Shown here: piece after piece, positions 1 to 64,000 of the stretch
Position numbering within the stretch: the stretch's first letter is position 1
How the letters are laid out: each line of letters begins with the position of its first letter
Source of the DNA: an uncultured delta proteobacterium
GTDB lineage: Bacteria; Myxococcota_A; Polyangia; Polyangiales; Houyiibacteriaceae
DNA length: 64,000 nucleotides
Assembly: GCA_963699755.1 (NCBI GenBank)
Contig: CAVOVB010000001.1
Coordinates: 128,001-192,000, forward strand
Direction of reading: 5' to 3'
Notes under the pieces: model-generated
Seen by the model: only the letters and a program-made list of their open reading frames with translations
What the model was told of the DNA's origin: nothing
Databases searched by the model: none
Program-made: the position numbers and the translations under genes

Positions 1-2
1 GC

Positions 3-713
3 AAACAGGGGATCGGCAAGAGCACCGCGCTCCGAATCCTGGGCGGGGACGAGTATTTCGGCGACGACATCCCGAGCCTGGGCTCGAAGGATGCGCAGCA
101 ATACCTGGGAACCCTCTGGATCGTGGAGCTCGCCGAGATGGATGCTGCCACGAAATCCGAGGCGTCCACGCTCAAGCGGTTTCTCACGACCACGACAGAC
201 CGCTATCGGCCGCCCTACGGTCGCCGGACCATCGTACACGCGCGGCGGTGTGTGTTTGCCGGCAGCGTCAACCTCGAGGCGTACCTCAAGGATTCAACAG
301 GCGGCCGGAGGTTCTGGCCGCTGCAATGCTCCACGGTCGACCTCGAGGCCTTGGCCCTATCCCGAGACAGCCTGTGGGCCGAAGCGGTCGCCGCGTATCG
401 CGCGGGCGAGAAGTGGCACCTCGACGATCCCGAGCTCGTCAGTCTCGCCGCGAGCGAGCAGACCGAACGCCTCGAGCGCGACCCCTGGCATGACAAGATC
501 GCCGAGCACATCGCCAAGCCCATCGTGACGTTCATCACGACCCCGGACCTGCTGGAGCACGCCCTTGGGATGGACGCCGCGAAGATGAACAAGGCGGACA
601 GCAACCGAGTCGGCGCCGTTATGCGGTCCGAGGGCTGGCAATATGGCGAAGGCGATCAGCGCCGCCGAGGCTGGCACCGCCCACCCCACGCAACCCACGC
701 AAGTCCCAAATGA
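3..713 (+). CDS. VapE/VirE-family P-loop helicase (primase-helicase C-terminal part), 5'-truncated by window edge
   Basis: Frame is open from base 3: KQGIGKST Walker A, WIVELAEM Walker B, DRYRPPYGR, RCVFAGSVN, YLKDSTGGRRFWP. Confidence 0.9.
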   Translation, partial: KQGIGKSTALRILGGDEYFGDDIPSLGSKDAQQYLGTLWIVELAEMDAATKSEASTLKRFLTTTTDRYRPPYGRRTIVHARRCVFAGSVNLEAYLKDSTGGRRFWPLQCSTVDLEALALSRDSLWAEAVAAYRAGEKWHLDDPELVSLAASEQTERLERDPWHDKIAEHIAKPIVTFITTPDLLEHALGMDAAKMNKADSNRVGAVMRSEGWQYGEGDQRRRGWHRPPHATHASPK

Positions 714-840
714 GATGCGTGGGTGGAATTCCGAGGGTTTTCAAGATGATCACACATCCACGCAACTATGCATGACGTACCTAATGTGCGTGCGCGCGCG
801 AAGGTGCAAAGAACCGGGAAAAGATGCGTGGATGCGTGGG
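685..840. repeat. Iteron-like CCACGCA/TGCGTGG cluster, putative replication origin
   Basis: Six copies at 686, 695, 758 (forward) and 716, 825, 833 (reverse), at and just after the helicase 3' end. Confidence 0.65.
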
Positions 841-856
841 TGAAAGGAATGGACCG

Positions 857-1174
857 ATGACCGGCACCAACGAACCAACGAACCCCCAAACCCAAACTGA
901 CGCTGCAAGCGAAGCGATCCGAACGCTCTGCGAGATCGTGTCCGAGCTCGACCAGGCGATAGGCTCGCTCTCCGAGCGACACGGGGCGCCCTTCACTGCC
1001 GGCGCGATGCTGTTTCTAGCGCAGGGCATGATGGCGATGGCCGAAGAGCACGGGACCGCGCCGGACGCGAAGTTGTGCTGCAGCCTGCTTTGCCGGCACC
1101 ACGGGCTGCGCGACCCATTCCCGGAGACGTTGGCGCGGGCGAAGGCGTTGCTGGGGGGTGCGGGGCAGGGGTGA
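857..1174 (+). CDS. Hypothetical protein of the element (105 aa)
   Basis: AAAGGA SD at 843-848, ATG at 857; helical-looking sequence, no recognised motif. Confidence 0.6.
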   Translation: MTGTNEPTNPQTQTDAASEAIRTLCEIVSELDQAIGSLSERHGAPFTAGAMLFLAQGMMAMAEEHGTAPDAKLCCSLLCRHHGLRDPFPETLARAKALLGGAGQG

Positions 1175-1351
1175 GGGGGTGGGCGCACCCGTTGCGTCGA
1201 CACTCCCATGAAACGCAGAGCTTGCGTCTTCGATGCAATCGAATTTCGGGAAGCAAACGCGAATCTGGCGGGAACGAAACTTGCACCCCGAATGCGTGAC
1301 CCGTTCCTGGTGACACCCCCCCTTCGCCGCGAACGGCGAAAGGAGCAGGCC

Positions 1352-3148
1352 ATGGAAGCGCACCGTTGCCCGTCGAGTTTGAAGCAGCGAGTTTGGTTCT
1401 CCCCCTATCTCCTGGCCGTCGCGCTGATGCCGGCTTTTATCCAGATCGACTACAGCGGCTGCTTCTACTACGGCGACTCGAGACTCTCGGAGCTCGAACT
1501 GATAGTCGAGGGCGAGAACCGAATCACTGGGTTTGATTCCGACCAACGAAGCTACGACGTAGTGTTGCCATTGGGTACGGCGGAAGCACGAGTCCGCTCC
1601 GTCGCCAACGATCCCGAGGGCCGCGTCTGGGTCTTCGTGCTCATTGACGGCGAGCGCTTTACGTATCTCGACGACGGCCACGGCGGCTCGGACATCGTCG
1701 TGCCCCTCTCGCCAGGGTCAAGTGTATTGCAGGTAGCAGTGGCACCGCATGGTCGAGCTACCGATTTCTATGAAGTGGCGATAGAGATTGGGATCGACCT
1801 GTGCGCGGGTGCGGACTGCGACGACGGCAACGACTGCACCGCTGATATTTGCGATCCGGCGGACGGGTCATGCACGAATGATTTGCTTCCCGAGGGTACG
1901 CTCTGCGGGGTTGACGGGGTGTGTGAAGCTGGGGCATGCCGGGAGAGGAGCTGGGGAACGCCCGTGTTTATCCAGAGCAACGCTGCCCCGGAATGGGCCC
2001 CCCAGCCAGTCGTCGACACTAGCGGGAATGCCACTGTCGTGTGGGTCGGAGTCGATGGGGTCGACTACGGGATCTGGGCCAACCGCTACACGCCCGGGGC
2101 TGGATGGGGGACGCCGGAACTCATCGCGACTGGCATTGACCAAGTACGTGTACCCAGATTAGCCGTCGAACCCAACGGGAATGTCATCGTGGTGGGGCAC
2201 CAGTACGATGGGTCCGAGTTCCGCATCTGGGCCAACCGCTACACGCCCGGGGCTGGATGGGGGATGCCGGAGTTTGTCGCGAGCAGCACCGGAGGGAACA
2301 TATACAACCCCCGGGTAGCCGTCGACCCCAGCGGCAATGCCATTGTGATGTGGCTCCAGCACGATGGGGTCGACTACGGGATCTGGGCCAACCGCTACAC
2401 GCCCGGGGCTGGATGGGGGACGCCGGAACTCATCGCGGTCGACGTTGATAATTGGTTCCAGCTAGCCGTCGACCCCAATGGGAATGCCATTGTGATGTGG
2501 GACCAGTACGATGGGGTCGACTGGGGGACCTGGGCCAACCGCTACACGCCCGGGGCTGGATGGGGGACGCCGGTGCCTATCCAGAGCAACGGCTATGCTG
2601 GCGGCGCCATGCTAGCCGTCGACCCCAATGGGAATGCCATTGCGATGTGGCACCAGTACGATGGGTCCAAGCACCACATCTGGGCCAACCGCTACACGCC
2701 AGCGACCGGCTGGGGGACGCCGGTGTCTATCCAGAGCAACGAAAGCGATGCTACACATCCCCAGATAGGAGTCGACCGCAACGGGAATGCCATTGTGGTG
2801 TGGCTCCAGCACGATGAGCCCGAGCACCACATCTGGGCCAACCGCTACACGCCAGCGACCGGTTGGGGGACGCCGGTGCCTATCCAGAGCAATGATACAG
2901 GCGCCGTTTTAGCCGTCGACCCCAATGGGAATGCCATTGCGATGTGGCACCAGTACGATGGGTCCAAGCACCACATCTGGGCCAACCGCTACACGCCAGC
3001 GACCGGCTGGGGGACGAGCGAGGAGATCGACACCGATCCTCTCGGATCGTCCGAGTGGAAGTTGGCGATTGGCCCGAACGGAAACGCCGTCGCTGTGTGG
3101 GCGAAACATATTCCCTTCATCGGCATTCAGGCCAACCACTTCGAGTAA
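1352..3148 (+). CDS. Exported modular protein: cadherin-like beta-sandwich, Cys-rich linker and ~8-bladed beta-propeller (cargo)
   Basis: AGGAG SD at 1341; hydrophobic N-terminus; SRLSELEL..FDSDQRSYDV; CDDGNDCTADICDP; seven WANRYTP repeats. Confidence 0.8.
   Translation: MEAHRCPSSLKQRVWFSPYLLAVALMPAFIQIDYSGCFYYGDSRLSELELIVEGENRITGFDSDQRSYDVVLPLGTAEARVRSVANDPEGRVWVFVLIDGERFTYLDDGHGGSDIVVPLSPGSSVLQVAVAPHGRATDFYEVAIEIGIDLCAGADCDDGNDCTADICDPADGSCTNDLLPEGTLCGVDGVCEAGACRERSWGTPVFIQSNAAPEWAPQPVVDTSGNATVVWVGVDGVDYGIWANRYTPGAGWGTPELIATGIDQVRVPRLAVEPNGNVIVVGHQYDGSEFRIWANRYTPGAGWGMPEFVASSTGGNIYNPRVAVDPSGNAIVMWLQHDGVDYGIWANRYTPGAGWGTPELIAVDVDNWFQLAVDPNGNAIVMWDQYDGVDWGTWANRYTPGAGWGTPVPIQSNGYAGGAMLAVDPNGNAIAMWHQYDGSKHHIWANRYTPATGWGTPVSIQSNESDATHPQIGVDRNGNAIVVWLQHDEPEHHIWANRYTPATGWGTPVPIQSNDTGAVLAVDPNGNAIAMWHQYDGSKHHIWANRYTPATGWGTSEEIDTDPLGSSEWKLAIGPNGNAVAVWAKHIPFIGIQANHFE
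1952..3145 (+). repeat. ~150-bp intragenic tandem repeats encoding propeller blades
   Basis: TGGGCCAACCGCTACACGCC occurs 7 times at ~150-bp spacing. Confidence 0.9.
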
Positions 3149-3194
3149 GTATGCCCCAGAGACCCCTAGATCCTGCAGCTCGACGGGCTCTAGC

Positions 3195-3236
3195 GACTCG
3201 ATGTGGGACGTGGGCGCGTTTGAGGTGCAGCCGTAG
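3195..3236 (+). pseudogene. Orphan C-terminal remnant (DSMWDVGAFEVQP*), choice-of-anchor Q-like
   Basis: Translates to the typical ...CDVGAFEVQP ending; lies ~45 bp after the cargo stop, in a different frame. Confidence 0.5.
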
Positions 3237-3270
3237 GCGTGACCGTGGGTAGCGCAACGCCCTGCCTATC

Positions 3271-3385
3271 GGGTCCTTCCTAGCGTCGGCAGCCGAGAGG
3301 CTGGAAGGCTCGCAAGGAATGATCGCTGAGAGGGAAATAGGAACGCGCCAAAACCAAGCGACCGCGCCGACCTCGCACATTTTGA
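3271..3385 (+). other. Putative lambda-like cos packaging region
   Basis: GGGTCCT (identical to lambda cosQ) at 3271; GGCTGGAAGGCT-CGC at 3299; CCGCGCCGACCTCGC at 3362 matches lambda cosN-region GGGCGGCGACCTCGC at 12/15. Confidence 0.45.
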
Positions 3386-3461
3386 GCCCTTTCAGCACCC
3401 TGGGGCGCTAAACATGAGCTTTCCTCACTTTCTGCTATGCTTGGGATGGAATGGAAAGACT

Positions 3462-5318
3462 ATGGCCAACAGATCGGAAGACGGCCCACCCGGGCAACTA
3501 GCCCGACGCCGAGCGGACGACGTGCCCTCGTTGATCGAAGGCATTTGGCGCCCGCAGTCGGCGAACGAAGCCAGCCGATCCGTGGAGGTCGTGTTTTCGA
3601 GCGGCGCGGACGTGCTTCGACAAAGCATGTTCGGCGACTACATCGAACGGCTACGCATTGACGCCGACTCCGTTGATCTGAGTCGACTTCGAACCGGGGC
3701 GCCGGTCTTAGACAGCCATCAAAGGGACGGCGTGCGCAACGTCTTAGGCACCGTGAGCGACGCTTGGATCGAAGGCGATCGCGGCGTGGCAAGAGTCCGT
3801 TTCAGCGAACGAGCTGCGGACGTTTGGAACGACGTGCGCGAAGGAATTCTGCGCCAGGTGTCGATCGGTTACTCACGCGATGCCGAGGTCGAGCTTGACG
3901 AAACGATCAACGGGGTTCCCGTGCGCGAAGTGACAAGGCTCACGCCCTACGAAATCAGTTTTGTCAGCATCGGCGCCGACCCTCATGCACAGGTGCGATC
4001 CCATGAAGTTACAACCGCGGTTCGGCCGCAGGAAGATGAACAAATGAGAGTGACAGACATCGAAGGCGAGCGCGCACGGTGCGCGTATATCGTCGAAAAC
4101 TGTGAGCGGCTTGGCTTGCCGGCTGAGTTCCGACGCGAGCTGATCGACAAAGGCATCAGCCGAGCCGAAGCCGCCGAGCGAATCCTCGAGTACAAGGCAA
4201 ACGAGCCGGGGCAGGTCGAAGAGATCGATCACAGGATCGAATTTTCCGACAGCCGAGCCCGCGACTTCGTCTCGGACGCCGCGGAAGGCTTGGCGGTTCG
4301 CGAGCGTGTTCTCAAGAGTACCGACAACGCCAATGCACGCGAGTTTGCCGGGCTGAGTTTCCTCGAAGTGGCGCAGCGTGCGGCAGGCATAAACGGCACC
4401 GATCTACGGGGCACGCGGGATCACATGAAGCTGCTACAGCGTGCGTGGAATACGAGTTCAACGTTGAGCGATACCGTCGCCGCGTTCAGCACCCGAAGCA
4501 TGATGGAAGCCTATGAAACGCCGCCGAGGACGTTCCTCGATGCGTTCCGTGAGTCCACGAGCCGCAACTTCCGAGCGAACGAACGAATCCGGCTTTCGGA
4601 CGCGCCCGCCTTGGCCGTTGTCGCTGAGGGCGATGCGTTCGGCGAAGTGAGCCTCAGCGATCGCAAAGAGACGTACACGGTTTCCAAGCGAGGCCATATC
4701 ATCGCGTTCACGTTTGAGAGCATGGTGAACGATGATTTGCAGGCGCTCGTTCGACAAAGCGAGCGCGCTGGTTTCAGCGCCGCGACGGCAGAGTCCGATG
4801 CTTTTTGGTCGGTCGTGACGGCGAACGGGAACCTTTCGGATTCCGCGCCCATCTTCGGCGCAGGAACCGGCAACTTGACGACCGGCGTTGCACTGACAGC
4901 CGACGCCCTCGAAGACATTCGCGAGAGCTTCCGAAACGCGGTCAGCGAAACCGGCGTGAAGTTGAATTTGACGCCGCGGTTCCTCTTCGTGGCACCGGAC
5001 CTGGAGCGGGCGGCGGAAAAGCTTCTGCGCCCGCCAACGAATCACAGCACGGCAACGATCGGCGACGTTCTTTCAAACCAGTACGCTTCGCAACTCGAGC
5101 TCCGCGTCGAAAGCAGGCTGCCCGCCGGTGACTACATGGTCGCCGCCGATTTCCGACAAATCGACACCGGCGAATATGCGTGGCTCCAAGGGACACGCGG
5201 ACCGCGGATCGAAAGTGACGAGGACTTCACCACCGCGGGAATCAAGTACCGCGTGATGGACGTGTTCGGCGCTGGCGTCATCGATCGCCGAGGACTGCTG
5301 TACAACGATGCGACCTAA
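3462..5318 (+). CDS. HK97-type prohead protease / major capsid protein fusion
   Basis: Protease motifs APVLDSH, RQVSIGY, PYEISFVSIGADP; capsid-like C-half (FTFESMVNDDL, LNLTPRFLFV, DTGEYAWLQG, DVFGAGVIDRRGL). ORF track starts at 3414; ATG 3462 follows GGAAAGA. Confidence 0.9.
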   Translation: MANRSEDGPPGQLARRRADDVPSLIEGIWRPQSANEASRSVEVVFSSGADVLRQSMFGDYIERLRIDADSVDLSRLRTGAPVLDSHQRDGVRNVLGTVSDAWIEGDRGVARVRFSERAADVWNDVREGILRQVSIGYSRDAEVELDETINGVPVREVTRLTPYEISFVSIGADPHAQVRSHEVTTAVRPQEDEQMRVTDIEGERARCAYIVENCERLGLPAEFRRELIDKGISRAEAAERILEYKANEPGQVEEIDHRIEFSDSRARDFVSDAAEGLAVRERVLKSTDNANAREFAGLSFLEVAQRAAGINGTDLRGTRDHMKLLQRAWNTSSTLSDTVAAFSTRSMMEAYETPPRTFLDAFRESTSRNFRANERIRLSDAPALAVVAEGDAFGEVSLSDRKETYTVSKRGHIIAFTFESMVNDDLQALVRQSERAGFSAATAESDAFWSVVTANGNLSDSAPIFGAGTGNLTTGVALTADALEDIRESFRNAVSETGVKLNLTPRFLFVAPDLERAAEKLLRPPTNHSTATIGDVLSNQYASQLELRVESRLPAGDYMVAADFRQIDTGEYAWLQGTRGPRIESDEDFTTAGIKYRVMDVFGAGVIDRRGLLYNDAT

Positions 5319-5382
5319 CAAACTTCGCGGTGTGTTTAGTCTGCACGCCGAGTTGGTCCCCGTTCCTTCCTGTGCTTGAGCC

Positions 5383-5422
5383 TGCGAGTCAGTAGTTTTT
5401 TCGTCATCACTCCTGACTCGCA
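5383..5422. terminator. 14-bp stem-loop downstream of the capsid gene (terminator or cruciform)
   Basis: TGCGAGTCAGtAGT..ACTcCTGACTCGCA, one mismatch, 12-nt loop. Confidence 0.45.
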
Positions 5423-5707
5423 ACCCCGTGCCCTCGTAGCAAACCTCGATTTTTCCATTTCTGGGGGGCGCTGCGGGGGCACACCTAATTTCGATGACGC
5501 GCCCTCGCGCAGAGGGTTCGCCATGAGCCTCCGCCGGTCTGGAGTTCGGTGGGGGCTCGCCTAATTCTGGTGAAGCCGCAACCCCGCCGCAGTCGTCCAG
5601 CCCCAGCGCAAACACCGACCGCCGAGGATGGCGCGAGAGGCCGCCAAATCGTTTCCAGGTGCTAGGCATCGTCCGGAATTGCGCGCGCGGAGACTGGCCG
5701 CTATCTC

Positions 5708-5784
5708 TGTTAACAATGTTGACAGGCAAGACAGGCCAGGCTAGCGTCCTTCCCATGAGACAGGCAATAGGGCAGGCTTCAGGC
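5708..5784 (+). promoter_or_regulatory. sigma70 promoter overlapped by CAGGC repeats
   Basis: TTGACA (5719)-17 bp-TAGCGT (5742); six CAGGC copies; TGTTAACA palindrome at 5708. Confidence 0.65.
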
Positions 5785-5976
5785 ATGGCATCCCGGTTGA
5801 TTTCGTTCCGCGTAGATGACGAGCTCGCAGACCGGCTCGACGCAGAGCTCGAGGAGATGAGGCAACGCGCGGACCTCGATGGGTACGAGTTGAGCGAGCC
5901 CGAATACTTTCGGATGCTGTTTCGGCAGGCACTATCCGACCGCGAAGCCAAGCGAAAGAAAAGCCGCAAGCGGTAG
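5755..5976 (+). CDS. Ribbon-helix-helix (CopG/Arc-like) DNA-binding protein; alternative start 5785
   Basis: RLISFRVDDELADRLD beta-alpha pattern, second helix SEPEYFRMLFRQAL, basic tail. Confidence 0.7.
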   Translation: MRQAIGQASGMASRLISFRVDDELADRLDAELEEMRQRADLDGYELSEPEYFRMLFRQALSDREAKRKKSRKR

Positions 5977-6029
5977 AAAGGAAAACGCCTCGCAGGGTCT
6001 AGGAAACCCTCGAGGCGTATGGCTCGAGC

Positions 6030-6683
6030 ATGACGAGCGAGAAAAAGGATACAGCACCGGGCGAAGAGGGCAAGGCGGAAAAGCCGGCGCCATCGCGTGT
6101 TAGTCCGATGGTCCTTCGCATGATCGACTGGACCGATGGACAGAGCCTCGCCGGCGCTGCCGATCCTGCAATCGAGCTCGCCCGCGGGTTTCATCGACTT
6201 CTAGATCGCGCCGACCTAGCGCCTAAGGACCGGAGCGCGGCGCTGGTCCTTTTCGATGCCTTGCTGGACGCCCTACTTGCTGGCGATCCACGGGCTGCCG
6301 TGGCGGCGGCTGCGCATCTGATCGATCGAGGCCACCATGCGCGCCGAGTGGGAGCGGCTGGGCCAGGTCGCTGGATCGAGGCTTTGAAATCGCGCCTTCC
6401 GACAATCCAAGCCGGCGACAGCGCGGGCGCCAAGAGAATCGCGATCACGCTGCTGCATGTCGACCTTTGTCTATCGGACGATCGAGCGGCGGCGCTGGAC
6501 ATCGGGGAGACAATCGAGCTGATCGGTCGGGAGCTGCCGCCGGGCGCCGTTCTTTCGCGAAAGGTGCTGCTCAACATCGCTTCCGAGCTCGCCGCACGGT
6601 CCGGGGCTTTCGATTGCAAGGACCCGAAGGCAGCGAAGGACAAACTCCGCAAGCACTTTTCGAAGGGCTCACCGGATGCCTAA
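6030..6683 (+). CDS. Hypothetical protein (217 aa), possible regulator
   Basis: Long ORF in the element's + strand gene train; basic C-terminal helix. Confidence 0.65.
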   Translation: MTSEKKDTAPGEEGKAEKPAPSRVSPMVLRMIDWTDGQSLAGAADPAIELARGFHRLLDRADLAPKDRSAALVLFDALLDALLAGDPRAAVAAAAHLIDRGHHARRVGAAGPGRWIEALKSRLPTIQAGDSAGAKRIAITLLHVDLCLSDDRAAALDIGETIELIGRELPPGAVLSRKVLLNIASELAARSGAFDCKDPKAAKDKLRKHFSKGSPDA

Positions 6684-6687
6684 TTTC

Positions 6688-6701
6688 GGAAACGCGTTTC
6701 C
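6688..6701. promoter_or_regulatory. Perfect 14-bp palindrome, candidate operator
   Basis: GGAAACGCGTTTCC upstream of the HTH-xis-int operon. Confidence 0.5.
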
Positions 6702-6742
6702 AAGTGACCGACCCCGTCCGAGGCTGGTAGTCAACACTCACA

Positions 6743-6955
6743 ATGACCGGCACCGACGATCAAACGAGGCGACGAATCCGGCAACTCCGCGACGCTGCCG
6801 GACTGACGCAAACCCGGCTGGCTTGGCGCACCGGCATCCATCGAAGCACGCTGGCTCAAATCGAGCTTGGCTATATTCGGCTGTACCCGGGGCACCTGAA
6901 ACGCATCGCGCGGGCGCTGGACGTGACGTTGGACGAGCTCCGGGGGGCGGCGTGA
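6743..6955 (+). CDS. Xre/Cro-type helix-turn-helix regulator
   Basis: RIRQLRDAAGLTQTRLAWRTGIHRSTLAQIELG...LKRIARALDV. Confidence 0.9.
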   Translation: MTGTDDQTRRRIRQLRDAAGLTQTRLAWRTGIHRSTLAQIELGYIRLYPGHLKRIARALDVTLDELRGAA

Positions 6956-7251
6956 AGATGGCCCCGGTTCACCGGCTCCCCGATGTTGGTGACGGTGACG
7001 ATAGTCGCCGACTGGTCGACATGACCTGGGGCGAGCTTCGCGCGCTCCTGGCCGATGAGCTGCGGCGACTCAGTGACCCTGATACCCAGATCATGAAGCC
7101 AACCGAGTTCGCTAGGCTGTTGGGCGTTGCGGAAAAGCGCGTTCAAGAGTGGTGCGAAATGGGGATGCCGTTCATCCCAACCGGCGACATCAAGGGCAAG
7201 CGCATTCGAACGCAGAGTGCGCTGGCATGGCTGGAGGCCCGTGGTGGCTAA
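6952..7251 (+). CDS. Excisionase-like (MerR/Nu1-type winged HTH) protein
   Basis: GTGA overlap with the HTH stop; MKPTEFARLLGVAEKRVQEWCEMGMP; overlaps the integrase start. Confidence 0.75.
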   Translation: MKMAPVHRLPDVGDGDDSRRLVDMTWGELRALLADELRRLSDPDTQIMKPTEFARLLGVAEKRVQEWCEMGMPFIPTGDIKGKRIRTQSALAWLEARGG

Positions 7252-8392
7252 GAGGCGTGGCCCTACCGGCGAGGAGCTGCCCGCGGGCATTTCCTGGGAT
7301 GCATCGAAGAGGCGCTACCGCGTCCGCGGCAAGCATGGGGGCAAGACCCTGTCCGATGCGATGAAGAGGAAGCGCGACCTCGACCGTGAGGCGCGTGGTG
7401 TGAAGCCTCACGTACTGTCTGCCTACTTCGACCACTGGGCGGCCTGGCAGCAGCGCAAGGGTCGCCGCAACGTGAAGAAGGACCGCCGCCGCCTCGAGCT
7501 CCACGTCGAACCCACGTTCGGGCAGAAGGCGTTGACTGGCTTGACGCCGCCCGAGCTCCTCGATTTGTATTGGAAGCTCTACGACAGCGGCGATGGTGTG
7601 ATCGGCGCCCGGACGATTCGGGACGTGAACGGACTAATCAGCAGTGTCTACTCGTTGGCGGTGTTCGAGGGGTTGGCGGACTACAACCCAGCAACGCAGA
7701 TGCCGCGCGGTTCGATGCCGAAGGTCGGCGACAACCCCTGGGAGAGGTACGAACCGGGGGAAGTTGTGACCCTGCTTACCGACGAACGAATCCGGCTCGA
7801 CCGCCGCGTGCTTTACGCTCTGCTCTTCTGGTTCGCGGACCGCGAGGGCGAGGGCTGCGGGTTCACGTTTGAGGACTACGACCGCCTCCCGAAGCCTCTA
7901 GGCGCGATGGCAATCGACAAGCAGTACCAGGGGCAGCCGTTGAAGGGCAGCCGAGATGACTACATCGCCGCGCGTCGATTTCCGGTGCATCCCGAAGCCG
8001 CGGCCTTGATCGCGCGCTGGAGATTGTCGGGCTTCCCGTCGATCTTCGGCCGAACCCCTCGATGCGATGACCCGATCGTGCCTAATCCCCGCACCATGAA
8101 GGCCCGCAAGCCGAACGCGGTCTACAAGGCGCTGATCGAAGATGAGAAGCGCGTCGGCATCGAGCACAAGAAGGGTCGCGCGACCCACGGGTTCCGCAAG
8201 TGCTGGATCTCGATGGCGCATGAAGCCGGGGCCAACCGTGAAGCCGTTCGCGTTCTCACACACACTGGGCGGTCGCGCGATGTGCTGGACCGCTATGCAC
8301 TCTGGTCCTGGGACAAGCTCTGCGAAACTGCGGCGCTCGTCGAGCTCCCCGAGACTGCACAAGTGATCGCGTTAGGGGGCCGTCGTGCATGA
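7244..8392 (+). CDS. int: Tyrosine recombinase/integrase
   Basis: GGAGG SD; R (ADREGE), K (LKGS), HGFR, H (LTHT), Y (LDRY); adjacent to a tRNA. Confidence 0.88.
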   Translation: MAKRRGPTGEELPAGISWDASKRRYRVRGKHGGKTLSDAMKRKRDLDREARGVKPHVLSAYFDHWAAWQQRKGRRNVKKDRRRLELHVEPTFGQKALTGLTPPELLDLYWKLYDSGDGVIGARTIRDVNGLISSVYSLAVFEGLADYNPATQMPRGSMPKVGDNPWERYEPGEVVTLLTDERIRLDRRVLYALLFWFADREGEGCGFTFEDYDRLPKPLGAMAIDKQYQGQPLKGSRDDYIAARRFPVHPEAAALIARWRLSGFPSIFGRTPRCDDPIVPNPRTMKARKPNAVYKALIEDEKRVGIEHKKGRATHGFRKCWISMAHEAGANREAVRVLTHTGRSRDVLDRYALWSWDKLCETAALVELPETAQVIALGGRRA

Positions 8393-8408
8393 CACCGGCA
8401 TGACACCG
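8387..8408. repeat. 11-bp perfect tandem repeat, candidate integrase arm sites
   Basis: GCATGACACCG x2 between the int stop and the tRNA 3' end. Confidence 0.6.
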
Positions 8409-8441
8409 TTTGCGTTCGTCGCAGAAAACCCAGCGCGAAGT

Positions 8442-8531
8442 TGGCGGAGGAGGAGGGATTCGAACCCCCGGTAGAGTCGCCCCTACAACGGATTTCAAAT
8501 CCGCCGCCTTCGACCGCTCGGCCACTCCTCC
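8442..8531 (-). tRNA. tRNA-Ser (TGA), CCA encoded
   Basis: GGAGGAG acceptor stem, GCGGA-TTTGAAA-TCCGT anticodon arm, long variable arm, GGTTCGAATCC, 3' GCCA. Confidence 0.97.
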
Positions 8532-8647
8532 GTGAGGGGGCGATTTAGCACAGGCTTCGCTCGGTTGCCCTTCCCATTCGAGTCGATCTCGGCCTATATT
8601 TGGCGGTCCCCAGACGGTGGGCGGCTGGGCACTCGAAAGGTGACGCT

Positions 8648-10435
8648 GTGGCGACTGACACGATTCCAAATCGACTTCTGCAAAGAGCGAAAAGGACCCC
8701 CAACGATCCTGCGTACTACGTACGCGAAGGCGGCAGCTGGAAGCCGACGAGCTGGGGCAGGTACTCCGACCAGGTGACGCAGGCCGGGCGCGCGTTGATC
8801 GCCCTTGGCTTCAAGCCAGGACAGACGGTTTGCATCCTCGGGTTCAATCGCCCCGAATGGGCGATCATCGACCTCGCCACAATGGGTGCCGGCGGCGCGC
8901 CCGCTGGCATCTACACCACCTGCTCCCCCGTCGAGGTTCGTTACATCGTCGCCCATGCCGAAGCGCCGGTCATCATCGTCGAGAATGAAGATCAGTGGCG
9001 CAAGGTTCTAGCGGAACGCGAGAACATGCCGAACCTGAAGCACGTCGTCACGATGAAGGGCTGTCCCCCGATCGCTGACGAGATGGTGATGAGCTGGGAA
9101 GAGTTCATGGCCAAGGGCGACGAGGTCGAGAAGCAGGCTTACCTCGGCCGCGTCGAGAGTCTGAATCCGAAGGCGCTTGCAACTCTGATCTACACCTCCG
9201 GCACGACGGGCCCGCCCAAGGGCGTCATGCTGAGCAACGAGAACCTGGCCTGGACGTCGAACATCGCCATCCAGATCACGACGATCAACTCGACGGATTG
9301 CTCGCTCTCCTATCTGCCGCTTTCGCACATCGCCGAGCAGATGTTCACGCTGCACATTCCGATCACCACCGGCGCGCGGGTGTACTTCGCCGAGTCGATC
9401 GAAGCGGTTCCCGAAAACCTCAAAGAGGTTCAGCCCACCATCTTCTTCGGCGTGCCGCGGATCTGGGAGAAGTTCCACGCCGGCATCTCCGCCAAGCTCG
9501 AGGAAGCGACGGGTGTGAAGGCCAGGCTGGTGAAATGGGCGATGAAGGTCGGCTGGGAGGCCAACCAAAGCCCCGAGGGCACCAAAGGCCTTCAATATGC
9601 GCTCGCCAACAAGCTGATCTATTCGAAGCTCCTGCCAGCGATCGGCATGGGCAATGCCCGGGTTTGCGTCACCGGCGCGGCACCCATTGCACGCGAGGTG
9701 CTCGAATTCTTCGCGAGCTTGGACCTCGTCGTGCTCGAGGTCTATGGGCAGTCGGAGGACAGCGGCCCGACCAGCTTCAACACCCCGACCCGGTATCGTT
9801 TTGGCAGCGTCGGTCCCGCACTGCCGGGGGTCGAGGTGAGGATCGCCGAAGACGACGAGATCATGGTCAAGGGCCCCAACGTGTTCATGGGTTACTACAA
9901 GGACAAGGAGGCAACCGACGAGACGCTCACCGACGGTTGGTTGCATTCGGGTGACTTGGGCGCCTTCGATAAGGACGGGTTCTTGAACATCACTGGCCGC
10001 AAGAAGGACATCATCATCACCGCCGGCGGCAAGAACATCACGCCGAAGAACCTCGAAGCGGCCATCAAGAACCATCCGCTCGTCGACGAAGCCGTGGTGA
10101 TCGGCGATCGTCGCAAGTACCTGAGCGCGCTCGTCACCATCGATGCCGAGGCGGGCCCGACCTGGGCTGCAGCCAATGGCGAAGATGCCAGCGCGCTACA
10201 CAAAAGCCAGAAGCTCAGGGCGAGCATCCAGGCGCACATCGACGAGATGAACGCCCATTTCGCGCGCGTGGAGCAAATCAAGAAGTTCACCATTCTCAAG
10301 CGAAACTTCAGCATCGAAGATGGCGAGCTCACGCCGACCTTGAAGGTGAAGCGGGCCAAGGTGAACGCTCACTTCGCCGAAGACATCGAGAAGATGTACG
10401 ACGAGGGCGGCGCGCAGGCCCAGCCGAGGGCGTAG
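8648..10435 (+). CDS. fadD: Long-chain fatty acid-CoA ligase (FadD/ACSBG-like)
   Basis: YTSGTTGPPKG, YGQSE, GWLHSGDLG, ELTPTLKVKR; GTG after GAAAGG. Confidence 0.92.
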   Translation: MATDTIPNRLLQRAKRTPNDPAYYVREGGSWKPTSWGRYSDQVTQAGRALIALGFKPGQTVCILGFNRPEWAIIDLATMGAGGAPAGIYTTCSPVEVRYIVAHAEAPVIIVENEDQWRKVLAERENMPNLKHVVTMKGCPPIADEMVMSWEEFMAKGDEVEKQAYLGRVESLNPKALATLIYTSGTTGPPKGVMLSNENLAWTSNIAIQITTINSTDCSLSYLPLSHIAEQMFTLHIPITTGARVYFAESIEAVPENLKEVQPTIFFGVPRIWEKFHAGISAKLEEATGVKARLVKWAMKVGWEANQSPEGTKGLQYALANKLIYSKLLPAIGMGNARVCVTGAAPIAREVLEFFASLDLVVLEVYGQSEDSGPTSFNTPTRYRFGSVGPALPGVEVRIAEDDEIMVKGPNVFMGYYKDKEATDETLTDGWLHSGDLGAFDKDGFLNITGRKKDIIITAGGKNITPKNLEAAIKNHPLVDEAVVIGDRRKYLSALVTIDAEAGPTWAAANGEDASALHKSQKLRASIQAHIDEMNAHFARVEQIKKFTILKRNFSIEDGELTPTLKVKRAKVNAHFAEDIEKMYDEGGAQAQPRA

Positions 10436-10472
10436 TCGAGCCCTCAAGAGGCGCTTGGGTCACCAGCGGCGT

Positions 10473-10889
10473 CTAACCGACGACCGTCACGGTGACCCGT
10501 CGCCGATGCCCCCGGCGTCGGTGCTCCCAGACGAAGACGCCCTGCCAGGTGCCGAGCGCACAGCGCCCAGCATTCACCGGAATGCTCAGCGAAGTTTGAG
10601 TCAGGGCGGTTTTGACGTGCGCCGGCATGTCGTCTGGACCTTCCATCGTATGGACGTAGAGCGAATCGCCATCGGGAACGAGCCTGGAAAGGAAGGCCTC
10701 GAGGTCGCGTTGCACGTCTCGGTCGGCGTTCTCGTTGATGATGAGCGACGCGCTTGTGTGATGAATGAAGACGGTGCAGAGGCCTTCCGAAATGCCGGAA
10801 GCCGCGACAGCCTCTTGGACCCGCTCCGTGATCTCGAGCGTGCCCCTGCCCCGCGTCTCGACGGTGAAGGTTTGCGACTTCGCGCTCAT
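10473..10889 (-). CDS. yjbQ: YjbQ (UPF0047) family protein
   Basis: HTSASLIINENAD, EGPDDMPAH, LGTWQGV. Confidence 0.92.
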   Translation of the reverse strand: MSAKSQTFTVETRGRGTLEITERVQEAVAASGISEGLCTVFIHHTSASLIINENADRDVQRDLEAFLSRLVPDGDSLYVHTMEGPDDMPAHVKTALTQTSLSIPVNAGRCALGTWQGVFVWEHRRRGHRRRVTVTVVG

Positions 10890-11359
10890 GGCGCCGATAC
10901 CCTCATCCACATTGCGGCTTGGTCGCCCTGATAGATCAGGATCTCATCCTGCCTGAAGCGGAACTCGTAGCGTCCGAACACCTGGTTCTCACGCTGGCGG
11001 ATCTTCACGGCACGAAGCTCCAATTCCAAGGGCGATCCCATCTTGGCAAGGGCGGCGAAGCGTGCGTCGTAGATCCGTCCGCCGTAACCGATCCATCCGT
11101 CTGCGTGACGAAGGCCGAGGACGTAATAGGTGTGCATGAAGCCGAGGATGCCGGTCAGGTGAACCATCAAGCCGCCGCTCACATGCCGCGGATGCCGCAC
11201 CGGGTGCGCCCGCTGATCGCGAGTTAGAGGAAGGTCGGGGCGCGTGCTCATCCGCGCGCGCACGATTCCCGATTCTTTGTCGACTTCGACGAGCTCGTCG
11301 ATACAGATCGCGCCCGGTCCGTACGGGCAATCAGCAACGAATTCCGGGTCCAATGGCAT
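10886..11359 (-). CDS. Hotdog-fold (FabA/FabZ-like) protein
   Basis: CPYGP..CIDE N-terminus, ARF..(P)LELEL strand pattern; coupled to neighbours. Confidence 0.6.
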   Translation of the reverse strand: MPLDPEFVADCPYGPGAICIDELVEVDKESGIVRARMSTRPDLPLTRDQRAHPVRHPRHVSGGLMVHLTGILGFMHTYYVLGLRHADGWIGYGGRIYDARFAALAKMGSPLELELRAVKIRQRENQVFGRYEFRFRQDEILIYQGDQAAMWMRVSAP

Positions 11360-11362
11360 CAA

Positions 11363-12019
11363 CTAGACTCCCTGGGCGTCCGCATCCCAAATCATTTTGT
11401 GAATCTGCATCTGCACACGAACCGGCAAGCCATCTTCCAGGACCCATTGCACCAGGTCCTTGGGGTCGAGCTCCCCCCAGACGCAGCTCAGCAAGACGGC
11501 ATTCACGCGCTCGGCAAGACCGTGCTCCTCGATGACGCCTTTCGCCCAGTCGTAGTCGACGCGATCGGCGAGGACGAGCTTGACCTCGTCTCGTATGCTC
11601 AGGTCTGCGATGTTCTCCCATCGATTGCGATGCGACTCGCCACTCCCAGGTGCTTTGAGATCCATGATTCGATGCACGCGAGGGTCGACCTCGGAGATAT
11701 CGCGCTCGCCGCTGGTTTCGAGGAGGACGGTGCGGCCAGCGTCGCAGAGCTCTCGGAGCAGGGGAATCGCGCCCGGCTGGAGCAGGGGCTCACCACCGGT
11801 GAGCTCGACCAGCGGCGTACCAAACGAGAGCGCCTTTTCTAGCGCCTCGGCGCGCGGCATCTGGGTCCCGCCCTCGAAGGCCTGAGGCGTGTCACACCAG
11901 CGGCAACGGAGGTTGCAGCGGGAGAGCCGCACGAAGGTACAAGGAAGCCCGGCGAACGTCGATTCACCTTGAACCGACTCGTAGATCTCGTGAATCCGTA
12001 TCTGCTCGGCGTCAGACAT
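11363..12019 (-). CDS. queE: 7-carboxy-7-deazaguanine synthase QueE (radical SAM)
   Basis: EIYESVQGE, CNLRCRWCDT, LTGGEPLLQ, QIHK. Confidence 0.9.
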   Translation of the reverse strand: MSDAEQIRIHEIYESVQGESTFAGLPCTFVRLSRCNLRCRWCDTPQAFEGGTQMPRAEALEKALSFGTPLVELTGGEPLLQPGAIPLLRELCDAGRTVLLETSGERDISEVDPRVHRIMDLKAPGSGESHRNRWENIADLSIRDEVKLVLADRVDYDWAKGVIEEHGLAERVNAVLLSCVWGELDPKDLVQWVLEDGLPVRVQMQIHKMIWDADAQGV

Positions 12020-12021
12020 GG

Positions 12022-13251
12022 TCAGCGTGGGTTCCGTGTAATGAGGATCAACATCTGCCCCTGTTCGGCTGCGCGCGCCGGAGCCTCGACGATCAGATCC
12101 CACATTCCGGGCCGCGCATCCACCTCCAAGGTCTGAGTACGCCGCCGGACGCAGCGCTCGCCCTTTTCGTCCACGCGGACCCAGAGGACGCGGTGCTTGT
12201 AGCCGTCGATATCGAACGCAGAAGCACGGAGACGAGTACGCGCGCTGAGCGCGAGCCGATGCCGGTATAGCCGAGAGCTTGGCCTGAGGACGCCGCAGTG
12301 CTTGGGAAGGGTCCCCGCGAGTGGGAGGCTCGATTTGGTGACGAGGGCGGAGAAGGGAAAGGCGTCAGTGCCAGTGCCCGCGTCAGTGCCAATGCCCGCG
12401 TCAGTGCCAGTGCCCGCGTCAGCGACGACGCCAGTGTCCCTGCCGCTGTCGCTGTCCCCGCCCTCAACCGCCCTCCTCAGCGCATCCAACATCTCCAAGG
12501 TCAACAAGTTCCTCAGATTGTTCCCGTAGCGCAGCCCCTCTTCGGTCAACTGACACGCCGCTTGCGCCCCACCGCGCCCCAGCACGTTCGGGTGCACGCC
12601 GTCTCGCGCCAAACCTTTGCGGGGCAGCGCCGATAGCGCGCCGTGGTAGTCGATGAACGGGAGTGACCAGTGCGTGGCCACCGCTTCGGTGATCGCGTTG
12701 AAGCGGCGGATCCAGCGCTCCTTGAGCGAGTTTCGTCTTGGCAGGGCGGAGCCGAGGATGGGGACGACGCCCATCGCTTCCAGTGCCTCGACCAGGTAGA
12801 CCAGGCGCTTCAAATAGACGCGCTCGTTTTCGTTTTGTGCGTCGTTGCCGCCGAACAAGACCAGCGCCCAGCGTGCTTGCGTCGCCTCGAGCTCTTCTCG
12901 GAAGCTGGCTGGCCGGCCGCCCAAGACGTAGCGGAGGTTCCAGCTCACCCCTGCGGCTTGGCTTTCGCGGTTGAAGGAATTGCGCTGTGCGTTGCCGAAG
13001 TAGGCGAGCGTCTCAGCCAACGCTTCGTGCTCGCCGAGCTCTACATAGGGTGCGGCAAAGCAGTGAAGGAACGCTTTGCTCGCTACACTCGAGCCCCCCA
13101 TCTTCGAGAACACGTCGTCCCGGAGCCCCGGCTTGCGCGCGTGAATCCCTCGAACGTGCGCGCTCACTTCATCGCTCAGCTCGAGCGGTTCGGCACGAGC
13201 GCCTCCGGCGACCGCGAGCGCCAGCACAGGAGCAAGCCAATTTTGCTTCAT
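12022..13251 (-). CDS. Secreted SGNH/GDSL-like hydrolase
   Basis: Signal peptide; FSKMGGSS block I, GGND block III, DGVHP block V. Confidence 0.75.
   Translation of the reverse strand: MKQNWLAPVLALAVAGGARAEPLELSDEVSAHVRGIHARKPGLRDDVFSKMGGSSVASKAFLHCFAAPYVELGEHEALAETLAYFGNAQRNSFNRESQAAGVSWNLRYVLGGRPASFREELEATQARWALVLFGGNDAQNENERVYLKRLVYLVEALEAMGVVPILGSALPRRNSLKERWIRRFNAITEAVATHWSLPFIDYHGALSALPRKGLARDGVHPNVLGRGGAQAACQLTEEGLRYGNNLRNLLTLEMLDALRRAVEGGDSDSGRDTGVVADAGTGTDAGIGTDAGTGTDAFPFSALVTKSSLPLAGTLPKHCGVLRPSSRLYRHRLALSARTRLRASAFDIDGYKHRVLWVRVDEKGERCVRRRTQTLEVDARPGMWDLIVEAPARAAEQGQMLILITRNPR
12362..12422. repeat. 18-bp tandem repeat (GTGTDA linker)
   Basis: GCGTCAGTGCCARTGCCC x3 plus partial copy. 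Confidence 0.85.
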
Positions 13252-14126
13252 TGAATCGCGCTCGAAGGGACTTCGTAGAGTCGGCTCGGCTCGCGGGTGA
13301 TGCCGCGGTTCTTGTTGTCGGTGAGGAGCAGCGCCGAGCCATCCTCCATCCAGAGGAGCCCTTCGAAATTCGGCAGTGGAGACACGAGCGCCGAGAGATC
13401 GGCCGCAAGGGTTGGCTCGATCCACTGTGCCTCAGGCCCCCTGGGGACTCGAAAGCGTAGCAGGCGCGACACGCCGTAGTGGCGCTCGACGGCGAGCGCT
13501 ACGATCGACTCGCCGACGAGCTTGCAACTCAGCGCGGCCAGCTTCCCGGTCCCAGTCGTGAGCTCGACCCGGTGTGCGGTCCAGCTCTGCGTCTTCGGAT
13601 CAAACACGCCGACGGGTGCCCAGCGTCGCTTGCGCTGTCGTTCCACGAGCTCGGTCGCCAACACGAAGAGGCCATCTACGTGACAAATCCCCTCGATGCC
13701 ACGGTTATCTGGGGCGGTCAGCTGCCAGCGGGCGTAGTCGAGCTGGCCGACCCGCGTGACCCGGAATCGCCCGCCCTCGAGCCTGCCTTCGAGGAGGAGA
13801 TCGCTGAGGCGGTCCTTCTGCTGGGTTTCGGTGCCGAGGAGGAACCGCGTCCCGTCCACCCAGGCCATCGCCTCTAGATCGGTCCCGGGCGGCGCACCCA
13901 CGACGGAGTAGCGGGTGACGCCGAAGGTCGCAGGGTCGATGCGGAGCACCGAATCCCCGTCTTCGCCCGGCGCCCAAAACGCGCCGTGCTCATCCGAGGT
14001 GAGTCCAGACAAGCCGGCGACCTCGGAATCCAGTGTGACGACGCGCCCCGGGCCACGCGGCTCCCTCTTCGTGCAGCCAGCGAAGGCGAGCAGCAGCAGC
14101 GCGGCAAGCGCGGCCCAGATGCGCAC
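13248..14126 (-). CDS. Beta-propeller lipoprotein (phytase-like/SdiA-regulated type)
   Basis: Lipobox AFAGC; LSGL, DLEAM, GIEGI, NFEGL, LLTDN blade motifs. Confidence 0.7.
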   Translation of the reverse strand: MRIWAALAALLLLAFAGCTKREPRGPGRVVTLDSEVAGLSGLTSDEHGAFWAPGEDGDSVLRIDPATFGVTRYSVVGAPPGTDLEAMAWVDGTRFLLGTETQQKDRLSDLLLEGRLEGGRFRVTRVGQLDYARWQLTAPDNRGIEGICHVDGLFVLATELVERQRKRRWAPVGVFDPKTQSWTAHRVELTTGTGKLAALSCKLVGESIVALAVERHYGVSRLLRFRVPRGPEAQWIEPTLAADLSALVSPLPNFEGLLWMEDGSALLLTDNKNRGITREPSRLYEVPSSAIQ

Positions 14127-14128
14127 GT

Positions 14129-15445
14129 TCAGCGGACCGCTTCGAGCACGGCAGCCGCGCCGAGGCCGCCGGCGGCACAGATCCCGAGAAGGGCTGTCTC
14201 CTTGCCACTGCGTGCGAGCTCGTTGGCCATCGTCGTCACCATGCGCGCCCCTGTGGCGCCAAACGGATGCCCAATCGAGAGCGAGCCGCCGTAGATGTTG
14301 AAGGTCTCTTCATCGATTTCGCCGACGGCCTTGCTCCTGCCAAGTCTCAGCTCGGCGAAGCCCTTGCTCGCAAGAGCCTTGGTCACCGAAAGAACCTGCG
14401 CCGCGAACGCTTCGTGCATGTCGACGAGGCTCGTGTCCTTGAGCTCCATGCCGGCTCGGTCGAGCGCCCGCGGCATTGCGAGCGCAGGACCGATGAGCAG
14501 CTGATCCGCCGGGTCCACACCGACGTACGACCAGCTACGGAAGGCGGCTAGCGCCTTGTAGCCCAGCGCCCGCGCCTTGTCCTCGCTCATCAGCAAGACC
14601 GCAGCCGCGCCGTCGGTCAGGGGCGATGCGTTGCCTGCCGTCACGGTGCCGTTCTTCGCGAATACGGGGCGGAGCTTCGAGAGCTTCTCGAAAGTCGTGT
14701 CGCCGCGCACGAGGTTGTCGGCGTACACCCATCCGTCCGAAGTCTCTACGGCGGTGACTTCATCGTCGAAACGCCCCGACGCGATCGCTGCGGCCGCCCG
14801 GTGGTGCGAACGCTCTGAGAAACGGTCCTGTGCCTCGCGCGTGATCTCATTGCGCTGAGCCATCGACTCCGCGGACTCGCCCATCACTTCGCCGGTAGTG
14901 CGTTCGGCAATTTTCGGCATCTTCGGGAGAATTTCAGTGATCGGCATCATCTGCGACAGTACCCCGAGGTAGTCCGTGGGCGTGGAAGCCTTGCCGAATG
15001 CAAGCGGCGCGAGCGCGTGAACCGCCTTCTGTGGAAGGTTGAGCGGCGCGTTGCTCGTCGAGTCCGAGCCGCCAGCAATCACGACGTCCGCCTCGCCGCG
15101 CTCAATTGCCGCAGCCGCGAGGGTGACTGCCTGCAAACCCGAAGCGCAGGCGCGCGTACAGGTCATGCCTTCGACGCTGGCAGGCAAACGCAGGTCTAGC
15201 GCAATCTCGCGTGCGATGTTCGGCGCGTGCGAAGGCAAAATGACGCCGCCCCAAACGATGCTGTCAATCTCCTGATGAGGAACATCGGTGCGCTCGAGAA
15301 GCGCCTTCACCGCGATGTCACCCAAGTCGATGCTGTCGAGCTTGAGAAACTTGCCAAAGGCTTTGACGAACGGGGTCCGAACGCCAGCGACGATGACCGC
15401 GCGACGCTTCTTGCCCCAACCATTCTTCTTCTTGGCCATCTTCAT
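14129..15445 (-). CDS. Acetyl-CoA C-acyltransferase (thiolase, FadI/FadA2-like)
   Basis: RTPF, ACASG, HEAFAAQ, GHPFGATG, CAAGG. Confidence 0.93.
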   Translation of the reverse strand: MKMAKKKNGWGKKRRAVIVAGVRTPFVKAFGKFLKLDSIDLGDIAVKALLERTDVPHQEIDSIVWGGVILPSHAPNIAREIALDLRLPASVEGMTCTRACASGLQAVTLAAAAIERGEADVVIAGGSDSTSNAPLNLPQKAVHALAPLAFGKASTPTDYLGVLSQMMPITEILPKMPKIAERTTGEVMGESAESMAQRNEITREAQDRFSERSHHRAAAAIASGRFDDEVTAVETSDGWVYADNLVRGDTTFEKLSKLRPVFAKNGTVTAGNASPLTDGAAAVLLMSEDKARALGYKALAAFRSWSYVGVDPADQLLIGPALAMPRALDRAGMELKDTSLVDMHEAFAAQVLSVTKALASKGFAELRLGRSKAVGEIDEETFNIYGGSLSIGHPFGATGARMVTTMANELARSGKETALLGICAAGGLGAAAVLEAVR

Positions 15446-16866
15446 GCTCCTACGAGTGCGCCACCGCAGACACGAACCGTTTGACCGGTGAGACCTACGG
15501 CGCCAGGGGTTGCCAGAAAAGTGATCGCCTGGCCGACGTCCTCGGGCTTGCCCCCCTGTCCGACGGCGGCCATGCGGCGTGCGACCTCGCGAAGCGCGAC
15601 CGGCATCGCGTTGGTGAGGCGCGTCTCGATGAAGCCCGGTGCGATCGCGTTGACGGTGATGCCCTTCTTGGCGACCTTGGAGGCCAGCGCGGCGACGAAT
15701 CCGACGATGCCGGCCTTGCCCGCCGAGTAGTTCGTTTGCCCGCGATTTCCGGCGATTCCGGAAACCGAGGAGAGGCAAATGATCCGCCCACCCGGCCGCA
15801 GGACCTCATCTCTGAGCAGTCGTTCGGTGATACGAATGACCGCGCCGAGATTGATGTCGACCGCCGTGTCCCAGGCGTCGGGGCTCATCCGCCCGAGGGT
15901 CTTGTCGCGCGTCACGCCCGCATTGTGCACGACGATGTCCGCACCTCCGAATCGCTCCTTGAGCTCCGCGGCGATTCGTTCCGGCGCATCGACGTCGGTG
16001 ATGTCGACTAGGAGCGTGGAGCCGCCGACGCGCTGCGCGACCTGGCTACACGGGCCATCGTCCGCAGGTCGATCGAGACAGACCACGTGCGCACCTTCGG
16101 CGGCGAGTAGCTCGGCGGTTGCTTCACCAATACCGCGCGCTGCGCCGGTGACTAGGGCGACTTTGCCGCCGAGCACGTGCGTGTCGGGCGCCTTCTCGCC
16201 CGTGGCAAACGTGGTGATGTGAAACGGCTGGCAGCTGATGTAAGCAGATCTCGGCGATAGGAGGAAACGAAGCACAGCGTCGAGTCGCTGCTCGGCCCCC
16301 TCTTCTACGAAAACACTGTTGGCGGTCGATCCATTGCCACCAATCTCCTTTGCGAGGCTCCGCGTGAACCCCTCGAGGCCGGCGCGGGTGGCAGCATGGA
16401 CCGGCTTCTTCGCGTCCGACGCCGGACGACCGAGCACGACGACACGTCCGGAGCGATTGAGCCGACGAATCCACGGATGGATGAATGCGTAGAGCTGATG
16501 AAGGTCCTCGGGTGTTTCGAGGCCGGTCCCGTCGAACACGATGGCGTCGACGCGCACGCCCTCAGGCGCCTCGCCGGGCGCAACCAGGTGTGGCGTACGC
16601 GCCCAAGCCTCGCCAGGACCTCTGAAAGGCTCGAGATCGGCCTCTGAGGCGCCAACGACCAAGGGATTGGCGCCTGCTTTCGTCAGGACCTGCGCAAGCA
16701 CGCTCTGAAGCGCACCGACCCCGCAGACGATCACGTTCTTGTCATCGAGCGGCCGCTCCTCATAGGGGCCTTTGCCCCGCGCCAGTTTCTCAGGCACAGG
16801 AATTGGGAGTCCAAGAGCCTTGACTAGTTTTCGCGCATTTTCGTTTTCGAGCAGAAGATCCGTCAT
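15442..16866 (-). CDS. High-molecular-weight 3-oxoacyl reductase (FabG4-like)
   Basis: 474 aa; N-terminal extension plus SDR (TGAARGIG, NAGVTRD, YSAGK). Confidence 0.9.
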   Translation of the reverse strand: MTDLLLENENARKLVKALGLPIPVPEKLARGKGPYEERPLDDKNVIVCGVGALQSVLAQVLTKAGANPLVVGASEADLEPFRGPGEAWARTPHLVAPGEAPEGVRVDAIVFDGTGLETPEDLHQLYAFIHPWIRRLNRSGRVVVLGRPASDAKKPVHAATRAGLEGFTRSLAKEIGGNGSTANSVFVEEGAEQRLDAVLRFLLSPRSAYISCQPFHITTFATGEKAPDTHVLGGKVALVTGAARGIGEATAELLAAEGAHVVCLDRPADDGPCSQVAQRVGGSTLLVDITDVDAPERIAAELKERFGGADIVVHNAGVTRDKTLGRMSPDAWDTAVDINLGAVIRITERLLRDEVLRPGGRIICLSSVSGIAGNRGQTNYSAGKAGIVGFVAALASKVAKKGITVNAIAPGFIETRLTNAMPVALREVARRMAAVGQGGKPEDVGQAITFLATPGAVGLTGQTVRVCGGALVGA

Positions 16867-16872
16867 TCGAGC

Positions 16873-17769
16873 TCAGCTCCTCACTGAATAGGTTCCAACT
16901 AAATAGGCCGGGCCACCCGGCGCGTCCCCGACAAAGACAGAGTCATCCTCGATGTAGAGGCCGACCTTGGCGGGCAGTACCAAGGGCTTGGTGAATTTCA
17001 CGTCGATCGACTCGAGCCTACTCACATCGCCGGAAAAGAGCGAACGGTTCAAGCCCTCGATAGCACGCGCCATGGTGGAGAACCCATGATTGATGATGTT
17101 GCGGAAGCCGTTGGCGCGAGCCGCGGGCGGAATCCAGTGAATGGGATTGAAGTCGCCGGTGAGCTTTGCGAAATCCAGGCCCACGTGCGTGCCGAGCTTC
17201 CAACGTCCGAGCTCCTTCGCCATGACGGGAACGCGCGGACGGTCATCTTCGCGCTTCGGCGATTTGTCACCGCCACCCAGGGGAACGATGCCGTACACGT
17301 CGCAGACGATCGCCTCGGGATGAGTCGATGTAGAGGTCGTCGCGCGCTGATGAATCACGGCGCGGCGTCCGTTGTCGTCGATGTCGAGAAGCTGCACCTT
17401 GAGCTCGTAGGGCTCGCCGAGCGGAAGGGGCGCGTTCATCTGGAGGCGGCTGCCGCCATTGAGGACACGCTGGATCGGGTACTGGAGCCCTTCGATGCCG
17501 CGTGCCTGAAGGGGGAAGACCCACTGCGGGAACAGATGAGCAGGGACCTGGCCACGATACCAGCCAGGGTCTCCGCCAACGTGCCGAATGTAGTCGCGCA
17601 CCAGGTCGGGCGGCCGCGCAGGGATTGTCGCCGAGACGATAGGGCCCGGAACCTCGGCCGGTGCCTTGTTGGGTTGCCCGGACGCGCTCTTCACTGCGAC
17701 GAAGGCCGCGCGAACGAGGGCGCCGAGCATCGGCCCCTGGTGCAAGATGTAACGCGAAGGTACCGACAT
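16873..17769 (-). CDS. MaoC-like double-hotdog (R)-enoyl-CoA hydratase (HtdX-like)
   Basis: FAKLTGDFNPIH hydratase motif, FTKPLVLP; GGAGA SD. Confidence 0.88.
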   Translation of the reverse strand: MSVPSRYILHQGPMLGALVRAAFVAVKSASGQPNKAPAEVPGPIVSATIPARPPDLVRDYIRHVGGDPGWYRGQVPAHLFPQWVFPLQARGIEGLQYPIQRVLNGGSRLQMNAPLPLGEPYELKVQLLDIDDNGRRAVIHQRATTSTSTHPEAIVCDVYGIVPLGGGDKSPKREDDRPRVPVMAKELGRWKLGTHVGLDFAKLTGDFNPIHWIPPAARANGFRNIINHGFSTMARAIEGLNRSLFSGDVSRLESIDVKFTKPLVLPAKVGLYIEDDSVFVGDAPGGPAYLVGTYSVRS

Positions 17770-17877
17770 ATCGATTCTCCGAAGTCGCCGGCTCGCCGTA
17801 GCCCCCGGCACTCGATCCAGCTCTCTACCATTTGGTAGGGAGCCGCGCAAACCCGGTCCCGCTGCTAGGCTTGGGCG

Positions 17878-19905
17878 ATGCCTAACCCGCTGATCCAACT
17901 CGGATTCGAGATTCCCTTCGACGAGATCGAGGCTGCGCACGTTGAGCCGGCGCTCGACGAGCTGCTGGCTCGGGCACAGGCGGCGATCGATGCCATCGCC
18001 ACGGGCCAAGAACCTCGAAGCTACGCCAACACGCTTGGCGCGCTCGAGGAGGCTACCGAGATGCTCGAACGGGCCTCGGCGGTGGTCGGTCATCTCGAAA
18101 GCGTGGCCACGGACGACGCGCTGCGCGCTGCGTACAACGCGACCCGCCCGAAGGTGAGTGCGTTCTGGTCGGAGCTCGCCATGAACGACGGGCTCTATCA
18201 GGCCGTCCGCGCGTTTGCGAGAACCGAGGAAGGCGCGGCGCTCCCTTCAACCGAGAAGCGCTTCTTGGAAAAGACGCTCGATGATTTCCGACGGCACGGC
18301 GCGGAGCTCAGCGCCGACGACAAGGAGAAGCTACAAGCCATCGAGATCGAGCTCACCAAGCTGACGACGCAGTTCTCGCAGAACGTCCTGGACGAAACCA
18401 ACGCGTTCGAGTTGCTCATCAGCGAAGAGAGCAGGCTTGCGGGCCTGCCTGATAGCGCAAAGCAAGCCGCGGCGGAGAACGCCAGGGCAAAGGGGCTAGA
18501 AGGCTGGCGCTTCACCCTACACGCCCCGAGCATGATCCCCGTGCTGACCTACCTCGACGACCCCGAGATACGCAAGCACGTTTGGCACGCCTCCAACACA
18601 CGTGCCGTTTCGGGCGAACGCGACAATCGCAAGATCATCGAGCGGATTCTCGAGCTTCGCCGCGCCAAGGCCGAGCTGCTCGGGTACGCGGACTTCTCCG
18701 ACCTAGTCACCGAGGACCGGATGGCCAAGGCAGGCGCGAAGGCCAAGGCGTTCATAGACGACCTCCGTTTGCGAACAGAGGAGGGGTTCCGCCGCGAGAA
18801 CCAGGCTCTTCAGGCCTTTCGGAAAGAGATCGAAGGCGACACGGCCCCCGCGCTCGAGCCCTGGGACATCGCCTACTACGCGGAGAAACAACGGCAGGCG
18901 AAATACGATTTCAACGAAGAAGAGCTTCGGCCCTACTTTCCGCTCGACCGCGTGCTCGACGGCCTCTTCGCGACCGCGGGGGCTCTCTATGAAATCGAGA
19001 TCGTCGAGCGAGACGCGAAAGTCTGGGATCGGGAGGTGAAGTCCTACGCCATCGAGGACCGGGACGGCACGATGGTCGCCGCGTTCTACGTCGACCTGTT
19101 TCCACGCGAGAACAAACGCGGCGGGGCCTGGATGACTTCGCTGATCAGCGCGCCGCATCGGGAGGGCCGGCCGGATCCGCAGCTCGGTTTGTTCTGCGCC
19201 AACGTCAATCCTCCAGTCGGTGGAAAGCCTGCCCTTCTGACCCATCGCGAGGTCGAAACCCTCTTTCACGAATTCGGTCATCTGCTGCACCACTGCTTCA
19301 GCCAGGTGAGCGTGCGGAGCCTCGCTGGCACCAATGTCGCCTGGGACTTCGTGGAGCTCCCCTCACAGATCATGGAGAACTGGTGTTGGGAACGGCGTGG
19401 CCTCGACCTATTCGCCGCGCACTATGAAACAGGCGAACCGGTCCCAGACGAGCTCTACGAAAAAATGGTCGCTGCGCGGACCTACCGCGCAGCCAATGCG
19501 CAGATGCGACAACTAGGCTTTGCAGCGGTCGACCTCGCCCTTCACCAGGACTACGACCCGACTCGAGACGGTGATGCGATGGACTATGCGAGAAAGATCA
19601 TCCAGGCGTATTCGTCGACCACGCTTCCGGGCGACTACGCGATGCTGGCCAGCTTCGGCCATGTGTTCGCGCATCCTACCGGCTATGCGTCTGGTTACTA
19701 CAGCTACAAATGGGCCGAGGTGCTAGACGCCGACGCCTTCACCCGCTTCAAACGCGAAGGCATCACCAATCCAGAGGTCGGACGCGCGTTCCGGGCCGCG
19801 ATCCTATCGAAGGGCAATAGCGACGAACCGGAGAAGCTCTACGAGGAGTTCATGGGGCGCGGGCCGGAGCTCGAACCACTGCTAGAGCGAACCGGGCTTG
19901 TGTAG
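17878..19905 (+). CDS. prlC: Oligopeptidase A (M3 metallopeptidase)
   Basis: HEFGH, WDFVELPSQIMENW, YYSYKWAEVL. Confidence 0.95.
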   Translation: MPNPLIQLGFEIPFDEIEAAHVEPALDELLARAQAAIDAIATGQEPRSYANTLGALEEATEMLERASAVVGHLESVATDDALRAAYNATRPKVSAFWSELAMNDGLYQAVRAFARTEEGAALPSTEKRFLEKTLDDFRRHGAELSADDKEKLQAIEIELTKLTTQFSQNVLDETNAFELLISEESRLAGLPDSAKQAAAENARAKGLEGWRFTLHAPSMIPVLTYLDDPEIRKHVWHASNTRAVSGERDNRKIIERILELRRAKAELLGYADFSDLVTEDRMAKAGAKAKAFIDDLRLRTEEGFRRENQALQAFRKEIEGDTAPALEPWDIAYYAEKQRQAKYDFNEEELRPYFPLDRVLDGLFATAGALYEIEIVERDAKVWDREVKSYAIEDRDGTMVAAFYVDLFPRENKRGGAWMTSLISAPHREGRPDPQLGLFCANVNPPVGGKPALLTHREVETLFHEFGHLLHHCFSQVSVRSLAGTNVAWDFVELPSQIMENWCWERRGLDLFAAHYETGEPVPDELYEKMVAARTYRAANAQMRQLGFAAVDLALHQDYDPTRDGDAMDYARKIIQAYSSTTLPGDYAMLASFGHVFAHPTGYASGYYSYKWAEVLDADAFTRFKREGITNPEVGRAFRAAILSKGNSDEPEKLYEEFMGRGPELEPLLERTGLV

Positions 19906-19952
19906 CCGCAGAGGCGATTCTGAGCATCGCCAAGTGGCTGAACCTGGCCGAG

Positions 19953-20555
19953 CTACTGCGCGACCGCATGCAAGTCGACGGAGACCTGAATGTCGTTGGC
20001 GATTTTGAGCCGCACAATCGACGGAACGGAAACGTCGTGGTCTTCGAGAGCAACCGTGAAGTCGGCTTTGATGTGAAGCTTCTTCCCGGACCAGTTCACG
20101 ACCCCCTTCGCGACGGCCGGCTTCGTGACCCCATGGGCCGTAAACTTGCCCTTGACCTGAACCTTCCGGTCCTTGCCCGGCTTGAGCTCGGGCGAGTCTT
20201 TCTTGCCGAGGATGACTTCGGTGATTTCGAAATAGATCTTCGGAGTCTTTTTGGCATCGAGCCAACCGTCGCCTCGGAGGTGCTCATCCCGCAGGTCGTT
20301 GTCGGTGGTCAGTGAAACGACAGGGACTTCGAACGAGCCGGTGGTCTTCGTGATGTCCACCGGATCCATGGTCAGGCTGCCGCTCACCTTCGAGCTCTTC
20401 CCAATCATCGTATCGAGCGGCGCATCGGAGACGAAGGTCGCGCCGCTCTTGCCGTCGGGACGTACTATGAATGTCGTCCCGTCCGCATGAGAAACCGCCG
20501 GGATGGCTATCCACGCGGCCAGCATCAGGCTCACTCTGGTGGCGTTCTTCGTCAT
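19953..20555 (-). CDS. YceI family periplasmic lipid-binding protein
   Basis: Signal peptide; LRDEHL, GKFTAHGVTK. Confidence 0.88.
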   Translation of the reverse strand: MTKNATRVSLMLAAWIAIPAVSHADGTTFIVRPDGKSGATFVSDAPLDTMIGKSSKVSGSLTMDPVDITKTTGSFEVPVVSLTTDNDLRDEHLRGDGWLDAKKTPKIYFEITEVILGKKDSPELKPGKDRKVQVKGKFTAHGVTKPAVAKGVVNWSGKKLHIKADFTVALEDHDVSVPSIVRLKIANDIQVSVDLHAVAQ

Positions 20556-20639
20556 TCGCTCGTTCCCCCCTCGAAATTAAGTATGCAGCTTTTGGACGCG
20601 CTGTTCACCCCCGTTTGAACGCGCCGTTTACGCCCGTAT

Positions 20640-22232
20640 TCACGCGGCCGCGACGATCCGAGCGGTCTCGTGGAAGGTCCAACTGTCGTTGTCGCGCTCC
20701 GCCCGGCCGAGCTCCCACTCGTCTCGGAATAGGGCTACTGGGCGATTGTCTCGGTCCACGACGGCCATCGGGACCCGCCTGGCCTTCAGTGCCGCACAAT
20801 TTTCGACTCCCTCGATCCAGCGCGCGTGCTGATAGGGGAGAAGGTCGAAGGTCACGCGCGCCCCGTACTCGTGCTCGAGTCGAAACATGAGCACGTCGAA
20901 CTGCAGGCGGCCCACAACACCGCACACCGGATCCTTCTCGCGGCCCGGTTCCATGAAGAGTTGAACGGTGCCTTCTTCCGAAAGCTCCTGGATGCCTTTT
21001 TGAAGCTGCTTGCGTTTGAGCGGGTCGAGAAGCTGCAAACGTCCGAAGTGTTCCGGCGAAAACTGTGGGACCGCGTCGAAGCTCATGGGGCCGTCTGTCG
21101 AAAGGGTGTCACCGATTCGGAAGAGCCCCGGGTCGTAGAGGCCTACGATGTCACCCGCGTACGCCTGCAGTACGCTCTCGCGCTCCTGTGCGAAGAACTG
21201 CTCGGCCCGATTGAGCCGGATCTCTTTACCGAGCCGGAAGTGGTGGACGCGCATGCCTCCCTCGAACTTGCCCGAGCAGATGCGTGCGAATGCGATCCGG
21301 TCCCGGTGGGACGGATCCATATTGGCCTGCACCTTGAACACGAATGCGCTGAAGCGGTCGTCGGAGGGGCTCACCGTGATGCCACCGGTCGCTTCGCGCG
21401 CGCCCGGCGGGGGGCAAAGGTCCTTGAACGCATGCAAGAACGGCTCGACGCCGAAGTTGGTGAGGGCGCTGCCGAAGAAGACCGGCGTGATTTCACCGGC
21501 AAGGAACCGCCCTTTGTCCCAGTCCTCTCCAGCGCCGTCGAGGAGCTCGACCTCGTCGCGCAGGGTCTGCGCCGCCTCCTCGCCGAGCAGGGCGTCGAGC
21601 TCGGGGTCGTCGAGGCCAGCGACCTTCATCGCCGCACGCTTGGCTTGGCCCTCGGCCGATCGTTCGAAACGAATGACGAGCTTGTTCATGCGGTCGTAGA
21701 CGCCTTGAAACAAATCGCCGCTGCCGATCGGCCAGGTGAACGGCACGGTGCTCACGCCGAGCACTTCCTCGACCTCGCTCATCAAGGCGAAGGCATCTCG
21801 GGCCGGCCGGTCCATCTTGTTGATGAAGGTGACGACCGGCGTGTTGCGCATGCGGCACACGTGAAAGAGCTTTCGGGTCTGCGGCTCGACGCCTCGTGCG
21901 GCGTCGAGAATCATGATGCCGCAGTCGGCTGCCATCAGTGTTCGATAGGTGTCCTCGCTGAAGTCGTTGTGACCCGGCGTGTCGAGCAAGTTCCAGCGAA
22001 TCTCATCGTACTCGAACTGCAAGACGGAGGTCGTGACCGAAATGCCACGTTGCTTCTCGAGCGCCATCCAATCGCTGACCGCAGAGCGCTTCGCCTTGCG
22101 CGACTTGACGGCGCCGGCCGCATGAATGGCGCCTCCGTAAAGCAGAAGCTTTTCGGTCAAAGTCGTCTTTCCGGCATCCGGATGCGAGATGATCGCAAAC
22201 GTTCGCCGCCGCTGGTATTCGTTGTGGCTCAT
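20640..22232 (-). CDS. prfC: Peptide chain release factor 3
   Basis: RRRTFAIISHPDAGKTT, DTPGH, NKMD. Confidence 0.97.
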   Translation of the reverse strand: MSHNEYQRRRTFAIISHPDAGKTTLTEKLLLYGGAIHAAGAVKSRKAKRSAVSDWMALEKQRGISVTTSVLQFEYDEIRWNLLDTPGHNDFSEDTYRTLMAADCGIMILDAARGVEPQTRKLFHVCRMRNTPVVTFINKMDRPARDAFALMSEVEEVLGVSTVPFTWPIGSGDLFQGVYDRMNKLVIRFERSAEGQAKRAAMKVAGLDDPELDALLGEEAAQTLRDEVELLDGAGEDWDKGRFLAGEITPVFFGSALTNFGVEPFLHAFKDLCPPPGAREATGGITVSPSDDRFSAFVFKVQANMDPSHRDRIAFARICSGKFEGGMRVHHFRLGKEIRLNRAEQFFAQERESVLQAYAGDIVGLYDPGLFRIGDTLSTDGPMSFDAVPQFSPEHFGRLQLLDPLKRKQLQKGIQELSEEGTVQLFMEPGREKDPVCGVVGRLQFDVLMFRLEHEYGARVTFDLLPYQHARWIEGVENCAALKARRVPMAVVDRDNRPVALFRDEWELGRAERDNDSWTFHETARIVAAA

Positions 22233-22302
22233 GCCCGCGCGGCAAGATAGTCACTGTCGTCGGTTGCGCCAGCCCGCGAACGTGCTGTGATCGGCGCTGC
22301 CG

Positions 22303-23244
22303 ATGGCGGGGCTATTTCCAGAGATCGAGCCTTATGATGCCGGACACCTTCGCGTCGATGACCTGCACTCGGTCTATTACGAGCAATGTGGCAATCCCAA
22401 GGGCAACCCGGCTGTTTTCGTCCACGGAGGGCCGGGTGGAGGATCGAGCCCGGTGCACCGAAGGTTCTGGGACCCCGAGGTGTACCGCATCGTCCTGTTC
22501 GACCAGCGAGGCTGCGGCCGGAGCACACCGCACGCGGAGCTGCGCAAGAACACGACCTGGGACCTCATCGGCGACATGGAATGCCTTCGGGAGCATCTCG
22601 GCATCGAGCGCTGGCAATTGTTCGGCGGCTCCTGGGGCAGCACTCTCTCTTTGGCCTACGCCCAAGAGCACCCGAACCGCGTCACCGACATGGTCCTGCG
22701 CGGCATCTTTTTGCTCAGGCAGCGCGAGATCGACTGGTACTACCAAGAAGGCGCGAGCCGGATCTTCCCAGAAGCGTGGCAGAGGTATCTCGAGCCAATT
22801 CCCGAAGATGAACGGGGCAATTTGGTGGATGCCTACTACCGCCGTCTAACCAGCGCCGACCGGTCTGAACGAATTCGAGCTGCACGCGCCTGGAGCATGT
22901 GGGAAGGCAGCACGAGCAGGCTCGTCCCCGACCCAGAATTGATCGAACGCACCGGAGACGAAACCTTCGCAGAAGCATTCGCCCGCATCGAATGCCACTA
23001 CTTCATCAACCGCGGCTTCTTCCAAGATGACAACCATCTGCTCAACAACATCGACCGCATCAAACACATCCCCGCAGTCATCGTCCAAGGCCGCTACGAC
23101 ATCGTCTGCCCCCCAGAAAGCGCCTACCAACTCCACCAAGCCTGGCCCAACAGCACCCTGAAGATAGCCCCGCTTTCCGGGCACTCCGCCCTAGAACCCG
23201 AAATCACCGCGCTGCTAGTAAGGGAAGGCTCTCCTGCCGCATAA
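22303..23244 (+). CDS. pip: Proline iminopeptidase
   Basis: HGGPG, DQRGCGRS, GGSWG, QGRYD. Confidence 0.95.
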   Translation: MAGLFPEIEPYDAGHLRVDDLHSVYYEQCGNPKGNPAVFVHGGPGGGSSPVHRRFWDPEVYRIVLFDQRGCGRSTPHAELRKNTTWDLIGDMECLREHLGIERWQLFGGSWGSTLSLAYAQEHPNRVTDMVLRGIFLLRQREIDWYYQEGASRIFPEAWQRYLEPIPEDERGNLVDAYYRRLTSADRSERIRAARAWSMWEGSTSRLVPDPELIERTGDETFAEAFARIECHYFINRGFFQDDNHLLNNIDRIKHIPAVIVQGRYDIVCPPESAYQLHQAWPNSTLKIAPLSGHSALEPEITALLVREGSPAA

Positions 23245-23278
23245 CCGCCAGCTGCTTGGAGCTTAGGACTGTGTCCTT

Positions 23279-24952
23279 CTAGCGGGAGAACTTGCGGTAC
23301 TTGATTCGGTGCGGGACGTCGGCTTCGGTGCCTAGGCGGGCTTTGCGGTCGGCGGCGTAGTCGGCGTAGGAGCCTTCGTGCCAGACGACGCAGCTGTCAC
23401 CTTCGAACGCCAGGATATGGGTGCAGATTCGGTCGAGGAACCAGCGATCATGGCTGATGATCATCGCGCAACCGGGGAAGGCCAAGATCGCTTCTTCTAA
23501 CGAGCGTAGTGTTTCTACGTCGATGTCGTTGGTGGGCTCGTCGAGAAGCAGGACATTGCCGCCGCTCTTCAGGAGCTTCGCGAGGTGAACGCGGTTGCGC
23601 TCGCCCCCGGAGAGGTTCTTGACGGGCTTTTGCTGATCACTGCCGCGGAAGTTGAACCAGCCGACGTATGCGCGCGACTTCACAGTGCCTCCGCCAACGT
23701 CGATCTCGTCGGCGCCCCCCGTGATCTCCTTGAACACGTTGTTCCCATCGTCGAGCGTCTCGCGGCTCTGGTCCACGTACGAAAGCACGACGGTATCGCC
23801 TGTGACGATCGTCCCCGAATCGGGCGTCTCCTGGCCCACCAGCATTCGAAACAAGGTCGTCTTGCCAGCACCGTTCGGCCCGACGATGCCGACGATCGCC
23901 CCGCGCGGCACGACGGAGCTCAGGTCTTCGAAAAGGAGCTTGTCACCATACGCCTTGCTCACGCCATTGAGCTCGAACACCTGTGTCCCAAGCCGAGGCC
24001 CGGGAGGAATACGAATCTCATTGGCATCGGCGCGGGCCTTGGCCGCATCGGCGACCAGGCTCTCGAACGCAGTGATGCGCGCCTTGCTCTTGGCTTGTCT
24101 GGCCTTCGGCGATGAACGCACCCACTCGAGCTCTGTGGCAATCCTGCGCTTCCGCGAGCTGTCCTTCTTTTCTTCTTGGGCGAGCCGCGCTTCCTTGGCT
24201 TCGAGCCACTGGGAGTAGTTGCCTTTGAAGGGGTGCGCGTCACCGCGGTCGAGCTCGAGGATCCACTCCACGATCTCGTCCAAGAAGTACCGATCATGGG
24301 TCACGAGGATCACGCAGCCGGGATACTTCTGGAGGTAGCCCTGTAACCATGCGACCGACTCGGCGTCGAGGTGGTTGGTTGGCTCGTCGAGCAGCAAGAG
24401 CTCCGGCTTTTCGAGCAGCAATCGGCAAAGCGCGACTCGACGTTTCTCACCACCGGAAAGCAAGCTCGGGTCGGCATCGGCAGGCGGCAGGCGAAGCGCG
24501 TCCATCGCGATCTCGAGCGTGCTCTCCAAGTTCCAGCCATCGACAGCGTCGATCTTGTCCTGAAGGGCTCCTTGCCGGTCGAGCAACTTCGCCATCGCCT
24601 CGTCGCTCATCGGCTCGCCAAGCTTCATGCTCAGCTCGTTGAACTCGTCGAGAATCGCGCGCACCGACGAAACACCGGCCTCGACCGCTTCCAAAACGGT
24701 CTTAGCGTCCCCGAGGTCCGGTTCCTGAGACAGGTAGCCCACCTTCGCACCGGGGCGAATCCACGCCTCGCCCGTGAAGCTGTCGTCGACACCAGCCATG
24801 ATGCGCAGAAGCGAGGATTTACCGCTGCCGTTCACACCAATGACCCCTATCTTCGCGTTCGGAAGGAACGAAAGATAGAGGTCTTCGATGATCTTCTTGT
24901 CCGGGGGATGGACCTTCGTCACCCCCTTCATCGTGAAGATGAATTCTGCCAT
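23279..24952 (-). CDS. ettA: Energy-dependent translational throttle ABC-F protein
   Basis: MAEFIFTM, two ABC domains, ELEWVRSSPKARQAKSKAR, HRIKYRK. Confidence 0.95.
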   Translation of the reverse strand: MAEFIFTMKGVTKVHPPDKKIIEDLYLSFLPNAKIGVIGVNGSGKSSLLRIMAGVDDSFTGEAWIRPGAKVGYLSQEPDLGDAKTVLEAVEAGVSSVRAILDEFNELSMKLGEPMSDEAMAKLLDRQGALQDKIDAVDGWNLESTLEIAMDALRLPPADADPSLLSGGEKRRVALCRLLLEKPELLLLDEPTNHLDAESVAWLQGYLQKYPGCVILVTHDRYFLDEIVEWILELDRGDAHPFKGNYSQWLEAKEARLAQEEKKDSSRKRRIATELEWVRSSPKARQAKSKARITAFESLVADAAKARADANEIRIPPGPRLGTQVFELNGVSKAYGDKLLFEDLSSVVPRGAIVGIVGPNGAGKTTLFRMLVGQETPDSGTIVTGDTVVLSYVDQSRETLDDGNNVFKEITGGADEIDVGGGTVKSRAYVGWFNFRGSDQQKPVKNLSGGERNRVHLAKLLKSGGNVLLLDEPTNDIDVETLRSLEEAILAFPGCAMIISHDRWFLDRICTHILAFEGDSCVVWHEGSYADYAADRKARLGTEADVPHRIKYRKFSR

Positions 24953-24955
24953 GAG

Positions 24956-26572
24956 CTATTGGGCTGTGCGTCTCCTCGTCAGCCACATAGCAACGAAGCA
25001 AAGGGCGATCCAACCGAGCGAAGCGCTCTTCGCCGCGCTCACGCTGCAGCCATCGGAGCTGCTCACATCTCCGTTTGGCGCGCTCTTCCGGTCGCCCTCC
25101 TCGGGCTCACCCTTTGGCGCCGTTTCGAGCGCGCCGGCTTCGAGGTCGAGCTCGGGGATGTCGGTTTGGATCAGGCCCGGTAGCTGCTTGGTCAAGGTCT
25201 TGCCGGCTCCACCCTTGAGAGCGGTGTTGCCCGCGGCAAACGGACGCGGCTCTGGGCCGCCAGGCGGTCCTCCCCAAATCCCACGCTGTGGATTTTCACA
25301 GGCGACCTCTCCCTCCCAGGGATGCAGAATCACGTAGCGCCCTTGGAAGTTGTTCATGCTCGACGCCTGCGCGCGTCGTTCCCCGAGCTGGCCCTCTTGG
25401 TCGGGCATCCCGCGACCGCCCACGATCGGACCGGCCGCACGGAACACCAGGTCCTCATCGAGCCCGTCCTTGTCGTAGCGATAGTGCAATCGAGTGAGCA
25501 CGAAGCTAGACGGCTGCCAGCGAGGCGGAGGCCGCCTTTGCGGGACCACGCCAGGAATGTCGGAGTAGGGATCCGTCTCCGCTGGGACGAGCACGTCGGC
25601 TCCGAGGGTCGCCAGCTCGTCGGGCCTGAGCGGCGGTTCGGGACATGGATCGCAGCTCGTGGCGTCCCAGGAATACTCGGTGACCACAGCCCCCGGGTTC
25701 TTCTCGATCGTCCTTTCAAAAAGCGCGTCGTAGAACGCACCAAAGCTCTTCCGAACGCTGTCCTCGACGCGGATGTTGGTCGGGATCGAGGCGTTCTTGT
25801 AGTTGGCGACCTCGTAGCGCTGCTGCTTTCCGAGAAGGTGGACGATCAAGTCCTGCTTGCCCGCGCTATTGAGGAGCCCGAGTCGAACGGGAAGCGTGAA
25901 GGTCGGCGCGTCGTAGTGAAAGCGCAGCGGCGAAAGCACCGCAATGCCGTCCTTGAACTTCACCTTCTTGGCGTCGACCTTGGCCACGAAGAACTTGGTG
26001 TCCTGCTCCACGTAAGGTCGAAGCACCTTTTCAGCGCCCTTCGGGATGTTGTATTTGTTCTGCCGAAGCCACTTGTCGAGGCCGCTCGAATCCGTGGCGC
26101 TCAAGATGACGATATCGTACTCGGCAACTTTGAACTGTGCTTCGATGGTGACGCCCAGCTCCTCGTCCTGTGCACCGTCGGCCATGGACTTGGACCTTCT
26201 CGCCATCGGCCCACCGGCGGCCATCTCGTAGACGACCATCGGACGACAGGGATCCTGCTCCCAATACTCCACCAGTCGCGGCGCCGCGAGCTTGTCGACC
26301 CGCGAAAAGATCTCCGGTGGCAGAGTCTTCACATTGTCTTCCTGCAGAACGACCGGCACCGGCACGATCATCGCGAAGTCTTCGGGCGGACCCTGGTAGT
26401 TGTTCTGCATCGACAGCACGGTTCGCGTGCCCTCGCGCATCATCACGACCATGGTCGCGTTGTTGTAGAGCGAGGCATCTGCCCCGCTCACGTAAAACCC
26501 ACAAAACGCGCGTGACGTCGTCGGCCAGGCCATGACCACACACAAACCCGAAATAGCGATTGCTTGCTTCAT
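24956..26572 (-). CDS. DUF2330 protein with MYXO-CTERM-like tail
   Basis: AFCGFYV, LSMQNNYQGP, APRLVEYWEQDPC; GCSV-TM-RRR C-terminus. Confidence 0.85.
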   Translation of the reverse strand: MKQAIAISGLCVVMAWPTTSRAFCGFYVSGADASLYNNATMVVMMREGTRTVLSMQNNYQGPPEDFAMIVPVPVVLQEDNVKTLPPEIFSRVDKLAAPRLVEYWEQDPCRPMVVYEMAAGGPMARRSKSMADGAQDEELGVTIEAQFKVAEYDIVILSATDSSGLDKWLRQNKYNIPKGAEKVLRPYVEQDTKFFVAKVDAKKVKFKDGIAVLSPLRFHYDAPTFTLPVRLGLLNSAGKQDLIVHLLGKQQRYEVANYKNASIPTNIRVEDSVRKSFGAFYDALFERTIEKNPGAVVTEYSWDATSCDPCPEPPLRPDELATLGADVLVPAETDPYSDIPGVVPQRRPPPRWQPSSFVLTRLHYRYDKDGLDEDLVFRAAGPIVGGRGMPDQEGQLGERRAQASSMNNFQGRYVILHPWEGEVACENPQRGIWGGPPGGPEPRPFAAGNTALKGGAGKTLTKQLPGLIQTDIPELDLEAGALETAPKGEPEEGDRKSAPNGDVSSSDGCSVSAAKSASLGWIALCFVAMWLTRRRTAQ

Positions 26573-26668
26573 CGATAGCTCCTCACTTGGCCTGGTAGAC
26601 GCACGAGCGCGCAATTCGGATCTATTTCATGAAAACCAATGAATTCCGGCTGGATGAACCGGTCGCGG

Positions 26669-27625
26669 CTAGTTCTTGATATCGATGAGCTCGACGTCGA
26701 AGACGAGCATCCCAGCGGGGCGTCCAGGTCGGCCACCGTAGGCCAGGTTCTCGGGGATCCAGAGTCGTCGCTTCTCTCCGACCACCATGAGCTGCAAGGC
26801 CTCGGTCCAGCCAGGAATCACTCGGTTGAGACCAAAGGTCGCGGGCGTCCCGCGTACGACGGAGCTGTCGAACATCTGCCCGTCAGTCGTCCACCCCGTG
26901 TAGTGCACGGTCACGACGCTCGTGGCGCTGGGATGCTCCGTACCCGTTCCCTTCTCGAGCACGCGCGAACCAAGGCCGGACTCGGTCTTCTTCGCGTTCT
27001 TCGGAATCTTCGCGACATCCTTGGGTGTGTCAGGTGGCTTAGGGGCCTCGTTGAAGCTGATGAGCTCCACGTCGAACACCAGGGTGCCCCGGGGCGGACC
27101 GAACGCGGCGTGCGGATCGTTGTCCGGCGCATCGCCATAGGCGAGGTCGCCCGGGATCCAGAAGCGGCGCTTTTCGCCGGCAACCATCATCTGCACGCCT
27201 TCGGTCCAACCTTTGATGACCCGATTGAGCGGAAACTCGGCGGGCTGCCCACGCTTCACCGAGCTATCAAACATCCGCCCTTCGGTGGTCCAGCCGGTGT
27301 AGTTGACCTTTACGATGTCTGCCGCAGATGGGTGCTTGTCGCCGGTGCCCGCCTGTAAGACGGTCCAGGCGAGGCCGGACTCGCTACGCTCGGCATTCTC
27401 TGGGGGCGCGGCTACGTCGGCAGGCGCGGGAATCGCGGCATTCGCGTCGGCTTCAGCCTCGCTCTTTGGAGCGGCTGCTTCGTTCTCAGCGGCTTCGGCT
27501 TTCTCAGCTTCGACTTCGGTCTTGGCGGCGGGCTCGCCGTCAGCCGGTACGGGTTCGCTGCTCTTGCAGGCGGTCAGCGCGGCGCCGAGCACCACGCAGC
27601 AAAGAAGGGTCCAGACATCTTTCAT
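26669..27625 (-). CDS. Tandem FKBP-type peptidyl-prolyl isomerase lipoprotein
   Basis: LTAC lipobox; two YTGW..FDSS / VIxGWTE / LVFDVELI domains. Confidence 0.95.
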   Translation of the reverse strand: MKDVWTLLCCVVLGAALTACKSSEPVPADGEPAAKTEVEAEKAEAAENEAAAPKSEAEADANAAIPAPADVAAPPENAERSESGLAWTVLQAGTGDKHPSAADIVKVNYTGWTTEGRMFDSSVKRGQPAEFPLNRVIKGWTEGVQMMVAGEKRRFWIPGDLAYGDAPDNDPHAAFGPPRGTLVFDVELISFNEAPKPPDTPKDVAKIPKNAKKTESGLGSRVLEKGTGTEHPSATSVVTVHYTGWTTDGQMFDSSVVRGTPATFGLNRVIPGWTEALQLMVVGEKRRLWIPENLAYGGRPGRPAGMLVFDVELIDIKN

Positions 27626-27657
27626 GGAGGCTTGGTAGCCGACTGAGCGCGCGCTGT

Positions 27658-28149
27658 CTACTTCTCTAGCTGCTCGGGGGGATTCTGTTTTTGGACCGCC
27701 TCTACGACCTCCCCTTCCACATCAATCACCTCTTGGGGACGACGGGGCCCGCCGTTGTAGCCAGGCGCGTACACTTGGACGCGACCCGCTGCGATTTGCC
27801 GCTCGAACCAACTGCGCACGAACCCCGCGATGACCCTGCGCGTCGGGGGCATCACCATCGAAAGTCCGGCAATGTCGGTCAGGATACCGGGGGTGATCAG
27901 CATCAAGCCGCCGATGAAAATCAGCAAGCCATCGATGACCCCGTCTTTGGGAACCTCTTGTCGCGCCATTGCGTCTTGCCAGCGACGGATCACACGGGCG
28001 CCCTCGAGGCGAGCAAACCACGCTCCGACCAGGCCCGTCATCACCACCAGGCCGATCGTCGCGACCGGTCCGAGGGTGCGGCCGATGGCGATCAAGAGGT
28101 AGAGCTCGACCAAGGGAACGACGGTGAATAAGAGAAAAAGACGGCCCAC
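27658..28149 (-). CDS. fxsA: FxsA family membrane protein
   Basis: PLVELYLL, LMLITPGILTD. Confidence 0.92.
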   Translation of the reverse strand: MGRLFLLFTVVPLVELYLLIAIGRTLGPVATIGLVVMTGLVGAWFARLEGARVIRRWQDAMARQEVPKDGVIDGLLIFIGGLMLITPGILTDIAGLSMVMPPTRRVIAGFVRSWFERQIAAGRVQVYAPGYNGGPRRPQEVIDVEGEVVEAVQKQNPPEQLEK

Positions 28150-28240
28150 CGAATGAACCTAGGTCGTATCTCGAAGCTGCGCTACCCTAGCTGGCGCGCT
28201 TCGCTTGGCGTCCCCGTCGTTCTGCCGTACACCCGGCGGC

Positions 28241-29245
28241 ATGAATACGGCGGTGGAAGGCTCGATGAGCCCGAAATGGGGACTGCGTTGCCTCTTGGGT
28301 GGCGTGCTGATGGGGCTTGCAAATCTCGTACCGGGGATCAGTGGCGGCACGATGTTGCTCGCGGCTGGCGTCTATCCTCGCTTCATTCAGGCGCTGGCCG
28401 AGCTGAGCGGGCTTCGGTTTCGAAAGAGCTCGCTTCTCGTCTTGGGGCTGGTGGGTATCGCTGCAATGGCGGCGATCCTCCTCGGTGCCGGCCCGGTCAA
28501 AGATGCCGTCGTCCAGCATCGCTGGGCGATGTACAGCTTGTTCATTGGCCTGACGCTCGGCGGGGTTCCGGTGCTCTGGCAAATGGCTCGGCCCGCGACC
28601 AGTGCGTTCTCGGCCGCAATGGTGGCAGGTCTGCTCGTCATGGCAGCGCTCGCGTGGCTTCAATTCGGAGGCGCGAGCTCCGGAGCGAGCCGGGAGGGCG
28701 TCGTCATGATGTTCATCGCCGGAGTGGCCGGCGCGAGTGCGATGATCTTGCCCGGTGTGAGCGGCGGCTATCTCCTCTTAGTGATCGGGGTCTACGTTCC
28801 TATCCTGAGCGCGATCGATGCGCTCAAAGAGGCACTCAAGTCGGGCGACCTCGCGAGCGCCTCCGAACCGTTCATCGGGGTCGCGCTTCCCCTCGGCATC
28901 GGCGTGGCCATCGGCATCCTCTTGATCAGCAACCTGATCAAGATGGTGCTCGAACGCTACGAGCAGCCGACTTTGGGCGTGCTCATGGGCCTGCTCGTCG
29001 GTGCCGTATTCGGCTTGTGGCCGTTCCAGGAAGGCGTCCCGCCGAAAGTCGGCGAGGTGTTCAAGGGGCAGATTCTGACCGCCGAGCGGCTCGCCGACCT
29101 GACAGCGGACAAGTTTCCAACCGAGTTCTATACGCCAAGCTTCAATGACATGATGATGTCCGCCGGTTTGATCGGCATGGGCTACTTGATCACCACACTG
29201 GTCGCCCGGGTGGGCGGGGCGAAGCCGAAACGAGATCAATCGTAG
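28241..29245 (+). CDS. DUF368 membrane protein
   Basis: MGLANLVPGISGGT and AMILPGVSG repeats. Confidence 0.9.
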   Translation: MNTAVEGSMSPKWGLRCLLGGVLMGLANLVPGISGGTMLLAAGVYPRFIQALAELSGLRFRKSSLLVLGLVGIAAMAAILLGAGPVKDAVVQHRWAMYSLFIGLTLGGVPVLWQMARPATSAFSAAMVAGLLVMAALAWLQFGGASSGASREGVVMMFIAGVAGASAMILPGVSGGYLLLVIGVYVPILSAIDALKEALKSGDLASASEPFIGVALPLGIGVAIGILLISNLIKMVLERYEQPTLGVLMGLLVGAVFGLWPFQEGVPPKVGEVFKGQILTAERLADLTADKFPTEFYTPSFNDMMMSAGLIGMGYLITTLVARVGGAKPKRDQS

Positions 29246-31026
29246 AGCGATTCGATCGCGTCGTTGTACCGCTGAAGCACGACACGGCGCTTGAGCTTGA
29301 GCGTGGGGGTGAGCATGCCGTTGTCGGTGGTGAAGTCCTCCTCACCGATGAAGAGCTTGCGAGCCTTTTCATAACCTTTGAACTCGGCGGAGAACTTGGC
29401 GACCTCCTGCTCGACCAAGGCGCGAACGTCCTCGTTCTTGGCCAAGGACGCAGGATCGGGGTCGAGTCCCTTTTCGGCGGCCCAGGCTTTGAGCACCTCG
29501 TAGTCCGGTATGACGACGGCCACGTTGAACTCGCGGTTCATGCCGTAGACCATGACATTCGAGATATACGGTGAAAGCTTGATCTTCTCTTCAAGCGGCG
29601 TCGGAACGACGTACTTTCCGTTGAGCAGCTTGTACTGCTCCTTCACGCGGCCGGTGATGTGCAAAAACCCCTCGTCATCGACGAAACCCAAGTCCCCCGA
29701 ACGGAACCCGCGCTTTCCATTTCTCTCGACGAAAACTTCGGCGTTGGCTTTGTCGAGGTTGTGATAGCCCTCCATGATGTTGTGACCGAAGATGAGAACT
29801 TCGCCCTGGACTGGATCGTCGGTCGCCGATACGTCGATCTCGATTTCGACACCGGGAATCGGCTTACCGACCGAGCCGATTTTTCGCCCCCCCGGATAGT
29901 TCGCCGTCGCGATCGGGGAAGTCTCGCTGAGTCCGTAGCCCTCGTAGACGGTGATCCCGAGGTTGTCGATGAACTCCGCAACCTCCTTGGAGATCGCTGC
30001 ACCACCGCTGAACGCGTACTTGAGTCGACCCCCGAAACGCTCGCGGACCTTCGAAAAGACGAGGGCATCGAGGACCTTGAATTTGAAATCGAGCCATCGG
30101 CTGCTCTTGCCCTGAGCCGCCAATCGCTTTCGCGCCGCGGCCGTTTCCAGCGCCGCCTCGAAGAGCTTCTTCTTGAGCCCACCTTCTTCGGCCATACGCG
30201 CGTGGAGGCCGTCGTAGATGCGGTTGAACACCCGGGGGACGCTGATGAACAAAGTGGGTTTCACCTCCCCGAGGTTGGCGATGATCTTGTCGACCGCCTC
30301 GGCAAGTCCGATGGACCCGCCCATCGACAGCAAGCCGTGTAGCTCCACCGTCTGTCCGAACGAATGCGCCCAGGGTAGGAAGCAGAGCGAACGGTCGTCG
30401 GGCTCCATCGGCAAGAGCACATGCATCGCGCTGACGTTGTAGGCGAGGTTCCGATGCGTGAGGCGTACGCCCTTTGGCTCGCCGGTCGTGCCGGAGGTGT
30501 AAATGAAGTCCGCGATGGCATCGGGGCCTGGGTCGACCAGGTCGGAGGGCGGGTAGTCCAGCAAGTCTGCAAAAGCACGCTCGCCGCCCTTCGGCGTACC
30601 CGAGAAGACGATGACCTCCTTGAGGTCCGGGAGCGCATCGCGAAAGTTTCGAACGCGCTCTGCGATCTGCTCGTTGGCGACGAACAGCACCTTTGCGCCA
30701 CAGTCCTTGAGGATGTGCTTCCAGTCCTTGTCGAGCTGCGACTCGTACATCGCGACATAGGCGGCACCGACCCCGTAGGACGCGTACGCGCCCATTGCCC
30801 ATTCGGGGCTGTTGTTCGCAATCACCGCGACGCGATCCCCGGCATGAACGCCGAGAGTTGCGAGCGCCGTTCGCAAGCGCCGCGTGCGATCGCCCCACTC
30901 CCGGTAGGTCATCCATTGCCACTGACCATTGCGTTTGACGCCAAAGAGCGCTCTGTCCCCAAACTTCTCGACGGAGTGGTTGAAGACTTGGACAAGGCTT
31001 TCGAACTTGGGCTTGAATTCCGGCAT
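29236..31026 (-). CDS. fadD: Long-chain fatty acid-CoA ligase
   Basis: YTSGTTGEPKG, YEGYGLSE, MLTPTLKLKR; start MPEFKPK preferred over the extended ORF. Confidence 0.92.
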   Translation of the reverse strand: MPEFKPKFESLVQVFNHSVEKFGDRALFGVKRNGQWQWMTYREWGDRTRRLRTALATLGVHAGDRVAVIANNSPEWAMGAYASYGVGAAYVAMYESQLDKDWKHILKDCGAKVLFVANEQIAERVRNFRDALPDLKEVIVFSGTPKGGERAFADLLDYPPSDLVDPGPDAIADFIYTSGTTGEPKGVRLTHRNLAYNVSAMHVLLPMEPDDRSLCFLPWAHSFGQTVELHGLLSMGGSIGLAEAVDKIIANLGEVKPTLFISVPRVFNRIYDGLHARMAEEGGLKKKLFEAALETAAARKRLAAQGKSSRWLDFKFKVLDALVFSKVRERFGGRLKYAFSGGAAISKEVAEFIDNLGITVYEGYGLSETSPIATANYPGGRKIGSVGKPIPGVEIEIDVSATDDPVQGEVLIFGHNIMEGYHNLDKANAEVFVERNGKRGFRSGDLGFVDDEGFLHITGRVKEQYKLLNGKYVVPTPLEEKIKLSPYISNVMVYGMNREFNVAVVIPDYEVLKAWAAEKGLDPDPASLAKNEDVRALVEQEVAKFSAEFKGYEKARKLFIGEEDFTTDNGMLTPTLKLKRRVVLQRYNDAIESLYD

Positions 31027-31108
31027 GGCGGCGGATGCTACCAAACCTGATACCCCGATCAAGGCTCCGCCGAGTCCATGATTCGCGTCGCCCACGGGGC
31101 TGCGCTCC

Positions 31109-33484
31109 TCAGTTGCTGAGGAGCTCGTCGCACTCGGCACTGATGTAGCCAAGCGCCACCAGCTGACGACAAAGCTCAGGGGTCATTTCCTGCCTTTCCT
31201 GAGTCAATCCAGGGGCCTTCTTGGCTGAGGAGCCAATGGTCGCGGCCAACCAGCGCCCTCGATCCTCCGCCCCGAGGAATTGCCCGTGGAGCACGCGGAG
31301 GTAGCGCTGGGCAATGGGTTGGCGGCTGCCGTCGAGCTCCTGTTTCTCCCAGTAGTCGTTCTCGAGGTCGAACATGACCTGACTCAGGTCGCCTCGGATG
31401 ATCATCTTCCAATCGCCTCCGCGAATCACACGGCGATGATCGAGGAAATCGCTAAAGGCGACGTAAGGGCCGGCGGGCCAATCGCCCAGCATGAAGCCGA
31501 GCAGGCTTCGACCCTCGAAGGCTTCGGGGACGGGCACGCCCGAGGCTTCCAAGACCGTCGGCCCGATGTCTATCGTGCCGACGACTGGACCGATGCGCGT
31601 GTCTGCCGGGATGACGCCGGGCCAGCGGAACATCAGCGGCACGTTGAGGAGCTCCTGGTAGACCGAGTGCCCATGGCCCCAGGAGCCATGCTCTTGAAAC
31701 TCCTCGCCGTGGTCCGAGGTCACGACGACGATGGTGTTTTGATCGAGACCGAGCTCATGGAGCTTCGCCAAGAACCTCCCGAAGTACTCGTCGTGGTAGC
31801 TGATCTCGCCATCGTGCAGCGCTTCGATTCGCTCCTTGTCGCGCTCGGTGAAGGTGTACTTCCCCGGGTTCTTCTTCGCGTCATCGAGCATCAGGTGTGT
31901 TTGGCGATTCTTCACTTGCCCGTTGTAGGGCCGAGAGTCGTACATCTCGAGGAACTCGGCGGGCGGGTCGTACGGCACGTGTGGATCGATCGTCTGAATG
32001 TAGACGAAGAAGCGGCTGTCCTTGTTCTTCTCGATCCAGCTCTGTGCCTCACCAAAGACATTGGAGGCGTTGGTGTTGCGCGCCTCACGAATGTAATTGG
32101 TGTAGTGATCCCAGCCTTGATCAAAACCGAATGCGTTCGACACGTAGCCGTTGGCAATGAAGCTCGCGGTCTTGAATCCCGCCTTCTTGTAGACCTCGCT
32201 CAGCATCAACGCGGACTTCGGAAGCTTGGAGGCGTCTTCCTTGGTGCGGTGGGTGGCCGGATGAAGTGAGGTGAGCACGCTCGCGACGGCAGGCTTGGTC
32301 CAGTTTTCGGGTGTCTGCGTGCGTTCGAAGAGGGCGCCTTGCGCGGCGAACTCGTCGATTGCGGGCGTCTTCACGCGGGTCTTCGGGTAGTAAAGCTGGA
32401 GCTTGCTCGCCCGCAGGGTGTCGATGAGAAGAACGATCACGTTTCGGGCGGGCTCGTCGAACGTGGCGACCTCAGCGGCCCGTCGGACGATTCGGACGTC
32501 GCTCAAGGCGAGGTCGGTCGCACCCTCGTTTCGGAAGCGCAATCGAACGAGCTCGCCTGTGTACTTGCTCAGGGAGATTGCTTGGTCGGACCAAGTGGCC
32601 CCGAGCTCAATTCGTTCGGCGGTGCCCGGAGAGCCGTCCTGGCTGATCGTTACGGACAGGGTGCCGCTTCCCTCCGAGTGGAGGCCGGCACCGAATACGA
32701 GCGTGCCTTCGTCCGGCGCCTCGACGAACCAGTCCAACTGCGAGGCAGGCGCCAAGACGATCGCGCGCCGCTCTACGCCAGCCACCGATACCTGCTGCAC
32801 CTCGATGGGCTTAGGCGCGGCCCCCGCTTCGGCGCTCGATGGCTCGAAGCGTAACCAGTCGATCGCGACTGAGCGGGCTTTGCCGCGAACCTGCGCTGTC
32901 TTGGTCGAGCGCAGCATGATCGCGTTCTCGCCGGGACGAATGAGAGCCTCCGAAATCGGGATTGCGACTTCGCGGAAGCCGTCTGCTTCCGACACGCGCG
33001 CTTCGCCGGCAGTCGAGCCATTGACGTACACGATCAGCGCGCCGGCCGCATAGGGTTTGACCCGAAAGCGCAGTTGCATCGCCTGCTTCTTGTCAGCCGG
33101 GAGGTAGAGCCGTGCGGTCTTGCCAAAGGTCGATACCCGCGCGTCACCTTCGCGGCCTTCGCCCAGCCAGCCGCTGTTCCAGTTCCCGATAGTGTACTTG
33201 GGGCGAGCCGCCGTGCCGAAGTCGATGAAGAGGCCAGAGGGGTCGTAGACGTCGGCCAGATGCAAGAGCGCCAGGAGGTCCTCGTGGTTGGCCGTACCCC
33301 TAGGCGCAGGGGCCACGTCAGGCGCCGGCGCCTCCTGGCGCCTGGCTCGGGCAGCTTGGGGTTCCAGCTCGGACCCCCGCTCGGGCGGCACCTCGAGGTC
33401 GGAACCCTCCTGCCCACAGGTGAATCCCTGCAGACAAAGCAGAACGAGGAGCGCCAAGCGGCTCTTCTTGTGACTTCCCCACAT
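31109..33484 (-). CDS. Exported sulfatase-like/alkaline phosphatase superfamily protein with N-terminal beta domains
   Basis: LIDTLRA, WTKPAVAS, DPHVPY, SDHGEEF..H. Confidence 0.85.
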   Translation of the reverse strand: MWGSHKKSRLALLVLLCLQGFTCGQEGSDLEVPPERGSELEPQAARARRQEAPAPDVAPAPRGTANHEDLLALLHLADVYDPSGLFIDFGTAARPKYTIGNWNSGWLGEGREGDARVSTFGKTARLYLPADKKQAMQLRFRVKPYAAGALIVYVNGSTAGEARVSEADGFREVAIPISEALIRPGENAIMLRSTKTAQVRGKARSVAIDWLRFEPSSAEAGAAPKPIEVQQVSVAGVERRAIVLAPASQLDWFVEAPDEGTLVFGAGLHSEGSGTLSVTISQDGSPGTAERIELGATWSDQAISLSKYTGELVRLRFRNEGATDLALSDVRIVRRAAEVATFDEPARNVIVLLIDTLRASKLQLYYPKTRVKTPAIDEFAAQGALFERTQTPENWTKPAVASVLTSLHPATHRTKEDASKLPKSALMLSEVYKKAGFKTASFIANGYVSNAFGFDQGWDHYTNYIREARNTNASNVFGEAQSWIEKNKDSRFFVYIQTIDPHVPYDPPAEFLEMYDSRPYNGQVKNRQTHLMLDDAKKNPGKYTFTERDKERIEALHDGEISYHDEYFGRFLAKLHELGLDQNTIVVVTSDHGEEFQEHGSWGHGHSVYQELLNVPLMFRWPGVIPADTRIGPVVGTIDIGPTVLEASGVPVPEAFEGRSLLGFMLGDWPAGPYVAFSDFLDHRRVIRGGDWKMIIRGDLSQVMFDLENDYWEKQELDGSRQPIAQRYLRVLHGQFLGAEDRGRWLAATIGSSAKKAPGLTQERQEMTPELCRQLVALGYISAECDELLSN

Positions 33485-33570
33485 GCAGGGTCGGCTACCA
33501 CGGCACGGCATCCGGGGCAACGGAGCCGGGGAGACCCTCGAGCCAAGAGATGTGCTACTGCACTGGCCTC

Positions 33571-35487
33571 ATGGATGGCAACGGCGAGCCTCGCGAATGG
33601 AGCGTGAAGAAGAGCAGCAAGCTCTACCAGATCAAAGGCTGGGGAGAGCCCTACTTCCGCATCAACGAGCTGGGGCACGTCGAGGTGCGACCCGATCCGA
33701 CCGCAGATCGGGCGATCGATCTCTATGATCTCACCAAGCAGCTGGCTGAACGCGGACTCGACCTGCCCCTGCTGATTCGATTTCCCAACATCCTTCAGGA
33801 TCGAATTCGGCTTCTGAACGAGTGCTTCAACAACGCGATCCGCGAGTATGGGTACGGTGGGAAGTACCGCGGCGTGTTTCCCGTCAAAGTCAATCAGCAG
33901 CGGCATCTGGTCGAAGAGATCGTCGAGTCCGGAAGGCCCTGGCAATTTGGCTTGGAAGCAGGGTCGAAGCCCGAGCTGCTGATCACACTCGCTGCGATGG
34001 AAGACGAAGACGGCTTGATCATCTGCAACGGCTACAAAGACCTCGCCTACCTGGAGACCGCACTCGTTGCGCAGCGCTTCGACAACACGGTCGTCGTGGT
34101 GCTCGAACGCGTCGAAGAGCTCGAGCTCGCCTTCCGGGCATCCGAGAAGCTCGGCATCCGGCCCTGCCTAGGGGTTCGTGCGAAGCTCAGCAGCAAGGGG
34201 ATGGGCCGCTGGGCTGACTCTGCCGGTGACCGCGCGAAGTTCGGCCTGTCGATGTCGGAGATCGTCTACGTCGTCGACGAGCTGGAAAAGCGCAGCATGC
34301 TCGATTGCCTGAAGCTCCTGCACTTCCATCTTGGGAGCCAGGTCTCGAGCATCATCCCCGTGAAGAACGCCATGCGCGAAGCGGGGCAGATTTACGTCGA
34401 GCTGACGAAAATGGGTTGCGAGATGGGATTCCTGGACGTCGGCGGCGGCCTGGCGGTCGACTACGACGGCTCGAAGACCGACTTTCGCGGCTCGATGAAC
34501 TACGATTTGCAAGAGTACGCCTACGACGTCGTGGCGGGCGTGCAGGAGGCCTGCGAGAAGGCAAGCGTTGAGCCGCCCACCATCGTCAGTGAGAGCGGAC
34601 GCTCGATCGCTGCCTACCAGTCGGTGCTGGTTTTCGATGCCTTGGGGGTCGATCACGTCGATTTGGGGGAGCCGCCACAACCTTCGTCGAACGACCACCG
34701 GGTCCTCGACGAATTCTACGAAACCTGGAAGGGTATCCAACCGAAGAACGTGCAGGAGTCCTGGCACGACGCGCAGCAAGCGCTCGAAGAAGCTCGGAGC
34801 CTGTTCAAGTTCGGCTATCTCGGGATTCGCGAGCTGGCGCGGGCGGAGCATCTGTTCTGGAGCTGCTGCGAGAAGATCAGCCGCAACATGCGCCGGCTGA
34901 AGTACGTGCCCGAAGAGCTCAACGCCATCGAAGACCTCATGGGTGCGATCTACTACTGCAACTTCTCGCTGTTCCAGTCCGCGCCCGACATCTGGGCCAT
35001 GGACCATCTGTTTCCATTCATGCCGATTCACCGCCTAGACGAGGAGCCAACGGTTCGTGCGAGGCTCGCGGACCTGACCTGCGACTCTGATGGAATCGTC
35101 GACCACTTCATCGACGTCGAAGAGGTGCAGGGCTCGCTCCACCTTCATCCGGTGCAAAGCGGAGAGCACTATCTCCTAGGTATGTTTCTGGGTGGCGCCT
35201 ATCAGGAGATCCTCGGCGACCTTCACAATCTCTTTGGGGATACGAACGCAGTGCACGTCCGTTTGGAAGACTACGGCTACAGCGTGTCCAACGTGATCAA
35301 AGGCGACGCGATCGACGAGGTGCTTCGCTATTTGCAGTACGATCCCGAAGAGATGGTCGAGCGCGTTCGCAAGCAAGCCGAGCGGGCGCTCAATCAGGGG
35401 CGGATGACTCTGCCGCAGCTTCGGACCTTCATGGGCCACTACGAAGAAAGCCTCCGCGGCTACACCTACCTCAAGGGCGACGCCTGA
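33571..35487 (+). CDS. speA: Biosynthetic arginine decarboxylase
   Basis: FPVKVNQ, GLEAGSKPEL, DVGGGL, TCDSDG, GAYQEILGDLHNLFG. Confidence 0.96.
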   Translation: MDGNGEPREWSVKKSSKLYQIKGWGEPYFRINELGHVEVRPDPTADRAIDLYDLTKQLAERGLDLPLLIRFPNILQDRIRLLNECFNNAIREYGYGGKYRGVFPVKVNQQRHLVEEIVESGRPWQFGLEAGSKPELLITLAAMEDEDGLIICNGYKDLAYLETALVAQRFDNTVVVVLERVEELELAFRASEKLGIRPCLGVRAKLSSKGMGRWADSAGDRAKFGLSMSEIVYVVDELEKRSMLDCLKLLHFHLGSQVSSIIPVKNAMREAGQIYVELTKMGCEMGFLDVGGGLAVDYDGSKTDFRGSMNYDLQEYAYDVVAGVQEACEKASVEPPTIVSESGRSIAAYQSVLVFDALGVDHVDLGEPPQPSSNDHRVLDEFYETWKGIQPKNVQESWHDAQQALEEARSLFKFGYLGIRELARAEHLFWSCCEKISRNMRRLKYVPEELNAIEDLMGAIYYCNFSLFQSAPDIWAMDHLFPFMPIHRLDEEPTVRARLADLTCDSDGIVDHFIDVEEVQGSLHLHPVQSGEHYLLGMFLGGAYQEILGDLHNLFGDTNAVHVRLEDYGYSVSNVIKGDAIDEVLRYLQYDPEEMVERVRKQAERALNQGRMTLPQLRTFMGHYEESLRGYTYLKGDA

Positions 35488-35547
35488 TTTTTCGGCGATT
35501 TCCCGTGCGATTTCGACAGTAGCCCGGCCAGCCTCTACGTTGAAACA

Positions 35548-36288
35548 GTGGATGTATCCGAGTTCCAAGAGGCGCTCCTTCAAGAGATGGAGCGAAAGAC
35601 GCACTGGGCCTGGCCGGCGTTCACGCGCGGGCTGGTTTCACCAGACAAGCTGCACATTCACCTCGAGCACGAGTGGGAAGTATACGTGCGCGACTTCCCG
35701 ATCATGGTGGGCCGCGCATACGTGCAGTGCCCAATCGCCGAGGTGCGCCGCGAGTTGGCAGCGAACCTGTACGAAGAAGAGACCGGCGGACTAGCTGCAG
35801 GACGGCCGCACCCCGACTTGTTCATGATGTATCCGCAGGGGCTCGGAATGGACCTCGAACGCTTCTCGAACGTTCAGCTGCTACCAGCAGCGCGCGTGTA
35901 TCGCGACTTCCTGGATGGCGCGACCACGAATCGTGGTTGGTCGGTGGCGTCTTCGGTCGCCACGCTCTTCATCGAGGGCACCGCGTACGAGCGGCACGAG
36001 CTCGATCAAGCGGCGCCGCCTCGCCCGCAACCACCGCTAGAGGAGCATCCGCTTGTGAAGCACTACGGTCTTCCGGTCGAATGCCTGGCGCTGACCAAAG
36101 CACATCGCTCGGTCGAAGGCGAGCATCGTCAAGCCGCGTGGCGCGTCATGCTCAACCACGTCCCGTCCGTCGACCGCGCCGACGTCGTTCGAGCGATGGC
36201 TCAAGCCGTCGACCTGTGGCGCGCCTACCGCGATGACGTGGCCGAAGCCTGCGGCATCCATCGAGACGCCCTGCCGCTAACCGCCTAG
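35548..36288 (+). CDS. Heme-oxygenase-like diiron redox enzyme (CADD/PqqC/TenA fold)
   Basis: EEETG...H, FIEG, H-x3-E-x2-H ligand pattern. Confidence 0.78.
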   Translation: MDVSEFQEALLQEMERKTHWAWPAFTRGLVSPDKLHIHLEHEWEVYVRDFPIMVGRAYVQCPIAEVRRELAANLYEEETGGLAAGRPHPDLFMMYPQGLGMDLERFSNVQLLPAARVYRDFLDGATTNRGWSVASSVATLFIEGTAYERHELDQAAPPRPQPPLEEHPLVKHYGLPVECLALTKAHRSVEGEHRQAAWRVMLNHVPSVDRADVVRAMAQAVDLWRAYRDDVAEACGIHRDALPLTA

Positions 36289-37743
36289 AAGCTTCTTCTG
36301 GACCTTGCCCATCGCGTTTCGCGGGAGCTCAACCATGAACTCGAAGTCCCGCGGGCGCTTGTGGGGGCTCAGATGCTCCGCGACGAAGCTGCCGAGTCCA
36401 GCGGCGTCCTGGGCTTCCCCCGGACGCAAGACGACAAAGGCTGCAATCCGCTGGCCTAGGTCATCATCGGGCATTCCGACGACGGCCACCTCTCGTACCG
36501 AAGGATGCTCCAACAAGCATGCCTCGATCTCGCCAGCGCCCACGCGATAGCCTCCCGTTTTGATCAAGTCCGTGCTCCGGCGACCCAAGATCCGGATCGC
36601 GCCCTCCGCGGTTCGGGTCGCGAGATCACCTGTGTAGAACCAGCCCTCCTCGTCCAAGACCGCAGCGGTCGCGTCGTGCCGGTTGAGGTATCCCGCAAAG
36701 ACAGCATCGCTCCGCACAGCGACTTCCCCGATCGTCTGATCGTCATAGGCATCGAGCTCGCGACGCTGCTCATCGACGAGCTTCAACTCGACCCGAGGAA
36801 GCGGCGGCCCCACATAGCCCGGCATCGGGGCATGGGATGCAGGGACGCCGCAGTTGATGAGCGTCTCAGTCAAGCCGTATCGTTCGTGTACGCCGCGGCC
36901 TGTGAGTGCCTGGATACGCTCGTGCTCGCGCAGCGAGAGCCCCGCCGAGCCGGAAACGAGCAATCGCGCTTGGCGTAGCGCTTCACAAAGACCGGGATCG
37001 TGCTCCGCCGCTTCAGCGAGTCGGTGAAACATCGTGGGTACGCCGAAGAACACGGTCTGCTCGTGACGCGGATCGACCAGCGCCTTGGCGATGCCGTCGG
37101 CTGAGAAACGCGGAACGTGGTGAAGCGCGCCCCCCACTCGCAAGCTGCCCAAGAGCCCCAGCACCAGGCCATGCGCATGAATCAGGGGCAGGGAATGAAC
37201 GACGCTATCGCGCTCGGTCCAGTCCCAGGCTTCGGCCAGTGCATCGAGGTTCGCGGCAATGTTGCTTCGCGTAAGCACCGCGCCCTTCGGTGGGCCCGTG
37301 GTGCCAGAGGTGTAGAGAATCAGTTCGGGTGACTCGTCGACCGCGATTGGCGGCAGCGTTGCCGACCCTGGCTGGTACGCGGCTCGAAGCGAGGGGACGC
37401 CCACTGCTTCGTGAGGAATTTCGTGCCGTTCACAGCAAAACGATAGCTTCGGTGCGGAATCATCGTAGATGTGGGCGAGCTCGTCCGAGCTGAGCTTGGG
37501 GCTCAGCGGGACCGTCGCTACGCCGGCCACGGCATTCCCGATCATCGCTGCCGCCGTACAGAGATCGGGCTGCGCCCAAACCGCTACGCGATCGCCCGCT
37601 TCCACGCCGGCCCGTGCGAGCAGGGCCACGTGCTCGAGGGCAGCACCCGCGAGCTCGCCATAGGTCCAAGACTCATCGTCCACGATGAATGCTAGGCGTG
37701 AGCCGGCGAGGGTGAGGGGTGGGAAGAGCCCGGACACGCCCAA
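36277..37743 (-). CDS. Acyl-CoA synthetase (MatB/ACSF3-like)
   Basis: YTSGTTGPPKG, ERYGLTET, PRNAMGKVQK. Confidence 0.9.
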   Translation of the reverse strand: MGVSGLFPPLTLAGSRLAFIVDDESWTYGELAGAALEHVALLARAGVEAGDRVAVWAQPDLCTAAAMIGNAVAGVATVPLSPKLSSDELAHIYDDSAPKLSFCCERHEIPHEAVGVPSLRAAYQPGSATLPPIAVDESPELILYTSGTTGPPKGAVLTRSNIAANLDALAEAWDWTERDSVVHSLPLIHAHGLVLGLLGSLRVGGALHHVPRFSADGIAKALVDPRHEQTVFFGVPTMFHRLAEAAEHDPGLCEALRQARLLVSGSAGLSLREHERIQALTGRGVHERYGLTETLINCGVPASHAPMPGYVGPPLPRVELKLVDEQRRELDAYDDQTIGEVAVRSDAVFAGYLNRHDATAAVLDEEGWFYTGDLATRTAEGAIRILGRRSTDLIKTGGYRVGAGEIEACLLEHPSVREVAVVGMPDDDLGQRIAAFVVLRPGEAQDAAGLGSFVAEHLSPHKRPRDFEFMVELPRNAMGKVQKKLLGG

Positions 37744-37788
37744 TGGATATCAGCTAGCGAGGTTCTTGTCTCGCTGGCACTGACGCTG

Positions 37789-38445
37789 CTACCGCTCCAC
37801 CGGGAAGCCCCCCCGCCCCCACTCATTCCAAGACCCGTCATACAACCTCACGTCCTCGAAGCCGAGCGCGGTCAAAGTTAGCCAGGCGAACGAGCCTCGC
37901 TGGCCCGTTGCGCAATACGTGACTGTCGTCTCCGCTCGATCCATGTCCTCGTACAGCTCCTCGAGCTCGCTCCTGGCCCGGAGAAACCCGCCGCCGAGGT
38001 AGCGGACGTCGTCGTGACCGTAGTAACGAAGAGTCCAGACGATTCGGGACGGGTCGTACTCTGGGGAACCGCCGTACACCACGGCGGTGACCTCGTTCCG
38101 CAGCCCCGCCGCTCGAAGCACTGACTGCGCTTCCATCGGCAGCATGACTTGCGCCGAAACGCCGTCGACGGTCGTCGCCAAGTCGCTGGGCCTCAGGTGG
38201 ATAGCGCCCTGAATTCTGGAAGCTTCATATCCCGAGCCGCGCGTGTCGATCGGCTGAACGTCGGGGTCGCCAAGGCGTGCTTCCAGCCAGTCGGAGTCCA
38301 CCACGAGGTCGGAGCTGAGGGGAACCCCGCCGTCCAACTGGGCGCACGCGTTCAGGGACAAGCCTTGGCACTCGTTCGAGCTCGGGCCGCTCCCACAACC
38401 CAGAAGCGTCGCTGCGAAAACTACGCAAAGTTTTCTCGCAAGCAT
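37789..38445 (-). CDS. Rhodanese/sulfurtransferase lipoprotein with apparent internal in-frame deletion
   Basis: LLGC lipobox; YCATGQRG, RLYDGSWNEW; domain 1 end fused directly to mid-domain 2. Confidence 0.78.
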   Translation of the reverse strand: MLARKLCVVFAATLLGCGSGPSSNECQGLSLNACAQLDGGVPLSSDLVVDSDWLEARLGDPDVQPIDTRGSGYEASRIQGAIHLRPSDLATTVDGVSAQVMLPMEAQSVLRAAGLRNEVTAVVYGGSPEYDPSRIVWTLRYYGHDDVRYLGGGFLRARSELEELYEDMDRAETTVTYCATGQRGSFAWLTLTALGFEDVRLYDGSWNEWGRGGFPVER

Positions 38446-38494
38446 CGCGCCACTCTACCCGAAAGACCCGAAATGCGGTACGAGGCTTTCTGCG

Positions 38495-39439
38495 ATGTTC
38501 GAACCGAGCAAGACCCTAGTCATTGCCAATCCAATGGCCCGGCACGGTTTCGTAGGGGACAACTGGCCGACGCTGAGCGCTCAAATCTTGGAGGCGCTCG
38601 GCCCCGTAGACCTTCAGCTCACCAAGTCGCAAGGCGATGGTCTTCGAATCGGTAAGCAGGCGATCGCGGAGGGAGCTCGAACGATCATCTCCTTTGGTGG
38701 GGACGGGACGCACAGCGAAGTCGTCGACGCCATCATGCGGTCCGGGCTCAACGAAGAGGTCACACTTGGCATTCTTCATGCGGGCACGGGCGGCGACTTC
38801 CGGCGAATGATCCCGGGCGCCGAGGAGCTGCAGAGCGGCTGCGCAGTGATTAGGAACGAGCGTGCAATCCCAATCGACATCGGCTGGGTTCAGTACGTTG
38901 ACGACGAAGGTCGCTCCGAGGGGCGGTTCTTTCTGAACATCACTTCACTGGGCATGGGCGGCCTCGTCGATCGCCTCGTCGCAGCATCGCCCTCCAAGAG
39001 CAGCGGCAAGGCCAAGTACTTCAAGGCCGTGCTTCGAGCGCAAATGAAGTACAAGCCAGCTCGGATCGGGCTCCGCATCGACGGCAAAGACGAAGGCGAG
39101 CACGCGATCAGCAACATATGTGTTTGCAACGGCCGATGGGCAGGCGGCGGCATGATGTTTGCGCCCGAAGCCCGGGTAGCGGACGGCGTGTTCGACGTGG
39201 TGCTGATTCGAGCAACCTCGACGCTACGCGGCCTTCCCGTGATGGCGGCGCTCTACAAAGGGACCCATGTCCGCTCCCCCATCGTCAGCACCTACCGGGG
39301 TCGGCACGTCACGGTCGAAATACTCGCCAACACCGCCTGGATGGACATCGACGGGGAGGCTCCAGGCGTCGGCCCGGCCGAATTCCGAATTCACGATCAC
39401 GCCTTGCGTGTCATCGGGATTGGGCCCGAGTTCATCTGA
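38495..39439 (+). CDS. Diacylglycerol kinase-family lipid kinase (YegS/BmrU)
   Basis: IANP, GGDGT, GTGGDF, NGRWAGGGM, DIDGE. Confidence 0.92.
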   Translation: MFEPSKTLVIANPMARHGFVGDNWPTLSAQILEALGPVDLQLTKSQGDGLRIGKQAIAEGARTIISFGGDGTHSEVVDAIMRSGLNEEVTLGILHAGTGGDFRRMIPGAEELQSGCAVIRNERAIPIDIGWVQYVDDEGRSEGRFFLNITSLGMGGLVDRLVAASPSKSSGKAKYFKAVLRAQMKYKPARIGLRIDGKDEGEHAISNICVCNGRWAGGGMMFAPEARVADGVFDVVLIRATSTLRGLPVMAALYKGTHVRSPIVSTYRGRHVTVEILANTAWMDIDGEAPGVGPAEFRIHDHALRVIGIGPEFI

Positions 39440-39441
39440 GC

Positions 39442-40269
39442 TCAATCGTCCTCGAGGCGTTCACGGCGAAACGCGCGCACGGCAAGCTCTCCGATTCTGA
39501 GCGACGCGCCGGGCGCGTAGCGATGGAGACGCCAAAGCGCATTAACCGTGGTCGACAGCACGATGTAGAATCGATTCCGATCGACGCCGCGTAGAATCTG
39601 CCGCGCTGCTTTTCGAGGCGGCACCGGCTTGCCCGGCCAAATCTTCCGAAGGGCCTCGGAGTCGAGCTTGACATAGCTCGTCGAGTCGAGGATCGGCGTG
39701 TCGACCAGGCCGGGGCATACGACACTGACCTTCACGCCAAAGGTCGCGGCCTCGATGAGCAATGTCGACGACAGCCCGACCACGGCATGCTTGGTCGCCG
39801 CATAGGCGCCTTCGGCCGCTGCTGGAATCAGGCCGGCAGCAGAGGCCGTGTTGATGATGTGACCGAAGCCCTGCTCACGCATGATTGGATAGGCCGCGTG
39901 AACCCCGTGGACCACCCCCCGGAGGTTCACATCGATCAGCCTATTCCAATCCTCGAGGCTCGTGTCCCGGATCTCGGCGCAGATGTTCACGCCGGCATTG
40001 TTGAACATGCGGTCGATGCGACCGAGCTCATGATATACGCCGTCGACGAGGGCCTGCACCTCGGCTGCGTCCCGCACGTCGACGGTCTTTGCGTCGAGCT
40101 GCGCTCCTGCGGCCCGAAGCTCGGCGGCCGTCTGCTCGAGCAACTCGGAGTTGATATCGGCCAGTACGAGGTAGCAGCCCCGTTCCGCCATCTCCTCGGC
40201 CAGAGCCCTGCCGATGCCACCGGCGCCGCCGGTGATAATCGCGACCTTCCCCTTCAAGTCGTTAGCCAT
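39442..40269 (-). CDS. Short-chain dehydrogenase/reductase
   Basis: TGGAGGIG, NNAG, YAATK. Confidence 0.92.
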   Translation of the reverse strand: MANDLKGKVAIITGGAGGIGRALAEEMAERGCYLVLADINSELLEQTAAELRAAGAQLDAKTVDVRDAAEVQALVDGVYHELGRIDRMFNNAGVNICAEIRDTSLEDWNRLIDVNLRGVVHGVHAAYPIMREQGFGHIINTASAAGLIPAAAEGAYAATKHAVVGLSSTLLIEAATFGVKVSVVCPGLVDTPILDSTSYVKLDSEALRKIWPGKPVPPRKAARQILRGVDRNRFYIVLSTTVNALWRLHRYAPGASLRIGELAVRAFRRERLEDD

Positions 40270-40367
40270 GATCGGGGTTCCCTCCGAGGGCGCACGATGG
40301 CCACAAAAGCCCTTGCAGACAAGTGTGACGCGCCGGGAAGAAGAAAGGGCGCTATGCTGCTCCTTCG

Positions 40368-41159
40368 ATGCCACGACCGTTCTTCGGCCCAACGACACCG
40401 ATCCCGTTTTCGCATCGCGGCGGCGCCAAGCGCTGGCCCGAGAACACACTGCTCGCTTTTCGGAACTCTGCGGAGCTCGGCTACCGGCACGTCGAAACCG
40501 ACGTTCATGAAACCTCCGACGGTCACTTCGTCTTGTTCCACGATCCGACGCTCGAGCGAACGACGAACGGCCGAGGCCAGCTACGCGACCATACGCTTGC
40601 CGAGCTTCAACGCCTCGACGCAGGCTACCAGTTCGTGGAAGATGGAAGCTACGCCTTTAGACATGCCGGCCTCTGCATTCCGACTCTCGAAGAGGCTCTC
40701 GCTGCAGATCCGCGACTTCTCTATAACCTCGAGATCAAGCCACTCGACCCGACGCTGGCAGGCCGTCTCTGGGAATTCATCGACCACCACGGCATTCACG
40801 ATCGAGTTCTCGTCGCATCGGCGCACGACGAAGTCACCGACGCTTTTCGCAAACACAGTAGGGGTCGCGTCGTGACGTCGTCGGGGCGCCAAGGCGCGCT
40901 CCGCTTCTGGGCGCGAGCACGGGCGGGCATGTCCAAGCATCTCGTCGTTCCATTCGACGCCCTGCAGGTTCCGACGTCCTTCCATGGCATGAAGGTGATC
41001 ACGCCACGATTTGTCGAGGCCGCGCACCGTCACGGCATTCAAATCCATGTATGGACAATCGACGACCCCGCAGTCATGCTCGAGCTCCTCGCTGCCGGGG
41101 TCGACGGCATCATGACCGACCTCCCGGACGTCCTTCTCGAGGTATTGGGCAGGCACTAG
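40368..41159 (+). CDS. Glycerophosphodiester phosphodiesterase
   Basis: HRGG, PENT, ETDV, HD, WTID, GIMTD. Confidence 0.92.
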   Translation: MPRPFFGPTTPIPFSHRGGAKRWPENTLLAFRNSAELGYRHVETDVHETSDGHFVLFHDPTLERTTNGRGQLRDHTLAELQRLDAGYQFVEDGSYAFRHAGLCIPTLEEALAADPRLLYNLEIKPLDPTLAGRLWEFIDHHGIHDRVLVASAHDEVTDAFRKHSRGRVVTSSGRQGALRFWARARAGMSKHLVVPFDALQVPTSFHGMKVITPRFVEAAHRHGIQIHVWTIDDPAVMLELLAAGVDGIMTDLPDVLLEVLGRH

Positions 41160-41197
41160 CTTGTGAAAGCGAGCTGTGCTGTCATGCGAGCAACGAC

Positions 41198-42124
41198 ATG
41201 AGACCACCGATGCTCCTCTTCGCGACCGAACGCTACCAGGAGCTCTGCGAGGACATCGCAGGAGCAGGCGATTTCGATATGGGCGTCGTGGAGCGCAAGG
41301 TCTTCCCCGACGAGGAGCGCTACCGCCGCATCGATACCGATTGCGCCTTGCGCGATGTCGCACTGGTCGGCGGGACGGTCGACGACGTGGACGTGCTCGA
41401 GATCTACGACCTTGCATGCGGCCTGGTGCACCAGGGGGTCCACACCCTCACCCTCGTGCTCCCCTGGTTCGGATATCAAACGATGGAGCGGGCCTCCAAG
41501 CCTGGGGAGATCATCGCAGCAAAGAACCGAGCCCGGTTGCTCTCGTCGATCCCTTCCGCCGGCTCCGGCAACCGCGTGGTTCTCATCGACCTGCACTCCG
41601 AAGGCATCCCGCAGTATTTCTCCGGCGACATCCGACCCGTCCATCTGCAAGCCCGCTCCGTCGTGCTCCAAGCGATTCGAGATTTCGGCGGAGAGGATTT
41701 CGTCCTCGGCGCAACCGACGCCGGCCGAGCCAAGTGGGTCGAAAGCCTGGCCAACGATCTCCTGGTCGACGCCGCATTCGTGTTCAAACGGCGCCTCTCC
41801 GACACCCAAACCGAAATAACCGCCCTCGCCGCCGACGTCGAAGGCCGCCCCGTCGTCATCTACGACGACATGATTCGCACGGGCGGCTCACTGATCTCGG
41901 CTGCGAGCGCCTATCGGGAAGCAGGCGCAAGCGAGGTCTACGCAGTATGCACCCACGGCGTGTTTGCCCAGGACTCCCTCGAAAGGATTCAGGACAGCGA
42001 AGCGCTCGAGGGGATCGCATGTACGAACACGAGGCCGCACGTCCAGGACCTCGCGGACGGGGACTTTCTCAGGGTGTATTCGGTGGCGGATCTGATCGCG
42101 CAATTCTTGTCGGAGAGCGTGTAG
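41198..42124 (+). CDS. prs: Ribose-phosphate pyrophosphokinase (divergent)
   Basis: FPDEE, DLHS, DAG, DDMIRTGGS, THGVF. Confidence 0.88.
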   Translation: MRPPMLLFATERYQELCEDIAGAGDFDMGVVERKVFPDEERYRRIDTDCALRDVALVGGTVDDVDVLEIYDLACGLVHQGVHTLTLVLPWFGYQTMERASKPGEIIAAKNRARLLSSIPSAGSGNRVVLIDLHSEGIPQYFSGDIRPVHLQARSVVLQAIRDFGGEDFVLGATDAGRAKWVESLANDLLVDAAFVFKRRLSDTQTEITALAADVEGRPVVIYDDMIRTGGSLISAASAYREAGASEVYAVCTHGVFAQDSLERIQDSEALEGIACTNTRPHVQDLADGDFLRVYSVADLIAQFLSESV

Positions 42125-42175
42125 CGCGGGCACCCGGGGCGCGGACAAAGCACGACCCTCCGTTCGCCGCCGTAG

Positions 42176-42577
42176 CTACTCGCTCCGCCGGTGGAGCGTC
42201 CGGACGTGCTTGACCAGCTCCCCAATCTGCTCTGGGGTCAGCAAGTCCCCAAACGCTGGCATCGTCGGTGGATTGCCGCGTGCGATGAGTTGCGCGATCT
42301 GTGCGTCCTCGATGCCGTCCTGCCAGGAAGCGCTCGCGAAGTTGAGCGCGACCTCCGGACCTCCACGCCCGTCCGTTCCGTGGCAACGTGCGCAGTTGCG
42401 CTGCCACAGCAAGTCGCCGATCGTGAGGTCAGGGCGTTCTTGTTGCGGCACGCGGTTGCGGTCGATTTGATTGTCGGGCAGGTGCGCGTGGTCCTCGGGC
42501 GTCCACACTCGGAGATTTTCCGGGTCGCTCGAACAGGCCGCTACGAATAGGCAGGCCACCATGATTCTTGTCAACAC
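42176..42577 (-). CDS. Monoheme cytochrome c lipoprotein
   Basis: VAAC lipobox; CARCH; MPAF distal Met. Confidence 0.88.
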   Translation of the reverse strand: MLTRIMVACLFVAACSSDPENLRVWTPEDHAHLPDNQIDRNRVPQQERPDLTIGDLLWQRNCARCHGTDGRGGPEVALNFASASWQDGIEDAQIAQLIARGNPPTMPAFGDLLTPEQIGELVKHVRTLHRRSE

Positions 42578-42592
42578 CGGGCTCCCTGTAGC

Positions 42593-43666
42593 CTATCCGC
42601 CGATGAGGCTCATCCCGACGCTTTCGTGCTCGTGCTCTTCGGGTTCCAAGAAGTGATGCCCGCGATCCTTGCCGGAAAGGGACCAGACCATCGCCCAGGC
42701 AAGATCGAGCTCGCTGCCTCCGGCTCGCATGATGTCGCGCAGACTGATCGCGCGGCGCGACGCCAGGCAGGCACGGATGTCACCCCGGGCCGTGATCCGC
42801 ACCCGATTGCAGTTGTCGCAGAACTCGTCGCTGATTGGCGTGATGAAGCCAACTCGACGACCGGAGCCATCCGCCGCAACCATGTAGCGCGCCGGCCCCT
42901 GCCCTTCCACTCCCTCGGGTGCCTCGCGGGAAATGCTCGCTCCCAGGGCGTCGAGCACCTCGGCGGCGTTCATTCGCATGCTTTGCGGGAGCTTCGCACC
43001 CTCCCCGAGCGGCATGAGCTCGATGAAACGCGGCGTCGCACCGAGCGACCAGGCGAAATCAACGATGCGCCGGAGCTCGTCGTCATTGCGGCCCCGAAGG
43101 GGTACGGTGTTGAGCTTCACGTCGAGCCCTACATCGATCGCGGCGTGAATCCCGGCCAAGACGCGCCCCAAGTCGCCACCGCGCGTGAGCTCCGCAAACC
43201 TCACGGCGTCCAGCGTGTCGATCGAAACATTCACTCCGAAGAGCCCGGCGGCGCGCAGCGGACGCGCCAGCTCGGACAGTCGGGTCGCGTTGGTGGTCAT
43301 CACGAGTTGCTCGACCTCGGTGCGCCGATGTACGAGCTCCACCAATCGAACGATGTCCTTGCGCACGAGGGGCTCGCCGCCGGTGAATCGAACACGCCGA
43401 ATGCCCGCCAACGCAAAGACCGACACCAGCCGCGCGGCTTCTTCGAACGTCAGCAGCTCACGCCGAATCGCATGCTCGTCCTCCCCGCTCGGCGGCATGC
43501 AGTAGATGCATGCAAGATCGCAGCGATCGGTCACGCTGAGGCGCAGATAGGTGTATCGCCGACCGCGCGAATCGCGCAGAAGCGGGATCGCGTTGAAATC
43601 GTCGGGTCGCGCAGGCCAGTCTTCGTAGAGGGCCGACCGGCTCGGCAAAAGGGGAAGGCGGCGCAC
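42593..43666 (-). CDS. moaA: GTP 3',8-cyclase
   Basis: YLRLSVTDRCDLACIYC, FCDNCNR, C-terminal MSLIGG. Confidence 0.95.
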   Translation of the reverse strand: MRRLPLLPSRSALYEDWPARPDDFNAIPLLRDSRGRRYTYLRLSVTDRCDLACIYCMPPSGEDEHAIRRELLTFEEAARLVSVFALAGIRRVRFTGGEPLVRKDIVRLVELVHRRTEVEQLVMTTNATRLSELARPLRAAGLFGVNVSIDTLDAVRFAELTRGGDLGRVLAGIHAAIDVGLDVKLNTVPLRGRNDDELRRIVDFAWSLGATPRFIELMPLGEGAKLPQSMRMNAAEVLDALGASISREAPEGVEGQGPARYMVAADGSGRRVGFITPISDEFCDNCNRVRITARGDIRACLASRRAISLRDIMRAGGSELDLAWAMVWSLSGKDRGHHFLEPEEHEHESVGMSLIGG

Positions 43667-43715
43667 GGTCAGAGTTTAGAGGCCGGCGCCTGTCGGTCAA
43701 CGCCTGTGCGCTCGC

Positions 43716-43770
43716 TTGACTTCACCTGAGCAGGGAATCAGGCTCGTGCCTTCTACTGAATCACGATTCA
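43716..43770 (+). promoter_or_regulatory. fadIJ promoter with palindromic operator
   Basis: TTGACT-17 bp-CAGGCT, then TGAATC-AC-GATTCA at 43757-43770. Confidence 0.55.
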
Positions 43771-43788
43771 TTTTCAGGAGCTCGGCGC

Positions 43789-45080
43789 ATGGAATCTAAT
43801 GGAAAGCGCGTGGCGATCGTTGCCGGACTGCGGACGCCCTTTGCGAAACAATGGTCAGCTTACCGGGAGGTCAGCGCGCTCGACCTCGCGAACATCGTGG
43901 TCTCCGAGCTCTTGCAGCGTGTAGAGCTCGACCCGATTGAAATCCAGCAGGTCGTTTACGGACAGGTGGTACCCTCGGTGGAAGCGCCGAACATCGCCCG
44001 CGAGATCGTACTCGGGACCGGCATGCCGAAGGGCATCGAGGCGTACAGCGTTTCGATGGCCTGCGCGACAGGTTATCGGTCGACCGTGAGTGTCGCCGAG
44101 GCGATCATGGCCGGTGCGATAGACACGGGCTTGGCGGGCGGCGCGGACAGCGCGAGCAACGTACCGATCACCGTTTCGAAGCGCCTCGCCGAAGCCCTCA
44201 TGGCCGCGACCAAGGCGCGCAGCATCGGCGAGCGCGCGCAGATTTTTGCAGGGTTACGTCCCCGCGACCTCGTTCCGGTGGCTCCTGCCATCGCAGAGTA
44301 CTCCACCGGCCTTTCGATGGGCGAAAGCGCCGAGAAGATGGCGAAGGAAAATCACATCAGCCGAGCGGCTCAAGATGAGTTCGCGCTCCGAAGCCACACG
44401 CTGGCGGCCGCGGCCTGGGACGAGGGCAAGCTCGACGCTGAGGTGATGGAGGTATTCGTACCGAACCGCTTTGATCAGGCTATTCGAAGGGACAACCTGG
44501 TTCGGGAGGGCGGCACGATCGAAGACTACGCGAAGCTCAAGCCAGCCTTCGACCGCAAGCACGGCACCGTCACCGCAGGCTCGAGCTCGCCGCTGACCGA
44601 CGGTGCGAGCGCATTGCTGCTCATGCGTGAAGACAAGGCCAAGGCGCAGGGCTTCGATGTCCTGGGCTTCATTCGAAGCTATGCGTTTGCCGCGCTCGAC
44701 CCAGCCGGTCAGCTTCTGATGGGTCCCGCCTATGCAACGCCAATCGCGCTCGAGCGGGCCGGCATCAAGCTGTCGGATCTGGATCTCATCGACATGCACG
44801 AGGCGTTCTCCGCCCAGATTCTGTCGAACACGCAGGCCTTCGAGTCGGTCGAATGGGCCCAGAGGCACCTCGGACGATCCGAGAAGATCGGCGACATCGA
44901 CTGGGACAAGTTCAACGTGACTGGCGGCTCGATTTCGATCGGGCATCCGTTCGCGGCCACCGGCGCGCGTCAGATCACACAGACCCTCCGCGAGCTCAAG
45001 CGGCGCGACGGTAACTTGGCCCTTTGCACCGCCTGCGCGGCGGGTGGCTTGGGCGCGGCCATGGTCTTGGAGGCAGAGTA

Positions 45081-45081
<1 letters not shown>
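43789..45081 (+). CDS. fadI: 3-ketoacyl-CoA thiolase
   Basis: [22 protein letters not shown]; coupled to fadJ. Confidence 0.93.
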
Positions 45082-47300
<2,219 letters not shown>

Positions 47301-47467
47301 CCGTCCGATGTGTAAGGATAATTAGCCGATTCCCGAATAAGTCAGAACCTCGATTGCATGCGGCTCCCGACCTATCTATGATGGGGCTCGACCGGAGAAA
47401 TGGGAACAACCGAGCGAGGGTGGGTGTTCGTCCGTCGTATGGGGCAACCGGCAAGCAAGTACCGAAG

Positions 47468-47908
47468 ATGACGAGCGAAGCAAGCGCGCAGAAGTTGGAA
47501 AGCGCAGCCAAGACAATCGCCGAGAACCGGCCGCAGCACCGGAGCGTGCTGCTCGTCGAAAGCGACCCGGATCTACAGTGGAGCCTTGCGCGGATGCTGA
47601 CGGTCGATGGCAACCGCGTCGTGGGCACCAGCTCCGGCGATGGCGCGCTGACGGTGATCGAGCAATGGGACCCCGACTTGGCGTTGGTGGCGAGCAGCTT
47701 GCCAGGCGCGAGCGGTGTCGAGGTCGCACGGCAGCTCCGCGAGAGGAACCCCGACCTAGTGGTCATTTTGATGGGTGAAGAGCCTCTCGAGCGCGTCGTG
47801 AAGGAGCGCTCGACCGACGTCAGTGCTTATCTGGCCAAGCCTTTCCGCTTTGAAGCGCTACGCGCGCTCATCGAGTCGCTCCAACTTGCAGCGGCCCCCG
47901 CGGAGTAG
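47468..47908 (+). CDS. Single-domain (pseudo)receiver protein
   Basis: VLLVESD...PDLALVASSLP...YLAKPF; phosphoacceptor Asp absent. Confidence 0.8.
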   Translation: MTSEASAQKLESAAKTIAENRPQHRSVLLVESDPDLQWSLARMLTVDGNRVVGTSSGDGALTVIEQWDPDLALVASSLPGASGVEVARQLRERNPDLVVILMGEEPLERVVKERSTDVSAYLAKPFRFEALRALIESLQLAAAPAE

Positions 47909-47928
47909 CCCTGCTAGGCTTCCAAGGT

Positions 47929-49812
47929 GTGAGACGACTGCTCTCCGGGTTGTGTTTCGTGTTGAGCGCGTCGCTCTTGTTCGGCTCGGTGCGCTGGGGT
48001 GGTGCGATCGCCCAATCGATGCCGGGCTTCATCCACGTCGATGAAATCCGTCCTGGAATGAAGGGCTACGGCCTTTCGGTCTTTCGAGGCACCGAGCCGG
48101 AGCGCTTTGATGTCGAGGTCATCGACGTTCTTCACGAGTTCCGACCCAATCAGGACATGATCCTCATCCGGACACCCCACCCGCTTCTCGACCGGGCGCG
48201 GGGAGTGGCCGGCATGAGCGGAAGCCCCATTTACCTCGAGGGCCGCCTGGCGGGCGCCTACGCCTATGGCTGGAGCTATGGCACCGACCCTGTGGTGGGC
48301 GTGACACCCATCGCGAACATGCTCGCCGAGCTCAAGCGCCCGGTTCGTCTCGACATGTTCCCAGGAGCCCGTCCGCTCTCGAGTCGGCCGAGCGCCACAT
48401 CGACCCGACGCCTGTCCAAGGAACGGCTCGCTGGCTTGCCTCCGTTCCGCGGGGAGCACGAGGTGACCGCCCTTTCCGCCATTCGTGCGCTACAGCAAGA
48501 AAGAGCCCGCACCGAAGCACCGCTCGGCCTCAGCCGCGCCAGCACGCCGATCATGCTCGGCGGCTTGGATGAATCGGTGGCGCAGATGATCGCCAAGGAG
48601 CTCGAGCCGCTCGGTTTGGTGGCGACGCAGTCGAGCGCAGCTGGAAGCGCGAAAGGAGTCCCAAAACAGTTCGAGGCGGGAGGCGCCATTGCCGTCGAGC
48701 TCGCTCGTGGCGACATCGCCATCACTGGCGTGGGCACCGTCACCTATGTCGACAAGGGAGGCCGAACCCTCGCATTCGGGCACCCGATGATGGACGCAGG
48801 CGCCACCGGCCTTCCGACTGCAACCGCGCGTGTCGTGCACGTTCTGGTCAGCGAAATGCGGTCTTTCAAGATCGCCGAAGCGGCACAGTCGCTTGGCGCC
48901 TTGGTGCAGGATCGACAGCCAGCCATCGTCGTCGACCCAGATATCGAACCGGCGCGCGTCCCCGTGCGCGTGAAAGTGAACGGTGTCGAAGGCGCCCCGA
49001 AGACCGAGTGGCGTGTCGAGGTAGCGAGCCACCGTATGCTCACCCCGATGATCGTATTCACGGTCATCCAGAACGCGATCAAATCCACGGCCAATGACGC
49101 AACCGACGTGATCTTCAGGGCCAGGAGCAAGATCGGCATCGAAGGCCACGGCATCATCTCGCTCGACGAGCAGGGCTTCTCCCCGATGGGCGCCGCCAGC
49201 CCGGCTGTCTTTTCGCAACTTCGGATGTTTGGTTTGATGGAGGCCGCGTTTGCCAACCCCTTCGAGATCTCTCGAGTCACCTCGATCGACCTCGAGCTCG
49301 ATGTCGAAATGAGTCGCGAGGTGTTCCAGATCTCCGATGCCTCGGTCGCCTATGACGAAGTGGACCCAGGCGAAGACCTGGCGATCTACGTAAGACTACG
49401 CCGCGTAAACCAGCCCGATACGATTCGCGCGGTGAAAGTTCGCATTCCCTCGGCTGCAGCCGGACAAACCGTTCGTGTCTCGATTGTTCCAGGGAACTCC
49501 GTAGCAGTCGAACAGCCGCGCGCCGGCTCGCTCGGCGACCTGATTGAGGCGGCAAACCGACGCTATCCAGCGACCTCCTTGGTCGTCGCCCTTCAAATGC
49601 CTACGAGCGGCCTTAGCTTCGAGGGTCACGTCGTCGATTCACTGCCGGCTTCGGCGCTCAACTCGCTCCAATTCGTCAGCGGAACGGAGAACAGCAAGCC
49701 TTTCGTCACGCAGTCGCGCACGGAAATCAAGATGCAGCAGGTGGTGGTCGGCGGCGCAAACCTCGCGCTTCGCGTCCGCGAAGTCGCGCGCGACCAATCG
49801 CTCGGTGAGTAA
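47929..49812 (+). CDS. SpoIVB-like peptidase S55 domain protein, exported
   Basis: Signal peptide; GMKGYG, AGMSGSP, GVTPI, AFGHP. Confidence 0.88.
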   Translation: MRRLLSGLCFVLSASLLFGSVRWGGAIAQSMPGFIHVDEIRPGMKGYGLSVFRGTEPERFDVEVIDVLHEFRPNQDMILIRTPHPLLDRARGVAGMSGSPIYLEGRLAGAYAYGWSYGTDPVVGVTPIANMLAELKRPVRLDMFPGARPLSSRPSATSTRRLSKERLAGLPPFRGEHEVTALSAIRALQQERARTEAPLGLSRASTPIMLGGLDESVAQMIAKELEPLGLVATQSSAAGSAKGVPKQFEAGGAIAVELARGDIAITGVGTVTYVDKGGRTLAFGHPMMDAGATGLPTATARVVHVLVSEMRSFKIAEAAQSLGALVQDRQPAIVVDPDIEPARVPVRVKVNGVEGAPKTEWRVEVASHRMLTPMIVFTVIQNAIKSTANDATDVIFRARSKIGIEGHGIISLDEQGFSPMGAASPAVFSQLRMFGLMEAAFANPFEISRVTSIDLELDVEMSREVFQISDASVAYDEVDPGEDLAIYVRLRRVNQPDTIRAVKVRIPSAAAGQTVRVSIVPGNSVAVEQPRAGSLGDLIEAANRRYPATSLVVALQMPTSGLSFEGHVVDSLPASALNSLQFVSGTENSKPFVTQSRTEIKMQQVVVGGANLALRVREVARDQSLGE

Positions 49813-49819
49813 CGAAACG

Positions 49820-51844
49820 ATGAATAACCCGAAGACCATTTGGAAAATCGCCCTGCTGGGTCTGATGCTCGCCACGAGCGCGACGGTTCGCGCGGTGGGC
49901 ACCGAGAGCTTCGTGCTCGACAGTGCCGAGGCGTTCTTCGAAGGAGAGCTCGACGGCGCTGCGGTTGACTCCGACGGCTCCGTGCGGCCCGGCGCAACAA
50001 CGGAGCGAACCGCGCTCGAAAACGTGCCGCTGGCCTACAGCCTGGCTCAGAGCGGCGGCAGGACCTTCGTCGGAACCGGCACCGCGGGCACCGTTTACCG
50101 GTTCGATGGCAAGCGCGCGGAGGCGTTCGCCAAGACAGGCGAGCTGCTCGTCGCGTCGCTCGCATTTGGCAACGACGGCGCGCTCTATGCCGGCACGCTG
50201 CCCAACGGCCGGATCTACCGAATCGATCCCAAGTCGGGCAAGACGAAGCTCTTCTCGACTCCCGACGGTGCAAAGCACATCTGGGCACTTCGCTACGACA
50301 AGAAGCGTGGCCGTTTGATCGCGGGAACTGGACCCGAAGGGAAGCTGTTTGACATCGACGCGATCGGCCGCGCACGCGTCCTCCACAAGGTCCAGGCGTC
50401 GCACATCATGGCGCTCTCCGGGGACGAGAAGGGCAACATCTACGCCGGCACCAGCGACAGTGCCGTGGTTCTGCGAATCCGCCCGAACGACCGAGTAGAG
50501 GTCGTGTACGATTTCCCTGGAAACGAAGTCACCGCCATCGACTTCTACGATGGCCAACTGGCCGTGGTTTCCAACCAATTCAAGACCGCCCCCGGGACCC
50601 AGTTCAAGGCCTCGGGCGGGAACGCTGGCAACGCGGCACGCCCTCCGACCCGCCCGCGTCCGGGAAGCGGACAAGTTTGGCGCGTCGATGCCGAAGGGCA
50701 CGCCGAGATGTTGGCGAGCCGGAAAGATACCCATTTTGCCTCGGTCCAATGGGGAACCGACGGTGCGATCTATGCCGGTGGCGGACACGAGGGCCGAATC
50801 CTGCGTGTCGAGCCAGATGCGAGCTACTCGATCTGGGTCGACGTGGAGGAGCGACAGGTCCTTGCGCTGGACCTACGCGCCAAAGACCCTTCGTTCGCCA
50901 CGGGCGACGGCGCGGCGCTCTATCGAGTGAAGTCCGCAAAGCGTCGCGATGCGATTTGGACGAGCGAGCCATTGGACGCGAGCTTCGCATCCAAGTGGGG
51001 GCGGCTCACTTGGCGGGGCCGAGGTCGCTTCGTTTTCCAAACCCGCTCGGGCAATACCAAGGAGCCTGGGGAAACCTGGAGCGGCTGGTCGAAGGGCCTC
51101 AAACAGCCGGGCATCGTCTCGAGCCCGGCCGGGCGCTTCATTCAAGTCCGCGCCAAGCTCCCGAATGACGACGACGCGGTCCTTCGCGCCGTGCAGCTCT
51201 TCTACCTGCCACAGAACCAGCGCGCGCGGGTCTCGAACGTCCAAGGCAGCCGACCTCCGCTCAAGCATGCTGAGGCGCAACGGCGGCCAAATCCGCCCAC
51301 GACTCTGCTCAGCCTGAGTTGGAATGTCGATAATCCCGACAAGGATTCGTTGCGCTACCGCATCGCGTATCGCGAAGAAAGGCAGGTGGCTTGGCGCGAC
51401 ATGTTCGCTGAGGACAGCGTGCTGACCGACCCTAAGTACACTTGGGACACCGACAGCATTCCGGATGGATATTACATCGTGCGGGTCGACGCCTCCGACG
51501 AGCAGTCGAATCCGCCGGGGCTCACTTTGCACTCTAGCGCGATCTCGGAGCCTATCCTCGTCGACAACCATCCACCTCGCATCGAGGAGCTCAAGGTTCG
51601 CAACGGGCGCGTGCGCGGCCGCGTCGTGGACGAGCTCGGACCCATCGCGCGCATTCAAATGTCGATCGACGCGGGTGACTGGCGCGACGTTTTCCCAATC
51701 GACTCGCTTCTCGATGACGCCAGTGAACGCTTCGACGTCCCCCTCGGCGATCTCGTGAGCAAGGGCTACATCATCGCAATTCGGGCTTTCGATGCCTCGG
51801 GGAACCAGGCCAACCGCGAAATCACTGCAAGAACCGGCAAGTAG
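49820..51844 (+). CDS. Exported beta-propeller plus Ig/FN3-like protein
   Basis: Signal peptide; repeated YAGT/G..Y blades; TRSGNT..P..TWS; DNHPP. Confidence 0.8.
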   Translation: MNNPKTIWKIALLGLMLATSATVRAVGTESFVLDSAEAFFEGELDGAAVDSDGSVRPGATTERTALENVPLAYSLAQSGGRTFVGTGTAGTVYRFDGKRAEAFAKTGELLVASLAFGNDGALYAGTLPNGRIYRIDPKSGKTKLFSTPDGAKHIWALRYDKKRGRLIAGTGPEGKLFDIDAIGRARVLHKVQASHIMALSGDEKGNIYAGTSDSAVVLRIRPNDRVEVVYDFPGNEVTAIDFYDGQLAVVSNQFKTAPGTQFKASGGNAGNAARPPTRPRPGSGQVWRVDAEGHAEMLASRKDTHFASVQWGTDGAIYAGGGHEGRILRVEPDASYSIWVDVEERQVLALDLRAKDPSFATGDGAALYRVKSAKRRDAIWTSEPLDASFASKWGRLTWRGRGRFVFQTRSGNTKEPGETWSGWSKGLKQPGIVSSPAGRFIQVRAKLPNDDDAVLRAVQLFYLPQNQRARVSNVQGSRPPLKHAEAQRRPNPPTTLLSLSWNVDNPDKDSLRYRIAYREERQVAWRDMFAEDSVLTDPKYTWDTDSIPDGYYIVRVDASDEQSNPPGLTLHSSAISEPILVDNHPPRIEELKVRNGRVRGRVVDELGPIARIQMSIDAGDWRDVFPIDSLLDDASERFDVPLGDLVSKGYIIAIRAFDASGNQANREITARTGK

Positions 51845-51861
51845 GAGCTAGGCCGCGCTCG

Positions 51862-52914
51862 CTAGGACCGCGTGAAGCGGCCAACCTTGAGCCGATGCAT
51901 GACGGCTAGCTTCTGACGCTCCTTGTAGGCCTGGTGGCTAGCCTCGCCCGCTTCGTTCCTTTCATCGGTCGCGCGATCGAGAACTTGCAGCTCGGTCTGC
52001 ACGAAGATGGTATGCCCTAGCTCCGAAATCCCGTGCGGACCGGCGCGCAGCACCTCGTTTGGGACACGAACCGGAACGTCGGCAACGAAGTGCACGATGC
52101 GATAGCTTGGCGCCGTGAAACGGTTGTCGATCATCGAAAGCCCGTCCTCCAAGTCGAGTGGTAGCTGCAGGTTGGGAATGTGCCTTGCGAGCGCCGGCTC
52201 GGACCGGCAGTACTGGTGGAATCGCGCCAGCGTATTGGTCGACTGACCGGGAATGACGAAGTTGAAGGGTACGATGCTTCGTTGGACGTAGTTCAGAATC
52301 GGAAAGATGTCCCTGTAACTGCGGGTCACGATGCGGAACCGGACTTTGTCGTAGATTTGCGATGCGCTGACGTCGGGCTTCGAAAGAAGCTTGGTGTAGA
52401 GCGAATCCTTGTTCTTGCGCCCGCCAATGAATTCGAGGATCGGAAAGTCGCTGGCCAAGGCTGCTGCCATGACGCGGTAGACCTTCTGCTCCACCCATTG
52501 GAACACCTCTTCGTCCGCGGTCGGCAACAAGAACAAGAGCTCGCGCGCCTCCAGGTGATGGATGATGTGCATCACCTTCAGGATCGCGCAGGCGCAGATT
52601 TGCCGGTGCCCTTTTGCCGAGGCGAGCATCAAGAGGCCCACCAGATCCTTTTTGGCCACCGGTTTCGGAACCGGGAAGTCGAAGTGGCGGCGGAGATAGT
52701 CGATCGCCGCCTCCTTCACGTGCAAGACACGCGCCGTATCACTGGGGTCGTTCGGGTCGATCTCCTGCGCCCGCACAAAGGCGTAGGCCTCGTCCTCATC
52801 GGCAAAGTTGAGCCGATGCCAGTCGACCACTGACCCTCCGCGCAGAAGGACCCGGATTCCCTCGAGGTCGGCCAAGGTCAAATCGTCGAGAGTACGGAGC
52901 TCCGGAATAGGCAC
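51862..52914 (-). CDS. TIGR04552-like RelA/SpoT-type nucleotidyltransferase
   Basis: LRGGSVVDWHRL, RKNKDSLYTKL, IYDKVRFR, ELQV, SHQAYKERQ. Confidence 0.78.
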   Translation of the reverse strand: MPIPELRTLDDLTLADLEGIRVLLRGGSVVDWHRLNFADEDEAYAFVRAQEIDPNDPSDTARVLHVKEAAIDYLRRHFDFPVPKPVAKKDLVGLLMLASAKGHRQICACAILKVMHIIHHLEARELLFLLPTADEEVFQWVEQKVYRVMAAALASDFPILEFIGGRKNKDSLYTKLLSKPDVSASQIYDKVRFRIVTRSYRDIFPILNYVQRSIVPFNFVIPGQSTNTLARFHQYCRSEPALARHIPNLQLPLDLEDGLSMIDNRFTAPSYRIVHFVADVPVRVPNEVLRAGPHGISELGHTIFVQTELQVLDRATDERNEAGEASHQAYKERQKLAVMHRLKVGRFTRS

Positions 52915-52916
52915 GG

Positions 52917-53066
52917 TTAGGGCGCCCGCTCCAAGAGAATGGTGCCGACGAAGATGCCCACGCTGACCAGCAAGACGATCGCGTTGAGCGTAAGCCCGCC
53001 ATGACAGCCACCCATGGCCGTCAGTCCGAGCAGCCCCAGTCCCCCTATCGATCTCCGTCCCAGCAT
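52917..53066 (-). CDS. Small membrane protein/lipoprotein (49 aa), absent from ORF track
   Basis: MLGRRSIGGLGLLGLTAMGGCHGGLTLNAIVLLVSVGIFVGTILLERAP*; ends 2 nt before the next gene. Confidence 0.6.
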   Translation of the reverse strand: MLGRRSIGGLGLLGLTAMGGCHGGLTLNAIVLLVSVGIFVGTILLERAP

Positions 53067-53166
53067 CTCGGGCGCCGCTTTGATACCAGCCGACTGCCAC
53101 TGGCGCTAGTGGATTGAGAAGGGTGATTGCTGGGAGTGTAGATCTCGAATATCATTGGCAAAACCA

Positions 53167-55530
53167 ATGACGGATTCGATCTTTCCCGCTGGCGCCGAGC
53201 CGATTTTGCCGATTTTGCCTCTGCGCAATTCGGTGCTCTTTCCGGCGACGGTCGTGCCGGTGAACGTGGGCAGGCCTCGATCGGTGCGGCTGATCGAAGA
53301 GGCCTGCGGCCGCGAGCGCCCGGCGATCGGGGTGGTGACTCAGCACAGAGCCGAGGTCGAGGACCCCAGCTTTGACCAGGTCTATCAGACCGGCACCATC
53401 GCCCGCGTCTTGAAGGTGATTCGCCTCAACTCGGGTCAGTACAGCGTCGTGCTCCAAGGCGTGAGTCGGATGCGCATCGAGGAGACCCTCGGCCGCCACC
53501 CAACGATGCGCGCCCGGGTACATCGCTACCACGAGCGGCCGAGCGTAGACGTCGAGATCGAAGCCCTGGCCGCACATCTCAGGGAATCTGCACGCCGACT
53601 GCTTCACGACCTGCCGACGGCGTCACGCGAGTCCTTGCACATTCTCGACAATGTTCGCGAGCCAGGCGCCTTGGCCGACCTCATCGAGTCGAACCTGCCA
53701 GTCCCGAACGAGCTCAAACAAGAGGTGCTCGAAACCCTCGACATCCGCGAACGGGTTCGCAAAGTCCTGGATCAGGTCAATCGGCAGAACGAAGTGCTCA
53801 GGGTCAAGCAAGAGATCTCCAACATGGTCGAAGAGGAGATGTCGAGCTCGCAGCGCGAGTACTTGTTACGCCAGCAGGTCAAGGCAATCCGCCGAGAGCT
53901 GGGCGAAACCGATGTCGACGAAGACGAAATCGAGAACCTGCGCGAGCGGATTGCACTCGGCCGACTCCCCAGCGAGGCGGAGGCCGCAGCCAAGCGTGAG
54001 CTGCGACGCATGGGCAACATGAACACGGCGAGCAGCGAATATCAGGTCGCACGAACATACGTGGAATGGCTTGCCGACCTGCCATGGGCAAAGAAGAGCC
54101 CCGACCGGCTCGACGTCTTGCACGCGAGGCAGGTCCTCGATGAAGACCATTATGGGCTCGAAAAACCGAAACGCCGGATCATAGAGTACGTCGCCGTCCG
54201 CAAGCTGCGACGCAATGGGCGTGCACCCATTCTCTGCTTCGTGGGGCCGCCCGGCGTCGGCAAGACATCACTGGCGCGCTCGATCGCGCGCGCTTCGGGA
54301 CGGGCCTACGTTCGCGTCTCGCTCGGAGGTGTGTCAGACGAATCCGAGGTTCGCGGACACCGCCGGACCTATGTCGGAGCATTCCCCGGCCGCATCATTT
54401 CCGGCCTGAAGAAGGCGGGCTTCAACAACCCAGTGATGATCCTAGACGAGATCGACAAGCTCGGCAGGGACCAACGCGGTGACCCCGCCAGCGCTCTGCT
54501 CGAAGTGCTCGACCCTGAACAGAACAAACAGTTCACCGATCACTACATCGACTCGCCGTTCGATCTGAGCAAGGTGATGTTCATCGCCACTGCCAATCAG
54601 AAGAGCACGATTCCTGGGCCGCTGCTCGATCGCATGGAAGTGATCGAGCTCCCTGGCTACACGGCGCGTGAGAAACGCTCGATCGCGCGTGATTTCTTGA
54701 TTCCGCGCCAGCTCAGCGAGCACGGTCTTTCTCCGGAGCGCCTCGATTTCTCGGACGAGGCGATCGACCTGCTGATCGACTCGTACACCCACGAGGCTGG
54801 CGTTCGAAAGCTCGAGCAACAGGTCGCTGCGGTCTGCCGCGCAATCGCGGTTCGGCTCGCCCACGGCGAAGACCTGTCGATCCTGGCCGACCCGCCCTTC
54901 ATCGAGAGCGTCCTCGGCGCCGGACATGCCAAGCGGCAGGAGCCCGAGCGTAGCCCTAGGGCAGGCGTCGCGACGGGCCTGACCTGGACCGCCGCTGGTG
55001 GCGACCTGCTCTTCGTCGAGGCGACCCGCATGCCAGGAACGGGCAAGCTCCATCTCACCGGCAACATGGGCGATGTCTTGAAGGAGTCGGCCGCGGCGGC
55101 GTTCACCTTCGTGCGTGCACGTGCAGGGGAGCTCGGCCTCGCGGAGGATTTCGTGAGTCACACCGACGTCCACGTTCATCTCCCGGCGGGGGGCGTACCC
55201 AAAGACGGGGCCGCGGCGGGTGTCCCGCTCTTCGTGGCGCTCGCCTCCGCGCTCACGCAGGTCAAGGTACGACCAGACGTTGCGATGAGCGGCGAGATCA
55301 CCCTTCGTGGGAATGTGCTCAAGGTCGGTGGCATCAAAGAGAAGTGCCTGGCCGCGCACCGTGCCGGCGTCGCGCGAATCCTTCTTCCGAAGCGAAACGA
55401 GCCAGACCTCGAAGATGTGCCGGACGAGGTCCGCGGCGACCTCGAGATCTGCCTGGTGTCCCGGGTTGAAGAGGTGCTGAATCTGGTCGCCGCCTTCGAG
55501 CCGGCCGGGACGCCCGCAGCCGCCGAATAG
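53167..55530 (+). CDS. lon: Lon (LonA) AAA+ protein lacking the catalytic serine
   Basis: LPLRNSVLFP N-domain, GPPGVGKT, ILDEIDK, PKDGAAAG (canonical PKDGPSAG), GGIKEK. Confidence 0.93.
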   Translation: MTDSIFPAGAEPILPILPLRNSVLFPATVVPVNVGRPRSVRLIEEACGRERPAIGVVTQHRAEVEDPSFDQVYQTGTIARVLKVIRLNSGQYSVVLQGVSRMRIEETLGRHPTMRARVHRYHERPSVDVEIEALAAHLRESARRLLHDLPTASRESLHILDNVREPGALADLIESNLPVPNELKQEVLETLDIRERVRKVLDQVNRQNEVLRVKQEISNMVEEEMSSSQREYLLRQQVKAIRRELGETDVDEDEIENLRERIALGRLPSEAEAAAKRELRRMGNMNTASSEYQVARTYVEWLADLPWAKKSPDRLDVLHARQVLDEDHYGLEKPKRRIIEYVAVRKLRRNGRAPILCFVGPPGVGKTSLARSIARASGRAYVRVSLGGVSDESEVRGHRRTYVGAFPGRIISGLKKAGFNNPVMILDEIDKLGRDQRGDPASALLEVLDPEQNKQFTDHYIDSPFDLSKVMFIATANQKSTIPGPLLDRMEVIELPGYTAREKRSIARDFLIPRQLSEHGLSPERLDFSDEAIDLLIDSYTHEAGVRKLEQQVAAVCRAIAVRLAHGEDLSILADPPFIESVLGAGHAKRQEPERSPRAGVATGLTWTAAGGDLLFVEATRMPGTGKLHLTGNMGDVLKESAAAAFTFVRARAGELGLAEDFVSHTDVHVHLPAGGVPKDGAAAGVPLFVALASALTQVKVRPDVAMSGEITLRGNVLKVGGIKEKCLAAHRAGVARILLPKRNEPDLEDVPDEVRGDLEICLVSRVEEVLNLVAAFEPAGTPAAAE

Positions 55531-55533
55531 TCC

Positions 55534-57822
55534 GTGGCGAGCTCATTCATGTTTCGGCTGAGCGCAGTGTTTGCGGCCATCGTCGGTCTAGCGCTCGCCT
55601 TCGTCCCGCTGCTCGCGGTCCATGGAGTGGAAAGTGCCCTCGCACTCGGCCTCCTCCTTCCCCCTTGGGTGGCCGCGACGGCAGCAAGCTACACCGAGCG
55701 ACACCGCAGGACCCGAGGCATCGACCTCATGTTTGGTTCGATGGGCATGGGCCTGCTGATTTGGTCGATCCCCGTCCTGCTCCTCGCCCTGAGCTCGCTG
55801 CGTGTTCGGCAATGCGCGCCGGGCGAAGGTCTGGCCTTCATGGTGCTCGGCCCGGCCCTCGGCTGCACGCTCGCAGCCGGCATCGGCGTCTGGGTCGCCG
55901 CGACGATAGCTCAGCCCCGGCTCAGTCCGTGGCTTGCAGCCGCAATCCCAATCGGCTCGGCGCTGTTTGGACTTTGGGCATTCTACTCGACTCCAACCGT
56001 CTACCTGTTTGGGGCTTTCGCAGGGTATTTCCCCGGTGCGATCTACGACGATCTCGTCCAGATCCCGAACCGTTACCTCAGCTACCGAGCGACGATTCTC
56101 GTCGCTGTGCTCGCGCTTGGCGTCCTCTTCGATGCGCTCTGGGACCCGTCCTCCGGCACACTCGAGCTTCGAGCTCGTGGCCGCGTGCGGCTTGGTGCGA
56201 TTGCGATCTGCCTTGGAGCACTTGGCATCGTTGCCGCGTCGTATTGGCAGGGCGACCAGCTGGGACACTCGGTAAGCGAAAAGTATTTGGTCGAGCGCCT
56301 CGGTAAGACCGAGCAAGGGCGGCACTGCATCGTTCACATGCCGCGCGAAACCCTACCCGCGGACGCCAGCCGCTTGCTAGAAGACTGCGACTTCAACGTC
56401 GAGCGCATCACAACGCTCGTCGGCCTCTCGTCGAGCGAACCGGTGACCGCCTACTTCTTCCGCAACCAGGGCGAGAAGAAGGAGCTCATCGGCGTTGGGC
56501 GCACGCTGATCGCCAAGCCCTGGCGACGCGAGGTCTATCTGCAGATGTCGGGCTGGCCGCATCCGGCGCTCGGACACGAGATTGTGCACGCTCTGCTCGA
56601 AGAGGCTGGACGCGGGCCTTTCGCCATCGCAGCAACACTGGGGGGTCTCATTCCGAACCCTGGTATCATCGAGGGCGCTGCTGTCGCCCTCGCCTGGGAC
56701 ATTCGCGACGACCTCGACCCCGACCAATGGTCGAGGATCATGATGGATCGCAACGAGCTTCCGTCGGCGGACGATGTCATGAGCGTTCGGTTCAGCGCAC
56801 TCCCGGCACGGCGCGCGTACATGGCCGCGGGATCGTTGATTCGCTTCCTGATAGTGACCCGCGGGATGGACCGATTTCTCGAAACCTATCGACGTGGCGA
56901 GGTCGACGACTTGCGGGAGCTCGAAGCGGAGTGGAAAGCGTACCTCGCGGAGGTTCCGGTGACGGCGCAGGAGCGTGCTGTAGCCGAGGTCGAGCTTGCG
57001 AGGCCGAGCCTCTTCTCGGCGGTTTGCCCCCACGAGCTGGCGAAGCTTCGCGCCGACCTAGCAGGCGATGCCGCAGCACAAGACGACGTACGTACGATCG
57101 AAACCTGTCGCGCCATCCTCGACATCGACGCACACGATGCCCAGGCGCAGGCCGTATTGGTGGGCGCCCTTGCCCGTAACGGACACGACGCCGAGGCGCT
57201 GGCCGTGCTCGACGCACTTCGGGCCGCCATGAATGCGCCGAAGCCGATCGTCGCTGCCGCTCTCGAGCAGTACGCCGATGCGAGCTGGACCCTTGGCAAC
57301 TTGGAGGAGGCCGGAGCGCTTTACGAGGAGCTCCTGAGCATCCCGCGCACCGACGGTGCCGCGCGCCAAAGCGAAGTCAAGAAGCTCGGCCTCGGAGCGA
57401 CCGATACGGAGCGCATGCTTATCTACGAAATGCTCGTCGGGCGGTCGCCGAGCGCGGTCGTGATTCACTTGGCACAAGCGCTGGCGACGATTCGCGGCGA
57501 CGGCCTTGGACAGTATCTCGAGGCGCGGCAACTCATTGGTCAGAACCGGTACGCGCTCGCACTTCCCCTACTAGAGGACGCGAAGCGCCTTGGGCTACCG
57601 AGCCTGCGTCTCGAGCAGGAGCTGAGCCGCCTCTTGGGAATCACGTTCTTTGCGCTTGGCGACTTCGGCAAATCTGCCGCGGCCTGGCGGGAGCGAATGG
57701 AAATTAGCCGGGCCTCCCATGCGGAAGGGCAGCTTTGGCTCGAACGCATCGACTACGCGCGGACAGGGGGGGTCAGTCCGGTGTTGCCAGGTCCATCGTC
57801 GGCTCTCCAAGCTGCGCCTTGA
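55534..57822 (+). CDS. Multi-TM membrane protein with gluzincin (peptidase MA-like) and TPR-like domains
   Basis: ~7 hydrophobic segments; HEIVH...IIEGAAVA; helical C-terminus. Confidence 0.75.
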   Translation: MASSFMFRLSAVFAAIVGLALAFVPLLAVHGVESALALGLLLPPWVAATAASYTERHRRTRGIDLMFGSMGMGLLIWSIPVLLLALSSLRVRQCAPGEGLAFMVLGPALGCTLAAGIGVWVAATIAQPRLSPWLAAAIPIGSALFGLWAFYSTPTVYLFGAFAGYFPGAIYDDLVQIPNRYLSYRATILVAVLALGVLFDALWDPSSGTLELRARGRVRLGAIAICLGALGIVAASYWQGDQLGHSVSEKYLVERLGKTEQGRHCIVHMPRETLPADASRLLEDCDFNVERITTLVGLSSSEPVTAYFFRNQGEKKELIGVGRTLIAKPWRREVYLQMSGWPHPALGHEIVHALLEEAGRGPFAIAATLGGLIPNPGIIEGAAVALAWDIRDDLDPDQWSRIMMDRNELPSADDVMSVRFSALPARRAYMAAGSLIRFLIVTRGMDRFLETYRRGEVDDLRELEAEWKAYLAEVPVTAQERAVAEVELARPSLFSAVCPHELAKLRADLAGDAAAQDDVRTIETCRAILDIDAHDAQAQAVLVGALARNGHDAEALAVLDALRAAMNAPKPIVAAALEQYADASWTLGNLEEAGALYEELLSIPRTDGAARQSEVKKLGLGATDTERMLIYEMLVGRSPSAVVIHLAQALATIRGDGLGQYLEARQLIGQNRYALALPLLEDAKRLGLPSLRLEQELSRLLGITFFALGDFGKSAAAWRERMEISRASHAEGQLWLERIDYARTGGVSPVLPGPSSALQAAP

Positions 57823-58639
57823 TGTGCGCCGCAATGGAACAGTCTGCAGTGACGATGGGATCGCTGTCGGCTTTGGCCAAGCCCACCTTGGGACCGATTT
57901 GGCTTCGAACCGTGATCAAGCGCCCACGGTTCTCCGTCCGCGAGCGCAAGACCAGCTTGTCCTTTGCGAGGTCCCAGAGAAACACGTCGACTGGATCTTG
58001 CAGTCTGCTCTGGCCCTGCACAAGCAAGAGCAAGAAGTAGTCGACGGGCACCAGCTCTTCGAGGGAAGGGAGCTCGCGTTCAATCGCCCGCGCCAGTTGC
58101 TCTTCCCGAACGGAGAGTCGCTGCATGTCGTTGGTATCGTGGACGCGTTCTAGCCACTTGGCAGTCAGAACTTCAGGTACCTCAGAGAGCGCCGACAGTG
58201 GTGTCAGCTCAAGTCCCAGACACGGACCGATGGCGTCCACCTCCTCGGAGTGGATCGCCGCGCGCAATGTCTCCTCGGAAGCAAGCTCGGGCGCCCGCAC
58301 CTTGAGGTAGACCACCGTCTTTTCGTGCAGAGCAGAAGGGGCCACCGGGGCCTCCACCAGACGGTTCGCCGCCCCGGATTTCGCATCAAGCGCCTTTCTT
58401 TCGAGGCTGCTCCGTGTAGCCTCGAGCTCGTCGAGGACCGGCGCGACTCGTTCAGCATGTTGCGCCTCGATTCGGTCTCTGAGCTCATCGGCGCGGACCT
58501 TCTGGCGCCAGAAGTAAGCCCCGGCGGACATTCCGACGACCAGAAGCAACACGCCGATGCGCGACCACGGAACAGGTGGCCGGTATCGGTTCGTACGAAC
58601 GCCGTCGAACTCGGCAGGAGTGAGCTCTGATGGCTCCAT
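57773..58639 (-). CDS. Hypothetical single-TM membrane protein
   Basis: N-terminal TM IGVLLLVVGMSAGAYFW; host-like codon use. Confidence 0.75.
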   Translation of the reverse strand: MEPSELTPAEFDGVRTNRYRPPVPWSRIGVLLLVVGMSAGAYFWRQKVRADELRDRIEAQHAERVAPVLDELEATRSSLERKALDAKSGAANRLVEAPVAPSALHEKTVVYLKVRAPELASEETLRAAIHSEEVDAIGPCLGLELTPLSALSEVPEVLTAKWLERVHDTNDMQRLSVREEQLARAIERELPSLEELVPVDYFLLLLVQGQSRLQDPVDVFLWDLAKDKLVLRSRTENRGRLITVRSQIGPKVGLAKADSDPIVTADCSIAAHIKAQLGEPTMDLATPD

Positions 58640-58663
58640 GCGGCGAAGCTTACTGAAACCTGG

Positions 58664-59197
58664 TTACTCGCGCTGGTTCACGGCGAAGCTGACGTTGCCG
58701 TAACCCGCGGCGGCAGCCGAGAACATGACCTTCTTCACGACTCGGAAGTCGATGTTGCGGTCCGCCTGCACGATGACTTGGCCTGCGAACGGCTCCGATG
58801 GATGAATCGTCTCCCACTTCCGCTTCTCCGTTTCGAGACCGGCAATGAGTGGTTCGATTCGGTCGACCTGTGCGGACTGCCCCTGGGTCTGAGTGTCGGC
58901 AACCCGGGTGCCATCGAGCGTAATCACGCGTTCGTCGACGGCAATGATTGGCGAGATTTCGATCTGCGCGGTGTTCTTCGCATCCGGCATCGTGATGGTG
59001 GGCTGCTGCGCGACCAGCTCGCCCGAAGCGGAGAACGACATGAGCAGGAAGATCACGAGGACGATCAGGAAGTCGATGAACGGAATGAGCGGAATCTGGT
59101 GGTCCACCGACTTGCGAGCATGACCCGAGACGCGGTCACGCACGAACTTCAGCGGAATGTGACGGAGCAGCTCTGGTTCTGGCCGTTTGATCGCCAT
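58664..59197 (-). CDS. ExbD/TolR family protein
   Basis: LIPFIDFLIVL TM with Asp; QADR...VKKVM. Confidence 0.9.
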   Translation of the reverse strand: MAIKRPEPELLRHIPLKFVRDRVSGHARKSVDHQIPLIPFIDFLIVLVIFLLMSFSASGELVAQQPTITMPDAKNTAQIEISPIIAVDERVITLDGTRVADTQTQGQSAQVDRIEPLIAGLETEKRKWETIHPSEPFAGQVIVQADRNIDFRVVKKVMFSAAAAGYGNVSFAVNQRE

Positions 59198-59206
59198 GGT
59201 TTCCCC

Positions 59207-59698
59207 CTACAGGAACGCAGCTCCGTCGGCCATCGACAGGGTGGTGAAGCCCGCCGCAGCCGCGACATCCATTGCACGAATGACGTCCTCATACCGAACG
59301 CCGTCTTCGGGTGCGACGATCAAGTCGTCCCGCTTGTCCCAGGCCTGCTTCCATTGCCCAAGCTTGGTTTGCAACTCGTCGAGGTCGAACTCCTTCTGGT
59401 CGGCTACGGCGCGCTTGCTGATGTCGATGCTCTCCCCTGCGGAAGACCCCAGCACATAGCCGGAGTTCCGCACCTGCAGGATGAGCTTCACTTTTTCGTC
59501 CTCGGGGGGTGCATCTTCGGTCGAAGCCTGCCCCGGAACCTGCTGGTTGGCGTTCAGCGCGGCGAGCTGGTTCCAAACAGCGGTGGCCAGCAAGAACATG
59601 ACGCAGCAAAGCAAGAGGTCGATGAACGGAATCAGGGGGATCTCCTGATTGACCGACTTCTTCCCGGAGTTGCCTCCGCCACTATCGATTGCAGCCAT
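59207..59698 (-). CDS. ExbD/TolR family protein
   Basis: LIPFIDLLL TM with Asp; YEDVIRAMD. Confidence 0.9.
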   Translation of the reverse strand: MAAIDSGGGNSGKKSVNQEIPLIPFIDLLLCCVMFLLATAVWNQLAALNANQQVPGQASTEDAPPEDEKVKLILQVRNSGYVLGSSAGESIDISKRAVADQKEFDLDELQTKLGQWKQAWDKRDDLIVAPEDGVRYEDVIRAMDVAAAAGFTTLSMADGAAFL

Positions 59699-59706
59699 TG
59701 GGCCCG

Positions 59707-60357
59707 TTACTCCGCGGGAATGTTCTGAAGGTCGACCTTAGAGCGGTTACCGACGACGAGGTTGAGAACCTGCACGGTAGCCGCGTTGATGTCGTCGATG
59801 ATCTTCTGGGTCTTGCCGTTGAGAAGGCCCATCATCAGAAGCGCAAAGACCGCCGTAATGAGACCGAACGCGGTACAGTTCATCGCTTCCTCGATGCCCT
59901 TCGCCAAGCCCGTTGCCTTGCTGGCGGCATCGGCTTTGGCGACTTCACCGAACGCTGTGATGAGACCTACAACCGTTCCAAACAGACCGCAGAGCATGCC
60001 AACGTTTGCAAGCAGACCGAGGTACGGCGTGCGCCGTTCGATCAGCGGCAGCTCTTTGAGCGCAGCTTCATCCATGGCCGCCTGAACTTCAGCGTCGGGG
60101 CGGTTCACCTTGAGCAAACCCTGCTTGACGATGCGCGCGAGCGGATTGTGCTCGGCCGAGCAAACCTTGATCGCGCCCGCCACGTCGCCGGCGGTGATGC
60201 ACTTCTGCATCTTTGCGATGAACTCGTCCTTGTCGATCGACGCTTTGTAGAGATACATCGCTCGCTCGATCGTGAACCCGATTGAGAACACCAGACAAAT
60301 GAGGATTAGCCACATCGCCCATCCGCCTGCTTCAAAGTGGTATGCCAAACTGGCCAT
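59707..60357 (-). CDS. MotA/TolQ/ExbB proton channel protein
   Basis: GLFGTVVGLITAF, EAMNCTAFGL. Confidence 0.93.
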   Translation of the reverse strand: MASLAYHFEAGGWAMWLILICLVFSIGFTIERAMYLYKASIDKDEFIAKMQKCITAGDVAGAIKVCSAEHNPLARIVKQGLLKVNRPDAEVQAAMDEAALKELPLIERRTPYLGLLANVGMLCGLFGTVVGLITAFGEVAKADAASKATGLAKGIEEAMNCTAFGLITAVFALLMMGLLNGKTQKIIDDINAATVQVLNLVVGNRSKVDLQNIPAE

Positions 60358-60790
60358 TTCTTACTGCCTCCTGCGAACTTTACTTCGACAGTGTTATCCG
60401 GACCCCGAGTGAGTACGGGTCGATCCCCAGCACTGTCTTCTGACTAAAACTCGCTGTTCCCCCCAGAACAATAAGCAATTCCGTAGCTTGCTTACTATAT
60501 AAGGATGATAACGGTTGGATCCAGCAAGTCAACATCGTGCCCGGCTCAGGTCCTTAGAAACCAGGACCCGCGCTGAGCTTGGGTTCGAAAGCCGGAAAAA
60601 GCTGTAGTCGCGTTGACAACTTCGCGGGGGCTGGGTTAGCTTGCCCCTCGATCAAGGGGTGCGCCCCGACAGTCGTAATGATTTCAACGGATTCCAGCTT
60701 TCGGGGTCCGAATTTCAGTGTGGCTGAAGGGTAGCGAGAGACCAGGGGTTTTCTCGTCGAATCAACGGCGAGCCGGAGGGAGCCGCAAGC

Positions 60791-61423
60791 ATGCATGAAA
60801 TCTGGGAGGCGATGTACGAGGGGTTCCCCTTTTCGTTCATCAATCTCGGTGTTTTGGCTTTTGGGGTGGGCATCATCATCGATCGCGCCTGGTACATCCG
60901 GATGAACTACAGCGTCGATGCGACCGAATTCATGAACCGAATTCGCAAGCTGGTGCAGGCGGGGAACATCGATCGCGCGATTCGACAATGCGAGGCGAAG
61001 GCCGTGCCGCTGCTCGAGGTGGTGAAGTCCGGGCTGACGCAGGTCAACCGCGGCGAGGAAGCCGTAATCGCTTCGATGGAAGAAAAGATGAGCGAGGTGA
61101 TCCCTGCACTCGAGAAGCGCACGGGCGCCCTCTGGACCCTAGCCAACATCGCCACCTTGATCGGGCTGCTCGGGACGATCAGCGGTCTCATTCGTGCCTT
61201 CAAGGCGGTCGGCACCATCGACGACCCTTCGCAAAAAACCGCGCTGCTCTCGGCCGGTATCGCAGAGGCCATGTGGAACACCTTTCTCGGTCTTCTGATC
61301 GCGGTGATCTTCATGGTTGCTCATCTGGTGCTCCATGGGCTCACCAAGCGGCACAAGCACGAGATGGAAAAGGTCACGATGCAGCTCGAGAATCTGCTCA
61401 CGCTGCGCCGGCAAGGCGGTTGA
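60791..61423 (+). CDS. MotA/TolQ/ExbB proton channel protein (AglR-like)
   Basis: GLLGTISGLIRAF, GIAEAMWNT. Confidence 0.93.
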   Translation: MHEIWEAMYEGFPFSFINLGVLAFGVGIIIDRAWYIRMNYSVDATEFMNRIRKLVQAGNIDRAIRQCEAKAVPLLEVVKSGLTQVNRGEEAVIASMEEKMSEVIPALEKRTGALWTLANIATLIGLLGTISGLIRAFKAVGTIDDPSQKTALLSAGIAEAMWNTFLGLLIAVIFMVAHLVLHGLTKRHKHEMEKVTMQLENLLTLRRQGG

Positions 61424-61435
61424 TCGGGCTCAGCC

Positions 61436-61993
61436 ATGCCCGCACGACTAACCCCACGCCAACGAGCCTACGTCCGGAAGCGAACCCGCATTCCCGACCT
61501 CGATCCGTCCGAGACGAGTGACGAGCTGAACATCGTTCCGTTCTTGGATATCGTCGTGAACATCGTCATGTTCTTGTTGATGACCTTGACCACGATCGCT
61601 TTCTTCTCGCAGGTCGAAGCGGCACTTCCCGAGTATCGCAAGGGTGGCATCGGCAAGCGCGCAGCAGCGGATGAGGCGCTCAACTTGAACGTCACGGTGA
61701 CGCGTGAAGGGATCGTCGTCTCTGGCTCGGGCGGCAAGCTCGCGCGGGGATGTACGACCACTGCACCTGGCAAGGTCATCACCGTACCCGCAGGGATGAA
61801 CGGCGAGCACGACTGGAAAGCACTCACCACCTGTGTCCGTCGCGTGAAGGAGCAGTTCGAAGACGAAACCCGGGTCACGCTCAGTGCTGACCCCGAAGTT
61901 CCGTATGAAGACCTGATCGCAGCCATGGACGCTGTCCGCGGCGACGAGAACGACCTCTTCCCGGAGGTGTTGCTCTCTGCGGGGATTCGATAG
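61436..61993 (+). CDS. ExbD/TolR family protein (AglQ-like)
   Basis: ELNIVPFLDIVVN; YEDLIAAMD. Confidence 0.9.
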   Translation: MPARLTPRQRAYVRKRTRIPDLDPSETSDELNIVPFLDIVVNIVMFLLMTLTTIAFFSQVEAALPEYRKGGIGKRAAADEALNLNVTVTREGIVVSGSGGKLARGCTTTAPGKVITVPAGMNGEHDWKALTTCVRRVKEQFEDETRVTLSADPEVPYEDLIAAMDAVRGDENDLFPEVLLSAGIR

Positions 61994-62595
61994 TGGCAAC
62001 CGAAAGCACTAGGCCGTCACGCCCGTCGATCGCACCTCCCGTCGCGGAAAAGTCCGTTTCGATGTCGTATGTGAACCGGGTCGTGCGCGCCAAGCTGCGT
62101 CGCCGCGGCGAGCCCGAGCACTTCGGGCTCAACATCTACCCGATGATGGACATGCTCACGATCCTCCTGGTCTACATGATGGCGATCTTCGCGACGTCGT
62201 CAGCGGCGGCTGTTCAAGAGAGCAGCGAGCTGCGCATCCCCTACTCCACCTCGAAGGTCGAGCTCAGCGACGCACTCTCGGTTCAGATTTCGCGCAGCGG
62301 GGTGGTGGTGGATGGCAAGTCGGTGCTCGAGCTTCGCAATGGCATCGTCGACCCGAGCCTCAAGCAAGGCGGCAGCAGCGGCTTTTTGATCATGCCCCTC
62401 TACAAGGCCCTCAGTGAAATCCGCGACCGGAAGAAGCGAACGGCACAGCGCTTCGCAAACCAGCCGTTCGTCGGTGACGTCCAGATCATCGCAGACAAAC
62501 GAACCCCGTACCGAACCCTGAGCGAGGTGATTTACACTCTCGGGCAGACCGAGTTTAAGAATTTGCGGTTCGTGGCTAATAAGAAAACGCAGTAG
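61993..62595 (+). CDS. ExbD/TolR family protein (AglS-like)
   Basis: LNIYPMMDMLTIL; IADKRTPY. Confidence 0.9.
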   Translation: MATESTRPSRPSIAPPVAEKSVSMSYVNRVVRAKLRRRGEPEHFGLNIYPMMDMLTILLVYMMAIFATSSAAAVQESSELRIPYSTSKVELSDALSVQISRSGVVVDGKSVLELRNGIVDPSLKQGGSSGFLIMPLYKALSEIRDRKKRTAQRFANQPFVGDVQIIADKRTPYRTLSEVIYTLGQTEFKNLRFVANKKTQ

Positions 62596-62663
62596 GCCCG
62601 ATCGGGGCGCGTTCCTCCGTACGGAGCCAGCAAGACAGGTTCTAAGAGACCGCCTTAAGCCAT

Positions 62664-62738
62664 GCGCGGCAGCGCGAGCCCGAAGGGCGAAGCCCGGTGC
62701 GAATGCGCCGGCAAGGCAGAGCGAAGCGAATGCCGCGC
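62664..62738. repeat. Palindromic REP/MITE-like multi-hairpin element
   Basis: GCGCGGCA/TGCCGCGC outer IR enclosing GCCCGAAGGGC, CCGGTGC..GCGCCGG and GCGAAGC hairpins. Confidence 0.5.
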
Positions 62739-62879
62739 TGGGGAGCGTGACGGGTGGGGGGCGGGCGAGGCGGTGTCAACGAGCCGTACGACGCGACCCA
62801 CCCAAGATCCGACCCCCAAACACCCGCGGCAGCCGAGCCGTTCGACGTAGCCCGTGTCGCGCTTTTTTCCGCGCCCCGG

Positions 62880-63998
62880 TTAAAGCTCGAAGTCCCCGTA
62901 CTCGAGAATCTCAGCGATCCGGTACAAGAACCCATTGGCATGCACCCCATCGACGACACGATGGTCGTAGGTCAGCGCCATGTGCATGACCGGGTGAATC
63001 GCCATGACATCTTCGCCCTCGTGCTCGATCACTACCACGCGTTTCTTGATTGTGCCGAGACGGAGGATTGCGACGTTGGGCTGTGAGATGATCGCGCCGC
63101 CAACCAGGTTGCCCCGGCGGCCTGGGTTAGAGATCGTGAACGTCTTGCCGGCAAGGTCGTTCGGCGTGAGGTTGCCCGAGCGTGCTCGCTCGGCGACATC
63201 AGCCACGGCACGGGCGACGCCTCGAATCGTTAGGTCGTCGGTGTTTCGAATCACGGGCACGACCAGGCCTTCATCGGTGTCGACCGCGATGCCAACGTTG
63301 ACCTCGGCTAGCTTGACAAACGCGTCATCGAGGACACGCGAGTTGATTTCCGGGAACTCGCGCAGAGCCCGAGCTGTCGCCGCGATCGCGAAGGCGAGGT
63401 AGGTGAGGTTGACGCCTTCCTTCTTGAAGTGCGATTTGTGCTGGTCTCGCAGCATCGCGGTCCGATGAAGGTCACATTCGGCAAAGGTGACCACGTCGGG
63501 GGCGGTCTGCTTCGAGAAGACCATGTGGTCCGCAATGATTCGGCGGCGGCGGGTAAACGGGACGATCTCGTCGCCAGCCTTTGGAACATAGGGGGGCAGG
63601 CGAAACGCTCCAGATGGACCGGCACCTCGCGCGGGCGCTGGCGCGGGCCTAGCCGCAGGCGGTGATACGGCGGGCGGAGGAGGAGGCGCGGTCGCCATCC
63701 GTTCGGACCCGGGAGCGCTCGAGATCGCCGCCATCACGTCGTCATGCATGATTCGGCCGCTCTCGCCGGAGCCTTGGATACGGGCAAGGTCGACTTCTTT
63801 CTCCCGCGCGAGCTTTCGCACAGAGGGCGACGTCACCGGAGACGCGCCGCCATCGCTGGAGACCGGCCCCTGGTCGGCAACGGGTGCGGGGCCCGCGACG
63901 GCCTGGGCGTTCTCCTCGATCTCGCAGATCGGATCGCCGACCGCGATGATGTCGTCCTCGCCGGCGAGGAGCTGAGTCACGACTCCCGCGACGGGCGC
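62880..63998 (-). CDS. 2-oxo-acid dehydrogenase E2 (dihydrolipoamide acyltransferase), 5'-truncated by window edge
   Basis: End of lipoyl domain, SPSVRKLARE E3-binding domain, TFTISNPG, YDHRVVDG. Confidence 0.93.
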   Translation of the reverse strand, partial: APVAGVVTQLLAGEDDIIAVGDPICEIEENAQAVAGPAPVADQGPVSSDGGASPVTSPSVRKLAREKEVDLARIQGSGESGRIMHDDVMAAISSAPGSERMATAPPPPPAVSPPAARPAPAPARGAGPSGAFRLPPYVPKAGDEIVPFTRRRRIIADHMVFSKQTAPDVVTFAECDLHRTAMLRDQHKSHFKKEGVNLTYLAFAIAATARALREFPEINSRVLDDAFVKLAEVNVGIAVDTDEGLVVPVIRNTDDLTIRGVARAVADVAERARSGNLTPNDLAGKTFTISNPGRRGNLVGGAIISQPNVAILRLGTIKKRVVVIEHEGEDVMAIHPVMHMALTYDHRVVDGVHANGFLYRIAEILEYGDFEL

Positions 63999-64000
63999 CG

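Follow-up and report, generated by a model that had tools for sequence, protein, structure and literature searches.

The closest described relatives of the locus considered here are the PICIs, which the SatelliteFinder model recognizes by an integrase, a regulator, a primase-replicase, a capsid gene and TerS, while barring genes for portal, tail and holin (PMC10085698). Their median size is 9.5 kb (PMC10085698), and the small terminase is required for type A and optional for type B. One of them, EcCICFT073, has cos sites and a gene for a capsid but neither portal nor TerL (PMC6092414); with lambda, its capsid gene is dispensable for interference and its DNA is found in full-size heads. VEIMEs are defined, in the available excerpt of PMC9618062, by packaged concatemers and the lack of a major capsid gene, a gene that the present element has.

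Within a window of 64,000 nucleotides, the whole stretch of DNA that was analysed, lies most of an element that we read, from its gene content and sequence signals and with a probability of roughly 0.8, as a satellite of the PICI type that depends on a lambda-like cos phage and resides in a Myxococcota-like host. It is 10,771 bp long (contig C1:125695-136465), is delimited by 24-bp att repeats, and has its left end 2,306 bp beyond the window start, at one of these repeats, with host genes flanking attL on the outer side. Positions below are those of the window unless given on C1.

C1:125695-125718: attL, a 24-bp copy of the tRNA-Ser 3' end, plus TGACAC arm repeats
Left of the window: orfA, 142 aa, with a homologue in the G036 element
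Left of the window: orfB, 61 aa, with a homologue in the G036 element
C1:126456-127436: primase-like gene, 326 aa, named from its Atlas neighbours and 38% identity to the G003 primase
1..8465, plus strand: in-window part of the element; the remainder, to the left, holds attL, orfA, orfB, the primase-like gene and the 5' part of the helicase
1..713, plus strand: VapE-type helicase, 426 aa, beginning 568 bp left of the window; PF05272
686..839: putative origin of replication with six copies of the iteron CCACGCA, found in both orientations
824..1174, plus strand: hypothetical protein, up to 116 aa, no family match
1208..3148, plus strand: cargo, host-type repeat surface protein, 598 aa from the ATG at 1352 or 646 aa from 1208
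3271..3313, plus strand: lambda-type cosQ (GGGTCCT) and cosN-like 12-mer, supported by where such sites lie in sisters and phages
3414..5318, plus strand: prohead protease-scaffold-major capsid fusion, 618 aa from the ATG at 3462, HK97 fold, intact
5659..5976, plus strand: small protein, putatively DNA-binding and RHH-like only in the look of its sequence
6030..6683, plus strand: orphan protein, 217 aa, a candidate for an interference or accessory function
6743..6955, plus strand: XRE/Cro-type HTH regulator, 70 aa; PF01381, E 1.8e-14; 52% to the G036 element
6952..7251, plus strand: excisionase-like winged HTH, 99 aa; PF12728, E 0.0015; overlaps the integrase start
7241..8392, plus strand: tyrosine integrase, 383 aa; phrog_1, E 1e-24, and PF22022
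8393..8465: attR, TGACAC arm repeats and the 24-bp core at 8442-8465
8442..8531, minus strand: tRNA-Ser(TGA), the restored target gene

The gene order, the co-orientation on the plus strand, the coordinates and the end at tRNA-Ser are as the sequence-only reading had described them, and all 12 genes of this 10.8-kb copy are open. Its proposal of an integrated, cos-type, capsid-encoding satellite agrees with the att repeats, the cosQ-cosN-like site and the intact capsid gene; insertion at tRNA-Ser is borne out by the duplicated 3' end of the tRNA, now located, and by the sizing of the element between the two copies. The same site is unoccupied in 21 of the 29 relatives examined, and contigs from two sequencing runs of one study, which contain the stretch and may be its source, show island and flanks at similarly low depth, with no attP or attB joint, a depth that says little about excision. 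The proposed myxobacterium-like host is likewise supported: six MYXO-CTERM matches lie above cut-off in the host genome and none in 14 control genomes. The carrier is a sediment myxobacterium.

The element has the primase-replicase module with a downstream ori that characterizes PICIs. The helicase matches PF05272 at E 3.6e-79 in full length (E 1e-53 for the in-window 3' part), and the Atlas neighbours of the primase-like protein, at 0.97, include RepB_primase clusters; the G003 primase to which it is related matches phrog_16950. The ori claimed earlier is backed by the six iterons; of the 28,157 windows of 190 bp taken from the genome, 37 satisfy this criterion on the 7-mer. At the equivalent place the sister elements carry iteron sets of their own, and the position is that of the PICI ori described in PMC6092414.

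An integrase with site-specific chromosomal attachment, a capsid gene, a size near 10 kb and the absence of portal, head-tail, tail and holin genes all agree with the PICI model. The small terminase is absent from the 10.8-kb copy, which is therefore of type B at best; it is present in the G020 and G003 elements and broken in that of G036. With EcCICFT073 and the Gram-negative PICIs the element shares a length of about 10–11 kb, unidirectional genes, an integrase, a small HTH regulator, a primase with the ori just downstream, a capsid gene, a lambda-type cos, an optional TerS and the absence of portal, TerL, tail and holin. Unlike EcCICFT073, it resides in a host outside Gammaproteobacteria, and its capsid is a 618-aa protease-scaffold-capsid fusion as against a capsid of 351 aa accompanied by a decoration gene; it also has a VapE helicase, an XRE HTH (PF01381) and an HTH_17 xis-like gene, the last two being candidates for the regulator, which in the PICI model is homologous to AlpA, MerR or Stl. 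The order rep-cos-capsid-HTH-xis-int-att differs too, the integrase coming last, with xis before it, whereas in EcCICFT073 it comes first. The xis-like protein gave no alignment with one small cos-adjacent EcCICFT073 protein, which may not be Rpp, and none of the 12 proteins had a PHROG or Pfam match to the P4-like psu-delta-sid operon or alpha primase. Two earlier claims thus fall: the layout is not foreign to classical PICIs, since its parts match the SatelliteFinder model and EcCICFT073, and no undescribed satellite family is needed, portal-less capsid satellites being the published PICI definition. The element belongs to the PICI kind as a new lineage and is not itself a new kind of element; what is new is its Myxococcota-like host, the independently captured protease-scaffold-capsid fusion and the integrase placed last.

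Other small systems resemble it in part. SaPIbov5, in the available text of PMC5052747 and PMC6893505, is a cos satellite whose capsid homologue (Ccm) comes from the helper lineage; it differs in its Gram-positive host and in that Ccm requires the helper capsid protein, and the available text of PMC6893505 does not describe Ccm as a protease fusion. The cf-PICIs also encode a capsid and protease and miss tail and lysis genes, but have a portal, TerL, TerS and head-tail adaptors or connectors, none of which the element has. Both the EPIPs (PMC12822802) and the portal-less small HK97-fold genomes (PMC13669383) are of 9–11 kb, with an integrase and a capsid gene listed and a portal not listed; the former differ in having TerS, a head-tail adaptor and stopper, a tape measure and a serine integrase, and the latter, from the gut, in their encapsulin-like capsids, Rep proteins and lack of terminase genes.

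The sequence-only reading had named a cos-like site without a coordinate. A site at 3271-3313 stands by its position in sisters and phages; a lambda-left-end look-alike at 3362, in the same intergenic gap, falls, its 16/22 match being at chance level (0.41 expected per element). In EcCICFT073 the cos pattern matches the two cos sites, and out of sample it picks up a site immediately 5' of a TerS-like gene in the G034 island. It has no match in the G020 element and across the genome is no commoner than chance, with 23 matches as compared with 30 for the reversed control, and three of four new matches followed up lie outside mobile elements. About 150 bp, a possible cosB, separate the site from the capsid start.

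The fusion protein matches PF04586, PF25209 and phrog_4523 (E 7e-130), and NF045541 at 445.8 bits, below the cut-off of 525; encapsulins are among its fold matches. Protease residues and the full scaffold-capsid layout are conserved, and a dN/dS of about 0.18 (integrase 0.20), with dS near saturation, indicates that the gene is probably under purifying selection. Three sister elements in the genus, of about 10–17 kb, share the capsid and have integrase, replication genes and a Nu1-like TerS but no portal.

G020 element: 9.8 kb, at tRNA-Asp with a 51-bp repeat; TerS and capsid
G003 element: 16.8 kb, at tRNA-Met with a 21-bp repeat; TerS and capsid without the protease part
G036 element: at least 10.6 kb, at the same tRNA-Ser; capsid and TerS frameshifted

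The four elements occupy three tRNA genes and differ in integrases and replication modules. Their capsids form a single deep clade (37–70% identity, support 100/94), in a tree that omits G036, whose capsid is in pieces; the clade proteins P0002-P0010 are unplaced. None of the clade's members with known context bears a portal, and its sister is a portal-bearing tailed phage, L021 (support 99/99), which has TerS, a GpA-type TerL, a lambda-type portal and a tail sheath, and whose cosQ motif precedes TerS by 142 bp. The capsid family is mainly phage-borne, with a portal upstream at 167 of 194 classifiable loci, and its portal-less copies fall in several unrelated lineages, one common origin for all of them being rejected (AU p 1.5e-50). 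An element in another family (G205) was rejected as a sister: the primase is common to both (53%), yet G205 carries TerL and its head module is a different one.

The earlier statement that no portal, terminase, head-tail, tail or lysis gene is present holds over a larger territory. In six frames of the whole element, profiles for portal, TerL, TerS, gpW, decoration and head-tail proteins had the xis-like HTH as their sole match at E<0.001, and the 2.3 kb upstream of the window, where TerL, portal or tail genes might have lain, have no portal, terminase or tail gene and hold attL, two small ORFs and the primase-like gene. The predicted dependence on a lambda-type helper for portal, terminase and tail is consistent with this gene content and the cos-type site. 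A search of the host genome for a helper, with five terminase/portal families, phrog_57 and six L021 proteins as queries, matched nothing except the xis-like gene, and the 88 family genomes searched yielded no intact lambda-type prophage; G094 has a terL-portal piece only.

As a PICI-type satellite, the island would be awakened by a helper infection that relieves HTH repression, be excised by Xis and Int, and replicate from its own ori. The helper terminase would cut its cos, and helper TerS would also be needed because this copy has none, its sisters bringing theirs. The island capsid protein would assemble on the helper portal, alone or mixed with helper capsid, and be matured by the island protease, most likely into a head of reduced size, matched to 10.8 kb and too small for the helper genome; tail and lysis would come from the helper. 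Such shrinking is not guaranteed, because the DNA of EcCICFT073 goes into full-size heads. The lack of TerS and a cosN that deviates from the GGGCGG start of the sisters suggest that this copy may be less fit or dying.

A bolder version, which we hold only tentatively, is that the whole shell is built by the island from its self-maturing protease-scaffold-capsid polyprotein on a stolen portal, as an intermediate between ordinary PICIs and cf-PICIs, and that such elements have arisen repeatedly, from a single phage capsid family, as a widespread class. The separate portal-less clades of the myxobacterial genus, of Marinobacteraceae, Lysobacteraceae and Pseudolabrys, and of further groups would belong to it; many members would have gained a tape-measure gene, and current models would partly exclude the class because these forbid tail genes.

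It is unlikely that in the same satellite the capsid is an interference or decoy factor, or unused, with the DNA travelling as concatemers in full-size helper heads. EcCICFT073 behaves so with lambda, the G003 capsid has lost its protease part, and the G034 relative has a cos and a TerS-like gene with no capsid in the 20 kb read, so that the capsid is optional in the genus; against this, the protease residues, scaffold-capsid layout and purifying selection are retained here, and the capsid homologues of SaPIbov5, and possibly PmCI172, accompany small heads in the available text on them.

That the element is a lambda-like prophage stripped of terminase, portal, tail and lysis genes, with the capsid as a leftover, would suit the portal association of the capsid family, the G036 frameshifts and the relics of the genus (G094, and a 2-kb one in G023 with the same TGACAC arm), yet it seems very unlikely. 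Four att-bounded elements at three tRNA genes miss the same genes, the deep capsid clade shared by the sisters adjoins a tailed phage with the same cos motif, and neither a portal nor a TerL remnant is seen amid 12 open genes. The idea that homologous loci are mere decayed remnants holds for the relics and fails for two of the three sisters, whose capsid frames are intact. An ordinary or rearranged prophage is dismissed, as the upstream 2.3 kb stop at attL with host genes beyond.

Scarcely credible is a helper-independent, portal-less particle or encapsulin-like shell carrying the island, for which 8.75-kb portal-less, tail-less HK97-fold genomes with integrases, their route left open (PMC13669383), the encapsulin fold matches and the helper-free host genome might be cited: the cos and the sisters' Nu1-like TerS would serve no purpose without a GpA terminase and portal, the closest capsid relative is a tailed phage, and no element protein has an HUH Rep match.

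With the PICI-type satellite reading, the known range of cos-type capsid-encoding PICIs comes to include a myxobacterial lineage; in the literature we found none described for myxobacteria, though the SatelliteFinder element tables could already list some. The reading also predicts that a lambda-type cos phage, so far unseen, infects a genus without a detected intact lambda-type prophage. The sisters offer a natural series (cos and capsid; cos, TerS and capsid; cos and TerS only; capsid without protease), suited to asking what the PICI capsid gene does, a matter left open for EcCICFT073 and PmCI172.

Of the remaining parts, the xis-like protein matches phrog_57 in its N-terminal part (E 2.4e-7) and phrog_66 (E 0.002). 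Integrase relatives occur in 21 of 55 genomes of the genus, and at 14 further loci of the genus our profiles show no capsid, primase or full TerS nearby, so the family is not satellite-specific. The RHH-labelled protein has no match in Pfam, PHROGs, NCBIfam or PADLOC, the homologue search for the 217-aa orphan returned itself alone (Atlas scores <0.8), and five small ORFs of the element are without annotation. A defence-gene search of the element gave generic HTH matches only, and a promoter and terminator scan stayed at chance level. A 13-copy motif 3' of the cargo was rejected as an attC-type hairpin, its folding being inconsistent. The cargo itself matches NF053835 weakly, under the cut-off, and is 92.5% identical in nucleotides across 778 bp to a paralogue on contig C10, which points to recent sharing between the element and the chromosome.

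The capsid-carrying island at tRNA-Ser(TGA) is a real and apparently intact satellite, with its integration site, ends and gene content established. The sequence-only reading had looked to the upstream DNA for a duplicated tRNA 3' end by which the element might be sized, and that DNA bears it out: the tRNA-Ser(TGA) 3' end is duplicated perfectly over 24 bp at C1:125695 of the host genome (G000), left of the window at C1:128001-192000, and the element therefore spans 10,771 bp. Its genes are arranged as follows.

Genes of the island, from left to right
2.3 kb left of the window: two small ORFs (orfA, 142 aa; orfB, 61 aa), a 326-aa primase-like protein and the helicase start
Start of the first 8.5 kb of the window, + strand: VapE helicase, 3' part
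After the VapE helicase, + strand: small ORF, 116 aa
Between the 116-aa ORF and the capsid gene, + strand: repeat-rich cargo gene
After the cargo gene, + strand: protease/capsid fusion gene
Between the capsid and xis-like genes, + strand: three small genes
Right end, + strand: xis-like gene, then tyrosine integrase, its stop 49 bp from the tRNA-Ser(TGA) 3' end

All 12 element genes are free of internal stops, TGACAC arm-type repeats lie at both ends, and a host acyl-CoA synthetase gene follows outside attL. In 21 of the 29 relatives examined the site is empty, the synthetase gene directly adjoining the tRNA; the other eight comprise three contig edges, a 2-kb relic that keeps the att arms of both ends (G023), two with other genes and two left uncharacterised. 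Two paralogous, divergent long-chain acyl-CoA synthetase genes flank the tRNA-Ser target (L002:5756-7552; window 8600-10435). After the cargo gene lies a sequence of about 35 bp that translates as DVGAFEVQP-stop (window 3201-3236), one of 13 copies in the genome, which is also found on both sides of the cargo's C10 paralogue; often it is no longer joined to a long reading frame. One possibility is that it is the orphaned end of a gene, at which surface-protein genes recombine or insert preferentially.

The 618-aa fusion product matches Peptidase_S78, Phage_capsid_4, phrog_4523 and, under its cut-off, NF045541, and the matches to its predicted model (pLDDT 80) are HK97-fold capsids and include, at lower rank, encapsulins. 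His86, Ser134 and Glu164, which we take from the HK97 protease to be the catalytic triad, are invariant or nearly so across 12 close sequences. Against two metagenomic relatives dN/dS is about 0.18, at a dS near saturation. When portal, TerL, TerS, gpW, decoration and head-tail profiles were run against the element in six frames, only the xis-like HTH was recovered at E <0.001.

A probable cos, predicted from sequence and judged by its position, lies at 3271-3313, where the cosQ heptamer GGGTCCT is followed by 21 bases, a 12-mer and CGC. That position is conserved: the site is in register with those upstream of TerS in the related elements of G003 and G036, its spacing is at most two bases off that across the lambda ends, and a pattern built from these sites matches both cos sites of EcCICFT073, the E. 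coli prototype for Gram-negative PICIs (phage-inducible chromosomal islands). The pattern occurs once in the host genome, at this site, and is unmatched in 269 of 277 loci; across 88 genomes its 23 matches are not above the 30 of the control. Of four new matches followed, three have no mobile genes nearby, and one belongs to a primase-cos-TerS-xis-int island at tmRNA (G034:C37, L301:8200-13600) with a related integrase, where it lies directly upstream of a TerS-like gene and no capsid was seen. Among 74 portal-bearing loci of the capsid family, 27 have the heptamer or a one-base variant close to the start of TerS (9 on the opposite strand); G020 lacks the motif. A lambda-left-end look-alike at 3362 was rejected as being at chance level.

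The capsid descends from those of lambda-type cos phages. A tree was built on 295 capsid columns from 55 sequences, out of 127 left after de-duplication; in it the G000, G020 and G003 capsids form one clade (100/94) with five proteins of unplaced context. The sister of this clade (99/99) is L021, a tailed phage that has TerS and TerL, a portal of the lambda type, genes for decoration, baseplate and sheath, and the cosQ motif. The remaining portal-less capsids group by host in clades of their own, and one common origin for all was rejected, in a test whose group came to include the five unplaced proteins once a first tree had been seen. From 268 loci with this capsid, 23 duplicate or distant ones were dropped; of the 245 kept, 167 have a portal no more than 4 kb upstream, another 27 are portal-less with at least 3 kb of upstream sequence, and 51 were unclassable. 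Of the 27 portal-less loci, 24 have a tyrosine integrase no further than 9 kb away, against 19 of the 167 portal-bearing ones. When 139 ORFs chosen in 20 of the portal-less loci were annotated with PHROGs, no portal came up; TerS was present in six loci, TerL in one and a tape measure in seven (L137, L138, L151, L163, L166, L171, L187), the last in Lysobacteraceae, Marinobacter, Pseudolabrys, Rhodospirillales and Bdellovibrionales. To our knowledge, a tape-measure gene is rarely reported in satellites.

The host appears from its proteins to belong in Myxococcota, since six MYXO-CTERM matches exceed the cut-off. Its genome has zero matches to PF03354, PF05876, PF03237, PF05136 and PF04860, and thus a resident helper was not found. 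In the order, 8 of 401 genomes carry lambda-type portals, with terL-portal-capsid on one contig, so that suitable phages exist there. Within the genus, a search for lambda-type phage genes found only one terL-portal piece (G094:C1:1835209-1839284), a lone terL, gpW-sized ORF and portal amid host genes, in sequence that contains masked or gapped bases; it may be what is left of a prophage, or else an assembly piece. Excision was not seen in reads, the material being contigs at low depth. In the proposed cycle, a helper would trigger excision and replication of the island, its terminase would cut the island cos, here using the helper's TerS, the island capsid would assemble on the helper portal, into pure or mixed heads that may be smaller, and tail and lysis would be provided by the helper.

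The passages of PMC10085698 that define PICIs list integrase, regulator, primase-replicase, capsid and TerS, forbid portal, tail and holin, and give a median of 9.5 kb. EcCICFT073, as outlined in PMC6092414, has capsid, decoration and a lambda-like cosN and is without TerS; its sequence record holds neither portal nor TerL. The cosQ-cosN-rpp layout is given in part of PMC9026076, and Ccm, the SaPIbov5 capsid homologue, is treated in part of PMC6893505. The island has the PICI parts list in its TerS-less form, its XRE-type HTH and xis-like genes being candidates for the regulator, and its predicted working is like that of a Gram-negative PICI; its host, the source of its capsid and the order of its genes make it a separate lineage. 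As far as they are described in PMC9618062, PMC12822802 and PMC13669383, respectively, VEIMEs, EPIPs and portal-less mini-genomes differ from it. Among the open-licence papers searched, none turned up on a phage satellite in Myxococcota, a PICI in myxobacteria or a PICI capsid fusion.

Capsid profile matches occur in 3 of 54 other genomes of the genus and, G000 counted, in 8 of 401 of the order. No portal was found in the three sister elements, each of which has a distinct iteron set 3' of the replication gene.

Sister elements
G020: 9.8 kb, tRNA-Asp; int, xis, methyltransferase, primase, TerS, capsid
G003: 16.8 kb, tRNA-Met; primase, helicase, TerS, capsid without the protease part, serine integrase
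G036: at least 10.6 kb across two contig ends, tRNA-Ser as in G000; TerS and capsid, both frameshifted

The G036 and G000 elements have orfA, orfB, HTH, xis and int in common. G036 also has the same tRNA-Ser site and TGACAC arms (L017:4130-4310; L018:6280-6351), with genes inverted relative to the att core; compared with the G000 copy, all of its attP seems to have been turned round between int and orfA. A 75-77-aa gene of no known family, possibly a decoration or assembly factor, is conserved 3' of the capsid in G020, G036 and two metagenomic relatives (L013:13766-13999; L017:1170-1397) and is missing from the G000 copy. In another family of the order, G205 carries a 15.2-kb att-bounded element at tRNA-Pro (L370:2931-18193), with no portal match in the 11 ORFs scanned, that has the shared primase (53%), a DnaB-like helicase, TerL, a protease-scaffold gene and an integrase.

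Follow-up and report, generated by a model that had tools for sequence, protein, structure and literature searches.

What does a complete Lon protein do once the serine with which Lon cuts its substrates has been replaced by alanine? This question is raised by a gene in a 64,000-nucleotide stretch of DNA from an uncultured delta proteobacterium of the order Polyangiales (the window, which means the whole of the stretch analysed). At 53167..55530 on the + strand, a single open reading frame encodes a full-length LonA paralogue of 787 amino acids, and its translation (53167-55530) runs from end to end with no stop codon and no frameshift. Lon cuts by means of a Ser-Lys dyad, and residues P678 and E706 of the enterobacterial enzyme are described as contacts that help to keep the loop bearing the serine in the active conformation (PMC7239648).

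The gene and its active site

The 787-aa protein scored 916.5 bits against the LonA model TIGR00763 (cut-off 608), and Pfam domains were assigned to it as follows: N domain (residues 14-206), AAA+ (356-493), lid (518-568) and Lon_C (579-773). With N domain, AAA+ and Lon_C in one chain, it belongs by descent and architecture to LonA (MEROPS S16). All the motor motifs of LonA are present on the + strand: Walker A (54244..54267), pore loop 1 with Tyr402-Val403 (54370..54375), Walker B with Asp427-Glu428 (54445..54450), and sensor-1 Asn477, the arginine finger Arg489 and sensor-2 Arg547 (54595..54807). These residues (K366 of Walker A, D427, E428, Y402, V403, N477, R489 and R547) are each invariant in 76/76 genomes carrying an orthologue, and the motor, of which a first-pass annotation of this DNA had called the Walker motifs intact, is intact in all of these genomes.

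At 55201-55221, the DNA encodes K-D-G-A-A-A-G. Two adjacent residues are changed here (55210..55215, +; codons and alignment): Ala682 (codon GCC, 55210-55212) stands where normal Lons have proline, and Ala683 (codon GCG, 55213-55215) where they have the nucleophile serine. PKDGAAAG was aligned by HMMER, without gaps, onto PKDGPSAG of PDB 7p6u and also onto PKDGPAAG of PDB 7ypj, the engineered S678A mutant. The first-pass annotation had read both substitutions from the sequence, together with intact Walker motifs, a retained dyad lysine and an unbroken frame, and in all of this it was right. The lysine in question is Lys726 (55342..55344, +), the general base of the Ser-Lys dyad; it lies 43 residues downstream of the serine position, as it should in an active LonA, and is lysine in 74/76 orthologues and arginine in 2/76. 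The alignment also reveals two further changes in the cleft, Thr708 to Ser and Pro719 to Lys (55288..55323, +). The PKDGPSA motif with its nucleophile serine, given as the mark of an active LonA (PMC2605481), is absent from the 787-aa protein, which has PKDGAAAG with Ala683 instead. Judged by its sequence, the Ala683 protein is a LonA in ancestry and domain layout that lacks the feature by which an active LonA is defined.

Other identities were considered and rejected. LonB has an [E/D]GDSA motif and no N domain; LonB models scored far below cut-off with the Ala683 protein, in which an N domain is present. RadA/Sms and BrxL were rejected on the basis of their model scores (31 bits vs a cut-off of 403 for TIGR00416 and 55.5 vs 628 for TIGR02653). 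A monomer model of the protein has its domains correctly folded, with a pTM of 0.35 that is too low for active-site geometry.

Authenticity of the substitution

Contigs from two public DNA runs belonging to different studies (the best-matching of which could be the source sample itself) span the motif, with no listed difference at it. The contig from run X1 covers 54788-55482 with 0 differences, and that from run X2 covers 54980-55723 with 3, at 55125, 55530 and 55568; the runs containing matching DNA are sediment metagenomes, and runs in which its share was small were set aside in judging the habitat. The motif reads AAAG in 17/24 loci from the genus and ASAG in 7/24, and the reading frames are open in these 24 loci. 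Among the 120 closest database proteins, the nucleophile position is occupied by Ala in 83 and by Ser in 37, and the proline position by Ala in 120/120. Neither of the signs of a pseudogene that were sought, a broken frame or a dN/dS near 1, was found. The estimated assembly contamination of 9% might be taken to favour a sequencing error or a decaying pseudogene, but the chance of either is negligible in view of the genus orthologues, the matching contigs from other runs, the four distinct alanine codons found among orthologues, the open frames and a dN/dS of about 0.03. The substitution, which had been put forward for checking against reads and orthologues, is therefore natural. The gene may be transcribed in nature, as one 198-base contig identical to it was found in an estuary metatranscriptome (RNA run X18, 11/30 bins), giving neither level nor strand.

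The other Lons of the genome

The source genome (G000) encodes three full-length Lons, the other two of which read PKDGPSAG; the Ala683 protein is referred to below as the third Lon. Normal Lon A is 53-54% identical to it and is encoded at a separate locus, beside a two-component pair. Normal Lon B is 44% identical to it, and its neighbours, named from their translations, are probably clpX, clpP and the trigger factor gene. The number of lon paralogues, which had been left to be counted, is thus two more, both with the normal motif, so normal proteolysis is covered in this genome. Several Polyangiales genomes have a fourth, patchily distributed LonA with a normal motif (L048-L050, L273, L274, L281, L282, L296).

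Distribution of the family

The orthologue set comprises 76 genomes, drawn from the genus and the order, that group as one clade in a tree of 155 rows. The trees of the family were quick or FastTree ones; excluded from tree and counts were duplicates, rows with fewer than 600 aligned residues, a frameshifted locus, a split locus and the unpublished G132/L139. Of these genomes, 42 have Ala at the nucleophile position, 32 have Ser and 2 have Gly, so that 44 lack the serine. P682 is kept in 43/76, S683 in 32/76 and T708 in 30/76, and the full GPSAG motif in 10/76. The 26 members of the genus have Ala (18) or Ser (8) at the nucleophile position, preceded in 26/26 by Ala in place of the proline that is P678 in the enterobacterial enzyme. 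In sister lineages belonging to three further families of the order, the motif is mostly normal (Ser in 17/17 drawn rows), and many of these orthologues are at the same locus. Some sister-lineage orthologues standing apart from the main clade depart from this: four have Ala at the serine position (L057, L086, L107, L111), and three have an altered PKDG loop with the serine kept (L192, L316, L319).

No orthologue was found outside the order when the genomes of the phylum that were searched were queried with the Ala683 Lon. None of the best matches from other orders exceeded 57% identity, and inspection of 9 loci showed them to be nearer to the normal paralogue and to have a normal motif. Among the genomes searched, the third Lon thus appears to be restricted to Polyangiales. 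A search of plasmids yielded ordinary Lons only, at less than 60% identity.

The motif was also sought in 185,579 species genomes, as a LonA-type motif with a codon starting with C or G at the serine position. The pattern is strict and misses, for example, GPAMG, so the 77 loci recovered are a lower bound: 57 belong to the main clade, 4 to a sister subgroup with a separate loss of serine, 1 is frameshifted (with the same two neighbours), 14 are scattered through other groups, singly or in pairs, and 1 is not a Lon. This suggests that the third-Lon family of Polyangiales is the main natural home of serine-less LonA. The scattered examples (L096, L097, L071, L075, L084, L117, L126) come from Alphaproteobacteria, Chloroflexota, Bacillota and Bdellovibrionota; L096 and L097 have further cleft changes in common and may constitute a second small natural group.

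History of the serine

On a tree from which the protease domain had been excluded, at least 12 changes between serine and non-serine states are required, a count that is blind to whether serine was lost or regained. A single serine-less clade was rejected: when the 18 serine-less rows of a 45-row subset were constrained to one clade, the p-AU was 2.6e-5. The idea, raised in the first-pass annotation, that serine loss might define a clade under purifying selection has consequently to be divided. Purifying selection is borne out (dN/dS of about 0.03); serine loss as the mark of a clade is contradicted by the roughly 12 changes, by the AU result and by the serine of 8/26 genus members.

The codons used for the serine bear on its history. 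AGY encodes the catalytic serine in 18/18 genus sequences of Lon A and 17/18 of Lon B (one B row being another paralogue), and, across the order, in 15/16 A-type rows and 13/17 sister rows. The serine-bearing members of the clade use TCN in 25/32 cases, and in 8/8 within the genus. Alanine is one base away from TCN and two bases away from AGY. The site, we infer, was at one time in a non-serine state, for which alanine fits, and now toggles between two small residues; members with a serine may have regained it from alanine. If the site does toggle in this way, the serine-bearing members need not be active. The codons fall short of proof, because TCN is also found in 4/17 intact sister orthologues and related sequences do not count as independent cases.

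Selection and constraint

Values of dN/dS were obtained from codon models for 15 genus genomes with all three paralogues; they are only approximate, since kappa was fixed at 1 and the synonymous sites approach saturation (pS about 0.6). For the Ala683 Lon, they were 0.025 (N domain), 0.031 (AAA+) and 0.035 (protease domain), against 0.016, 0.017 and 0.013 for normal Lon A and 0.022, 0.031 and 0.017 for normal Lon B. Constraint on the protease domain of the third Lon is relaxed, with a dN/dS still far below 1, and the relative rise is the largest of its domains. Against a relaxation specific to the protease, the values for the N domain (0.025 vs 0.016) and AAA+ (0.031 vs 0.017) are also above those of the nearest normal Lon.

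Amino-acid difference between genomes at the active site is 0.105 for the third Lon, vs 0.026 and 0.034 for the normal Lons. Across the 76 genomes, S683, A684, T708, P719, G721 and E725 have changed repeatedly. Sites that are near-invariant in 34 canonical relatives have undergone a mean of 4.43 changes in the protease domain (69 sites) and 1.46 in AAA+ (126 sites); the same class of sites in the linker before AAA+ has undergone 4.53 changes per site (19 sites), so fast change is not confined to the protease. Residues of the fold core and of contacts (G600, W607, E618, H669, H671, G685, E710, L713, R714) barely change, with at most one change each at E618, H669, H671, G685, E710, L713 and R714. 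As these residues are kept, the protease domain seems to be retained as a structure. The clade is marked by relaxed constraint over the entire catalytic cleft, not by the loss of serine.

Probable function

The most likely job of this protein is threading without cutting, given that its motor and pore loop are invariant and its N domain normal, while the cleft drifts. We lean, if only slightly, towards the Ala683 Lon being a non-degrading hexameric, ATP-driven unfoldase or remodeller that threads its clients and releases them uncut. Normal proteolysis has very probably been lost in the Ala683 protein, and its ATPase in all likelihood works. The third Lon would assemble as a hexamer, its protease domain being kept as a ring-forming scaffold, and clients would be driven by ATP through the intact motor and pore loop and released without being cut. 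The constraint on cutting would have been lost early in the clade, and the clients would be specific proteins rather than bulk damage. Replacement of the Lon nucleophile by alanine abolishes proteolysis and leaves hexamers and ATPase in place. E. coli Lon S679A is reported to be inactive and hexameric (PMC8244335), and human LONP1 S855A to retain an ATP-dependent anti-aggregation activity (PMC8368198).

The chances are about even that this extends to the whole clade as a dedicated pseudoprotease Lon of Polyangiales, in which cutting was lost early and only specific clients are remodelled, the members with a serine, regained from alanine, being inactive too. Lys726 is nevertheless kept, serine is present in 32/76 genomes and the full motif in 10/76, which speaks against an unfoldase-only reading, and some members of the clade may still cut.

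A role as a regulatory subunit is unlikely, but deserves to be weighed. The third Lon would in this case form mixed hexamers with the closest normal Lon (54% identical) and contribute its N domain for substrate choice or damped proteolysis. LONP1 S855A is reported to be dominant negative through mixed oligomers (PMC8368198). The protease-ring contact residues are conserved in the third Lon, and the nearest normal Lon type is also encoded in 10/10 clade genomes checked, where it is 79-87% identical to the one in G000; this type is order-wide in the genomes searched, however, so its co-occurrence is uninformative. The two paralogues are moreover just 53-54% identical and occupy separate loci, and the complete motor of every member is what a hexamer working on its own would require.

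It is also unlikely that the protein is a trap, a holdase or a DNA-binding ATPase, which would hold clients or DNA rather than unfold and release them. E. coli S679A Lon reportedly sequesters SulA, and this was counted in favour of a trap. Inactive Lon mutants are described as stabilising their substrates (PMC6098112), and RadA and BrxL as using a non-catalytic Lon-like domain within DNA-binding machines (PMC10164562). The invariant pore loop, Walker B, sensors and arginine finger of the third Lon point instead to cycling translocation, for which a passive trap has no use, and its N domain is the substrate domain of a normal Lon.

A weak or conditional protease, which would rely on the serine in some members or on another nucleophile (Ser708 or Cys727) in the Ala683 Lon itself, is improbable, even though the dyad lysine and the serine of 32 members are kept and Cys727, which adjoins that lysine, is common in the clade. 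The Ala683 protein offers no hydroxyl where the nucleophile should be, and bulky or charged residues are found in the cleft of its relatives (Met, Leu, His or Gln at 684, Arg or Lys at 719, Asp or Glu at 721). Position 727 is a core position, occupied by Val or Leu in normal Lons, and we know of no alternative nucleophile in LonA.

Neighbouring genes

The lon gene is followed, 3 bases past its stop codon, by a gene (55534..57822, +) for a 762-aa membrane protein with an HEXXH...E gluzincin-like domain and TPR repeats. The model of this protein (pLDDT 90) has seven N-terminal helices, five of which were called by a hydropathy scan, a collagenase-like gluzincin domain and TPR repeats; it matches collagenase-type gluzincins weakly (E 2e-4), and the protein has no Pfam or NCBIfam match above cut-off. 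HEXXH and the downstream glutamate are kept in 147/148 alignments. Arginine-rich loops after helices 2 and 6 suggest that the soluble part of the protein is likely to face the periplasm.

This peptidase gene follows lon at 97/106 clade loci (in 3 of the 9 exceptions the flank is shorter than 400 bases), which, with the conserved HEXXH and glutamate and the gluzincin match, might suggest that the third Lon supplies the motor of a split, FtsH-like machine and passes substrates to the membrane peptidase. Such a machine is very improbable. The peptidase gene also lies beside intact-motif lon orthologues (13/21 sister loci), and the family occurs in 70/121 Myxococcota genomes searched, widespread without an adjacent lon: no lon was found within 1.5 kb of it at 10/10 loci outside the order, nor in G085, G104 and G027. 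The peptidase domain would also sit in the periplasm, if the topology predicted for the 762-aa protein is correct. In G027, the two genes that flank lon elsewhere are adjacent with no lon between them; since these neighbours are kept without it, lon is dispensable in some lineages. Neither neighbour is an obligate partner of lon, and the synteny proves orthology, not a joint machine.

On the other side, a divergent gene (51862..52914, -) encodes a TIGR04552 family protein of 350 aa with a weak match to a RelA/SpoT region; it flanks lon at 89/106 clade loci. It is single-copy in G000, and its likely start is the GTG at 52914, not 53100. We take its conserved residues to resemble RelA/SpoT nucleotidyltransferase motifs. 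The Myxococcus TIGR04552 protein MXAN_4858 is reported to be encoded near gliding genes and to have a modest developmental phenotype (bioRxiv 10.64898/2026.08.28.747804). Comparison within the genus revealed a conserved 49-aa hydrophobic ORF (52917..53066, -) before the TIGR04552 gene, which ends two bases before the start of that gene; it is the longest ORF of the region in 24/26 genus loci, and similar ORFs occur at 4 loci in two other families. Between the divergent genes (53080-53160) are two short non-coding motifs conserved in the genus, at about 53081-53090 and 53128-53153, which are probably promoter or operator elements. Further upstream, 47929-51844 (+) encodes a SpoIVB/S55-like protein and, after it, a large protein resembling a beta-propeller; 17 bases separate this stretch from the end of the TIGR04552 gene. 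Two divergent clusters are present at 58664-62595, each made up of one TolQ/ExbB-like gene and two TolR/ExbD-like genes, none of which reaches its family cut-off. Their arrangement resembles the layout of the myxobacterial Agl gliding motor.

Significance and comparison with known systems

The open-access literature searched, which leaves most subscription papers outside the scope, yielded no account of a conserved family of full-length LonA proteins without the serine; a 2008 survey that lists 2 inactive homologues among 117 Lons (PMC2605481) may bear on novelty. A chaperone-like activity of Lon as a real biological job has so far been argued from engineered mutants, and a natural, selected, full-length LonA without its nucleophile would be a direct test object for it. 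Material for comparison exists in the predicted active sister orthologues at the same locus and in a graded series of natural cleft states. Annotation pipelines label the family 'endopeptidase La', although the catalytic residue is absent in more than half of the sampled members. If the proposed unfoldase function is correct, the third Lon would be a naturally occurring equivalent of the laboratory-made S679A mutant, and the ClpB or FtsHi of the Lon family.

The third Lon has the N-AAA+-protease architecture, motor motifs and dyad lysine of bacterial LonA (E. coli Lon, T. thermophilus Lon of PDB 7p6u, M. xanthus BsgA/LonD), and is 46-48% identical to the solved bacterial LonA structures. Unlike a normal LonA, it has alanine in place of the serine and of the preceding proline, is changed at Thr708 and Pro719, and is an extra copy beside two normal Lons. 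Plastid FtsHi and ClpR/inactive ClpP are likewise AAA+ protease paralogues without catalytic residues, and serve as motors or structural subunits; they belong to other protease families, and FtsHi is membrane-bound. The engineered mutants E. coli S679A (PDB 6u5z), Meiothermus S678A (PDB 7ypj) and human LONP1 S855A have the same substitution at the same position, and the oligomers reported for S679A (PMC8244335) and the ATP-dependent activity reported for LONP1 S855A (PMC8368198) survive it. Unlike theirs, the state of the third Lon is natural, has been kept by selection across an order and is accompanied by further changes in the cleft. RadA/Sms and BrxL also have a Lon protease fold described as lacking the catalytic motif (PMC10164562), but they differ in their N-terminal and ATPase modules and act on DNA. 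The LonC of Meiothermus, a Lon without one of the two activities, is the mirror case, being reported as a protease without ATP-powered unfolding (PMC3391209).
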